DNA of 63,454 nucleotides, the filler included, from Octopus bimaculoides (Eukaryota), in assembly GCF_001194135.2 (NCBI RefSeq). It is 4 parts of 4 records of this genome, joined end to end, with 100 filler letters (N's around TTAATTAATTAA, not from the genome) between each part and the next. Parts side by side here need not be neighbours in the genome. Positions count along the whole stretch, not along the records: positions 27,784 to 51,477 come from NC_069007.1; 3 more parts are not named here. The stretch is one strand, 5' to 3'. Shown in pieces: positions 1 through 63,454 of this stretch (the stretch's first letter is position 1; the number at the start of each line of letters is the position of its first letter). Below the pieces are notes generated by a model. The model saw nothing but the letters and a program-made list of their open reading frames with translations. It had not been told where the DNA came from and ran no database searches. A program made the translations under genes and the position numbers.

Positions 1-349
1 CTCTGTGAAAGTATCTGTCACTACAGTATCGAAATGTGATTGTTTCAGTTAGTGGAATAGTTTCATTTTTAAAGTGAAAGTATTTGACATGAGTGTTTTT
101 GTTTCACTTTTGACACGTAATACTTAAATAGTGGAGGAGATATTATGTTGCCGTGTGCTCGAACTCTGCAAGAAGTTAATAATTTTTTTTGACTAAAACA
201 CAACTGGCACCCTAAGTAAGGCATGTGTAAAATTTGAATGAAATTGGTTGCGTAGTTCTCGAGTTTTAGGGATTCACACAGACAGACAGACAGACAGACA
301 GACACACATTCTCATTTTTATATATATAGATATATATATATATAAATTT

Positions 350-960
350 AAATGCTAGTTATCCTCAGCTGCATAATCTTTTTAGAAACCACTTAATAAG
401 TAAATAATTAAGTACAAGAATGAATATTAATCTAATTCTATGTAATCTTCCCTTTCTAATTTTGAAAATTGGTATATATACACATTACATCTATTCCGGC
501 TATAGCATCATTTTTAGTAATCTTAAGTTTTATCTTTATACATTTCAATATTGTTTATATACAACCCCATGCTAATTTCATCTGTATTAACATCATAGCT
601 TTTATTAGCGTATTGCCCCTTTAACTGGTAATTAACATCTTGATTTGAGGTCATCCCCTATTCAGCCCCTTTATAGACTTTTACTTATACAAATCCTAAA
701 ATCCTGACAATATTTATGACCATACCCAACTATAAACTGTCAACTCACTCCTGCCCTCCAGTCTAAACAGACATAGTCCTCTACTCTTAGATTTGGTAGT
801 TGATAATAAGATTATTAAATTAAAAATGAATCACAATCCTTTACAAGCTACGACCCTAACAAACTTCATACAGTTCTTAGAAGTGTAGTATATTCTTAGC
901 TACATTAGTAGCAACGTGGACTCTATCCCTCTTCTTGCTCTATTAGAAATTTTGAGTAAA
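350..960 (+). pseudogene. Possible highly decayed nad2-like mitochondrial insertion (NUMT)
   Basis: G-poor, C/T-rich + strand. Collinear, frameshifted motifs in the invertebrate mitochondrial code resemble ND2: INL..NLPFL (~430-460), LAYCPFNW (~605-628, cf. LG..PFH.W), SLN..(~760, cf. GLNQT), GL.P..LL..LSK (~917-960, cf. GGLPP..GF..K). Many stops. Judged by eye only. Confidence 0.25.
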
Positions 961-1019
961 ATTATATTAATGTGCCCAACTGATTAAAAATTCTATTTAT
1001 TTATGCAGTTGAGGATAGC

Positions 1020-1185
1020 CTGCATTTAGATTGATATAATGATTGCATTGTTCAATTAAATGGAGTCACTTGAAACAGTCATACTGCATCACCTCTTGAT
1101 ATTCTGTTTCTTATTTTGATTTTATTCACCTTACTTTGAGTTGTACGGATAATGCCACACTGACTTGGTGCTTCAACTTAAGTAC
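1020..1185 (+). pseudogene. Possible decayed cytochrome b-like fragment (NUMT)
   Basis: GAT AAT GCC ACA CTG ACT TGG TGC TTC at 1148-1174 reads DNATLTWCF (cf. cytb DNATLTRFF). Upstream, with frameshifts, A-F..Y....Q, T-V and a TGA(W) occur at about the spacing of cytb [20 protein letters not shown]...W.WGG. Confidence 0.35.
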
Positions 1186-1313
1186 CTAATTCAACTGAAT
1201 CTCAATTATTTCTATATGTCATCATCATCATTTAATGTCCGTTTTCCATGCTGGCATGTGTATATATTTGTGTGTGTGTGTATATATGTATATTTGTGTG
1301 AATATATATGTAT

Positions 1314-1830
1314 ACTTGGAAATGGATGCCTGGTGTTCAATTAAATAATAATAGAAATAATATAGTTATATGCATATATGGGTACAGGATGTCACCAACA
1401 GTAAACAGCATGAATTATGAAAATAAATGGGTTTAATGCGCAATGAATGAGACTAAAAAATGGAAAACAGGACAAGTAACACAACGAACGACTCTTCATC
1501 AGTTGTCGGCTGTCTATCTGCTTCTCGTTTCAAGCCTTGAACAACAATATGAGTCTTCAAAGACAGTTACTCCCATAAATACCAAAATAAAATTTTGGAT
1601 TTATGGAGGGTCAAAGTTGGGAACAAAAATAAGACAGTGGGGACATACAAGAAAACCAAATGAAAACAAATATGGAGGGCTGTTAGACCAGAATGAGAGG
1701 GTAAAGTAGCAAATGCTGGAGAAATATTTTCTTTGAAAAGAGAAAAGAAAGAAGAGAGAGATAGAAGACTTGCAGTCTTTAAGCCATCCTGGAGGAAAAG
1801 AAAGATGGACAATGGTCACGTGTTAGCAAT
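1314..1830. mobile_element. Dispersed repeat, probably a Penelope-like element relic
   Basis: The block tatgcatatatgggtacaggatgtcaccaa...ttcatcagttgtcggctgtctatct recurs at ~45610-45765. The start acttggaaatggatgcctggtgttcaattaaataa recurs at ~44788. The Penelope assignment is inferred from the associated hammerhead-like end. Confidence 0.45.
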
Positions 1831-1984
1831 GAGAGAGAAAAAGAGAAAGAGGGGGAGAGAGAGAGAGACAGATAGAAAACGGTGAAGGGAAGAAAAAGGG
1901 AATTAGAGAAGGATGGGGGAGAAAACAGTATAGAGTCACATGAAAGGAGTTAAGATAAACTTACTTGGAAATGGATGTGTGGTG

Positions 1985-2094
1985 TTAAGTCCCACTGTGT
2001 GGCACCTTGAGCAAGTGTCTTCTACTATAGCCTTGGGCCGACCAAAGCCTTGTGAGTGGATTTGGTAGACGGAAACTGAAAGAAGCCCATCATA

Positions 2095-2173
<79 letters not shown>

Positions 2174-2378
2174 CTGTGTTTGTCGTCCCCTCCCCCCCCC
2201 CACCGTCGCTTGACAACCAATGCTGGTGTGTTTACGTCCCTGTAACTTAGCAGTTCGGCAAAAAGAGACCAATAGGATAAGTACTAGGCTTACAAAGAAT
2301 AAGTCCTGGGGTCGATTTTCTAGACTAAAGGCGGTGCTCCAGCATGGCCGCAGTCAAATGACTGAAACAAGTAAAAGA
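1985..2378 (+). mobile_element. tRNA-headed SINE, family A (5'-truncated) with internal (TA)n/(TG)n
   Basis: ggcaccttgagcaagtgtcttctactatagcc...ggaaactgaaagaagccc, then a microsatellite, then cttgacaacc...ggcggtgctccagcatggccgcagtcaaatgactgaaacaagtaaaaga. At least six other copies occur in the window. Confidence 0.9.
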
Positions 2379-3039
2379 GTATATACACACACATACACAC
2401 ACGGTAGTAATGGAAGACTGTGCAGCAAATTTGCCATTCATGTTGCATCTCTTATTAGTAAGCACATTGAACTCCCTGCTGCATGAACCCATTGCTTACT
2501 ACGAGGTCTGACAAAAGCTATTAATGTAATATAAAGTGTACATCAATAAAGAGAGAAAAAAAGAAGGCAGGAACTTGGTATTCCTTTATTACATATGCAT
2601 AGACATATAAACAGAAAATAATAATAGTAATAAAAATAATATAACATGTTAATAATTCATCCATACACTTATTACTGTGGTCTGTTCAACCATACATGGT
2701 ACTAACAGTAGTGATAATCATCATAGCAATATTACTCATAGTAATGAAATACTTAGAAAATAACTACACATACACACATATACATGCATGTATATATATA
2801 TATTCACATCACATACATACATATACAGATTATATAAATTTATATGAAAATATACTCAAAACATGCACATACTTATGCACTTGTACAGACTCATTATACA
2901 TACATATATATATATATATATATACACACGCACACATACACACACACATGTATAAACATACATTCACTTCATTCCTCCGAAATATATATATGCACACACA
3001 CAAACACACATATGCATACACTCACTTCATATCCTCACA

Positions 3040-3103
<64 letters not shown>

Positions 3104-3551
3104 GTATATATTTATATATATATATACCCACTTCATACACACATACATATATATACATATATATAAACAAAATTAGTTATACAGTAATGGGAATAACTCA
3201 ACCAGCATGCGAATCATCATGTGCATATGCCAGCAAAGAAGGTACCAACAACAGTAACAATGCACAATATTAGTAGTAAAGTAAAACAAAATAATTATAC
3301 GTAATCATATCATTATGATAATCATTACCGCAAAATGATGTTAGTACCATCTGTGGTGGTGTAGGCCCTTGGCAGTTTGTGTGTAGGTAAAGTATTGATA
3401 TTTCATATTATTATTATTATACTATTATTATTTTTCATCTATATGCATATGCATCTGAATGTACATATGTACACACACACACATAAATACAGACACACAC
3501 ACATGAATAAATATATGCATATATATGTATGAATATGCACATGTATGTGTA

Positions 3552-3690
3552 TATCATCATCATCATCATCATCATTGTCATTTAACGTCCGTCTTCCATG
3601 CTGGCATAGGTTGGACAGTTTGACAGGAGCCAGCCAGGTAGAAGACTACACCAGGCTACTGTGTCTGTTTTTGCATGCACAGCTGACACC
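3552..3690 (-). mobile_element. SINE family D 3' end with (GAT)n tail
   Basis: (tca)n tttaacgtccgtcttccatgctggcatag gttggacagtttgac. The same end occurs at ~1219-1258, 27962-28020, 44479 (-) and 28395-28600, 39395-39748 (+). Confidence 0.8.
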
Positions 3691-4663
3691 TGTGTGTATG
3701 TTTGTATGGATTTGCCGACTTGTTACAAATATTAGCTACAATGTGTGTGTTTGCCGGTGTGCATGAGAACATACTAGATCTACATATGTGCATATGTGAT
3801 TACATATGTATATGTTTGGGTGTATGCACTTGTGTGTGTGTGTATATATATTTGTGTGTGTGTGTTCATATACAAATGAGGATGTGTGTCTATATGTATA
3901 GAGACATAGGTGTATGTGTGTACCTGTACACTTTTGTATGTGTGTATGTGGATATATCTATTACAATGCATAGTATGGCAATTTATAACCCCTTCCACAA
4001 TTCCACTTCTGCCTGCCTATCTAGATACAGTATCTATTTACATATCTAGCTTTCTTCTTGACCTATGTCTCCACCTTCCTTTTGATAACTGACCCCACAT
4101 TGTTATCTATATCATTATACACTTGTGATTTTGTAGGCGTAAATCCCTTCTCACCTGCCCCTGTTCCTTGTTTCTTCTGACCTTATCTCTATTAGTTATT
4201 TATATACGATGACTATGTGTTTGTGACTTGCATTTCATCTCTGCCTGAGGACATGTTTGATTTGGTTATGTATACTGCACTTATAAGTTGCATACATCTT
4301 ACAGTTTTAATAAAAGAATACCAAGTTCATGCCCATATCTATACACACATACATACATACATACATACATACATGCATACATACATACGTACATACGTAT
4401 GTTGTATATATGAAGGTATATATCTGTGTGTGTGTGTTTTTATGTTTGCCCAATTTCCTTCTGATAAAGGAAGCCAAACTTATAATAATATCTTTATGTG
4501 ACTTATTTACTGGTTGCATACCATCTTCTAATTATGAACATTATAATTATTAATTAATCCAGAGCTTTGTGAAACCGCTGTTGAGTTAAATTATGTATTC
4601 TCTTCTTATTATCCTGTATTTTGTATGCTCTATGTAAATATATTTGTTTATATATAAGTACAT

Positions 4664-4694
<31 letters not shown>

Positions 4695-5450
4695 TTTTAC
4701 AGACAAGAAAATAATATTTCAAACACAGTATAGATTGGGTATTTTGCCCTTTACACATATACAACCACACATAACGTTGGGCAACATAATGAAATACATG
4801 AAGTAAACTTGAACAGAAAACTCTTCAGTTACACTGAAGAGTTTATTTTTTAATCAAAGTAGTTTAAAAGAATTTAGTATGACGACACTGAATATAGAAA
4901 TTGTTGATGAATTAGATTGTTTTTTACTTCAGTGAATAAAAATGAAGTTATGCACATATATATATATATATATATATATATTCTGAATAAGGAGCTCTTG
5001 AGAAATATCTTAATCATTGTTTCAAAATTTCAATGAATGTTTCTTATATCAATAATGGAAATATTCTCTATTAAGCAAATATTCTAGAATTGGTGAATTG
5101 ATGTGAATATCTAAAATTTTTGAATCAAATCATACTGAATTAGTAATTAATTTTTTTTTTTTTAATTTTGTATTAGAAATAGCTTTTGGTGTAGTTCATT
5201 CTATATAAATGAAATTTAAGTATACATCTGGGAAATTAAATCAATCAACTATTTAACATGATTAAAAAATTTCACTATTTTATTCATTTCTAACTAATAA
5301 GTTTGTTTTGTTCACCCATATTAAAAAGTTTGCTGTATAGTTTTTATAAAGTGTAACCTTGCAGTTTATTCCTTTCTTAATTAATTTTTTGCAAAGATTA
5401 TTTTAACAATATTTTAACACATTTTTAGGAATTAAAAATATAAATAGAGA

Positions 5451-5451
<1 letters not shown>

Positions 5452-5539
<88 letters not shown>
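5452..5539. repeat. Perfect (TG)n microsatellite, about 44 units
   Basis: Read directly from the sequence. Confidence 0.98.
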
Positions 5540-5540
<1 letters not shown>

Positions 5541-5599
5541 ATGAATGTGACTTGTGGTATCAGGCAACAAAACTGCAGCCCAGGTATAGCTTGAACTGC

Positions 5600-6900
5600 A
5601 CCCTCTTAACCAGTCTATCTTCCAATAGTTTAGCTTTTAAGATCATATATTTTCATCTGCTTGTTCTGATGATGGTGATAGGCCTTTGGCTATTTTTTGT
5701 GCAAGGTATGCCCCTCAAGATCTGCCCAGATCAGTAAAAACAACCTCTCTTTGTAAAACTTTTAGCTGGGACAATCTTGCTACTAAATCAGATGTTTAGG
5801 TCTTTCCCTAAACATGACTGATTGCTTGTCTGAGGAGAGGCCATATATTGCACATCACTCAGTGAAAGGTACTATCTACACAGCCATTGGACATCAGAAC
5901 TCTGAGAATATATCAAAGACTAGCCAGCACACAACCACTCCAAGGACAGTGATGAAGAGTAGACAAACTTTAAAACATCATCCAAGAAGCAGTTGAGAAC
6001 ACTATTCATTTCATGAAAAGGAAGAGCCAGGATTGGTTTGATGAAAACAACAGAGGAATCCCCAAATTCATCAATGCTAAGTGTTGTTTGCCTCTTGCTT
6101 GAGCCAGACCCAACCTCAAACGAAAAAAATAAAAAATAAACAATTTTAAGATCTCAACCGGCTATATCATGGTTGAATCAGAGAGATTCAAAACAACTGC
6201 TGGATAGAAAAGGCTATTAAACTTCAATTGTATGCAGATACCGGGGACCTTAAAAATTTCTATGCCTGTACCACAGAACTGTATGCCCTCACCCAGGCTT
6301 CAACAAGTACTTTGAAGACTGCCAACAACACTTACATTCTTACTGACAGTCAAAACATATTGAACTGCTGGAAGGAACATTTCAGCACTCTACTCAATTG
6401 GACCTCCACTACAGCTGCAGATTTTTCTTAGAATAGTGCCTCCCCTTCTGCCTCAACCATGGATATTGAACCCTTCATCTTTTCATTTATTCAGAGTTGC
6501 CATGAAAAAGATACAACTATAAAATCACTTGGTTCTGACAACATCCCGTTGGAACTCATCCAAAATGGTGGCCAGTTTTTTTAAGAACAAAGCTATTTTA
6601 CCTCTTCCTATTTCACCCAAATACTACCTGCAAATCTAAAGAATTCTCTAATCGTTATAATCTTTAAGAAAATAGAGAGCAGTATTTGTAGCAACTGCCA
6701 TGACATATTCCTCCTCTCTTTTCTAAGGAAAATCTTTATGAGAATACTGCTCAACTATTTGTTGGTTGTCATGAAGAAACTGTTGCAAGGATTTCAGTGT
6801 GGGTTTCAAGCCTCTGGAACAATTGATAGGATATCCTGTAAAAGACAACTACAGGAAAAATGCAGAGCTCTTGCTGGTCTTTTATGATCCTAACAAATGA
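5600..6900 (+). mobile_element. Decayed RTE-clade LINE ORF2 (endonuclease end, linker, start of RT)
   Basis: Frameshifted peptides: YAP (~5708), RKSQDWFDENN (~6018), YADTGDLKNFY...LTDSQNILNCWKEHFSTLLN (6228-6400), SDNIPLELIQNGG (~6535), FQCGFQASGTIDRISCKRQLQEKCR (~6792-6867). These match the RTE/BovB-type pattern QDWFDEN, W.EHF..LLN, QCGFR..R.T.DM....QLQEKC. Confidence 0.85.
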
Positions 6901-7612
6901 TGCAGCTGAGTATACCCTCTACTGGAAAAGGTAGAGATGATCAAAACACTATGTGACAGTAGAAGCTTCACTGCTGTGGGTCACCGGTTTGGTGCTGGTG
7001 TTCCATTTAAAAAGTGTGTGAAAATAATTCATTTATCAGATTCCTTTATCACTGTTTTTTCTACCTTTTTTCTTTATGAATTAGACCCCACTTGATGAAA
7101 CAAAAATAGATGTATTGCAGTCAAAAACAGATTAATTATACTATGTATTTTTACATCATAATCTTGGCTCCAGAGTATTTAATTTACTATTATACTACAA
7201 GCAAATTTCATTAAGTATTATCATTTCTGATATGAAAACATTTGTAAATGTTTTCTATTAGTAAAACACTTTTTTTATCACATTTCAGTAGATGTGTCAT
7301 AAAGCTCAAAACCTCTTTCTGGGGGATGAACATATATAGTCAATGGAATCAATATATTATGGATACTTATTTTATCAATCTCCTAATGATCAAAAGCAAA
7401 ATTGATCCAGTGGGATTTTAAATCAGAATATAGAATAATGTATTTAATGATATCTACATTTTAAAAATTCAAATTAACAAACATTTCGTATATTACTCAT
7501 GTTTTTTTCCTGATTTTATCCTCATTCTGTAGCCAATCATTCCACAGCTCTGTCACCAAATGTATGCGTATCGCTATCATGCTGGGTTGGGTTATTATTA
7601 TTATTATAATTA

Positions 7613-7649
<37 letters not shown>

Positions 7650-8199
7650 AGTTGCTGCACTTGATAATATTTCAAAAAACAATCTTTTACAACTTTTGTC
7701 TATTTAGTTTTGAATTATACCATAAATGTAACCCTTTTGTTAGGCTTTTTTTTGTTAGTCTAAGAAATGTTTAGCTTAACTTCTGACTAAACAATAAAAT
7801 CTAGCTCTTTCCTATAAAAGATAAATACTTCTAGTCGATCATGCAGTTATCAGAAATGGATATACATGCATGTTCTTCATAAATTCTAGTACTTCTTGGA
7901 GCACTAGTCACTGTCTTGTACCTAGGGAATATAGAAACTGATATACTTTATGGCTCTGAGATAGTGATAAGAGTTAAGAAAGTTTCAAAGGGGATTTCAT
8001 TGAATAAATGGAAGGTACATTGGAGACAAAATGGGCAGATTAGCAAAGTTAGATGAAATACTTTGCAACTAAAATATGTGGTCTGATTTAGACAGAGTGA
8101 AAAACTGTAGACAATTTATTGATGGCCATTTTGTAGATTTATTGAACAATCTCTTGCCACTACTGTAAAGAGTTATTTTTTCCAGAGGTTTTAGGATAT

Positions 8200-8830
8200 T
8201 TTCTTTCCATATTTTATAGTATGCTCTATGTTCCCCAAAGACAGGAAATCATCTTTGGTGATGTGGAAGATTTACAGAAACATATCTCAGAGAAGAGTCT
8301 TTGTCATTCATTTAGCTGTCTCTGATAGATTGGGGTTGAAACACATTTGCTGCCAGTTGTGGTCTCCATGGAATATGGAGGGATGTGATTAATATGCCAA
8401 CAAATGACGGATTGATCAGTTGGATTAGTGAATGCATTTTGATGGTGTCTTGAATTCTGACTGGGTTTGAAAGTGAAGAAACAGCTGTGAGTGTTTGTAG
8501 AGTTGGTCAGGAGCACAAATAGGAGTGGAAATTAGCTAATGTAAAATAATCAGAATGGTATATTTTTAGTTTCTGCACCAAATGCATCTGAATGGGTGGA
8601 GTGAAAATTTTGCTTTTTTTTTTTTTTTATATTGAAGTCATTAGACATGATGATTTTAGTAAATATAGAAATGTGATGTTTGTCCTTATTACCAAATGAG
8701 AAATGCTAAAACAGCTGCTGAATGCTGGATAAATGCAGTGAGTAGTAAAATTAGCAAATGAACTTAAATGAATTAGAAAATGAGATGTTCAGTTTGAGCA
8801 ACTTGTTTTATGTTGGCTACATAAGAGTGA
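8200..8830 (-). mobile_element. Very decayed CR1/Jockey-like LINE, endonuclease region
   Basis: Minus-strand remnants IIMSNDFN (cf. GDFN), LLFVLLTNS...SQNSRHH (cf. LDLFLT....GxSDH), then CWH and FPW-like segments, in the expected order. Confidence 0.4.
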
Positions 8831-10555
8831 AATCTAGAGAGTTTTTTTTACTTTTTTAAAAGTTGGAATAGTGTAACTATAGATAGTTGAAAATATAGTG
8901 TGAGATCCTTGTCTCAAAAATGAAGATGTGTGTTAATTGTGTCCTTGTAGCTCTAAGATAGATATGGTCTGGCAGACTTAATTCACTGATAAGATGCAAC
9001 CCGTTGATCTGTTTTCTAGATAAGTTATATTTCCTCTTAACTGAGGAACATACTGCACATGTTTGGTGTTTGTATGGGGAGTGGTGTGGTAGTGTGTACA
9101 GTGTGTCTCTTTATTGTCCAATTGTATTTCTGTACACTTATAGATTTTGGTGGTTCACCATTGAGAAAGTGGACAAGATGAACTTAGAATGCAACAACTG
9201 TTGTTCATATGAAAGTATTGATTGTCTTTGTCATAACATAGGGCTAAAGAGGTTATAGATGCTGCAACTATTTTCGTGTGTATATGCTTGTCTAGGTTGA
9301 GTGAAAGATATAATACTCTCAGGACAGTTTTAGCAGGTTTTGTAATTGTTGAACTTTATTGTCTAATATTTTTCTTTTGTTGTTTAGGTGGTCAATGGGT
9401 ATAAGGTGTGAGCAAAGACTATGAATAGCCAAAGATCTTGTCTAACTTTTGTTTATATTCTTGATCATATTCACTAGCTGTTAAATTTTTACTTTATAGG
9501 AATTTGAAAGGAAAACTAAAACTTTTGCTTTGTTAATTAACCATTCCTTTTCTCACTCCACCAGTGAAAAGAACCAATTGAAAGTAATTAACTTCATGAA
9601 GACCTAATGTAATTCTGTTTGCTGGGGGATGGGGGGGGGGCTCTGTCACAGACTAGTAAAATATTAATATTCATATGTTTAATTTAACAAGGAAAATATT
9701 TAGTATAGTTGTTTATCCACACATATTTGGCCAAAAAATATGATCTGCACTAAACTTCCTATTTTATGATGAAAATATTGTATAATGTAGATTTTATTTG
9801 AATTTTGCTCTTCAGATGGTAATGATTCCTTTTATTAGATATAAGCATGAAAATAGATTTTTAAAAGAAAGAAAAAATTTTAAAATTAGATTTTGTTATA
9901 ATTATCAGTTTTTAAATAAAAAAATTTTTTAAATATATATTTGCCATTCCTATTTTAATTATGTTTAAGACTCAGTATCTATTTCCTTTTCTTATAAGGA
10001 AAGTAGTTTACTTTGTTTTATATGTTTTGGGTTTCAAAATATTTATTTTTATAGCAATTATATCTCTGAATAAAAGCAAATTACAAAACTGACTTTCAAC
10101 TCACTCTTTCCTCTTCTTGAGTGCTAATTAAGCAGTTTAGTTTTATATTCCTTTCAATTGCCAAGTGCTGCACCCACTTTTCCATTGACCTATATTAGCT
10201 ATGCTTCCTAATCAACACATCCCATTCTTAACATCTTTAGTTCCCTGATTGCAAAAGAATACCCTTTCTTTATTTGTTATTTTCCTTCTAAGCTTTTCTT
10301 GAGTAACAATAGACTTATTTCTCTGCAAATAATAAAAATCAAAATAAAAAATCTGACTTTTGTTTTTCCTCTTCACAACATAACATGGGATATGCTGAAA
10401 GATAGGTAAACCTTTAATGAGCTCATTCAGTGTTCTTGTTAAAGATACCAAACTTGAATAAAACAAATTGCATACATTGATTTGATTTCATTCAATATGA
10501 CAACTGCTACAAACACCACTGTTTTCTATTACTAAATACAAACAAACTGCTGCTG

Positions 10556-10605
<50 letters not shown>

Positions 10606-10649
10606 GAAATAAAAATTATTTTTCTCCTCTACCCGAATGCTGCTACTGC

Positions 10650-11700
10650 TTCTTCTTCTTCTTTTATTATTATTTCTTCAACAGTTTTATATGAGTTTCT
10701 ACTCTATTACCACCACCAGGTGCACCTCTCTATTCCTGAGGTGTATACAGCATTGTCTTTTTAGAATGTAGAATTGTGTTTGGATACTACATCAATTAAC
10801 ATTGTTTGAATTTGGTTAAGTTGTTTCTGGTTCTATTTTAGTATTTCGACTGTGATGTAGATGTGTAATGCAAGTTGTATTATTTGGTTGGATGATGTTT
10901 GTGTTTTATACACTCTGTGGGTTGTCTTATTTAACATCTTGTACAGAATGTGAGTTATAGAAGCTGCTGGTGCTACAGTATTGGATATTGATTCTATAAG
11001 AATACGTGTTATTTTATTGAATGATGATCCTTTAGAATATGTGTTGTGTTATATTGTTTGGTGGTAATTCTTTTGAGCCTATGTTGTGTGAGCTCTGTTA
11101 TTTTACTGGATGGTTATTGTATAGGGTATGTGTTGTGTGCAGAGGGCATAATGTTTGTGCTGTGCTATTGAATTGAAAGGGATGTAGCCTGTACTTGGGA
11201 CTTGAAGTTCTCATTTGGACTGTGTGTAATTTTGTGAACTTTACTATGATTTGTATAACTTTGTTCATTACCTTTTTTTACTATACCTAGTTCTCCAATT
11301 ATTATCAATACTAGTTCTCTTTTTCATGCTTTCCATCCTTCTTATTTCAATTTCAATATCTTTAACACTTTCTCCACCTTCTTTTGGGTAATATTCTGGT
11401 CAGAAGGGATCAAGATGTCCATCGCATTAACGTTTTCATTCCATTTCTTACCAATTATATCTGGAAGGGTTGCTTAGATCTCTTTCTTGGTCTGTACAGG
11501 CATGTCCCAAATGATTTTGGCCACATACTGTGTCTGATACATGTTTAAAACATTTTTTATCTGCTTTCCCATCCGAGTCATTTTATTGCCCAATGGACAT
11601 AGTTTTTGACCTGATCATGGTGGTAATTATATCTGAACTTGGTGATGACAGATCAACCAGGCAGTAATACTTCCATCTGACAGTAATACTTCCATACTCT
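10650..11700 (-). mobile_element. 3' part of an R4/Dong-like non-LTR retrotransposon with restriction-like endonuclease (decayed)
   Basis: Minus strand 11640-11270: YHHDQVKNYVHW, KIIWDMPVQTKKEI*ATLPDII...MDILIPSDQNITQKKVEKV, DIEIEIRRM, LIIIGELGIV. This follows the RHD..HW / WD..IQTD..I..NRPD / K..EK..KY.DL..EI / GALG pattern of REL-endonuclease LINEs. A simple-repeat tail lies near 10650-10680. Confidence 0.75.
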
Positions 11701-12649
11701 GTACATGATATTAATTAGCATCTTATTTATGGCCAGGGATTGGTCCTATGCAGCTGAAATCATACATGCTTCTGTTTTTAGCTTCTAAATGCTTGAGCCA
11801 TTGTTGGCTTTCTCTCTAGCATATTTCCTTTTTATCAAGTTCTGTGGAATATTGGCTATGGAGTGGTTTTTATCTCCATTTTTTCTTCAGTCATCTACAT
11901 TGTTTTAACATCTGCTTTTCCATGCTTGCATGGATCAAACAAAATTCCCTGAAGCAGATATTCTATGAGTGAATGCTCTTAATAGCACCAAGTCTCACCT
12001 GTTTCTAAGCAAGAAAATATTCGATTTTTAATAAAATCACATTTTATTGTGTATTTAAAATTGCTGACATTTATTTTATGAAGAAGACACAAATAATAAA
12101 AAGTCAGGCAAAAATTTTCTTTCTATATTGCTTTGTTAAGCAAGTACTACTAATACACTGGAATGTCATATCACTCATGACTCTATGTAGGTAACTACTT
12201 GATATTTGTTTTATGGAAAAACAAAAACATTAAATTGGAGAATGATGGGTGAAAGTTGCTTATTATATTTTGAAATCATCAACAAAATTGTAATTTTACA
12301 GTATGTATATATGACAACTATAAAACAAATTAATACATGACCACTGACTGATGTGCAAGCCTAATGGTAAAAATTTCTTTGGTGGTAAAGTATACATAAA
12401 TTTGACCGCTATCAAAAGAACCTATACAGAAGCTAAATATATTTTTTATCCCGATGATGAAACTGTGAAGGTTCAGAAACCTTGATTATGAATCTAGAAA
12501 TATTATTATTCCTAACAACCTGCAGAAACATATACAGAAATATGAAAACGATAATACTGGAACATAGTTGTTTTCTATAAAATGTAAAAGAGAAAAACTG
12601 TTTCCCATAAATACAAATCTATATGTTTCCATATATCGTATTTCATTTA

Positions 12650-12765
12650 TAAGATATTGGTCAACTCAAGGCTGTGAACTTCAGTTTGAGGTTCTGTGCA
12701 CTGGGATTGAACCTGGCATTATGTGGTTGCAAAACAAACCTCTTTGACATACAGCTATTCTGTAC
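12650..12765 (-). mobile_element. Degenerate SINE family A head
   Basis: ctgggattgaacctggcattatgtggttgcaaaacaaacc is the reverse of the family A tRNA-like head. Confidence 0.55.
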
Positions 12766-14134
12766 TAGTATATATATATGCCCATGTATATAGATATACC
12801 TGTGTATATATACACATGTTGTGTGTATATATACTTTTAGATTGTGTATTTTCTATTATGTCTTTATTTACTTAAATCCTTTGTCTTTGCTAATATATTT
12901 ATATGTTTATAATTGTTGCCAGTGTCAGACAAACTTCCTTGCCATATTTCTAGATTAAATCCTGCTGAGGGTTAGCTTGGTCAGTAACATTAAAATACCA
13001 GTCAAGCACTGGAGTTTATGGTATCAGCTAACTCCCTCCTCTCAAAAGTCATTGGTCTTATGTTTAATTCAGAAACAAACATTATTTTAAAACGTTAAGG
13101 GAGTGGGGTGCAAAAAAAAAAAAAACAGCAGAAATCTCTGCAGTACTTCTATGCATTGATCTGAAATTTCACTAGGGTCAATTATACATTTCATCCTTCC
13201 AGAATCAATGAAATAAGCAGCAGTTGAGTCTTGAAATTGATTTAATCAACTACTACTATTTTAATAACTCTTTTAAAATATGTGGGTGTTTTTTTGTGTT
13301 TTGGTATTATTGGTATTATTTTTATTTTGAAAAGAGTAATAAAAGGTGGGTAAAAAGCAGAGTGGCATACAGTGTCTAGAGTCATCTCTATACGTGCAGA
13401 GTTCAAATACCATTGGCATCAATTTTGTCTTTTATTCTTCTTACTGGCAATAAAATAAGCACCAAAACTGATTCAGTGAGCTACACCCCTTCCTTACAAT
13501 TGTTAAACCTTGTTCCATTCAGAGAAGTAAGTTATCTTGAAATTTCCCTTTTTAAAATAATAATCTTGACCTTTTTTTAAAGATATTAAACTAATCATAA
13601 CCTGAAAATTTCAAATTATAATTGTCTACAAAACCAATGAAATTTATTGGTAAAGATTTTATAGAATCTCATCTTTTTTGCTGTAAACATGTTCAAAACA
13701 ATTTGACAAGTAATTGATTTAATTATCATTCTTAATATAATGCAAGTTCAAATAGAGTTTTTTTTTTTTTTGACTCATTTCTTTTTAAGTATGAAAACAA
13801 CTAAATTGGTATAAAAAATCATTTAATTCATTAATAACAAATGGTGATAATTTGCAGCAAGATTAGTTCTTTTTAAACATTTTCTGTTCCTTATCAGTTC
13901 TCACTCTACGGCTTATAGCAGAACACTCATAATATTGGTCATAAAATAATAATTACTATAATATACTATATGCAATAAAATATTTAGACATATCTTTAAA
14001 CATTCTGTTTTATTCAGTTTAATGAGGGTTAGAAGGATATAAGGTAATGTTGACCAAATTAGGATTTGAATAACATAAACAATACATGTTAGATGTATGC
14101 ATAGCTGAGTGTTAAGGAATTTACTTTTCAACCA

Positions 14135-14470
14135 CATTGTTCTGAGTTCAGTTCCACATCATGCCACCTTGGGTAAGTGTCTTCTACTGTAGCCTTGTGA
14201 GTGGATTTCATTGATGGAAACTGAAAAGAAGCCTGTCATACACAAACACATGCATACATACTTGAGCACTCACATACACACAAATAATGTGTGTGAGTGT
14301 GTGTATGCTTGTGTCTGCTTAACTAATGACACTGTCATCCAAGCAATGTCATTCATTTTCAATATCTTGTGAGAACATGTCAGGCCATGAGGAAATATTA
14401 CTTTGCTTGGAAACAAAGAGGATCCAGCCATAGAAAAGTGGACATAAAAATGATGATGATGATGATGATT
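14135..14470 (+). mobile_element. SINE family A head followed by a SINE D-related tail with (GAT)n
   Basis: gagttcagttccacatcatgccaccttgggtaagtgtcttctactgtagcc...ggaaactgaaaagaagcc, then gttcattttcaatatcttgtgagaacatg...catagaaaagtggacataaaaatgatgatgat. Confidence 0.7.
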
Positions 14471-16111
14471 AGGGCATATATATATATTTTTTTTCAATTC
14501 ATCTTCCTGTCTGTTGTCTTTTAATGTTTACAAAACATTTTGGTATAGTATTGAATGAATAGATAATTTTCAGTTGTTAGTAGGCTTCCTATATTTCTTT
14601 TCTTTAATATTTTTACTCAGGATTTTTTTTTTAGAAATTGTCTTTGTATACATGATGTAAACAATGCCAGTGTTTAGCTGTTATTTAATAGAGATTTCAA
14701 TGGAAATCTGCTCGCTGCTCCTTCACGCTGATTTGCTCCAAGTTCAAAAGTGAGAAAATCTTCACGGAATTTTGATATGGAATTTTGAAATTCTTCTTAT
14801 CATGCAAACAATTCTCTAAGCCTAAATAAGCTCTCTTCAAATCGCTTGTCACAGAATTTTGTCACTTACCTTTTAGTTGCATACGCTGTATTAAGAAAAT
14901 AAGAAGATAGTGCACCCCACCTTCAGGCTTATTAATGCTGGCAGCTTAGCTTTTCAACTTAGAAAATGGTTTTATATGTAGCTTATGTTTTGTTATATTT
15001 CTACATTTTCACTCCTGTAATAGGATCTTGCTAGCAGCAATAGAGATGGAAATGTGACAATAAGAAAACAAGAACAATGAAATCTACTACTACTGCCAGA
15101 TTTTGGTTTATAAGAAAGAGTTATAATATTGTTTTCAAATATTTTTTTCAACAAAAATACTGTATTCTTATTCTAAAATACAAGACATGTTATTGTTTTA
15201 TTTTGAGTCTACTTTCAAAGCTAATTTCTTTCATTTGACTTTTTTTACTTTTATAAAAGTTAAGTATAATAATAATACTTTTGCATAATGAGAAGTAGAT
15301 TTGAAAAATTTATGACTGAGTTTTCTAAATAACCTGGTTAAACTGATTTTAATCAATCATAGTAGCAATGGTGATGAAGATGATACTTCTTTCGATTTTG
15401 ATTATTTATTCTATAGTTATCTAAATATATTCAGTACTGATTGTTCACTTTAATTTCTTTTTTCTTTTTTTTTTTTGAATTCATATAACATCAAATATCT
15501 TGGATATCATCTAAGAGCTAATCAAAGTAATCTATAAATCTGTTACCTCACCTTCTGTTTATGGGATATTATAGAAATGATATGAAAATAATTGTCTGAA
15601 ATATTTCTAAAGCAGAGATTGAAATTACCTTTACAATCATGATTATATAAGCAAAGATATTTAAAAAAAGAATTTATTTAATATGTTACAGCTGATTATA
15701 AGACAACTTTCTCACATATAGTAAATTTATTGAATAAAATGGCAGAAATCTAAAGAGAAAAATTACAAACGAATAAAAATAGTCAATGTTCTTAATACAT
15801 TTTATCATATTTTTGAAAAAAAAAAAAAATGGATAGACGTTTTTTTTTTGTTTGTTTTAGTTATTTTATGAAGTTGACAAATTTGAATTAATTCTATACA
15901 GTGTTGTAAGCTTACAAATTATCTCTGCTTAATTATGTATATCCATTTTTTCTTTTTATTCATAATGATCTATATAAACTTCATATATTTTAATCTGTTT
16001 AGATTTTTTTTTGTATTTGTATATGTTAATGAAAATTATATATATATATATATATACTTTTAAATGCTCATTTTAATTTCATTAATATTATTTTTTTATT
16101 TTCTTTTGCAG

Positions 16112-16200
16112 AACTTTTTACTTTCCATTTCGAAAGGAGAAAAACTTGCTATGATATCTGAAGAAAGACGACAAGCATTTAATAACTGGTATAAGGATCA
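16112..16200 (+). other. C-terminal half of a SATB-type CUTL (CUT1-like) domain
   Basis: LLSISKGEKLAMISEERRQAFNNWYK aligns without gaps to SATB1 [26 protein letters not shown] as recalled from memory (9 of 26 identical, including Q.F..WYK). Confidence 0.65.
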
Positions 16201-17821
16201 ACTACGTAAATCTGTTATAAGACAAAACCAACTGCAAAAGATTTCAGCAACAGTTTCAGTCAGTTCTACTTTAATTGATAACTATGGATCACATCTTTCT
16301 ACATTGACTCAAAATTCTGTATTGAAAACTTCCCAGTGTGTATCTCCTCCTAGCAATTCAGTCCCTATTACAACCACTGTTACAACTTACAGTACAACTA
16401 CTACACCTTCTCCAGCTCAATCCCCTCCTTATGCCCTATCACATGGACGAACTCGTATGCGAACTTCATTTGATCCTGAACATGAAATACCTAGATTGCA
16501 ACGATGGTTTCAACAGAACCAGCATCCGACACGAGAACAAATGGTCCATTATTTAAATGAATTAAACTCTTTAGAATCAAGAAAAGGGCGTAAGCAATTG
16601 GATTTAACTAATATAATTTATTGGTTTAAAAATGCTCGAGCTGCTTTGCGTCGTGCTAGTAAAAATATTGAAGACAGTTTAGAAGGAGAAGAAAATGCTA
16701 ATGGGGAAACATATGGTAATGCAGATTCTCTTCCTTATCTTCCAAATCGCAATGCAATTTACATTGTGCCTCACCCATTGCATTCAACATATGCCAAAGA
16801 TTGTGGTAATGCAATGGATATGACAACTACTAGTCATCATCAAGAGGATGGAAAACCAATGGACGTCAGTCAAAAAAAGAGTGATCCCATGAAAACACCT
16901 GATGCTTCTTCACCACTTCCACTCCCTCGAACTTCATCTGAAGAGAACATGAGGGAAAAACTAGACAAAGGTAAATCATATCTATCATCAGGTGAAAGTG
17001 GTCTAAATCTTGCCTCTCAAAGAGATAGTGTAGAAAGCCTTGTTTCCAAAGAGGAAAATACTTTTAACAACTCAAGATTTCGTGATAGTTTGGAAAGCAC
17101 TAGCTCAAAAGAAAATTCTGCATTCAGTCATTCAAATGCAAAAGAAGATCTTCCATTTAACCACACAATTAGTTCTAAAGAGGAAGAAGAAGGAATTAAT
17201 CATAATCATAAAAAATTCAAGGACGAAGAAATGGACTGTGATGATGTTGATTCATCTATTGATGACAATCGGTCTTTGGATATCAACTCTATGTCTAGTC
17301 AGGATGTAGATCAGTTTAACATTGTTGTCAAACAAGAAATTGATGACAGTAAATCAGCTGACAGTGTGAATTTAAAATCACTATCTAGTAGTGGAATGAC
17401 ACAATCTCTCCAGATACCTGGGCACATGCCTCACGGCCTTCCATTACATTATCTCCCTTATAATTCTCAGTATTATTCCCAGCTTCAAGAAAAATCACAC
17501 TTGAAATCACATAGTCACAGTTTGGAGAAAAAGAGACGTACTCGTGTTTTCATTGACCCCCTTTCAGAGATCCCTAAACTCGAAAAGTGGTTTGCAGAAG
17601 AGACTCATCCATCAGCATATATGATAGATAAGTATTGTGAAGAACTTAATCAATCTGAATATCGACAAAAATTCCCTAAGCTTGAATCTAAAAATGTTCA
17701 ATTATGGTTCAAGAACCATCGTGCAAAAATTAAACGAATACGTTTGGATTTTGGTGACAAACCATCAGGAGTATGTCATGACAATTCATTAGAACTTACA
17801 GAAGTTTCAGAGCTAGGTTAA
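16112..17821 (+). CDS. dve: Terminal coding exon of a Defective proventriculus / Compass / SATB-like double-homeodomain transcription factor
   Basis: Long open frame (track ORF 16064-17821). Strong acceptor tttttttattttcttttgcag at 16091-16111 in phase 0, so the true exon starts at 16112. HD1 RTRMRTSFDPEHEIPRLQRWF...IIYWFKNARAALRR and HD2 KKRRTRVFIDPLSEIPKLEKWF...VQLWFKNHRAKIKR each have an insertion between helices 2 and 3 and K50, which are hallmarks of Drosophila Dve. Stop TAA at 17819-17821. Confidence 0.9.
   Translation, partial: NFLLSISKGEKLAMISEERRQAFNNWYKDQLRKSVIRQNQLQKISATVSVSSTLIDNYGSHLSTLTQNSVLKTSQCVSPPSNSVPITTTVTTYSTTTTPSPAQSPPYALSHGRTRMRTSFDPEHEIPRLQRWFQQNQHPTREQMVHYLNELNSLESRKGRKQLDLTNIIYWFKNARAALRRASKNIEDSLEGEENANGETYGNADSLPYLPNRNAIYIVPHPLHSTYAKDCGNAMDMTTTSHHQEDGKPMDVSQKKSDPMKTPDASSPLPLPRTSSEENMREKLDKGKSYLSSGESGLNLASQRDSVESLVSKEENTFNNSRFRDSLESTSSKENSAFSHSNAKEDLPFNHTISSKEEEEGINHNHKKFKDEEMDCDDVDSSIDDNRSLDINSMSSQDVDQFNIVVKQEIDDSKSADSVNLKSLSSSGMTQSLQIPGHMPHGLPLHYLPYNSQYYSQLQEKSHLKSHSHSLEKKRRTRVFIDPLSEIPKLEKWFAEETHPSAYMIDKYCEELNQSEYRQKFPKLESKNVQLWFKNHRAKIKRIRLDFGDKPSGVCHDNSLELTEVSELG
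16448..16660 (+). other. Homeodomain 1 (atypical, K50)
   Basis: WFKN at 16622-16633, with K50 codon AAA at 16628-16630. Extra residues NSLESRKGRKQ precede the recognition helix. Confidence 0.9.
17528..17743 (+). other. Homeodomain 2 (atypical, K50)
   Basis: WFKN at 17705-17716, with K50 codon AAG at 17711-17713. Extra residues NQSEYRQKFPK precede the recognition helix. Confidence 0.9.
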
Positions 17822-19700
17822 CTCAGCATGGTTTTCCTCATTGTTCATCTACCATATATCTGTTAGCATTATGAATAGATCTCACTCTTTCTCAAATGAT
17901 CAACCTATGATTTTTATTTTTTTCTTTATCCATTTATCGTTTTATTTATTCACATTGGGGCATTGATTTAATTAAGCTCTAAGTTGTTTTTAGTCAGTGA
18001 AAGAATAGAAATTTCAAATGAAATTTTCCATTTAGAGTTTTATATATTAAACAAAAGATTTTATTGTTATCTTTTTGCATTTAAATAATAGCAATTTTGA
18101 AAAGGGATGTCATTTCTCTTTCAGTATATTAGAAAGCTGCTGCTTCTAAATTTTAATACATTTAACTTGAGGAAATGCATATTTTCAACCTTATTTATCT
18201 TATTTTTTACTCAGAAAATCATTTGAAGTTAATCCAAAACATCTGTAAAATTGTGTAATTTCTAATTCTATCTGTTAATTAGTTCTACACATTTTAAAAA
18301 TCATCTACATCTAATATATAAATAAAGCCTATCTTAAGGAAGTTATTCAGTGTATTGCAGTGTAATATTCATTTTAAACCTGAACGAGCCTGCTTATACA
18401 CTGTCAAACCACTTTATTTTATACTGCTGCTATTTCAATTGCATATTTGCAGAAAATATACATCATTATCAAAGCATTTTTGAGTATTTTTAAAGTTTCT
18501 TATTAAAGAACCTTTTTCCCCAAATTATTATTATTTAATTTATCCTTAATTAAATTCTATAAGGAATACCCAGAGGTCTATAAAGTAAGATCCAAAGATT
18601 ATTTCTTGTTACATTATTATAGTTTCTTAACTATAATGAATACGATTTTGCACTGTGTTTTGTTCCAGCGATTTTCTTTTATCTTGAGAATATAGTATTT
18701 CATGTAAACTAGATTTGATTACAATCCCCAAATTTTTATTTATGTATAGTGATGTATGCATGTGAGTGAGTATGTGTTCATGTACTTTTACAAATCTCTG
18801 TTTGTAACATAATGTTTACGTTTATATTTTCTACAAAATTCATGGAACAGAGTTATGCATTATTAATTTTAATGCCTCAATGAGGTTAGAAAACTAAATT
18901 GAATCAGAATCAATTTGAGACTGACCAAGTGCAATCGTTGCCTGATTCTCCGAGATCTGAGATTTAAAGTTGGGTTTTTTTTTGTTTTTTTTGTACTTAT
19001 CTATTTACATACAATCTTTTGCAAGTATAACACCTATACATAAGTATTCATATGTTTAAATACATGTTCTGGAGATGCTTGCTTAATGTAATTATGCACA
19101 ACATATGTACTTGGATTAAGTGACATGTATAAAGGACTATTTTCTAATGAATGCAACTGTATAGAAGAATGGAAACGCTGTTATTTCTATGTTTTCAATT
19201 AGTTCATCCTAGAAAAGAATAATTGAATATCTGGATGAAGAATAGATGTAAAAAGTAAATGATATTGAAAAAGGCAGAACATGGGCCTTTGAAATGTATT
19301 TATATTGATGTATATTTGTAATCTGTAATCTTAAGCATTAAAGGTAAATATGTTTGTATGTGTTGCTATTATTTAAGGGCAGGTTTTCTTCCATTTTAGT
19401 TCTTTCACTATCAATTTTTTCTGTTAATTTATATAACAGGTTTACATTAATTTCATTTAAAACACTGTCTTTTTTTAAGCTCATTAACTCATGCATTGTT
19501 TTACTTATTAGTTGGAATTTATATGCAAGCATGTGCATACATTCATATACATGTATACATAAAACAATATAGTTCCCAAAACTGAATAGTATTTAATATT
19601 TCATACTTGTCATTGTTATTATATGTATGGTGTGTGAAAATTTGTAATTATGCAAGAAGAAAAAAAAGACCAATAAAATTTTGTGATGGATCACACATGT
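17822..19700 (+). other. Candidate long AT-rich 3' UTR with polyadenylation signals
   Basis: Repeat-free, AT-rich stretch after the stop codon. AATAAA at 18321-18326 and at 19672-19677; the latter is followed by TG-rich sequence. The true end needs RNA data. Confidence 0.45.
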
Positions 19701-19888
19701 ACACAGCCATGTATATTATGTCTGATATGCAATGGTGGGATAATGGTGTTTATAAAATGTCCTCTCTAACTGTTATTCAGCATTAGACAGCAGTTTTTAA
19801 TAACTGAAATAATGTTAGACTTTTTGCTATTAAATATTTTCAAAGTTTTACCTTCTTTTCGTTTTATGTAACAAACGAACGAAAACAC

Positions 19889-19939
<51 letters not shown>

Positions 19940-20126
19940 ACTAAACAAAGTTACATCTATTGTGTGTGTTTTTTTCCCCCCTATCATTTATGCACCCAAA
20001 AACAAGCTAAACATCAAGGACTGATAAGGAAATATGCAAAATTATTAATAAAAAGATTTAATTTAAACACAATTACATCGTCACTGTGACATGCTTGAAA
20101 GAAAAACTGATTCCCATACATATTTA

Positions 20127-20157
<31 letters not shown>

Positions 20158-20829
20158 CTATATATATGAATATATATTCATATGTATGTATATGTATATA
20201 TGTGTGTGTGTGCACAATCTGCTTTATCTTAATTCCAAGTCTAGTTATCATTCATAAGCAATCAAACATGTAGAAAAGTATACAAAAAAACAAAATAAAG
20301 GTAAATGATAACACATGCACTCACACATGCGTATATACATTTATGAGAGAGATAATTCATATATAATGAACATTTATAATAAAATGGGAATTTTTAATTG
20401 TAATATTTGATTACGTCACCAAAGGTGTGTGTGTACATGTTAATATATAAGTGATAAGTAAAATTTTTGTGCAAACACGTGTGTATGCTTATCTTGAGGT
20501 ATCTATATGTCACTTTAGGGAAATGTACATATATATTTTACATACACATAATAAATAAACTGTTATATACTGAACTGTCTTTTTTATGAATTTCATATTG
20601 AATTTTGGCAAAAATTAAATGTGATTTTGAAACGTGTTTAGAGTATGGATGGATTGTTGATAAAAATGTCACTTTGTATAATTAATGATCCTCAAATTTG
20701 GGTGTTTAGGTTATTTGTCTAAGGAAATGTGGACTTAATGTAGAAAGTAAATAATAATAATAATAATAATGATAACCATAAATGTAACACTTTAAACAAA
20801 TCCTCATTATTTTACCTGTCACACAACAC

Positions 20830-21410
<581 letters not shown>

Positions 21411-22699
21411 CATATGGCTAATTTACAAGTGAAATAACTGACAATATTCATTTCCTTTATCGTCTAAATATTAGCTGATAATACAAAGTCAATATTTTTA
21501 TTTCTATTTAATGGTTTTATTCAACTGTTTTATTTTCCACATAAATCCAAGTAGAAAAGGATATATAATTAAATTAGATTTATATATTATTATTGCAATA
21601 CTTTTTCCTCTTATTTGATTCATCTCAGGAATAAAATATATTCTCTCAAATATTTCATATTTACATAACTCTCCATAATTTCTTTTACTTTTTATAGCTT
21701 TCTATTCTCTTTTTGATCAAATGTTATTTTCATAGAACTTTTGTAAATATATCTAAAAAAAACTGTATTTATTTCAATCAAATCAGTTAGTTTAATGTAT
21801 CATTGTGTTACATATGTAATGTTCCTGTAAATATGGCAGTTTTATAGTATAAGCTCTATCTTCAGTAATGTTGATGACAGAGATATTCACTTATAATATC
21901 TGATTTTACCAGTATTTATAAATTACTTGATATCATTTATACTTATTCTCTTTTGTTTTCTTTTAGCTATTTTACTCTAAATCCTGCAGTTATCTTAGTA
22001 TTCATTGCATACAAGTGAACAGCTTAACATGTTATATCTATTGTTTTTCCCTAAACTATTGTTTCTTTCATGGTTACATGGGAATGTTTGCATATCAGGC
22101 TACCATACCTCTAATGCATTCATAAGGAGATTTTATCATGGAATATGCAATTTTCAGTATCAGTTCATCAAATAATTTTCATTTAATACCAGTTGTCCTA
22201 CAATACCATTTCATCTTGAGTTATTGATCCTCATCCTATACATACTTCAATATATCATTTCCAATTGTTTATCTAATTGTCTATGTTTCTGCTCTCTAAC
22301 AAGCCTAGGAAACTGCAGTTACTCTTTCTACTTTTAGTTATTAATTCATTCAAAGACTCTTGCTTTTCTATGTCAATGCTTACTTTATAAGGTACTGAGA
22401 TCAGTTTAACTGATTAAACACTGTTTTATAAGATATTAAATATCATTTGTTTGACTCACCAAACAAATACTAAGCCACTGTACTGTGACGATAAGTTAAC
22501 TTCAAGATGTTTGTAATGTATGTTATGATTTCCCAAGTCATTTATGATCCATCTTATGAAATATACTTTACCAACATTAGTTTATGTGTTTGCAGTATTT
22601 TAGATCTATTTTAGTATTTATGCTATGTAAGGTATGAGGAATATTTCACTCTTCTTTATCAATTTCTTTTTATTGTTTCCTTGATTTTTGTTACAATAC

Positions 22700-24170
22700 T
22701 TGCTTGTTCCTTTTTAGTAAAAGTTTTTCAATCATTATTGACCATAAATATTACCCAAATTCTTTGTCTATTTCGGGGAGTAGGCATAATCTTGTACTCT
22801 TTCCCTTAGTCTTCTCGTTTTTCTCTGTCAGTTCTCCATCATGATTCTGCTAGTGTCAGACTATGGCTTCACTTTTCTTTGTAGTCAGGCATTCTTTCAA
22901 CTGTCAGAATCTTGATTTCTCTTTTTTTTATTTTTTTTTTTTTATTGAAGTGCATTTAGGTCTTCCAGTTTAATGCTTATTCTCCTCAAATACCATATTC
23001 CTGCATATTTAGAAATTGTTCAGGGTCTCTGTGAAGGTGATATCTAACTCACTTGATGTATGTCTCTCCAACTCAGCATTAATGCTCAGTAGATTTGAGT
23101 GAGAAAGAACCTGAGCCACTAATCTTGTCTTACCATCAGTAGATTGCAAGTCATATGTTAGCTTTGCAGCTTCCTAATGTGTTCATTATAAAAATCCATG
23201 ACTTAACATATTTACTGTAACATTATAAATGTTGAAGACCTCCAGTTTGTGTTGAGACTGAAAGCTTTTTCATTTTATATTTGTCCCATAATCTTCCAAA
23301 AGTTCTGCATGCCTTTTCAAATCTGCACTTGATGATTTTCATCAATTTTACATTCCTGGAAAGAAGTACTTATATTGATGAAGCTGTCCATTATATTTAG
23401 TATTTAGTCCTTTAGTATTACACATAGATCTTCATAGAGTTCTAACATCAATCATTATGCTCACTTGTATTTTATGTTCACTGGTAGCATTAACTATGCA
23501 GTTTTCTTCAAAACGAAGTTTCTGATTCTCATATTTTACATCTTGTTAACTGCTATGCTACCTAGCAATGACTATTGTACAGCTTTCTATTTGCTCTGTA
23601 TTTTATATGGATGCCCTCTCCACTGTTGTGGAATTCTTTGAACAATGTAGTTAAGAACACCATGCTGAACTATATTGGAGCTAATAATCATTCCTACTCT
23701 ACTCTTTAAGTTATATCAAAGATTTCTAATTCTTTTCCCGTGCACAAACCAGTATGAAATCATGGAATTAGTGTTTAATATTAAAGGACCTGTTGAACAT
23801 CAAAAGTTAAATAACATTTTCCATTGCCAGCCCTGCTTATGTTATCAAAGTTGCACATAGATGGTTTAAAAGTCTCTAATTTGTTTTCAAGGGGTTTGTC
23901 TGGCTTGAAGATCACATCCAGCTTGCCTTCCTATAGATGGTAGAAAGCAGCTTAGTAGGATTCTAACCAATATTAGTTCAATCATGAAGTTGTGTCATGT
24001 ACAGGATTGATAATTTTCTTTTGTATCGGTGTATTCTAAATGCATTCTTATATGTTGTCTCGTTTCCATATGGCATGATGTGCTTTTGATGTAAAAAATA
24101 CCACTAGACTTGCACATTTGAGCAGGTACAAGGTATAGCACTTCCACATGGCCCTTTGCCTTAGGATAGT
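22700..24170 (-). mobile_element. Heavily decayed RTE-clade LINE RT and C-terminus
   Basis: Minus-strand remnants in order: ESQAGC, NFDNISRAG, LAPI*FSMVF, EGIHIKYRANRKLYN, LRFEENCIVNATSEHKIQ (cf. LFADDCAL.AHSE.DLQ), KACRTFGRLW, FSLNTKLEVF, W.FYNEHIRKL, W*DKI, QVLSHSNLLSI. Confidence 0.75.
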
Positions 24171-25563
24171 TGGTTTATGGCCTTCTGTATTTCTTGTAAC
24201 TTAGAAACTATATCAGATCAGTTTTTTTTTATTATTAAATACAAAGAAACCAAAGTGCTATTATTATTTTTTTTTTTTTTACCTAAAATACTTTTTAATA
24301 CTAAATGTTTTCATTTATATTCCAGTGTCTTTTTTTCTTTTTTCTTTTTTGCCTTTTTCCTTTTTCTCCCTTTTTTTTATTTTTGCAAATCTTTGGTTAC
24401 ATTGGATAATTATACAATTTACTTCTAACATTCTATACTATGAATGTATTATCTTCTTCAGATCTATCTCTAACTCATTACCATTTTATGGCAGGTATTA
24501 ATTCAAACTATTCCATAATTACGAACGACAAATCTTCAAAATAGAAATAACAGAATTTTAGAAAATATTTTAATTTTAATTTTTGTAAAATGCTTTAGCT
24601 ATCTCATCAAAATTCAGTTTAGAAGTTCCATACTTCTTTAAAATGGCGACCTTTTTTTTTTTTTTTTTTTTTTTCACTGTTCTTCTTGTGTTAGGGAATG
24701 TAATGTATATGAGCTTGTATTGGTTTGCTTCATAATTTAAATGTTATTTCTTTTCAAAACAGTGTTATATAATCCAGTTAAAATGTTTTATATATGATAT
24801 CCTTATAAGGTTACTCTGAATACACATGAATACTTGCAGATTAATAATAATATTTATTTCTAGCAATTTCCTTAACTGCACTGATGCCAACATTATTGAC
24901 TCATACTTTTCATATACATGCCATCAGTGAAATCAGGAAAATTGTTCATTCTTATAGAAAAGTTACTATTGGAAATAAACATTTCACAAAGATGCCCTTA
25001 CACCAACATGAAAAACACAAGTGATGCTGGTGGAATTTCTAATTTTTACAGAGTGAGAGTTTTGGAGTTTTATAGATTTAAAGTAGAATGTAATTTCTTG
25101 ATTTATTTTGCAAACAGCTCAAAATCTGTTGACACATATATGTATTTTCTACATTATAAAAATCAATCTTCTAATAACAATTCTTGTGAGCCAATTTTTA
25201 AATACAAGTTAAATAAATATTTATATGATTATGGTTGCAGGTGTTGTGTTGTGTCACAGACAAAGTGTATAATTCTGCTTGTATAGGTGTATTTACTTAA
25301 AAATGGGTGACATCTACCTACAATTCAATATTCAGCAGTTGGTAGTTCAAAGGGTATCCAGTCACAAGATATATGCCTACTATTATTTTACAAATATTAC
25401 AATTTTAAGAACTTATAAGATAAAAAAAAGCTTCCCTAAAATGGAAACATTTCTTTTGGAATTTGTACACACAAGAATCAAAGTCATGCACCCAATACAT
25501 TTAAAATTATATACTTCATTAATAATACTACATTCAATATGTCGGTATATGTTTGCGTTTCTT

Positions 25564-25618
<55 letters not shown>

Positions 25619-26049
25619 ATATATATATATATATTTATATATATGTGCATATAAATGTGTCTGTATAGATTTATACATGCACAAATATTCATATACATGC
25701 ATGTGTTATAGGCACATATGTGTATATGCATGTTTGCATTTGGATATGTGTTTGAACATGTCTTGCAGGGTTACCACCATTGTGGATATATCAGCTTGGT
25801 TTAGCCAAACTTACAGGAAACTCTAATTCTTCCACAAAGCTTACAGTGCCAAATTTTACATATTTATTTTGAGGTAGACTGGAACATTTAACATTTAAAT
25901 ATATTGGCTTTGAGGACTATGAAATAACAGTGACCTCTCAGATTGTTTGATAACACAACAATGATTGGCTGTCTGGCTTTGCATATCTCTTTCTCACTCA
26001 CTCTCTCTCTCTCTCTCTTTATATATATATATTTATATATATATATATA

Positions 26050-26285
26050 ATCATTGTTTAGCATCTACTTTTCCATCCTTGCATAGATCAGATGGAATTC
26101 GTTGGGGCAGATTTTTTATGGCCCAGTGCTCTTTTTGTTGCCAATCTTCACCTGTTTGCAAACAAGATTATATTTTCCCCATGACCAGACATGTTTTCAT
26201 GGAAGATTAAAAACGAAGAGTACCATCAGTATGACGGTGACGTTCATTTACAACTAACATGCACTGTCAAGACAAGGAGACACGT
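26050..26285 (-). mobile_element. SINE, family D-related variant
   Basis: atcattgtttagcatctacttttccatccttgcatagatcagatgg...catgaccagacatgttttcatggaaga...caagacaaggagacac. Confidence 0.7.
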
Positions 26286-26446
26286 GCACACATAAACACA
26301 CACTTATATGTAATGTGTGTGTGTGTGAGTTCATATTTCCCCTGATTTTCATGTTAACAAAAAGATTCATCATTCATACAATCAATGGCATTTGTTTCCA
26401 ATCCTTTGTAAAAGCATGTCCAAGCTGTTTGTTTTTTTTTTTGATA

Positions 26447-26555
26447 AACTGTTGGATGACAGCCGGTGTCAAGAAGAGTATCAGAAAAAAGACAACTCTG
26501 CCCCGATGTAGTCTTGTCTGACTCATGCAAGCATGGAAAAGTAGACATTAAAATA
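26447..26555 (+). mobile_element. SINE family D-related 3' fragment, inverted relative to the 26050 copy
   Basis: ggtgtcaagaagagtatcag...gactcatgcaagcatggaaaagtagacattaaaatagtgatg. Confidence 0.65.
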
Positions 26556-27078
26556 GTGATGGTGATATGTTATGTATATGTTTATATATTATAGATACAT
26601 ATGTATGTTTGTAGGTGTGTTAACTGTTTTACAGTGATTGCTTTATGCTTGCTTAAGTATAACAGTTTATTAGTTGAAGTATGTTCAAACTAAGATTAAC
26701 CTTGACCCAGTATGCCTGTGATCAAATTGCTGCAACTAGCAGTGATAATGGACAAATATCTCCCACCAGCAATATAAACACAAGTGCTTCTATGCACCAC
26801 AAGTCCATATGAGAAGTTCTCTCATGGTAAATAGCACAGTATTCTGTATTCTAATATAACATCCATCTTTTTTTAAGTGGGATAAATATTAACATTTGGT
26901 ATTAATACTGCTTCTGTTGCTATTAATTATTTTTTAATAGGACCATAATGTATTTTTTGTTTTCTAGCCAGTGTATCTGGGAATACATATATCTACTGTG
27001 TCCTTTTTTTTTTTTAGGCAAAAGGACATGATTTCAAAAAGATTTGGCTGCTTTATCTAGCAGGTAGTATAAGAATGT

Positions 27079-27464
27079 TGTTGTTGTTGTTGTTGTTGGC
27101 ACTCCGTCGCTTACGACGTTGAGAGTTCCAGTTGATCCGATCAACGGAACAGCCTGCTCGTGAAATTAACGTGCAAGTGGCTGAGCACTCCACAGACACG
27201 TATACCCTTAACGTAGTTCTTGGGGATATTCAGTGTGACAAGGCTGACCCTTTGAATTACAGGCACAACAGAAACAAGAAGTAAGAGTGAGAGAAAGTTG
27301 TGGTGAAAGAATACAGCAGGGTTCGCCACCATCCCCTGCCGGAGCTTTGTGGAGCTTTAGGTATTTTCGCTCAATAAACACTCACAATGCCCGGTCTGGG
27401 AATCGAAACCGCGATCCTATGACCGCGAGTCCGCTGCCCTAACCACTGGGCCATTGCGCCTCCA
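27079..27464 (-). mobile_element. Full-length young tRNA-derived SINE with (AAC)n tail and target-site duplication
   Basis: Minus strand: A box TGGCCCAGTGG, B box GTTTCGATTCC, tail ...gtaagcgacggagtgcc(aac)n. Flanks TAGTATAAGAATGT (27065-27078) and TAGTGTAAGAATGT (27465-27478) form a 14-bp TSD with one mismatch. Confidence 0.92.
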
Positions 27465-27683
27465 TAGTGTAAGAATGTACAGACACACAAAAAGTTTGAA
27501 ATTATTGTTACAGGTGGAAACTTTTGCTATTGCTGCTAACCCCACAGCTATGAGCAAGGAGTGAAATTTGTTTTCTGTTCAGTTGAGAAAATTGTTACAA
27601 GTAGTTCAGCACCATTGTGCCTATGACTGATTGGCTATCTGTCTGTCATATATATATATATATATACAAATATATATATATAT

Positions 27684-27783
27684 NNNNNNNNNNNNNNNNN
27701 NNNNNNNNNNNNNNNNNNNNNNNNNNNTTAATTAATTAANNNNNNNNNNNNNNNNNNNNNNNNNNNNNNNNNNNNNNNNNNNN
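27684..27783. other. Assembly join spacer N44-TTAATTAATTAA-N44 (also at ~51478-51577 and ~58135-58234)
   Basis: The identical 12-mer, which has stops in all six frames, is embedded in N runs at 27728-27739, 51522-51533 and 58179-58190. It is artificial. Confidence 0.9.
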
Positions 27784-27797
27784 AGGGTGAGGTATGC

Positions 27798-27870
<73 letters not shown>

Positions 27871-28394
27871 TAGATATATATGGTTGTGTTTATGTAAAAT
27901 AGGATAGAAGCAGACAAATAGAACAGTTTATTATATATTAAACATACACACCTATATATATATCATCATCAACATCATTTCATGCCAGTTTTTCATGCTG
28001 GCATGGGTTTGAGGGGTCATCATGGTTTGTGTCACCTCCCAAATGCTCCCACTGCTCCCAAATGCAGGTACTCATTCATGTCTACGACTAAATCACTTTC
28101 CTGTGCCTCTACTCTTTAGCAGTCTCTCCAGCATTTCTAGGGCCCTATATAACCATGTCTATCATTATGGACTTTCCTTCGTTGTTTGTTTTTGTTTTTT
28201 GCTGTCTCTTGTTCATGTTAATACATTTTTATGCAGTTTTCCGTAAACTCTCCCGTATACCATATCCTATCATTTGAGTCATTGTCCAATGAGGGCAAGC
28301 TGTCCAGGGTCCAATGACTCACATTGGTCTCTCACTAGTTGAGAGTCTCACCGGATCACACCCGTTACTACATACAGGAGCATAATAGTATGCA

Positions 28395-28670
28395 GGAGGC
28401 CGGTGCCATGTAAAAGTGCCCGCGTCGGTGCCACATAGAAAGCAATGAGTACATTCTGTAAAGTGGTTGGCATTAGGAAGGGCATTCAGCTGTAGAAATA
28501 AAATCAGACTGGAACCTGGTGCAGCTCTCTCCTGTTTACCAGCTCTGGTCAAACCATCCAACCCATGGATGACAGATATTAAATGATGACGATGATGATG
28601 ATGAAGATGAAGGTGGTGGTGGTGGTGATGATGATGGTAATGGGGATGATAGTGATGATGATGATGATGG
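28395..28670 (+). mobile_element. SINE family D with expanded (GAT/GGT)n tail
   Basis: ggttggcattaggaagggcattcagctgtagaaa...ggtcaaaccatccaacccatgg...gatattaaatgatgacgatgatg. Confidence 0.85.
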
Positions 28671-28820
28671 CAGTAGTTTGCTAACTGCTCGATTCTGGCC
28701 ATTGACAGTTTATTATATGTTCATCCCCACTCAGCATCCTGTGATATTCACCATCGATTCAATAAGTTCATCTGTCGAAATATTTCACATCCGCCATGCT
28801 GCATCCGTTGATTTCAATGT

Positions 28821-28882
28821 AACCCTGGCTCGGGTGGTTACCAGTTGCTAGGCAACCACCCGAGCCAGAGTATGAGGGTTAA
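28821..28882. promoter_or_regulatory. GC-rich palindrome containing an RFX X-box; possibly a mini piggyBac-type MITE
   Basis: Perfect 15-bp arms CTGGCTCGGGTGGTT (28825-28839) and AACCACCCGAGCCAG (28854-28868). GTTGCTAGGCAAC at 28844-28856. Outer TAACCCT...AGGGTTAA. Confidence 0.6.
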
Positions 28883-29251
28883 ACAATGTCTTTCTTTTTT
28901 TGCGGTGAATGAAGTAATAATCCTTCCTCACTCCACCCCACCCCACAACCTGACGACTGAAGACAGAAATGAAGAAAAAAGACATGGGTACAATCAGTGT
29001 AAGAGACAAACTCACACACACACAGATACATGTGCATGTAGGAATGCATGGCACAGAAAGACTAAAAGGAATAAAGACAAGACAAGACCAGAGAGAAGGG
29101 GAGACATGAAGAAGAACAGATTGTCACTGATGAGGTCACAGAATGTGTGAGGAAAACAACCCTGAAAAATAAATTAATAATAATAATAATAAAACTAAAG
29201 TGACAATTAAATACAGAGTGCATGTGTTTAATTGGCAAAATATGACCATGA

Positions 29252-29414
29252 AGGTGCATGCCTCAATGGTTAGAGCGTCCGGCTCACAATCATGAGGTGG
29301 TGAGTTTGATTCCCAGACTGGGCTGTGTTGTGTTTCTTGAGCAAAACACTTTATTTCACTTTGCTCCAGTTCACTCAGCTGTAGAAATGAGTTGTGATGT
29401 CACTGGTGCCAAAC
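29252..29414 (+). mobile_element. tRNA-headed SINE with CORE-like central segment
   Basis: gcctcaatggttagagcgtcc...gagtttgattcccagactggg (A/B boxes), then tgtgtttcttgagcaaaacactttatttcac. Confidence 0.8.
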
Positions 29415-29417
29415 TTT

Positions 29418-29625
29418 TTATTGCCCACAGGGGGATAAACAAGGACAGACAAAGGGCTTAAGTTGATTACATCGACCCCAGTGCATAACTGGTACTTATT
29501 TAATCGACCCTGGAAGGATGAAAGGCAAAGTCAACCTCGGCGGAATTTGAACTCAGAACGTAACGACAGACGAAATATCGCTAAGCATTTCACCTGGTGT
29601 GCTAACAATTCTGCCAGTTCGCCGC
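29418..29625 (-). mobile_element. SINE family B
   Basis: cgaccccagtgcataactggtacttatttaatcgacc...gatgaaaggcaaagtcaacctcggcggaatttgaactcagaacg...ctgccagttcgcc. Many copies occur in the window. Confidence 0.9.
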
Positions 29626-29838
29626 TGTATTGTCCCCTTTTGCCTTTCCCTTGGATAACATTGGTGGCATGGAGAGTGGAGGCTGGTATGCATGGGTAAC
29701 TGCTGGTCTTCCATAAACAAACTTGCTCAGTTTTGTGCCTCGGAGGGGAACTTCCTACGTGCGCTACCATGGTCATTCATGACTGAAGGGGATCCCTCCT
29801 TCTTCCTGTATGCACTCTATGCATAGAAGATGGCTGTG

Positions 29839-30410
29839 AAGGCACATTGCTTAGTGGTAAAGGTCTTTAGACCACAAATGTACCTGATGACACATTGTGT
29901 CCTTGAGCAAGACAATTCATTTCACATTGCCCCAGTCCACTCACCTAGCAAAAATGAGTTGTACCAGTAATTTAAATGGGGCCAGCCTTGTCACACTCTG
30001 TGTCACACCGAATCTCCTTGAGAACTACATTAAAGGGGACACGTATCTGTAGAGTACTCAGCCACTTGCTCAGTAATTTCATGAGCAGGCCATTCCATTG
30101 CTCATATCAAGTGGAACACTTGTCATAACCAATCATAAGATCGTGTGTTCAATTCCTGGCAATGCATTGTGTTCTTAAGCAAGACACTTTATCTCACATT
30201 GCCCCAGTTCACTCAACTGGGAAAAATTAGTTGTACCAGTAATTCAAAAGGGACCAGCCTTGTCACACTCTGTGTCACGTTGAATCTCCCTGAGAACTAC
30301 TTTAAAGGGCATACCTATGGAGTACTCAGCCACTTGTTTGATCATTTCATGAAGCAGGCTGTTCGGCTGATCAGATCAACTGGAACCTTTATCATTGTAA
30401 TTGACAGAGG
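29839..30410 (+). mobile_element. Two tandem CORE-like SINE copies sharing their tail with the 27079 SINE
   Basis: Both contain tgtgtccttgagcaagac...cagccttgtcacactctgtgtcac.gaatctc..tgagaactac...gagtactcagccacttg...atttcatga.gcaggc. Confidence 0.8.
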
Positions 30411-30634
30411 GCCAATTTTTGCAAGAGGACTGTAATAGTGTAATATAATCTGAAACAACTTGTTGAGTAATTTCAATGTCAACTACCACCATTACCACCC
30501 TTAAGTACCCCACTACCATTAACGACAACTACCCTTCGGCTAAACACCACCACCACCACCACCACAAAATCCATCACAAGGCCCACCTCATACCTCAAAC
30601 ATTGTCCCCCCCCCCTCCTCCCCATACAATTTTT

Positions 30635-30834
30635 CACTTAACAACCATTTAATCTTTTTTTTTTGTCTTTTTCTCTCATTTCAGGTAAGTGATACTGCTG
30701 ATTATTCTGATGGTGACGGTGATGATGATGATGTTGATTGCTGTGTTCTTGTTGTTATTGCAATTCCACCACATCTCTGATATATTTCACAAGAGACCCT
30801 CGAGTCGAGGAATTTTGGTTAAGTTTTGGTAAGT
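30635..30834 (+). other. Candidate recursive splice site (CAG|GTAAGT) with a downstream 144-nt RS-type exon
   Basis: Branch-like CACTTAAC at 30635, about 28 nt of polypyrimidine tract, CAG at 30682-30684 directly followed by GTAAGT at 30685-30690, and a second donor TG|GTAAGT at 30829-30834. Confidence 0.45.
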
Positions 30835-31745
30835 CATTTTGATTGGAATCTCTATAGATCTGTTGCTATCACTCCCAAATAGAAGTGACAGAGAGAGAGA
30901 GAGAGAGAGAGAGGCACTGTGTTCTGTTCTTTGAATAAAAGCAGCAACAACAGAAGGAAGAAGAAGAGGAAGAAGAAGGAGAAGAAGAACGAAATGAAGA
31001 TGGGGTGGAAGTGGGGTAGAAGGGCTAAAAGGAATTATTNNNNNNNNNNNNNNNNNNNNNNNNNNNNNNNNNNNNNNNNNNNNNNNNNNNNNNNNNNNNN
31101 NNNNNNNNNNNNNNNNNNNNNNNNNNNNNNNNNNNNNNNNNNNNNNNNNNNNNNNNNNNNNNNNNNNNNNNNNNNNNNNNNNNNNNNNNNNNNNNNNNNN
31201 NNNNNNNNNNNNNNNNNNNNNNNNNNNNNNNNNNNNNNNNNNNNNNNNNNNNNNNNNNNNNNNNNNNNNNNNNNNNNNNNNNNNNNNNNNNNNNNNNNNN
31301 NNNNNNNNNNNNNNNNNNNNNNNNNNNNNNNNNNNNNNNNNNNNNNNNNNNNNNNNNNNNNNNNNNNNNNNNNNNNNNNNNNNNNNNNNNNNNNNNNNNN
31401 NNNNNNNNNNNNNNNNNNNNNNNNNNNNNNNNNNNNNNNNNNNNNNNNNNNNNNNNNNNNNNNNNNNNNNNNNNNNNNNNNNNNNNNNNNNNNNNNNNNN
31501 NNNNNNNNNNNNNNNNNNNNNNNNNNNNNNNNNNNNNNNNNNNNNNNNNNNNNNNNNNNNNNNNNNNNNNNNNNNNNNNNNNNNNNNNNNNNNNNNNNNN
31601 NNNNNNNNNNNNNNNNNNNNNNNNNNNNNNNNNNNNNNNNNNNNNNNNNNNNNNNNNNNNNNNNNNNNNNNNNNNNNNNNNNNNNNNNNNNNNNNNNNNN
31701 NNNNNNNNNNNNNNNNNNNNNNNNNNNNNNNNNNNNNNNNNNNNA

Positions 31746-31797
<52 letters not shown>

Positions 31798-32259
31798 TAG
31801 ATAGATATATACATAATATCCATTTATCTGTGTCTCTTTTTATCTATCCACCTATTTGTTTGTTTATCAATTTATCTGTCTGTCTATCTATCTATCTATC
31901 TATCTATCTGTCTATATATATATCTATCTGTCTATATATATATATATACACATAATATCCATTTATCTGTCTCTTTTTATCTATGTACCTATTTGTTTGT
32001 TTATTAATTTATATGTCTATTTATCTATCTATCTGTATATACACACACACACACACACAAATTGATCTACCTGTCTGTCTTTCTGCCAATCAGTACACAC
32101 GTGTGTCTCATGTATGGATATATGTATGTCTATGTCTCTCTCTCTCTCTCTCCGCATATATATACATTAACAGCTGATTGCTCAAGTAGATTAATATTAA
32201 TTGATGCTTGTTAACATTTCACAGTGAGTTAATGTCCTCTATCAAGTGATGCTAATGCA

Positions 32260-33130
32260 GGTGTGTGTGTGTGTGTGTGTGTGTGGACATGGGTGGATGT
32301 ATGTGTACATATGATTGGTATAGTATATGTGTATTGGTGGGGGGGATGTACAGATATCTGTGTATATACCTGAAGATGTGTGAATGCATGTGTGTGTTTG
32401 TGAAAGTATGTGTGTTTGTGAGAGTGTGCATGTTTGTGAGTGTGTGTGTATATTTGTGAGAGTGTGTGTGTGTTTGTGAGTATGTGTGTGTGTGAGAGTG
32501 TGTGTATGTTTGTGAGAGTGTGTATGTGTTTGTGAGTGTGTGTGTGTGTGTGTGTGTGTTTGTGAGTGAGTGTGTGTGCAGACATCTGTGGCAGCTTGTG
32601 TACAGAAGTGTGGGATGTGTGCACGTGTGACCTTGTATATATCAATGATTGTTGATGTGTGTGGATGGGGGGGGGTATTGTGTGTGTTTGTTGTGTGAGG
32701 ACATGTGTATATGTATGGGTGTGGGGATGTGTGTGTGTGTGTGTAATGTATGGATATGTGTGAATGTCTACGTATGTGTGTGTGTGGAGAGATTGTGTGT
32801 GTGTGAGATGATACATCTAGGTGTGATCTGGATGTGGATGTGTGTATTATATGGATGTATATAGGGGGGGTGGCTAAGTATGTGTGTGTGTGTGTGTGTG
32901 TTCTTTCTGTATGTCTGTGAATGTGGGTGTGTGTGGGGGAATGTATGTGTATGTGTTGCTTTCTCTGTGTGTGAATGTGCATTGCTTTGTGTATGTGTGT
33001 ATGTGAATGCATGTTGCTTTGTGTAAGTATGTATGTGTGTGTGTAACTGTATGTGTGTGTGAATATGTGTTGGTTTGTAAATATGTGTTCTTTGTGTGTA
33101 AAACAGAGAGGGAGAGAGATAGAGAGTGTG
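32260..33130. repeat. Degenerate (TG)-rich low-complexity satellite
   Basis: Read directly. It is the source of the His/Thr-rich minus-strand ORFs. Confidence 0.9.
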
Positions 33131-33507
33131 TGAGAGAGGAGTGGGAGGAGATGAAAGTAGCTCTCAAGAGTGAGAAAAGCTTGGGGAAAGATAACAGCTG
33201 TGTGAGAGGGTGAGTAACAGATGATGAGACAGTGGAAGGAGGAGGGCTTCACCACTGAAGATAGCAGTAAGAGGGTGGTAAGTAAACAGAGGGGAAGTGA
33301 GAGGTAACTGGTCTGTGAGTGAGACATTTGAGTAAGGTGAGAGACTGAGTGGAAGTGGTTAATATGTGAGTGTAAGTGGAGATAGTTACTGTGTGAGTGT
33401 GACAATTTACAAATTGGAAGAAGTAAGTTTGTTTTGAAGAAGAGAATCAGATTCTTAGAGAATAACCATGGGGCTATAAAATTTGAATATAGAATAATAT
33501 AATATTG

Positions 33508-34080
33508 TTTTCTAGTCTAGACACAAGGACTGAAATTTTGTGGGAGGGGACCAGCCGATTAGATCAACCCCAGTAGGCAACTGGTGCTTCATTTATCGAC
33601 CCCAAAAGGATGAAAGGCAAAGTCGACCTTGGCAGAATTTGAACTCAGAATGAAAAGGCAGATGAAATACCGCAAAGCATTTCGCCCGGCGTGCTGATGT
33701 TTCTTATTTTTTACTGCCCACAAAGGGCTACACATAGAGGGGATAAACAGAGACAGACAAATGGATTAAGTCGATTATATTGACCCCAGTGTGTTACTGG
33801 TACTTATTTAATCGACCTCGGCAGAATTTGAACTCAGAACATAGCGGCAGATGAAATACCACTAAACATTTCGCCCTGCATGCAAACGTTTCTGTCGGTG
33901 TGCTAATGTTTCTGCCAGCTCTCATCTGTCTGTCTTTTCTACTCTAGGCACAAGGCCCAAAATTTTTGGTAAGGGAGATAGTTGATTAGATTGACCCAAG
34001 TATGCAACTGGTACTTAATTTATCGATCCCCCAAAAGGATGAAAGGCAAAGTCGACCTTGGCAGAATTTGAACTCAAAAT
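33508..34080 (-). mobile_element. Head-to-tail cluster of about 4 partial SINE family B copies
   Basis: The block aactggtact..tttatcgacc...gaaaggcaaagtcgacc.tggcagaatttgaactcagaa recurs at ~33580, ~33800 and ~34010. Confidence 0.9.
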
Positions 34081-34264
34081 GTCTGTGGACAAATGGGAAA
34101 TACAGAAAAAAAATTTTGAAAAAGCAGTTAAGACTGACATTTCAAGATGGGCCCTTCATCAAAACATTAAAGAACTACTACTGCTGTTGCTACTACTACT
34201 ACTGCTGCTACTGTTACTACTATTACTCCTACTGATGATGATGATGAATTAGAGACAGTTAATC

Positions 34265-34440
34265 ACGTGATTAAGTGTTGATCAGCTTGAGATGTGTGGA
34301 TATGGGGTTTGCTTTGTAACCAAGTGGCTTCATGTTCAATCCTACCATGTAACACCTTGAACAAGTGTTTTTACTTCAGGCTGGTCAGTGCCTTGAGAGC
34401 TGTGGAGTTAGTTGAGAGAAACTCTATAGAAGTCCATGTG
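34265..34440 (+). mobile_element. Degenerate SINE family A head
   Basis: gtggcttcatgttcaatcctaccatgtaacaccttgaacaagtgtttttac...gagaaactctatagaagtcc. Confidence 0.55.
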
Positions 34441-35864
34441 GTGTGTGTGTGTGTGTGTGTGTGAGTGCGTGCATGTGTGTGTGTGTCTGCATGTCTGAGT
34501 GTGTGTGTCGGCGTCTGTGTGTGTATTGTGTAATTTTGTTGTCTCCTTCATACGTCTGTTTTTGTATGCCAGCACAGGTTTGATGAATCACCTGCATCTC
34601 TCCATTTATTGCAATCTATCGTCATCCCACACATACACTTACACACACAGAATCACACCTGGACATCTACACAAACTCTTCTCTCACTCTCATTCTCTCT
34701 CTCTCTCTCCCACACACAGGAAACCAGCCATCGCTGCTGTTCCATCTGACATGTCCCTTTCACTTTGTTTTTTTTTCTTTAACATTGTTTCCATTGTCAG
34801 CCATAGCATCAGCCCCTACCAACCCTCATTATATTACAGCTGGGTGAGATTTTAGAATGTCATCATTGCTAGAGAGGTTCCCCNNNNNNNNNNNNNNNNN
34901 NNNNNNNNNNNNNNNNNNNNNNNNNNNNNNNNNNNNNNNNNNNNNNNNNNNNNNNNNNNNNNNNNNNNNNNNNNNNNNNNNNNNNNNNNNNNNNNNNNNN
35001 NNNNNNNNNNNNNNNNNNNNNNNNNNNNNNNNNNNNNNNNNNNNNNNNNNNNNNNNNNNNNNNNNNNNNNNNNNNNNNNNNNNNNNNNNNNNNNNNNNNN
35101 NNNNNNNNNNNNNNNNNNNNNNNNNNNNNNNNNNNNNNNNNNNNNNNNNNNNNNNNNNNNNNNNNNNNNNNNNNNNNNNNNNNNNNNNNNNNNNNNNNNN
35201 NNNNNNNNNNNNNNNNNNNNNNNNNNNNNNNNNNNNNNNNNNNNNNNNNNNNNNNNNNNNNNNNNNNNNNNNNNNNNNNNNNNNNNNNNNNNNNNNNNNN
35301 NNNNNNNNNNNNNNNNNNNNNNNNNNNNNNNNNNNNNNNNNNNNNNNNNNNNNNNNNNNNNNNNNNNNNNNNNNNNNNNNNNNNNNNNNNNNNNNNNNNN
35401 NNNNNNNNNNNNNNNNNNNNNNNNNNNNNNNNNNNNNNNNNNNNNNNNNNNNNNNNNNNNNNNNNNNNNNNNNAATACCAATATAGTTTCGTACTTTCAT
35501 GAACTTTGTTCATTCATTATTTTGTAGACATCTATAATGGCTGATCTTATATTTATGAATTCATTCAAAAAGAAAAAAAAAAGCATTTTCATCGAAGAAC
35601 ATAACCTTTTTGATTCTCTGATTCTAAATTTCTCCCTGCCCCCTGCCTTCTCTCTCCTCCTCCTTCTCCTCCCCCTCATACCTATCCTCTCTATCTCTAT
35701 CTCTGTCTCACCTCTTTGTCTATATTCTCTGACAATTACCATCACTCAATAATAAGATGTATTTGTATATTAGATTCCGTACCAAATTATTATGGACAAT
35801 CAAATAAAAATACCAATTCTGTCTGAAACACACACTGGCATCTTTATGTATATTGTCATCATCA

Positions 35865-36340
35865 CCACCACCACCATCATCGTCATCATCATTTTCATGT
35901 CAAGTTGCCCGATGTTTGGCTGGGTAAGATGTGTCTTCTCCAACACAGTCTTTCGCAATTCTTTGTCCTCTCTTTCTTTCAGTTTTCTAAGATCATCTCT
36001 CACCATTTCCTTCCAAACCATCTTCAGTCCTCATCTTCTGAAGATTCCTCCAACATTCACCCCCACCCAATCACATCTCCATATCCCTCGCCATATTTCA
36101 AAGCCGGTTCCGTCTTTTCTCTTCCACACCACATCTGGATCTGCTGTCACCTTGTTTTTCTCTCAGCTCATCCACGTTATAAAGTCACTCTTCAGACTCA
36201 CTTAACATTGCACATCCAGCCCTGCATGCTTGCCTCATCTCCTCCCAACCTCCACACACATCCTCTACTCACAGAACCCCCTCATGTGCCACCAAACGCA
36301 TACAATCCCACTTTGTATACACAAACATCATACAATTTAA
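35865..36340 (-). mobile_element. 3' end of an RTE-type LINE with (GAT)n tail
   Basis: Minus strand: WMCNV, ELREKQGDSRSRCGVEEKR, WKEMVRDDL..., AVLEKT-like LEKTHLTQP, then gacatgaaaatgatgatg. This is the RTE C-terminal LRW.GHV / KTW.E.V..DL region. Confidence 0.75.
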
Positions 36341-36611
36341 AAGAGAAACCTTCTTTACATTGTGAGCTTAAATCCTGTTGAGATCAACTCTACCTTTCTC
36401 TCTTTTTTGGATCCAATACAATCAAATGTACCAGTCAATATAATGAGGTCAATATAATCGACAAACTCCTTCAAATATATCTGTGGTCTTGTGCCTATGT
36501 TACAAATTACTACTATTAAAGCTAATGTATTCGTGATGGACACACACACATGCATACATGCATAAATGTAGACATATACATCATGCATTCATTCATGCAT
36601 ACATACATACA

Positions 36612-36827
36612 GGAGTGACTGTGTGGTAAGAAGCTTGCGTACCAATTTACCAACCACATGGTTCTGGGTTCAGTCCTACTGAGTGGCACCTTGGGCAAGT
36701 GTCTTCTACTATAGCCTTGGGCCAACCAAAGTCTTGTGAGTGAATTTGGTAGACAGAAACTGAAAGAACCCCATCATATATGTGTGTGTGTATGTGTATA
36801 TGTATGTATGTGTGTGAGTAAATATAT

Positions 36828-36860
<33 letters not shown>

Positions 36861-37125
36861 NNNNNNNNNNNNNNNNNNNNNNNNNNNNNNNNNNNNNNNN
36901 NNNNNNNNNNNNNNNNNNNNNNNNNNNNNNNNNNNNNNNNNNNNNNNNNNTTGACAACCGACGCTGGTGTGTTTTTGTCCCCCGTATCTTAGCGGTTTAG
37001 CAAAAGAGTCCAATAGAATAAGTACTAGGCTTACAAAGAATAAGTCCTGGGGTTGATTTGTTAAACTAAAAGGCAGTGCTCCAGCATGGCCACAGTCAAA
37101 TGACTGAAACAAGTAAAAGAATAAG
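36612..37125 (+). mobile_element. Full-length SINE family A (gap inside its microsatellite)
   Basis: ggagtgactgtgtggtaagaagcttg...ggttcagtcctactg...aatgactgaaacaagtaaaagaataagagaataaaagaat. Confidence 0.92.
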
Positions 37126-37150
37126 AGAATAAAAGAATATATATATGTGC

Positions 37151-37306
37151 GATGGGCTTCTTTCAGTTTCTGTCTACCAAATCCACTCACAAGGCTTTGG
37201 TTGGCCTGAGGCTATAGTAGATGATACTTGCCCAAGGTGCCACATAGTGGGACTGAACCTGGAATCATGTGGTTGGGAAGCAATTTTCTTACCATACAGC
37301 CACACC
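37151..37306 (-). mobile_element. SINE family A head, inverted relative to the 36612 copy
   Basis: The reverse complement matches 36612-36776 at roughly 85% by eye. Confidence 0.9.
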
Positions 37307-37419
37307 TGCCACTATGTATATATATAGTGTGTATGCTGTACTTTGAATTTTTAGCACCAGTGTGTCAAACCAGTCTGGTTTACAAAGTACTCGATTCCAA
37401 CACTAAATATGTATAGTTC

Positions 37420-37570
37420 AAATTTACAGAACACAAAAGACGAAGACAGGTGTTGGAACATCAAGAAGGTGTATTAGTTTAACGCTCAGGAAGCATAGAA
37501 AAGTCTTTTACGTTTCGAGCCTATGCTCTTCAATAGATTAAGAGAATAAAAAACAAAGAGAGAAAAAAAT
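37420..37570 (-). mobile_element. Penelope-like element terminus with a degenerate minimal hammerhead-like motif
   Basis: Minus strand 37536-37509: CTATTGA A GAGC ATAG GCTC GAAAC GTA. Confidence 0.45.
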
Positions 37571-37814
37571 ACATACATACATGTATATATGAGGTAGGGA
37601 CATAAAATGGGCTTCTTTACAGTTTCCATTTATCAAAGTCCATTGGATAAGATATTGGTCAAATCAGGTCTGTTGTCAAAGACCCTCATGGTACCCCTGG
37701 TGCCACTCAATAAATGGAACCAAGACCCGTGTGGTGGCAAAAGGCACACACTTTCATCATTTTCAACCTGAATTCATATCTAATCTACACTGACAATACC
37801 ATTTCTTCCTTCAG

Positions 37815-37975
37815 TACCAGGAGTGGTCCCAGGAAATTTTCGAATTGGGGGGGGGGGGGATGCAAGATCAGAAGGGAATATAATTCCAGGAGAAAAGGGC
37901 ATAATGACATTTAGAAGGGTGTACTTTTTCTCTTGAGGGGAGGGCACGTGCCCCTCAGCTCCCCCCCTCCCGAGT
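37815..37975. mobile_element. Possible decayed GC-rich MITE (hAT/Harbinger-like ends)
   Basis: caggagtggtcccaggaaatttt...gggggg at the left and gggcacgtgcccctcagctccccccctcc at the right. The TIRs are poorly preserved. Confidence 0.3.
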
Positions 37976-39316
37976 GCTCAATAGAATTAAGTACCAGCTA
38001 ACTACTGGGGTTCGTTATAATCCACTGTAATCCTCCCCCTAATTCTCAGATCATCTACCTGTATTAGAAATCAATGTATTTCACAAGATTCTTNNNNNNN
38101 NNNNNNNNNNNNNNNNNNNNNNNNNNNNNNNNNNNNNNNNNNNNNNNNNNNNNNNNNNNNNNNNNNNNNNNNNNNNNNNNNNNNNNNNNNNNNNNNNNNN
38201 NNNNNNNNNNNNNNNNNNNNNNNNNNNNNNNNNNNNNNNNNNNNNNNNNNNNNNNNNNNNNNNNNNNNNNNNNNNNNNNNNNNNNNNNNNNNNNNNNNNN
38301 NNNNNNNNNNNNNNNNNNNNNNNNNNNNNNNNNNNNNNNNNNNNNNNNNNNNNNNNNNNNNNNNNNNNNNNNNNNNNNNNNNNNNNNNNNNNNNNNNNNN
38401 NNNNNNNNNNNNNNNNNNNNNNNNNNNNNNNNNNNNNNNNNNNNNNNNNNNNNNNNNNNNNNNNNNNNNNNNNNNNNNNNNNNNNNNNNNNNNNNNNNNN
38501 NNNNNNNNNNNNNNNNNNNNNNNNNNNNNNNNNNNNNNNNNNNNNNNNNNNNNNNNNNNNNNNNNNNNNNNNNNNNNNNNNNNNNNNNNNNNNNNNNNNN
38601 NNNNNNNNNNNNNNNNNNNNNNNNNNNNNNNNNNNNNNNNNNNNNNNNNNNNNNNNNNNNNNNNNNACACACACACACACACATCCTCATCTCAAGGTTA
38701 TGATTCCAACAAACATAATTTTCCACCTCGGTTGCTTAAAAGGTAGTTTTTTTCCACCAGCAATCTCTCCCTCTCTTTTCTCTTTCTCCCCCCCCCCTCT
38801 CTCTCCCTCTCTACTTCTCTCTCCCATTTATCTTTTTTACTTACACATACACACACAGACATGTATATCTCTGTGTACTGTATGCATGTACAAGCATACA
38901 TGTATGTTTGCATACATATATACATGCATATATATACATATATACACATGAATATATATGTATATGTATATATGTGTGTATGTGTAATGTATATATTTGT
39001 CCTAGGAGGGTTCAAAAGTCAGGATAAATAACTACGCTCTTAATATAAATAATAGAATTGCTGGTGCAATATAAATACAATATTAATATAATATAATATA
39101 ATATGATATGATATAATATAATATAATATAATATAATACAATACAATATAATATAATATAATACAATATTCTTACAATATCATAAACTATGGCCCATGTT
39201 CAGCCAAGCTGTGTTACTGAATGGTTTCATAGAAATCAAGTTATTCTAAGCAGAAATCTTGATTAAAGAATCACGAGACATGCTTTACTGGAAGAGTATA
39301 TATATGTATATATATA

Positions 39317-39354
<38 letters not shown>

Positions 39355-39394
39355 CACACAAACACACACACACACTCATATATATATATATATA

Positions 39395-39748
39395 TTGGGC
39401 CTCTTGGAGGCAAAGTGGGTGAGCTCCTGGGCCACATGGAGGCAAAATGGCTGAGTTCCTTTCGAGTGTTGAGCCTCACAGAGGCAATGACTGAGACCTT
39501 TGGCATTATGCTGTGCTTAAAAAGAAGACCCATCAAGCCGAGCAAAATCACAGTCGTGGCAGATACTGGTGGCACGTGAAAGCACCCATTACACTCTTGG
39601 TGTGGTTGACATTAGGGAGAGCATCCAGCTGTAGAAAACCATGCCAAATCAGACTGGAGTCTGGTGCAGCCTTCCAGCATGCCATCCCAGTCAAACTGTC
39701 CAACCCATGCCAGCATGGACAATGGACATTAAATGATATGATGATGAT
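39395..39748 (+). mobile_element. Near full-length SINE family D
   Basis: gtgggtgagctcctgggcc...ttgacattagggagagcatccagctgtagaaa...gtcaaactgtccaacccatgccagcatggacaatggacattaaatgatatgatgatg. Confidence 0.88.
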
Positions 39749-40414
39749 TTATATTCACATGTGCTTGTATGCATATATATATATATATATATATATACAC
39801 TGTTGGGTTCCAGACTAAAGNNNNNNNNNNNNNNNNNNNNNNNNNNNNNNNNNNNNNNNNNNNNNNNNNNNNNNNNNNNNNNNNNNNNNNNNNNNNNNNN
39901 NNNNNNNNNNNNNNNNNNNNNNNNNNNNNNNNNNNNNNNNNNNNNNNNNNNNNNNNNNNNNNNNNNNNNNNNNNNNNNNNNNNNNNNNNNNNNNNNNNNN
40001 NNNNNNNNNNNNNNNNNNNNNNNNNNNNNNNNNNNNNNNNNNNNNNNNNNNNNNNNNNNNNNNNNNNNNNNNNNNNNNNNNNNNNNNNNNNNNNNNNNNN
40101 NNNNNNNNNNNNNNNNNNNNNNNNNNNNNNNNNNNNNNNNNNNNNNNNNNNNNNNNNNNNNNNNNNNNNNNNNNNNNNNNNNNNNNNNNNNNNNNNNNNN
40201 NNNNNNNNNNNNNNNNNNNNNNNNNNNNNNNNNNNNNNNNNNNNNNNNNNNNNNNNNNNNNNNNNNNNNNNNNNNNNNNNNNNNNNNNNNNNNNNNNNNN
40301 NNNNNNNNNNNNNNNNNNNNNNNNNNNNNNNNNNNNNNNNNNNNNNNNNNNNNNNNNNNNNNNNNNNNNNNNNNNNNNNNNNNNNNNNNNNNNNNNNNNN
40401 NNNNNNNNNNNNNN

Positions 40415-40456
<42 letters not shown>

Positions 40457-40559
40457 GTATGTATTGTTTCTTGGTCTCTATCACTGCAACTATTTTTAAT
40501 ATTCAATTTGCTATGCTTGCACAGTTGATCAGGTGTTATTGAGCACCATTTATCTATCA

Positions 40560-40960
40560 CCAATCAAATCAGAATTGTATTCTTTCACTTGTGAGTTGTA
40601 GCATCTCAAGATCAGTTTTTACCATGTTGTCTCTATCTTCAACATATTCCATTCGCTTTACAAGTGCACATTACGTCTTTACACAACTGTCATCCTTCAT
40701 ACTCTTCATATGCCTGTACAAGTAATGTCTCTGTCTAAAGTCAAATGACACTATCTCTATTTCTATTGTGTATCTGTTCTTATTTCTTGTACCAACCTTT
40801 TGTCTCTTCTGATGTTTTCACTTGTAATATTTTTCCTCATCCTTCTGTATGGGCTGTAGTCATAAAACCTGTCTTCATTTTGCTTTTGTGTGAACCCTGA
40901 TGTTTTCCAGAAGAATGATACCAACTTTCTATGGGAACTGAAATTGTAATGACTCTGGGT
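40560..40960 (-). mobile_element. Decayed RTE-type LINE 3' coding fragment
   Basis: Minus strand QRHYLYRHMKSMKDDSCVK (cf. RRLRWYGHV.RM..DSCVK). Confidence 0.55.
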
Positions 40961-41030
40961 AACTTTGGCTAACTCTAGAAATGAGTTTATTCAGTTCTAT
41001 CTTATGATCTTTTTATTCATTGACATACTG

Positions 41031-41168
41031 GTCTACCAAATCCACTCACAAGGCTTTGGTCAGCCCAAGGCTATAGTAGAAGACACTTGCCCAAGGTACC
41101 ACACAGTGGGACTGAACCCGTAACCATGTGGTTGGTAAGCAAGCTACTTACCACACAGCCACTCCTGC
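41031..41168 (-). mobile_element. SINE family A head
   Basis: ctaccaaatccactcacaaggctttgg...gtgggactgaacccgtaaccatgtggttggtaagcaagctacttaccacacagccactcc. Confidence 0.9.
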
Positions 41169-41914
41169 ACCTATTTAATATTTATTATTTTCTAAAAATA
41201 GCAGCCAAATATCCCTGAAACAATGCTGTACAGTCTAAAATTGAAAAATATATATATAACAGACATATTGGCAAATGTCGTAGTGGAAAGGTGGAGTAGA
41301 AATTACTGGTTGTTGTTTAGTCCAAAGACAAAATGATCTTGCAGATCTATGTTCAAAGGTGTTTCAGCTATGACCATCCCATCTCATCTCTTTGTAAATC
41401 CAAGACTTCATTCTTTAATGTGTCCTTTCTCTTTTAAAATGTTAGGCAAGGGTGTGACATCTATTTCTAGTTGTTTGAGCAATTCCACAGAGGCTACCCA
41501 TGTTGGCTGATGTCATCCAGGGTATGTTGTACTTGAAAAGCAATTTCGCTTGGTTGTCATATCTGGAAAGCCCTTTACCAAAGCTCTACTCCACTGAGGT
41601 CACCTGGGAATTAAACAACAGCAACAACAACAATTATTATTCTTTGTTTTATTGTATATTCGACATATATACACGTGTGTTTGAACTTTATTCTTCTATC
41701 TGCTATGAATTCTCAGTCTGGAACTTTCTTGCATACACTTTGTTTCTTATGACAGAATACTCAGTGTACAGAGATGCTAACCTATAACCTGGGATGTCCC
41801 AGAAACAGGTGTAAGACATTAATTACTTCTACTTTTCCTTTTTTTGATTCCCCTTATTCTAATTGAATATTCTAAATCACCTAAGGTACTCATCCTGCCT
41901 TGGCTTTGTTTTCC

Positions 41915-41951
<37 letters not shown>

Positions 41952-42544
41952 TAAATTTCAGGGTTGTAAAAAAATATTTAGAAAATTTTGCTACCTGTGG
42001 TCTAGCGTGAAAAAAAAAACTAGTTAATAGACTATATATTATTCATATAAATACAGTGTACATTTAAACACATATTTATATGTTAATCATGGCTTTCCTG
42101 CTGATAATAGCTGCGCCTACCAAATTATTTTATTTGCTGAAGATAGCTGGAAACCATGGTACAGGAAATAGATGGTAAATGTTTTTATTTTTCATTCCCT
42201 TTCGAAATTACCCCTAATAGTGGTTGGGATTTTAACTATTCCTTCTAGCGGCTTAGATGTCCTTTTATGGCCATCTCTTATGTGTTTNNNNNNNNNNNNN
42301 NNNNNNNNNNNNNNNNNNNNNNNNNNNNNNNNNNNNNNNNNNNNNNNNNNNNNNNNNNNNNNNNNNNNNNNNNNNNNNNNNNNNNNNNNNNNNNNNNNNN
42401 NNNNATATATATTATCATTTTATTACTTGTAAACCCCCACACATTAGATCACTCTTTGTATTGTCCTCATCATTCAACCTGATGGCAAATAAAAGACAAC
42501 ATTCTTCTTCGTATTATTATTATTATCATTATTATTATTATTAT

Positions 42545-43260
42545 TGAATGAGAGAGGAGTGCATGCCATCAAAGTGACATTGAGGTACAAATATACAAAG
42601 TCTAGTATACCCATCATGACTACCTGTTTAAGGGTATACCAGGCACATGCATCACAACCATATGTGTACAACATGCCGATCTCATACCAAGATAAATAAC
42701 GCACAACCTTTCAAGTGGGGCCCAGTTGGAGTTTACCTCAGCTCAAGTAGGCCATCCCATTTGAAAAGATCCCTGAATAAGAATTGTTTAAGGATGTTGA
42801 ACAAAATACCCATGTTTCCAAGGGTGAATTATTCAAACCCCAAAGAATTCCTCTCAATACATGGCTATGATGCATCAGGCACATGCATCACAACCATATG
42901 TGCACGACAGGGAGATCTCATATCAAGATAAACAGCGCATGACCTTGCAGGTGAGGTCCAGTTAGAATTTTCTTCAGTTCAAATAGCCCATCCTGCTCGA
43001 AAAGTCTCTGAATAAGATTTAAGGATGATGAATAAAACACCCATATTTCCAGAGGCGAATTATCCAAACCCCAAAGAATTTCTTTCAACACATGACTATG
43101 ATGCTCCCCCACTACTTCTGCTCGTGATCAGAGATGCACATATCGTCAGCCACTAAGGGACATGCTCAACTTTTTAGGATCAAGCAACTGACAAGCAAAT
43201 CTGTGGTATTGAGCAGAATATTTGCTGTAGCCCTTCTTTTATACCAAGACAAAACAATGT
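42545..43260. mobile_element. Interspersed repeat with an internal ~236-bp tandem duplication
   Basis: Unit 1 at 42640-42873 and unit 2 at 42876-43104 both run caggcacatgcatcacaaccatatgtg...aaaccccaaagaattc...catg.ctatgatgc, at about 80% identity by eye. Confidence 0.75.
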
Positions 43261-44367
43261 TCATGGGCTATTCATTACTATTTGAAATTTTTAAAAAATA
43301 CCTTTGTTTTCAAAAAATCCTTCCTCTCCAAAATAGCCTGACTAGAATTATCTCCCTTTAATTCTTATCTTGNNNNNNNNNNNNNNNNNNNNNNNNNNNN
43401 NNNNNNNNNNNNNNNNNNNNNNNNNNNNNNNNNNNNNNNNNNNNNNNNNNNNNNNNNNNNNNNNNNNNNNNNNNNNNNNNNNNNNNNNNNNNNNNNNNNN
43501 NNNNNNNNNNNNNNNNNNNNNNNNNNNNNNNNNNNNNNNNNNNNNNNNNNNNNNNNNNNNNNNNNNNNNNNNNNNNNNNNNNNNNNNNNNNNNNNNNNNN
43601 NNNNNNNNNNNNNNNNNNNNNNNNNNNNNNNNNNNNNNNNNNNNNNNNNNNNNNNNNNNNNNNNNNNNNNNNNNNNNNNNNNNNNNNNNNNNNNNNNNNN
43701 NNNNNNNNNNNNNNNNNNNNNNNNNNNNNNNNNNNNNNNNNNNNNNNNNNNNNNNNNNNNNNNNNNNNNNNNNNNNNNNNNNNNNNNNNNNNNNNNNNNN
43801 NNNNNNNNNNNNNNNNNNNNNNNNNNNNNNNNNNNNNNNNNNNNNNNNNNNNNNNNNNNNNNNNNNNNTTGCTTTACCTGTCCGTGTGTGTTTGTGCGTG
43901 TGTATATATCACCGCGCATATATGCCTAAGACAACTATACGTCTCAGCTTTTGATGATATCAACCACAAAAGTCAGAAAACGTGAAGTTGTGGCATTTAT
44001 GACTTTCTTCTTCCATTGTTTGTATTAAATGTGAGTCAAGGCTATAATAATAACCATCGAACCTTGACATCTTTGCAGAAAACGTGTTGGAAGTCAACCG
44101 ATACAGGTTGTGGAAGGGAGGCAACTCTTCTATTACTCTTTTGTTGCAGAAGCTTGGCTGCCTCGTCAGAGCTTAGAATTGTGTGTGTGTGTGTGTGTGT
44201 GTGTGTTTCGTCGTTGAAGAGGTCACAGAATCTGTAAAGAAACAGCTTTAACAGACAAAGAAACTACAAATGATAGTAATAACACTAAGATGAAGATCAG
44301 ATAAACAGTGAGGGTGCTTAACTGGCAAAAGATGACCATCCCCATGTATAACAGTATATATAGATAT

Positions 44368-44416
<49 letters not shown>

Positions 44417-44478
44417 ACAGTGGTGCTCCAGCATGACTGCAGCCACATGGCTGAAACGAATAAACAAATATATATATA

Positions 44479-44755
44479 TCATCATCATCATTATCATAAT
44501 CATTGTCATTTAACATTTGTTTTTCATGCTGGCATGGGTTGGACGGTTTGACCAGAGATGGCAAGCTGGAGCACCAGGTTCCAGTCTCATTTGGCTTAAT
44601 TTCTATGTCTGGATGCCCTTCCTGACGCCAACTCTTTTACAGGGTGTGTGCTCATTGCTATTAACTGGCACCAGCACTGGTACCATTACGTGGCGCTGGC
44701 ATCGAAGCTTTTTATGAGAAACCAGCACAGATGTTTTTACACGGCACCAGCACAT
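44479..44755 (-). mobile_element. SINE family D
   Basis: catgctggcatgggttggacggtttgacc...ggatgcccttcctgacgccaac...ggcaccagcac. Confidence 0.85.
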
Positions 44756-44787
44756 GCATACACACACACCACACACACATATATATG

Positions 44788-44849
44788 CTTACTTGGAAAT
44801 GGATGCTTGGCGTTCAATTAAATAAGAATATAAATAATATGTGTGTGTG

Positions 44850-44881
<32 letters not shown>

Positions 44882-44942
44882 CTTTATTTAAAAGCAGCAG
44901 AAATATAACAAAAAAACCGTTACTCTGAGTTTCACGTTCCCG
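44788..44942 (-). mobile_element. Penelope-like repeat end with the 3' half of a hammerhead-like motif, cut by a gap
   Basis: Minus strand from 44942: CG GGAA CG T GAAA CTC A GAG TA ACGG. The left part matches the 1314 family. Confidence 0.45.
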
Positions 44943-45348
44943 NNNNNNNNNNNNNNNNNNNNNNNNNNNNNNNNNNNNNNNNNNNNNNNNNNNNNNNNNN
45001 NNNNNNNNNNNNNNNNNNNNNNNNNNNNNNNNNNNNNNNNNNNNNNNNNNNNNNNNNNNNNNNNNNNNNNNNNNNNNNNNNNNNNNNNNNNNNNNNNNNN
45101 NNNNNNNNNNNNNNNNNNNNNNNNNNNNNNNNNNNNNNNNNNNNNNNNNNNNNNNNNNNNNNNNNNNNNNNNNNNNNNNNNNNNNNNNNNNNNNNNNNNN
45201 NNNNNNNNNNNNNNNNNNNNNNNNNNNNNNNNNNNNNNNNNNNNNNNNNNNNNNNNNNNNNNNNNNNNNNNNNNNNNNNNNNNNNNNNNNNNNNNNNNNN
45301 NNNNNNNNNNNNNNNNNNNNNNNNNNNNNNNNNNNNNNNNNTATATAT

Positions 45349-45587
45349 GGTGGTTGTCTACTCCTTAAACAGAGTTTGACCACCTCCTGCACCTACACCT
45401 TAGCCCTTTCATGGCGTCTGATGTGGCTTTTTAAACCAGACAGTGTTTTGAAAAAACACCCACACAGATTGCACCTCTGATTTGCACTACCAATACCTGC
45501 AAGTAAGTTCTGCTCATTGTGGATCCTAACATGTCTTTTAAGACCCCCATTGGATTTGCAAACCCTCTGGCACACACCACATTCATA
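45349..45587 (-). mobile_element. Two C2H2 zinc fingers plus a short 3' tail; probably the 3' end of a 5'-truncated RTE-type LINE
   Basis: YECGVCQRVCKSNGGLKRHVRIH-NEQNLLAGIGSANQR-CNLCGCFFKTLSGLKSHIRRH-ERAKV* (45587-45393). There is no TGEKP linker. The 5' side abuts (TACA)n, and the 3' side has about 45 nt then (TA)n. Confidence 0.7.
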
Positions 45588-45609
45588 TGTATGTATGTAT
45601 GTATGTATA

Positions 45610-45765
45610 TATGCATATATGAATACAGGATGTCACCAATCGTGTAAACAACATGAAGTATGAAAAGCAGTGAGAGAGAAAAAAATGGAAAACAGGTCAA
45701 GTAATCACAGAGAACCACCCTTCATCAGTTGTCGGCTGTCTATCTACTCCCCATTTCAAGCATTC
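45610..45765. mobile_element. Second copy of the 1314-1830 repeat family
   Basis: tacaggatgtcaccaa...aaaatggaaaacagg.caagtaa...ttcatcagttgtcggctgtctatct. Confidence 0.75.
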
Positions 45766-45928
45766 ATATGTATATATATATATATATATATATACATACA
45801 CACACACACAAACATATATATTCTTCTCATTTTTACCGAGCATCAAACTAATACACTTGTTTGTTCTTCCCTCACACTGTCTTTGTCCTTTGTTTTCTGT
45901 ACATTGAACCATATATATTGTTTTACAC

Positions 45929-46328
45929 TCTTTTACTTGTTTCAGTCACCTGGCTGTGACCATGCTGGGGCACTGCCTTTAGTTGAAGAAATTGACCTCA
46001 GGACTTATTCTCTGTAAGCTCAGTACATACTCTATTGGTCTCCTTTGTCGACCCGCTAAGGCACAGGGATGCAAACTCACCACCATCGGTTGTCAAGTGA
46101 TGATGGAGGGACAAACACAGACACAAAAACATATGCATGCATATGCATATATATATATATATATATATACACAACAGGTTTCTTTCAGTTTCCGTCTAAA
46201 AAATCCACTCACAAGGCTTTGGTCAACTCAAGGCTATAGTAGAAGACACTCGCCCAAGGTGCCACGCAGTGGGACTGAACCTGAAACCATGTGGTTGGTA
46301 AGCAAGCTACTTACCACACAGCCACTCC
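45929..46328 (-). mobile_element. Full-length SINE family A
   Basis: tcttttacttgtttcagtc...ggttgtcaagtga...cagtgggactgaacctgaaaccatgtggttggtaagcaagctacttaccacacagccactcc. Confidence 0.9.
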
Positions 46329-46351
46329 TAAATATATATGTNNNNNNNNNN

Positions 46352-46409
<58 letters not shown>

Positions 46410-47478
46410 AAATGTGTCTGTATTTATATTTTTGAAGCCGTGTTTATATGTATATATTTAATATAGAGTATATGGACACATTTTTAAAGCTGTTTACATG
46501 TACGTAAATATTGACTACCTTTATGTATGTATACATAAAATTTTGTGTATGTCAATGTATCAACATGCATCTGTGTCTGTGTGTGTGTGTTGAAAATTTG
46601 TTGTTTCTAATTTATACATTTCATGTAGACATTAGTTGACCCATGCCAGCATGGAACATCACGATTAAACGATGATGATGATGATTAATCATAGCCCCAC
46701 CCCATCCTCAATTAATAACTGATTAATTATTAGAGCACTCTTAATGAATAAATGTCTCGAAAAAGTGAATTAAACTGTGTCTTGTGAACATCACACACAT
46801 ATATACATACGTACATATACACATACAAATATGCATATCTTTTTATATGTATATATGTGTGTGTGTGTGTATATGTATATACACACACACACATATATAC
46901 GCATACATATGTGTGTTTGTATGTGTGCATGCATATTTGTATGTAAGCCTCATACTGTGTCTATATGTGGCTATTTATGTACACCTGTGTGTGTGTGCAG
47001 GTACTCATATATACATATATGCATGTACATGCAAACATATATACATGCAAACACAAGTACATGCACATACATACACAAAGCCATTTCATTTACTATTAAA
47101 GTTTGTTTTTAATTAATTTTGGAAGTAATAAAGAATCCGGAGAAATTTGATAAAATAACTTTCTTGTTTTTTTGTTTCCATAATCATTCCAGTGCCTTCA
47201 ACACCACAGAAAGTTCTGATATAAAACGATAGTAGAAAGACTTAATTGAAAAAGTGGATCTTTGAAATGGAAGAGTTGTGTGTCATAGAACAGTTGTAGC
47301 ACCATGGGGTGAAGTTGATATAAAAACAGGTATTAAAAGTTGTTTGGAAATAACAACCAATTTAGTAAAGGAACTTCATTATTATTTAAGTAGGCTTTGG
47401 GGCATAAATTAATATGAGGTGGTGGTGGTGGTGGTGGTGGGGGAGTTTTAATAGATAGTTTGTGTGTGTGTATATATA

Positions 47479-47920
47479 CAGGTCGTCGTTGACTTACAAT
47501 CTACCTGATTTATGACTGATCGACTTTACAATGATTGGTGTGTCAGCTCCCGGCAACAGTAATAAATAGTCCAGTTGAAATCTAATGGGTTTAATTTCTT
47601 AAAAATTAACCTGTTTACGGATGATGTTAGCTAACACACTTCCTCTAGTTTTGGTTATCAATGGCCATTGTGTTGGACGACTCTCTTGTCGCAGAAACAT
47701 CAAAGCAAACTCGTATTTGTTTATAAGACGTCTGCTCGAGACTCTCCAAAATTTTTGACTAATGCCAGTATAATAGTATAATACAGAATGCTGTGTGCGA
47801 CTTTTACCTGAGAATGTACTTTAAGAATGTGAAAATATAAAACAAAGCTATGTAGGACTATAGGCCAACTTATGACCAGTCAGTTGGAACTAGTTGTGGT
47901 CTTAAGTCGATGATGACCTG
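47479..47920. mobile_element. Tigger/pogo-type MITE (442 bp)
   Basis: TA|CAGGTCGTCGTTGACTTAC...TAAGTCGATGATGACCTG|TA. The TIRs are 15/18 identical, and TA TSDs lie at 47477-78 and 47921-22. Confidence 0.85.
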
Positions 47921-48024
47921 TAATAATAAAGTAATCCTTTCTGTTATAAGCACAGGGCCTGAAATTTTAAGGGAGGGTGCTAGTCAAATACATCAGTCCC
48001 AGTACATGATTGGTACTTATTTTA

Positions 48025-48544
48025 TTAACTCTTTTGACACCAGCATGGCTTTGTTATATTTAAAATTAATTGACAGAAACGGAGAGCATCTCAACAGAAA
48101 TACGGTAACAAAATGGTTAAAAGATATATTAGAGAAGCACTACTTAACCCTTTTGATACCAACATGCCTGAAACAGCCTCTGGCTCTGTAATACAAATGT
48201 CTTGTTTTCATAAGTTCTCAATTAAAATCTTCCACCAAACCTTAGTCACAATTTATGTTCCTAACACTAGCTTAACAATAACTAAGCTATTTTACTAAAT
48301 TCTTTGTTATATTTAAAATTAATTAAAAGAAACACAGAACATCTCAACAGAAATATGGTAACAAAATGGTTAAATGGTTAAAATAGAGAAACAATTCTTA
48401 ACCCTTTTGATACCAACCTGGTTGAAACTAGCTCTGGTTCTGTAGTACAAATGTCTTGTTTTCAAAAGTTCTGAATTAAAATCTTCCACCAAACATTAGT
48501 CACAATTTATGTTCTTAACACTAGCTTACTAAGTTATTTTACTT
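48025..48544. mobile_element. Three adjacent copies of a piggyBac-type (TTAA) MITE inserted into a SINE B
   Basis: TTAACCCTTTTGATACC...GGTAACAAAATGGTTAA. Copies lie at 48025-48120 (internally deleted), 48144-48373 and 48398-48544 (truncated). SINE B sequence at 47945-48024 stops at the first TTAA. Confidence 0.75.
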
Positions 48545-48990
48545 GTAAGGTGAAACACTGGGGTCGATGTTAGCAGCTAGTCCCCTCACCCCCAAATTTC
48601 ACACCCTGCTCCTATGTTCTGAGTTCAAATTCTGCTGAAGTCAACTTTGCCTTTCATGCTTTCAGAGTTGATAAGTACCAGTAAAATACTGGGGTTGATG
48701 TAATCGACTATCCCTCTCCCCACAAGTTCCAGGCCTTGTGCCTATAGTAGAAAGGATTGTCATTATTATTAAAGCAGCAAGCTGGTAGAATCGTTAGGAA
48801 GCCAGGCAAAATGCTTAGCAGCATTTCATCCTTCCTTGTGCTCTGAGTTCAAATCGCACCAAGGTCGACTTTGCCTTTCATCCTTTCAAGGTCAATGAAA
48901 TAAGTGTCTGTTTTGCACTGAAGTCAATGTAATCGACTAGCCCCTTCCCCCAAAAATTTTCAAAGCTTTGTGCCTAGAGTAGAAATAATT
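48545..48990 (+). mobile_element. Cluster of 2-3 SINE family B copies
   Basis: The block tctgagttcaaat...gtc.actttgcctttcat...aagt...ggggtcgatgtaatcgact...ccttgtgcctatagtagaaa repeats. Confidence 0.88.
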
Positions 48991-49751
48991 ACCATTATCT
49001 ATCTAGTGGTTATGGCAAAAGATGTGTGGTGGACAAAGCTGAAAGGATTGGGGACAGACACCTTCCTCCCCAGTTAAGCTCTCATCAACTTTGTGTAAAG
49101 GAGAGTGAAGTGCTCTGTCTGTCTCTATCTCTCTCTCTCTCTCTCCCTCCCTCTCTTCCAGTGAATTTGTGAAAAGATGGGTGACTGTAACAAAAACGGG
49201 CAGAGTGAAGTGCCCTACTCTAATCAAGCAAATGTATTTAGGAGAACAGAAGAGAGGGCTCGTGTCTTTGCTGGTTAGGATAATCCTGGATTTGTTGAGA
49301 TTGTTTGATTGGCCTTAGCTGAAGTTTCTTCTGTACCAAGAGGGCTGCATCATTCATGGTATCACATACTTCATTAACTACGCATACCTTTTATCTCGTT
49401 TAACTGTTTTTTCCATTTCTTTCTCTTATCTTTTATGTAAATCCCCACACAAACTGCAGTCTGCATTGTTGTCTGTCCTTGAGATGTCCCCCTCATCTAT
49501 GCTCCTCCAGCTGATAAAAGAAATTATCATTATTATTATTTTTGTTTTCCCTTTAATCACAGGTTTTGTTGTAATTCCTGGTATCTTGTATGCATAGAGG
49601 GCTTGCTGCCTGCAGCCTTCAGTACCATGATATCTGTTCTTTTCAACAATCTAATACTTTCCTGGTTATTCTGCCCATGCCAAGCAGGAAAACTTTTCAT
49701 AATAGTTCCATTATTATTATTATCATTGTCATTATTATTATTATTACTACT

Positions 49752-49934
49752 ACCTCTGCCTTAGCAAAGGCGGAGGCACTGTTTTCAGTCACATTTGTTT
49801 GTTTGTTTGTCCGTGGACATGATATCTCAAGAACCGCTGGATGGATTTGGGTGTAACTTTCAGGGCTGTTTGGCCTTGTGACTGGCACAAACTATTTAGA
49901 TTTTGGGATCAATCCAGTACCGGAGAAGGATTCT

Positions 49935-49974
<40 letters not shown>

Positions 49975-50135
49975 GTAATTTTTGAGAGCAGTCAAGTTCA
50001 TTTTTATTATTCTCATTTGTGAGAGCAGTTGAGTTTATTTCAGATATTCTCATTTTAAAAATCATCTCTGGCTAATCGTTGAGAGGAAGTTGGTGTTGCC
50101 TTGGCAGAGGTTTGTGCTCGCTGAGTGCTCTTGTT
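49752..50135 (+). mobile_element. DINE-1/HINE-like (Helentron-associated) non-autonomous element
   Basis: Subterminal IRs ACCTCTGCC (49752-49760) and GGCAGAGGT (50103-50111), an internal (GTTT)n, a 3' hairpin gtgctcgctgagtgc, and T-rich ends. Confidence 0.7.
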
Positions 50136-50900
50136 ATTATTATTGTTATTATTATTAGTAGTAGTAGTAGTATATGCGTGTGTGTGTATGTGTGTCCCCT
50201 CTTCAAGTACAGTGCTGGCCCAGTACATTGCTGTCCCCATGAACTGCCAACAAGACCAATGCATATACAGTCCAGGGTAGAATATTCCTTAAAATCAAAG
50301 CATGGGACCCTCAACTATGGACGTGTGTCTGCTCAACAGAGTCCCACAACATCAGTTGTAATATTACCATCATTTACAGGAATGTGTAGTCTTGAAGCTG
50401 TGGAACCTACTTACAGCTAGGTAGACTGAGCCAGTTAAGAATGAAGGTATTCTGCACCAAAGTCACAATTGCAATGTATAATGACAGTCTTTGGATTAGA
50501 ACCTGTAATCTCTTCCTTCACCACCCCTCTTTATCTTATCAACTCGTTTCTCTGCTGCGGTTCTCAATGCAGATATTATATCTATATATAATCAATACCT
50601 TAACTAACCTTGCCATAACAGACCAATCAGTTACCATTCAGGTATCGATTTCTGAGAAGCAAAGCAATACACCACTGAGAACATAGCAAACATCAGGTGG
50701 GGAGGGAAGGTGGCCGGTGGGGAAGGAGCTGGGAGGTGGAGACCGTTGTTGGGCCTCCTTATGAAATTCAATGGTCTTTGGGAGAGGCATAAACACCACT
50801 ACCACACACCATTAATTCCTAGATGAGCCACCAAATAGTCCTTTCCCTGGTGGTCAATCCTGCTAAAATCAGCCACTCCCCTGCCACCAATATCCCTCAA

Positions 50901-50953
<53 letters not shown>

Positions 50954-50964
50954 AAATAATAATA

Positions 50965-51120
50965 ATCCTTTCTACTATAGGCACTAGGCCTGAAATTTTG
51001 GGAGAGGACACTAGTCAATTATATTGACTTCAGTGTTTCACTGGTACTTAATTTATTGACCCCTGAAAGGATGAAAGCTAAAGTCGACCTTGGCAGATTT
51101 TGAACTCAGAACACAGCAAA
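50965..51120 (-). mobile_element. SINE family B fragment between (AAT)n tracts
   Basis: tcctttctactataggcactaggcctgaaatttt...gaaaggatgaaagctaaagtcgaccttggcag. Confidence 0.85.
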
Positions 51121-51128
51121 AGGTGAAA

Positions 51129-51164
<36 letters not shown>

Positions 51165-51165
51165 G

Positions 51166-51400
51166 ATAAATTTCAATGAGTATTACTTACTCGGATATAG
51201 TCCAACCCTTTGTCAGCTATTTTTTGTATATGGTGTTTGGGTTTGGGGATGGTCTGTATTTTGATGTAACACATGTGTTTACGATCGCTGTTCGGGTAGT
51301 GGAGGTATCAAGTTAAAATACATCATTATATTTGGAAAAATAGGAATAAATTTCAATGAGTATTACTTACTCGGGTATAGTCCAACCCTTTGTCAGCTAT
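51166..51400. repeat. 55-bp direct repeat pair with a 180-bp period
   Basis: ataaatttcaatgagtattacttactcgg(a/g)tatagtccaaccctttgtcagctat at 51166-51220 and 51346-51400, with one mismatch. Confidence 0.9.
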
Positions 51401-51577
51401 ATTTGGGCTCCATGCGATGTCTTTATTTCCGATGTTTTTGGATAAGTTTCGGAGCAGTGATTTATCGTACTCACATGNNNNNNNNNNNNNNNNNNNNNNN
51501 NNNNNNNNNNNNNNNNNNNNNTTAATTAATTAANNNNNNNNNNNNNNNNNNNNNNNNNNNNNNNNNNNNNNNNNNNN

Positions 51578-51637
<60 letters not shown>

Positions 51638-52019
51638 TGCGTACATATATACACATACATATATACAGACATACACACACACATAGACATATACATATAC
51701 ACATACATACATACGCACATACATACACACATACATACATACATACATACATACATACATGCTCAATAAATACATACATACATACATACACACACGCACA
51801 TACACACACGTACGTACTTACACACATACAGACATATACACATACATACATACACACACATACATACATACACATACACACATTCACACATACATAAATA
51901 CTTACATACATACATACATACATACGTGCATACATACATGTACATGCATACACATACACCCATACATACACACATACATACATACACAAACAGACATTCG
52001 CACATACATACACTGAGTG

Positions 52020-52125
52020 TTCGCCGATCTTCACTCTCCTCTGTTGATTTAAATGGCGTCTGATATTCAGTACTTTTCTTAGGCCGGGTAAACACAAGTC
52101 GCGTATCTGCCATAGGAATTGTCAA
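52020..52125 (-). mobile_element. Possible extreme 3' end of an R4/Dong-like LINE
   Basis: Minus strand ...CTA AGA AAA GTA CTG AAT ATC reads LRKVLNI (cf. GTA.ILRKVL), followed by (TATG)n. Confidence 0.35.
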
Positions 52126-52824
52126 TCAGCGATGAAACATGTCAAGATAATCGCCACCTTCTGTGAGTAAAGAATAACGACATGTATTTATATTTAATTC
52201 CTTAGAACAGCTTTAGAGAAGGCCTAATTAATTGTTGGCTAAGTACATTAAATTTATCTCATATACATGTATACATACATATCTGCATTTACCTACATTA
52301 TATACAATATATACAAATATACAAACATAAGCGCAGCCATGTATGAGATTACATGCATTGAAACAGTGAGAAAACTCAAGAAGAATCATAGTTTTTTTGA
52401 GGTCGGTCCTTATTCTGTTTCAAGCATTAAAAAAAAGAACAAGAAAAAGAAAAAGAATGAATAAATAAAACAAATAAAAATTGTTTACGTTGTAAGAATC
52501 CCATGTGAAGTTTATTTTGTTTTGCGTTTGTTACAAGATCTTGTTTTTATCAACGAAAATCTACTGAATTCTGAAGAAACTTAAAACAAACACTATCCAA
52601 ATATAGAAACTAAATGTAATATAATACTTTCCAACTGCAACTGAACTTTACAAGAAGTGCAGATTCTCTCAACAGGGACCCTCGTAGAAGTCTTCTTGCC
52701 GAGGAAATCTTCAGATTTCTTTCATTTATCCTCTTTTATTTTCTTCATTTTTTTTTTTATTGTTGTTCTTTCAATGCTTTTCTCATAATGATAAGCTACT
52801 TTACTGCAGAAATCTTCTGGCTGT

Positions 52825-53213
52825 GTAAGGCTGCGAGCTGGCAGAATCGTTAGCGCGCCGGGCGAAATGTTTAGCAGTATTTCGTCTGCTGGTACGTTCT
52901 GAGTTCGAATTTCGTCGAGTTCGACTTTGCTTTTCATCCTTTCGGGGTCGATAAATTAAGTACCAGTTGCATATTGGAGTCAATCTAATCGACTGGCCCC
53001 CTTCCCCAAAATTTCGGCCCTTGTGCCTAACACCGGGCGAAATGCTTAGTAGTGTATAGTTTGTCTTTACCTTCTGAGTTCGAATTCCGCCGAGGTCGAC
53101 TTTGCCTTTCATCCTTTTGGAGTCGATAAATTAAGTACCAGTTGCATACTTGGGTCGATCTACTTGGCCCGCCTCCCCCAAAATTTCAGGCCTTGTGCCT
53201 AGAGTAGAGAAGA
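52825..53213 (+). mobile_element. Dimeric SINE family B with a TSD-like flank
   Basis: A full monomer (gctgcgagctggcagaatcgttagc...ccttgtgccta) is followed by a headless second monomer. TCTTCTGG occurs on both sides (~52813 and ~53216). Confidence 0.8.
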
Positions 53214-53269
53214 ATTCTTCTGGTTACATGATCACTGCTGACATTTATGCTTTATTCATGTAGCAAAGA

Positions 53270-53397
53270 CAATGGTTGTGTGGATACGAATCTCGCTTTG
53301 CAACCCTATGGCTTCGGGTTCAGTTCCACTGCGTAGCACCTTGGGTAAGTGTCTTCTGCAGCCTCCAATCGACCAATGCCTTATGAGTGAATCTGGA
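53270..53397 (+). mobile_element. SINE family A head (degenerate)
   Basis: ggttgtgtggatacgaatctcgctttgcaacc...gggttcagttccactgcgtagcaccttgggtaagtgtcttc. Confidence 0.75.
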
Positions 53398-53402
53398 ACT
53401 CC

Positions 53403-53484
53403 CATATCACGTGATTTCGGTCTGATATGCAGTGAGCAATGCTTCCTACCGAGGAGGTGTATTAGATCGAAATCACGTGATATG
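53403..53484 (+). other. 28-bp inverted repeat with a 26-nt spacer (hairpin or MITE remnant)
   Basis: CATATCACGTGATTTCGGTCTGATATGC (53403-53430) pairs with GTGTATTAGATCGAAATCACGTGATATG (53457-53484): 24 Watson-Crick and 4 G:U pairs on the + strand. Confidence 0.85.
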
Positions 53485-53823
53485 AGAATTTCGGCACCCA
53501 TGGCAGACAAATTTCATCTGCTACGGTCTATGTGTGTGCTTTTATACACCAAGTGCCTGTATGAGAGGATCTCTCAAGGCTAATAACGCCATATTCGGTG
53601 TTCTAAACAAGGTATCCATGTTAAGGTATCCGTGTCTAAACACACACTGACACGTACACATATAAAGGACCAGCTGCCATTTGCAAACGAGTTTGTCTCG
53701 GTAAAATGTACTATGCTTTCACGAATTGTTTAAGGTGCTTGGGTAGTCATGAGCAGACATAGATATTCTCTCGACCTCCTACTCTTTGATCCATCACCAT
53801 AACCAGGATGTGACAGGCGGAGA

Positions 53824-53863
<40 letters not shown>

Positions 53864-54943
53864 TACCAGAATCCCTTTTCTCCAGAATTGCAGGCGGAAT
53901 GATGTCTTCACTCATCCCCTTATGTTATAAAACTATAGCATATTAGAAGATTGTTCCTTCTGTTTGAGCTCTGAGTTCAAATCGAATCAAAGTTACAAAG
54001 CCAACATAACTTTTAGTCTTTTCGAGATCGATAAATCAAGTAACAATCAAATACTTGGGGGTGATTTGTCTCTCCCATTCTCTCTCTATCACGTTAAACT
54101 ACTGTAGTTAGGTCGTGATTTCTGACCGGGTATCCAGAGACTCGGTTTCGAATCCTCGCAACAGTATCTTCTCAAAAAAAAAAAAAAAAAAAAAAAAAAG
54201 TGTGAAACTTCTGACCGAACAAGAAACCAGGGATTATGAAAAATATTCAAGTTCAGTCCATCACAAAGCTGTTTTCAATAACAATCATGAAGTTACCAAG
54301 GCAACACAGTACTTAAAGAAAGTCTTTACTTAAAGAATGTCCGAGACTTTGCTTGGATATTCAAACTGATTAAGAACTGCACTGAGTGATATCCAATCGA
54401 TACAGCTGGAAGCTGAGGAAAAATCTTATTGGAAAATTATTGCTGTCCTTCATCTCATTTCAGCTTATGGGATGAACATTTGATGTTAGGTATCAAATGG
54501 TATTAGGACGAAGAATGGCCGTAACAGATATTGGAATTAATCTTTAAGCACCAACTTTAAGGAAAAAAGTCGGTAGTGGTTGAACGTAATAAGGTGGTAT
54601 CTGATTCTGTTTGGAATGAAACTCCTGTGTTACTCTTTGACATTGCAGATTTGTCTTTGAATTCAAAAATTCGGCGTCTTGTTTCTTTCTTTGGCATGAA
54701 TGCTCGATATCTGTAAGATAATAGTTGGAAACCTGCGCACGCACACATGTATTTAGAATAGGAATGTCTTCCTATTCTGTCCAGGGCTTATATGTCCCTT
54801 TATTAGACTATTTTCCTTAGTCATTGCACGGTGATCACCATATGCTTTAAGCTTATATAAAAATACTATTACTATTATTTACAGCATTGTAAAAACGGCG
54901 CTGTAAAGAAAACCATTCGCACCGAAAGCATATATAAGAGTAG

Positions 54944-55241
54944 TATTGTATTTGACTGGTATTGTATTTGACTGGTATACTATTTGACTGGTACTGTATT
55001 TGACTGGTATACTATTTGACTGGTACTGTATTTGACTGGTATACTATTTGACTGGTACTGTATTTGACTGGTATACTATTTGACTGGTACTGTATTTGAC
55101 TGGTATACTATTTGACTGGTACTGTATTTGACTGGTATACTATTTGACTGGTACTGTATTTGACTGGTATACTATTTGACTGGTACTGTATTTGACTGGT
55201 ATACTATTTGACTGGTACTGTATTTGACTGGTACTGTATTT
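54944..55241. repeat. Minisatellite of 18 x 16-bp units forming a 32-bp higher-order repeat
   Basis: Alternating TATACTATTTGACTGG and TACTGTATTTGACTGG. It continues directly into a degenerate SINE B (tttatcgatctcggaagg...). Confidence 0.97.
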
Positions 55242-56659
55242 TTATCGATCTCGGAAGGCTAAAAGTCATATGTGATCTCTGCAGGATTTGCTTTCAGAGT
55301 ATAAAGAGCCGAAAGGAATACCACAAAGCATTTTTTCTGATGCTCTAACAATTCTGAAGCTCAATACCTTTTTTTGGGGTTTAATAATGAATAAATTACT
55401 TCGCTGAAATTATAAAATCAACATTTGTCAATAACGATTCTTTTGTATTTTTTCTTGTAATCGATTTTGAATATGAATATTTTCTATATTTTTTGGAGTT
55501 TAAAAGGTTATTTCACGGAAACATATTCTGCAGTGAATTATGCCACTACGAAACAAAGAAAACATTCTTTTTTTGTATGTATTGGGAAAATGAAAAAAAA
55601 AAAAAAAAAAAAAAAAAANNNNNNNNNNNNNNNNNNNNNNNNNNNNNNNNNNNNNNNNNNNNNNNNNNNNNNNNNNNNNNNNNNNNNNNNNNNNNNNNNN
55701 NNNNNNNNNNNNNNNNNNNNNNNNNNNNNNNNNNNNNNNNNNNNNNNNNNNNNNNNNNNNNNNNNNNNNNNNNNNNNNNNNNNNNNNNNNNNNNNNNNNN
55801 NNNNNNNNNNNNNNNNNNNNNNNNNNNNNNNNNNNNNNNNNNNNNNNNNNNNNNNNNNNNNNNNATATATATAAAGTTCCGAAAAACTGAAATTCTGGCA
55901 AGAGAAATAAAATTAAATACAAAAAAAAAAAAAACCGAGACGGAATATGTGTATCTTGTCCAACAACTGAAATCTGCTGAAAGAAAATTTGAATGTAGAA
56001 TATTCTCTTGAACCACTTTACTAAACTGATAGCCATCCAAATCGTTGTATTCCAGCTGAAGACGATGAGAAATATAATTAGATGCGAATTCCATTCAGTA
56101 TCAACATTGAACAATTGACAGGAAGATTTTGTTTAGGTTAATAACTTCCAGAAACAGTCTTATGGAAAATCAAAATGATGTGGCAGTTATATTTTCAATA
56201 AAAATGTCAAAACTATCAGAGCATTCTTCGCTGAATTACAGGAAAGAGGAAGGAAAAACCAGACGCTTGGGGTGAAGTAATGAAAATTTTCTTTTCCCGC
56301 TTGTAACAGCCTATCTCTGTGAATCGAGATAGTTAACCCTAACAAATACCAAAAGTAGATGAAGAAACTGGTTGTAAAAGGAATATGATTTAAGATGTAA
56401 GCTTAGCAAAGAAATAACGTAGGTTGCAGTCTAATCCAAAAATGAAGTTTTTGTTTGAAATGCGTCAAAGCGGAGTATATGTAGTTTCATGTGAGGTAAG
56501 TGTAGAGATTGTTAGCATTACCGTGAAACAGGGATATTTCGGCCGCTTAGGGGGATTGCATTTTATCCAATGGTTTAACGTTTCTTCAAATTCGCACTGC
56601 CTACAGACACACACTCACACAGTCACACAGACACACAGACACAGACACAGCCACACACA

Positions 56660-56910
56660 CACATGCGCACGCGCAGACGTTTAAAGTCATATTTAACACG
56701 TTTGAGCGTAAACGGATGGGATAAGACCTTGCGCTGCAGGAAAAGACTCGAGAGAAAATTCTCCATCTGGCAGCCTTGTGTAAATATACATTCTATTTTG
56801 GTCTGTGAGTGACGTCACTGGACGAAGCAGAACAACACAGAACGACGTATGTTTTCTTAGTCGTTTTGCTTCGTCAGCTACGAAAACGAATTCAGTCACT
56901 CACAGTTCCG
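56660..56910. promoter_or_regulatory. CpG-rich promoter-like segment with a palindromic CRE and nested inverted repeats
   Basis: AGTGACGTCACT at 56808-56819, Inr-like TCAGTC at 56892-56897, NRF1-like TGCGCACGCGCA at 56664-56675. No downstream exon was identified. Confidence 0.35.
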
Positions 56911-57046
56911 CGAGAAAAGAATATTACTTGTGAAAACAGCAAAAAGAATGTCTTGTGATGTGAATACCGCTTGGTCAAGCTAGGATTAAAGAAATAATGT
57001 CGCATTGAGCAGCGTTGACTAAATATATATCCGTGTAAGGTCATGT

Positions 57047-57243
57047 TTAACCCTTTAGTACTCAAACTGGCCAGATCAAGCCCAAATAATCTATCTGTTT
57101 TATGCTCAAAGTGATCAGATCAGGCCTCTTAGACTTACCCCACAAAATCATTCCAATAACAATCTGCAAGATAATGTATGGTAAATTCAAAACAATGTGA
57201 ATAAATAAGCATTATATTTGACAGAGGAATTTTAAAGAGTTGA
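57047..57243. mobile_element. piggyBac-type MITE (second family)
   Basis: TTAACCCTTTAG at the left and a degenerate TAAAGAGTTGA at the right. Confidence 0.6.
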
Positions 57244-57942
57244 TACGTTCGAGTGTAATTGAATACGATAAGACCTTTCGCTGGTGAAATAGTCTCAAGA
57301 AAATTCTCCGCCTATATTTGTGTCCTACAATCCAATGACATCATTCACGGCTCAAAATAAAATGTGTATTTACACACGTCTAGGTTCGGGCAACAGTAAA
57401 AGAGTGTTGCGTTTTCTCCGTCCGTGTGTCGGGAGAAGATGAGGAAAAAAGAAAGCGAAGACGGAGAAAGAAGAGGAGAAGAAGGAAGAAGAGAAAGAGG
57501 GGAACAAGAAGAAATGAAAGGAAGCAGCAACTGAAAGGTGTAATAAACGCCTGAAGCAATCAGCTACGGTACCCTAAATACAATAGATGCATTCTAATTA
57601 ATTGTAACCCCAACGCTAACCCTAACCCTTCCTTATTAACCAAGTAATACTTTTATTTAGTTTTCTTGGTTTTTCTATACTGGACTAGAACATATAACAA
57701 CATCTCGTTTATTCACTGGGTCACATTGACCTGATTGCGTTCATTAGATGTGTTTGGCCTTCAATCATCATCCCCCTCTTAACCTCAAAATAAAACACTG
57801 TTTGATGTCCGTCTAAAGATATTTTATCGCCCCAACCATTGCCAACTTAATCCACTGAACAATTTGGAAAAAATCATTCTTAATTTAATTCCTTGATATC
57901 CATAAAATGATCAACATTCGCCATATTTTCTCCACGCTCTTA

Positions 57943-58134
<192 letters not shown>

Positions 58135-58559
58135 NNNNNNNNNNNNNNNNNNNNNNNNNNNNNNNNNNNNNNNNNNNNTTAATTAATTAANNNNNNNNNN
58201 NNNNNNNNNNNNNNNNNNNNNNNNNNNNNNNNNNGGGTGTACGCTTCCTCTCCCTCCTCTTCCAACTGGTAAAACATGAGCGACACAACATACTTGTACT
58301 GAATTAGTGCACGTGTGCCCATACGCAAATGTACGTACAACTTCGCGTACGCAGACGCTCAAACAGGCATTTGCATTTATACACACTTACATACAGATAC
58401 GCGCGCGCGCGCGCAAATATACATTTATACCTATAAATATATGTGTGTGTGTGTTGTGTGTGTGTATGTATGTATGTAAATAAATATATATATATACAGA
58501 TATACATATATACATGCATGTGTGAGTATGTATCCGTGTATATACATACATATACATAC

Positions 58560-58633
<74 letters not shown>

Positions 58634-59209
58634 AGTAGAAGCAATCAATGACTCAGCATATAAGCAGGTCAAAGGTCAGGACGAAGCTGTTTTAAAGTAC
58701 GAAATCCTGACAGCAACAAAATGGCCAACACTTGAAGCAGCTTCGTTATTTTTGAAGATGACATTTTCTTCATCAACACCTTGTAAAGGCAACATCCTAA
58801 ATCAGATAACTGTTTTAGTCACACACGCACGCTTACACATACACACGCGCGCGCGCACACATGCACGCACACGCGCAGCTAACGTGGTCGTGCGAACTGT
58901 TTGAAAAAGCAGATAAATCTCCCTCAAATCATAACCTACAGTCTTTAAATACGAAAGCAAGCAATGAATATGATCTTATATACACAATACCTGAATAGCT
59001 GACGGGATGTTCACCGTTGGAACGGCCTACTGAAACAGGACTTACGTAGGACTAAACAACACCAATAGTGCACGATAAATAATAGCAGTGTAGCGATTTA
59101 CTTTGATGTTTACACACCCTGTCATCCAGAGTATGTCCTTACCTTAAAGAAAAAAATTATTATATTTATCGTGGGAAAACCGTAACAAAAAATAGTAGAG
59201 CAATGGGAT

Positions 59210-60904
59210 TTAAAGTGAAACTTGATTTTGTTTTCGACTTTCTACTAGTTTGTCCAAACGTGGGTTCGTGGTGGAAGATGCAGTACGCATAAGCTAGTTA
59301 ACATGATGGTCAGTCAATCAGTTACGATATTTTGTTTTGATACCCATCAGTTTTCTCAAAACTACTTCACATACATATGTTGAACCAAACCAGAGGTATT
59401 TTTTGATGCATTAGCAATCAGTTCAGGATATTTCTCCTCTTGGGTTCGACTCCAGAAGTCAGGTAGCAGACTAACCTTAAATGCGGATGTCAAATCCACA
59501 TCTAACTCTAAGCCCAGGAGCTCCATTTGAAATTCGTCGGAGCAGTCGCCGCATCTATCTCTATAGGGGTTGAAAATATTTTCATCAAGAACAAGGTATC
59601 TTTGATGTCATCAAAACGGCGTTCAAATTCGTCAGTGAAGTCACTAATGATCCTATTGTACTTACTGTATGATCCGTTGTCCTTGTGCTCAGAGACTGAG
59701 GGAAAATGTGTCGTAGATTCACGTGCAATTTTCGTCTTCCAAAGGCGAAGCTTTGCAATGAAGGCAGACACTGTGCTGCGCAATTCACGGCAGAGCCTGT
59801 CCTTACCTCGTAGGGTGGAGTTTAAAGTCGAAAGGTGAGTAATGATATCAACTATGAAAGCCATATCAGCAATCCATTCTTTGTTGCTAAGCAGCCGGAA
59901 GATGATCTTCCCTTCAGCAAAGGCTTTGACTTCTGGGGGAAGTTTGTAGAATCTACTGAAGCAAAAGCGATAGAGTAGCAATAGAACCTGTTGGTAGAAT
60001 CTACTGAGGCAAGAGTGATAGAGAAGCAATAGAACCTATTGTCAAGAGCGATAGAATAGAAATCAAAATCCCTCAACTTACTGAGAAGCTAGTCATGTAG
60101 GTCACTAGATATCCATTTAACTTGTCGAGTTACTGTGTCATTACTGAGCTGTATTTCCTTAGTTTTTTGTTGAATGCTAGAACATTCTTCAGTGAACACA
60201 CAATAGCCTGTTTCATGATTTCATCGTCTGAATACGGCTTCACGTGACAAGCCAGAAGGTACCTAATTATGCATGATGCTATTGTTACGTCTTTACAATC
60301 ACTTACATGTTTGAAGAAATTCGTTTGCTTTGTACTCCCTGACTTTAAGAATTCCAACTTCCTTTTTCTTGATTCCCCTTGGTACCAGTCATATTCTGCA
60401 GAATGCATTTTGCAGTGTTTCACAACATTGAACGACAGTGGGTGATAATTAATGCGCCGATGAAAGAATGAAAAGTATCTGACTGAGTGGCTACTTTCTT
60501 TAGCAACGCCGGTAATCGAAGGTCATAGCACGAGCAGATCAATGATTTTCATTTACAGTTCTGCCATTGGTAATCCTAAATAACCATTTCTTGCCAGTGT
60601 GTGCGCGTGTGTGTATCTCAATGTCTATGCTAAAGTCGCAAATTCGAGTCAGTGAATGAACGATAATAGTACGATTTCAGTTGAAGACGGATATTTTATA
60701 TTTATCGATAAATTTTGATATTTATCGACAAATTTTATCGATAAATATGTTTGATATTTATCGACAAATTTTAATTTTGTTACCAGTATTTCTGAACATT
60801 TCTAAATTAGGTCTTTTTATTATACATTTTTTAAATGGCCGAAGTCTGCCGGAAGGATGCTTGAGGACCGCATACAGCCTTGAACCTGCGATTGAGAACC
60901 GCTG
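59210..60904 (-). mobile_element. Internally deleted hAT transposon (Charlie/SPIN/GTF2IRD2-like transposase relic)
   Basis: 5' TIR CAGCGGTTCTCAA ends at 60904, flanked by TTCTAGAC (60905-60912; Charlie-type NTCTAGAN). N-terminal ...ASCIIRYLLACHVKPYSDDEIMK; C-terminal WIADMAFIVDIITHLSTLNSTLRGKD...FIAKLRLW...HFP; dimerisation-domain FGSTYVCE...K.KYRN.LTD ending near 59210. The catalytic middle is missing and no 3' TIR was found. Confidence 0.88.
59946..60041. repeat. 2 x 48-bp tandem repeat at the hAT deletion junction
   Basis: gtagaatctactga(a/g)gcaa(a/g)ag(c/t)gatagag(t/a)agcaatagaacct(g/a)ttg occurs twice. Confidence 0.9.
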
Positions 60905-61295
60905 TTCTAGACAATGCCCCCATGGTACCTCTATAGTCACCAGAGGTCATACACTATAAGTGTTACAGAATCAACCTATCCTCCGACTATCGCAGTCAGA
61001 TCTAAGTGTTCTCCCCCTTCGAAACTGCCAAACCCAGCAGTAACAACATTACATACAAATTTACAACACGAACAGCTACCAGTTTAGACTAATGACAATC
61101 GACTGACCGAATGTCAGACAATACATCTCTTCCTCACAATATGCTTCATTCATAATTGCCTGAAAATCACATGTCACACAATTCTCTGAGCAACAACGTG
61201 ATAAGTCATCAGCTGATTCTTAATAAATCTAAACTTTGCAGCATGTAGTGATTACTTTTTCTTCCATCCGTAAACAAAACGCGAATACATACTTA

Positions 61296-62185
61296 CGTGG
61301 TAGGATCAATAAGTATCCGGACTGTTGCCATAGTAACAAAGCTAAAGCACGAAGAATAAAGCCATTTGGCACGGATTGACCATGAACTCTGCTGTGCATG
61401 CGCACTAAGTCTTAACGTTCTAGCTCATTTCAGCTGTTTGCAGCAGTGCTTGGAAAGAAGGTGTGTAACGTGTGATCGTCGTATTGACCGTGGTAGAGAA
61501 AGTTGAGCACAGAATCTGCATCAAATTTTGCTAAAAGCTTAGCAATACCTGCTCAGAGGCCTACGCAAAGTTTTCAAAAAGTTTTCATCGTTCTCGACAC
61601 AATCAAGGAAATCTTGTGCAACTAAAACCGGAGTGTCTTTCTGGTCAGCTGAAAGTAGTTTTGGCACAAACTTGGCAGACACCCATCTCATACCCTAATC
61701 TTCAGTGATAATGGACTGAACTGAACCGTAACTAGTCTGCACATCCTCTGATAACTCACGGGTGGTGATTCGACGATTTCCTCTAACAGCTGCACGCACA
61801 TCTGCGATATTTTTTTCAATTCTGCTGGTTGCAGGTCTCCCAGAACGTTCGTCAATATCGACACTTTTCGTCCATCTTGGAAACGTCTGAACCACTCGTA
61901 CACTTGTGTGCGACTCATACACGCCTCTCCATGCACTTTCTGCAACTTTACTTAGGCCTCTGAGCAGGTACCGCCATGACAACTTTCTCTGTCATGGTCA
62001 ATGCGACGATCACATGCTACACACCTTCCTTCCAAGCACTGCTGTATACAGTGGAAGTTAAAACTTAGTGCGCATGCACAGCAGAGTTCAAGGTCTATCT
62101 TGCGAAGTGGCTTTACTTTGCATGCTTTAGGCTGTTACTATGGCAACATTCCGGATACTTATTGATATCTATTGATCAGACCTTG
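61296..62185. mobile_element. Non-autonomous mariner made of two inverted 5' ends
   Basis: TA flanks at 61294-95 and 62186-87. About 270 bp of inverted arms. The left arm (+) reads VEKVEHRICIKFC*KL. The right arm (-) reads MSRTQVYEWFRRF..., ERSGRP...RITTREL...VSAKFVPKLL (mariner HTH and WVPHEL-like motif). The junction shows CAAAGTT microhomology at 61566-61572. Confidence 0.92.
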
Positions 62186-62190
62186 TACAT

Positions 62191-62242
<52 letters not shown>

Positions 62243-63214
62243 TTATATATATANNNNNNNNNNNNNNNNNNNNNNNNNNNNNNNNNNNNNNNNNNNNNNN
62301 NNNNNNNNNNNNNNNNNNNNNNNNNNNNNNNNNNNNNNNNNNNNNNNNNNNNNNNNNNNNNNNNNNNNNNNNNNNNNNNNNNNNNNNNNNNNNNNNNNNN
62401 NNNNNNNNNNNNNNNNNNNNNNNNNNNNNNNNNNNNNNNNNNNNNNNNNNNNNNNNNNNNNNNNNNNNNNNNNNNNNNNNNNNNNNNNNNNNNNNNNNNN
62501 NNNNNNNNNNNNNNNNNNNNNNNNNNNNNNNNNNNNNNNNNNNNNNNNNNNNNNNNNNNNNNNNNNNNNNNNNNNNNNNNNNNNNNNNNNNNNNNATATA
62601 TATAACTTTTTTGCGTCTAGTTTATAGAATTTTTCATCCTTGCGATCATGATAACACAGCCCCGTTCTTATTGAAATAATGAAAACTATTCTTTACGTAA
62701 AAACCTTTCTCTTACGAACAAACACATACACGCTTGCACACACGCATACGCACACACATGCATACACACAAACACACGCATAGACACGCACACACCTTAT
62801 GTCTAGGGTTTGACGTGTGCCTGGGGTGTAGAGAGCACAAGGTGGTTTTGATTCGTAGTCTTAGCTGTTTGGCTTTCATCACACAAATACTCCGAACCAC
62901 AATAAACGTTCTCTCTCAATTCCACAGATTTAATCACACACTCAATGAAATCGCTGTTTACCAATAATAGTCAATCAAAATAATATAAATATTTGATGCC
63001 TGGAGACTTATCTCATTTCTTCAGTGAATGAAACGGAATTGTTTATTGGATTGTTTTTATTGCAAGACTCATCCCCCGTACGTCGGAAGTCAATTGCTTA
63101 AATGAAGTTCTTTCATTCAAACTCTCGCCACCTTATGCCCTTTATATCAGATATTTGAATGCGCATTTTTTTATTTAACACAAGAAATGCTTTAGTGAAT
63201 TTGAGATGAGTGCA

Positions 63215-63300
63215 AATAAGGCCGTGGGTTAAGAAATTCGTTATATGCACCTGGCTGCTGGTTCGAACCCATTACGCACAAACTTCGGTGAGTATCTTGT
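63215..63300 (+). mobile_element. Degenerate tRNA-like SINE head
   Basis: ggccgtgggttaagaaattcg...ggttcgaaccc (A/B-box-like). Confidence 0.45.
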
Positions 63301-63399
63301 ACCATACCGTTTGGTTGACCAATCAACTCGTTAGTCAAATTCTGATAAACAGAAAATATGTAGAAGCGCATCATAAATGTGTGTGCGAGTGTGTGAGTG

Positions 63400-63436
<37 letters not shown>

Positions 63437-63454
63437 GCGCGTGTGTGTGCGTGC

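What the first reader, a model, noticed from the sequence alone, without database searches (positions are those of the whole stretch)
30635..30834. Candidate recursive splice site with a poison RS-exon in a cephalopod intron
Seen: branch-like CACTTAAC/ATTTAAT, a ~28-nt pyrimidine tract, then TTTCAG immediately followed by the consensus donor GTAAGT (30685). A second GTAAGT at 30829 defines a 144-nt exon with stops in all three phases (G|TAA, GT|AAG TGA, and TGA at codon 32). Known: this AG|GT ratchet plus cryptic exon with premature stops is the architecture of recursive splicing in Drosophila and vertebrate long introns. Inference: a + strand transcript with a very long intron crosses this region and is spliced stepwise. 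I know of no description of recursive splicing in molluscs. Caveats: the host gene is unknown (dve stops at 17821, and an assembly join lies at 27.7 kb), and one site can arise by chance.
Basis: partly seen in the sequence, partly recalled or inferred. Interest (0 to 1): 0.7.

Follow-up and report, generated by a model that had tools for sequence, protein, structure and literature searches.

The report
Unverified recursive-splice-like motif in octopus DNA
A textbook-perfect "acceptor joined to donor" splice motif really sits at 30684|30685 in repeat-rich, non-coding octopus DNA, but no transcript, host gene or conservation could be shown, so it stays an untested candidate, about as likely chance as a real recursive splice site.

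Summary
The sequence observation is correct in every detail. A 29-nt pyrimidine tract is followed by CAG|GTAAGT (junction 30684|30685). A second GTAAGT lies 144 nt downstream, and all three frames carry stops. It is the only AGGTAAGT in the piece and a clear outlier: 13.5 bits on a juxtaposed 3'ss/5'ss matrix, against 3.8 for the next of 131 AG|GT sites. The best site in 25 kb of independent Octopus bimaculoides DNA scores 5.3 bits.

About 0.005 such sites are expected per 20-kb piece. That still means roughly 600 chance sites in a 2.7-Gb genome. The tract lies among simple repeats. The "poison exon" feature carries no information, because 68% of random 144-nt windows here have stops in all frames.

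The interpretation could not be tested. No coding exon or annotated protein maps to the piece on either strand. No orthologous DNA could be retrieved, and no RNA data are available. The repeats confirm an Octopus origin. A T>A skew on the + strand is a weak hint of + strand transcription.

My estimates:
- about 0.55: an unused chance juxtaposition
- about 0.30: a genuine ratchet point
- about 0.10: an ordinary non-coding exon

Interest is modest until RNA-seq or conservation data exist.

The parts
30633..30653 (+). Branch-point-like motifs: TTAAC at 30638-30642 (A 43 nt from the junction) and TTAAT at 30649-30653 (A 32 nt from the junction)
   Evidence: The position fits the -36..-21 range seen for fly recursive lariats. 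However, a yTnAy motif occurs in 40% of random windows.
30653..30681 (+). Polypyrimidine tract: T C T10 G T C T5 C T C T C A T T T, 29 nt with two purines
   Evidence: It has 18/20 and 27/30 pyrimidines. The 3'ss half scores 8.6 bits; only 5 of 2,303 AG dinucleotides in the piece score as high.
30682..30690 (+). Juxtaposed acceptor and donor, CAG|GTAAGT, with the junction between 30684 and 30685 (candidate ratchet point)
   Evidence: It is the only AGGTAAGT on either strand of the piece. Combined score is 13.5 bits against 3.8 for the runner-up.
30685..30828 (+). 144-nt interval between the two donors: putative cryptic RS-exon, or an ordinary non-coding exon. It is rich in (GAT)n/(GTT)n simple sequence.
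   Evidence: Stops in all three frames, which is uninformative (68% of random windows). No Pfam hit for the frame that reads through the junction.
30829..30834 (+). Second donor-like site, TTG|GTAAGT
   Evidence: It is the only other GT in 30685-31039 that scores above 2 bits (4.5 bits, against 8.8 for CAG|GTAAGT). A GTAAGT lies 30-300 nt downstream of 7.6% of random positions.
30545..30565 (.). Context: (CAC)7 microsatellite. It belongs to the simple-sequence block 30476-31022 around the site, which also holds a C-run, T10, (GAT)n, (AG)12 at 30890-30913 and (AGA)n at 30952-30989.
29893..30395 (+). Context: two tandem copies of a SINE-like repeat (29893-30126 and 30165-30395, 82% identical), ending 290 nt upstream of the site
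31040..31744 (.). Context: assembly gap of 705 N, starting only 206 nt beyond the second donor

Best explanation
The site is most likely an unselected juxtaposition. A T/C-rich simple-sequence run happens to end in CAG next to a GTAAGT, in repeat-rich, non-coding (intergenic or intronic) Octopus DNA, and the site has no demonstrated use.

On this reading nothing is spliced here. Either no + strand pre-mRNA crosses the site, or the site is one of the several hundred equally good motifs that a 2.7-Gb genome carries by chance.

Shown: the motif exists, its local rarity, its expected genome-wide abundance, and its simple-repeat surroundings. Inferred: that it is not used.
For: - The expected rate of sites this good is 0.0046 per 20,120-nt piece over both strands. 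That scales to about 600 per 2.7-Gb genome. Published backgrounds for looser RP-site matches are 0.07-0.12 per 100 kb on non-transcribed strands (PMC2773006).
- The pyrimidine tract is part of a simple-sequence block: (CAC)7, a C-run, T10, (GAT)n, (AG)12 and (AGA)n. Windows of 18 or more pyrimidines in 20 make up 1% of the piece, 50 times binomial expectation.
- No coding exon or annotated protein maps anywhere in the 23.7-kb piece on either strand. No ORF of the piece is on record. Intergenic DNA is therefore at least as likely as an intron.
- The supporting details are uninformative: stops in all frames 68%, branch-like motif 40%, downstream GTAAGT 7.6%.
- The finding was picked out by eye from a scan of many windows, so a roughly 1% per-window coincidence is expected to turn up.
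Against: - The site is a very strong outlier: 13.5 bits against a maximum of 5.3 among 302 other AG|GT sites in 45 kb of octopus DNA.
- It also has a consensus donor 144 nt downstream (p about 0.08) and a branch-like TTAAT at -32.
- All five invertebrates examined by Shepard et al. show 4- to 22-fold sense-strand enrichment of such sites in long introns. If octopus behaves likewise, a site of this quality is more likely selected than accidental.
- Unique sequence of the piece has a T>A skew of 0.07 on the + strand, positive in 8 of 10 contigs. That is the direction expected if + is the sense strand of a transcription unit.
- A perfect acceptor/donor pair lying in a sense intron would probably be used whether or not it is selected.
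Confidence: 0.55

Rival explanations
1. The site is a genuine recursive splice site (ratchet point) with a cryptic RS-exon.

- A long intron of an unidentified + strand gene crosses the piece.
- The 144-nt interval is first recognised by exon definition, using the 3'ss at 30684 and the 5'ss at 30829.
- The upstream exon is then spliced to 30685, which regenerates a GTAAGT donor at the new junction.
- That donor outcompetes TTG|GTAAGT at 30829. The 144 nt and the rest of the intron are removed in a second step that leaves no trace in the mRNA.

All of these steps are inferred.
For: - The motif is near-maximal for the (Y)nNCAG|GTAAGT consensus (consensus in PMC2773006).
- It is the only strong AG|GT in 45 kb of octopus DNA.
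- There is a downstream consensus donor, as the exon-definition model requires (PMC8605326; PMC6224609; PMC6110457).
- A branch-like A lies at -32, within the fly recursive-lariat range.
- At least 23.7 kb carries no coding exon, compatible with a long intron.
- There is a T>A skew on the + strand.
- Invertebrates including sea urchin show sense-strand enrichment of such sites.
Against: - No host gene, transcript, junction, lariat or conservation evidence of any kind is available.
- About 600 equally good sites are expected by chance per genome.
- The putative RS-exon is 144 nt. Fly cryptic RS-exons are about 50 nt, and most have the second donor less than 100 nt away.
- The intronic halves of the two donors are identical (GTAAGT), so dominance of the regenerated donor depends on an unknown upstream exon.
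- In large, repeat-rich vertebrate genomes, efficient intronic RS sites are very rare: 10 in human against 197 in fly. They also show no sense-strand enrichment. The octopus genome resembles vertebrates in size and repeat load.
- The GC skew is slightly negative, so the strand-asymmetry hint is mixed.
Confidence: 0.3
2. The interval is an ordinary, non-recursive exon. On this reading 30685-30828 is a conventional 144-nt non-coding exon of a + strand transcript, such as an untranslated-region exon, a long non-coding RNA exon, or an alternative NMD-triggering cassette. It is included using the acceptor at 30684 and the donor at 30829, and it merely happens to begin with GTAAGT.
For: - Both flanking splice signals are strong: 8.6 bits for the 3'ss half and 4.5 bits for TTG|GTAAGT.
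- 144 nt is a typical internal-exon length.
- Thousands of annotated exons in deuterostomes start with a donor-like sequence and are nevertheless included, because the exon junction complex represses the regenerated donor (PMC6224609).
Against: - There is no transcript evidence.
- The interval has no coding potential or protein match.
- A regenerated GTAAGT is about as strong as a donor can be and would be expected to compete effectively.
- The interval consists largely of (GAT)n/(GTT)n simple sequence.
Confidence: 0.1
3. The motif is carried by a repeated element. The segment 30396-31039 would belong to a transposon or satellite family that happens to contain the motif, so that many identical copies exist in the genome.
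For: - The piece is dense with SINE-like repeats.
- Two copies end 290 nt upstream of the site.
- On the minus strand the T10 run reads as an A10 tail.
Against: - 30396-31039 has no second copy in the piece apart from microsatellites.
- It has no match in the 25-kb O. bimaculoides locus L001.
- No inverted-repeat or fold signal is present.
- The sample is only 45 kb, so this test is weak.
Confidence: 0.04

Closest known systems
Drosophila intronic ratchet points with cryptic RS-exons (Ubx, kuz, Bx, luna; Hatton 1998, Burnette 2005, Duff 2015, Joseph 2018/2021)
   Same: - The same juxtaposed motif: a long T-rich tract, CAG|GTAAGT, a branch-like A near -30, and a downstream donor that can define a cryptic, non-coding exon with stops.
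- It is embedded in at least 24 kb without coding exons. Fly recursive introns are 11-133 kb.
   Different: - Fly sites are defined by junction reads, saw-tooth coverage and lariats, and the motif is ultraconserved. None of this is available here.
- Fly cryptic RS-exons are about 50 nt, mostly with the second donor less than 100 nt away. Here the distance is 144 nt.
- The host gene and strand are unknown.
Vertebrate recursive splicing with RS-exons in long neuronal genes (CADM1/2, ANK3, NCAM1, OPCML; Sibley 2015, Blazquez 2018)
   Same:
- A large, repeat-rich genome.
   Different: They lie in very long introns and are conserved.
- Vertebrates show no sense-strand enrichment of the motif, so a motif alone has low predictive value there.
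Chance AG|GT 'RP-site' matches on non-transcribed strands and in intergenic DNA (background class in Shepard et al. 2009)
   Same: - A motif match with no transcript support, found in repeat-rich non-coding DNA.
- Background density is about 0.1 per 100 kb at the 80% score threshold in all animals tested.
   Different: This site is far above a threshold match: it is close to the maximum possible score and is accompanied by a second consensus donor.

Membership tests
Recursive splice site / ratchet point with cryptic RS-exon | [quoted passage not shown] | tested here: met
   The site has 27/30 pyrimidines followed by CAG|GTAAGT and scores 13.5 bits. It is the top site of 131 AG|GT in the piece, where the runner-up scores 3.8, and it exceeds all 172 AG|GT sites in L001.
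Recursive splice site / ratchet point with cryptic RS-exon | Lies on the sense strand inside a long intron of a transcribed gene | tested here: inconclusive
   No coding exon or annotated protein maps to either strand of the 23.7-kb piece, and no ORF is on record. This is compatible with a long intron or with intergenic DNA. A T>A skew of 0.07 on the + strand is a weak hint of + strand transcription, and the calibration sample is too small.
Recursive splice site / ratchet point with cryptic RS-exon | A downstream 5' splice site that defines a short cryptic RS-exon (about 50 nt, mostly under 100 nt in flies) | tested here: inconclusive
   TTG|GTAAGT at 30829 is the only other donor-like site before the gap. 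It lies 144 nt away, which is longer than typical in flies. A GTAAGT in the 30-300 nt range occurs by chance 7.6% of the time.
Recursive splice site / ratchet point with cryptic RS-exon | The regenerated donor is stronger than the RS-exon donor, so that the exon is skipped | not testable with these tools
   Both donors read GTAAGT on the intron side. The exon side of the regenerated donor depends on an unknown upstream exon.
Recursive splice site / ratchet point with cryptic RS-exon | Splicing intermediates: exon-to-ratchet-point junction reads, saw-tooth intronic coverage, and lariats from the ratchet point | not testable with these tools
   No RNA data are reachable. These are the criteria of Duff et al..
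Recursive splice site / ratchet point with cryptic RS-exon | Evolutionary conservation of the acceptor|donor motif above the intronic background | not testable with these tools
   No orthologous cephalopod DNA could be fetched. The metagenome scan found only unrelated contigs that share a 20-mer.
Recursive splice site / ratchet point with cryptic RS-exon | Genome-wide excess of such motifs on the sense strand of long introns in the species | not tested
   Only 45 kb of octopus DNA was available (the piece plus L001). Published ratios are 4-22 in five invertebrates and about 1 in vertebrates. No mollusc has been examined.
Poison (NMD-triggering) cassette exon | Inclusion in some mRNAs introduces a premature stop codon | tested here: inconclusive
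   Stops occur in all three frames, but so do they in 68% of random 144-nt windows here. Inclusion itself cannot be tested.

The most novel reading that the evidence does not exclude
The site is a functional, conserved ratchet point in a long, SINE-bloated intron of an octopus gene. It would be the first recursive splice site outside insects and vertebrates with sequence-level definition, and the first in Lophotrochozoa. That would imply that stepwise intron removal with cryptic RS-exons is ancestral to bilaterians and is used to handle the very large introns of cephalopods.
Probability: 0.3. Interest if true: 0.5.

Novelty: new member of a known kind. Interest (0 to 1): 0.3.

Why it matters
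Recursive splicing has been shown experimentally only in Drosophila and a few vertebrate genes. Motif enrichment suggests it is widespread in invertebrates (PMC2773006), and no mollusc has been examined.

Cephalopods combine invertebrate ancestry with vertebrate-sized, repeat-rich genomes and long neuronal genes. Whether they remove long introns stepwise is therefore a fair open question.

A single motif cannot answer it. This site is, however, a concrete and cheap test case: one RT-PCR or a look at existing total RNA-seq would settle it. The same matrix applied genome-wide, comparing sense and antisense strands of long introns, would settle the general question.

If the site proves unused, it is simply one of several hundred expected chance motifs and has no further importance.

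Tried and rejected
1. Orthologous or identical loci. Seven exact look-ups of ORFs from the piece, including the three nearest the site, were all empty. Unannotated ORFs of this genome are evidently not in the collection.

2. Host gene. All non-repeat, non-low-complexity ORF pieces of both strands, plus the ORFs around the site, were concatenated into 3,414 aa. No protein scored E<=0.01.

3. Pfam scans.
   - Ten of the most protein-like ORFs gave only a 2x C2H2 zinc-finger fragment, 15 kb away on the minus strand. It has no word-level homologues.

4. RNA genes and structure.
   - No tRNA was found.
   - Rfam gave only sub-threshold microRNA-family hits on TG/TA microsatellites.
   - The RNA fold of 30460-30900 is no better than shuffles, z = +0.89.
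   - No meaningful inverted repeat surrounds the site. A foldback or MITE explanation was rejected.

5. Repeat-family membership of 30396-31039. There is no second copy in the piece or in L001.

6. Metagenome scan with the 20-mer across the junction. It gave 12 hits, all one unrelated locus family, with no similarity to the window beyond the 20-mer. This is coincidence, not homology.

7. Strand-skew calibration in L001. The sample is too small to be useful.

8. A coding exon ending at CAG|GTAAGT was rejected. The frame that reads into the junction is a translation of the T-run and C-run and has no family match.

9. Sibley et al. 2015 (PMC4471124) is not held in the library. Its content is cited through PMC6224609, PMC5126111 and PMC8605326.

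Full report
**What is there**

The piece (27784-51477) consists of ten contigs separated by runs of N, with 20,120 determined bases. The contig that holds the finding runs from 27784 to 31039.

- TTAAC at 30638-30642 and TTAAT at 30649-30653.
- A 29-nt pyrimidine tract at 30653-30681 with two purines.
- CAG at 30682-30684, abutting GTAAGT at 30685-30690.
- A second GTAAGT at 30829-30834.

The interval 30685-30828 is 144 nt. It has TAA in phase 1, AAG-TGA in phase 2 and TGA at codon 32 in phase 0.

**Is it more than chance?**

AGGTAAGT occurs once on the two strands of the piece. Markov models of order 0 to 3, trained on the piece, predict 0.13-0.43 occurrences of YAGGTAAGT. The nonamer alone is therefore unremarkable.

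I scored all 131 AG|GT dinucleotide pairs with a weight matrix that juxtaposes the intron side of a 3' splice site with the intron side of a 5' splice site. The frequencies come from general knowledge of metazoan splice logos, so the matrix is a ranking device and not a calibrated predictor.
- The site scores 13.5 bits and the runner-up 3.8.
- Only 5 of 2,303 AG have as good an upstream half.
- Only 41 of 2,531 GT have as good a downstream half.
- This gives 0.0046 expected sites per piece.
- In an independent 25-kb stretch of Octopus bimaculoides (L001) the best of 172 AG|GT scores 5.3 bits.

Locally the site is a real outlier. Scaled to a genome of about 2.7 Gb (my knowledge of the O. bimaculoides assembly size), the same rate gives about 600 sites. 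Requiring a GTAAGT 30-300 nt downstream (7.6% of random positions) leaves some tens.

- Stops in all three frames occur in 68% of random 144-nt windows.
- A yTnAy motif occurs in 40% of random -45..-16 windows.
- Pyrimidine-rich windows (18 or more of 20) make up 1% of this piece, about 50 times the binomial expectation, because of simple repeats.

The features were also chosen after the site was seen, in a scan of many windows.

**Surroundings**

The site sits inside a block of simple sequence:
- (CAC)7 at 30545-30565.
- A C-run.
- The T10 that forms most of the tract.
- (GAT)n/(GTT)n inside the 144 nt.
- (AG)12 at 30890-30913.
- (AGA)n at 30952-30989.

Two tandem copies of a SINE-like element end 290 nt upstream (29893-30126 and 30165-30395, 82% identical). 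An assembly gap starts 206 nt after the second donor.

The segment 30396-31039 has no second copy in the piece or in L001. There is no inverted-repeat architecture and no RNA structure beyond shuffles (z = +0.89). Nothing shows that the motif belongs to a repeat family, but only 45 kb could be searched.

**Taxon**

A query made of SINE-derived ORFs hit one protein, 'uncharacterized protein LOC106867260 [Octopus bimaculoides]'. Its locus on chromosome CM046609.1 of GCA_001194135.2 (L001) shares several repeat families with the piece at up to 95% identity. An Octopus origin is supported.

**Host gene and strand**

I found no coding exon.
- ORF inspection and Pfam gave only a fragment with two C2H2 zinc fingers at 45396-45632 on the minus strand. 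It has no word-level homologue.
- A 3,414-aa concatenate of every non-repeat, non-low-complexity ORF piece of both strands, plus the ORFs around the site, matched nothing at E<=0.01. The database searched demonstrably contains annotated O. bimaculoides proteins.
- Seven exact ORF look-ups were empty.

The piece is therefore either part of an intron of at least about 24 kb or intergenic.

One weak directional hint exists. After masking repeats, T exceeds A on the + strand by 7% (z about 6 if bases were independent), and the skew is positive in 8 of 10 contigs. This is the direction generally seen on the sense strand of introns (established for mammals; my knowledge). The G/C skew is slightly the other way, and the one calibration available in octopus is too small to use.

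**Related sequences**

These are one locus family, mutually collinear over kilobases at 82-99.9% identity. They share nothing with the window beyond the 20-mer. This is coincidence. No conservation test was possible.

**What is known**
- Ratchet points have the consensus (Y)nNCAG|GTAAGT (PMC2773006).
- In Drosophila, 197 were defined by junction reads, saw-tooth coverage and lariats. They lie in introns of 11-133 kb, and only 6% of such long introns have one. Branch points peak near -30 (preprint 10.1101/006163).
- They are recognised through a cryptic RS-exon of about 50 nt with its own donor, mostly less than 100 nt away. The motif is ultraconserved while the exon body is not (PMC8605326; PMC6224609; PMC6110457).
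- Human has about 10 efficient intronic sites.
- Background density of threshold matches on non-transcribed strands is about 0.1 per 100 kb in all animals. Sense-strand enrichment is 4- to 22-fold in four insects and a sea urchin and about 1 in eight vertebrates.
- No paper in the library links recursive splicing with molluscs, cephalopods or octopus.

**Weighing**

This section is my inference and not a tool result.
- I take roughly 18% of a strand-specific genome position to be sense-intronic.
- I discount for the need for an intron of at least 24 kb.
- I allow a 35% chance that octopus shows invertebrate-type enrichment (about 8-fold), and otherwise vertebrate-type (about 1.2-fold).
- I give the T>A skew modest weight.
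- This puts the probability that the site lies on the sense strand of a long intron at about 0.35-0.5.

A perfect acceptor/donor pair in that position would probably be used. On that basis my estimates are:
- about 0.30 for a real recursive site
- about 0.10 for a conventional non-coding exon using the same signals
- about 0.55 for an unused chance juxtaposition
- a small remainder for a repeat-borne motif

**Verdict**

If real, it would be a new member of a known kind in a new phylum, an expected extension rather than a surprise. Interest is modest. The tests that would settle it are cheap and are listed under next steps.

Noticed in passing
window 45396-45632 (- strand): A 79-codon open frame encodes two canonical C2H2 zinc fingers (YECGVC...HVRIH and QRCNLC...HIRRH). 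It starts straight after an (ATAC)n microsatellite and ends in a stop. Pfam zf-C2H2 scores E = 8.7e-11. No protein in the 5.8-billion database shares three 5-residue words with it. It is probably a relic of a zinc-finger gene or of a transposon protein, or else an unannotated exon.
   Followed up: partly
window 36599-37325, 41031-41185, 45838-46393; also 28396-28669, 39438-39796, 44468-44738; 29431-29629, 33486-34082, 48612-48998, 50946-51128: At least three SINE-like repeat families occur in both orientations. They are shared with O. bimaculoides chromosome CM046609.1 at up to 95% identity. One family is translated inside the annotated 'uncharacterized protein LOC106867260' (P0001 residues ~150-210), so that gene model contains an exonised or mis-annotated SINE.
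   Followed up: partly
L002-L013 (metagenome contigs), e.g. L004:1913-1932 (-): Twelve contigs from host-associated metagenomes carry the identical 20-mer CATTTCAG|GTAAGTGATACT. It lies inside a block that is invariant among copies that are otherwise 82-92% identical, and it is followed by TACTAAC...AG. The contigs are unrelated to the window. This is an acceptor|donor juxtaposition in an unidentified eukaryote that may itself be worth a look.
   Followed up: partly
window 31745-33405: A long TG/TA/TC-rich microsatellite and minisatellite field shows extreme G>C skew (0.4-0.5). It produces spurious ORFs of up to 387 codons on the minus strand. With similar tracts elsewhere, it also accounts for all the sub-threshold Rfam 'mir-297/mir-466/mir-3149' hits. 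These are artefacts of simple sequence, not RNA genes.
   Followed up: yes
window 48049-48543 and 42640-43104: There are two local tandem duplications: a 254-nt unit x1.9 at 86-89% identity, and a ~230-nt unit x2 at 82% identity.
   Followed up: no
window 27784-51477 (whole piece): T exceeds A on the + strand by 4.5% overall and by 7.1% after masking repeats, and the skew is positive in 8 of 10 contigs. The G/C skew is slightly negative. This is a possible transcription-associated strand asymmetry, but it is uncalibrated for octopus.
   Followed up: partly
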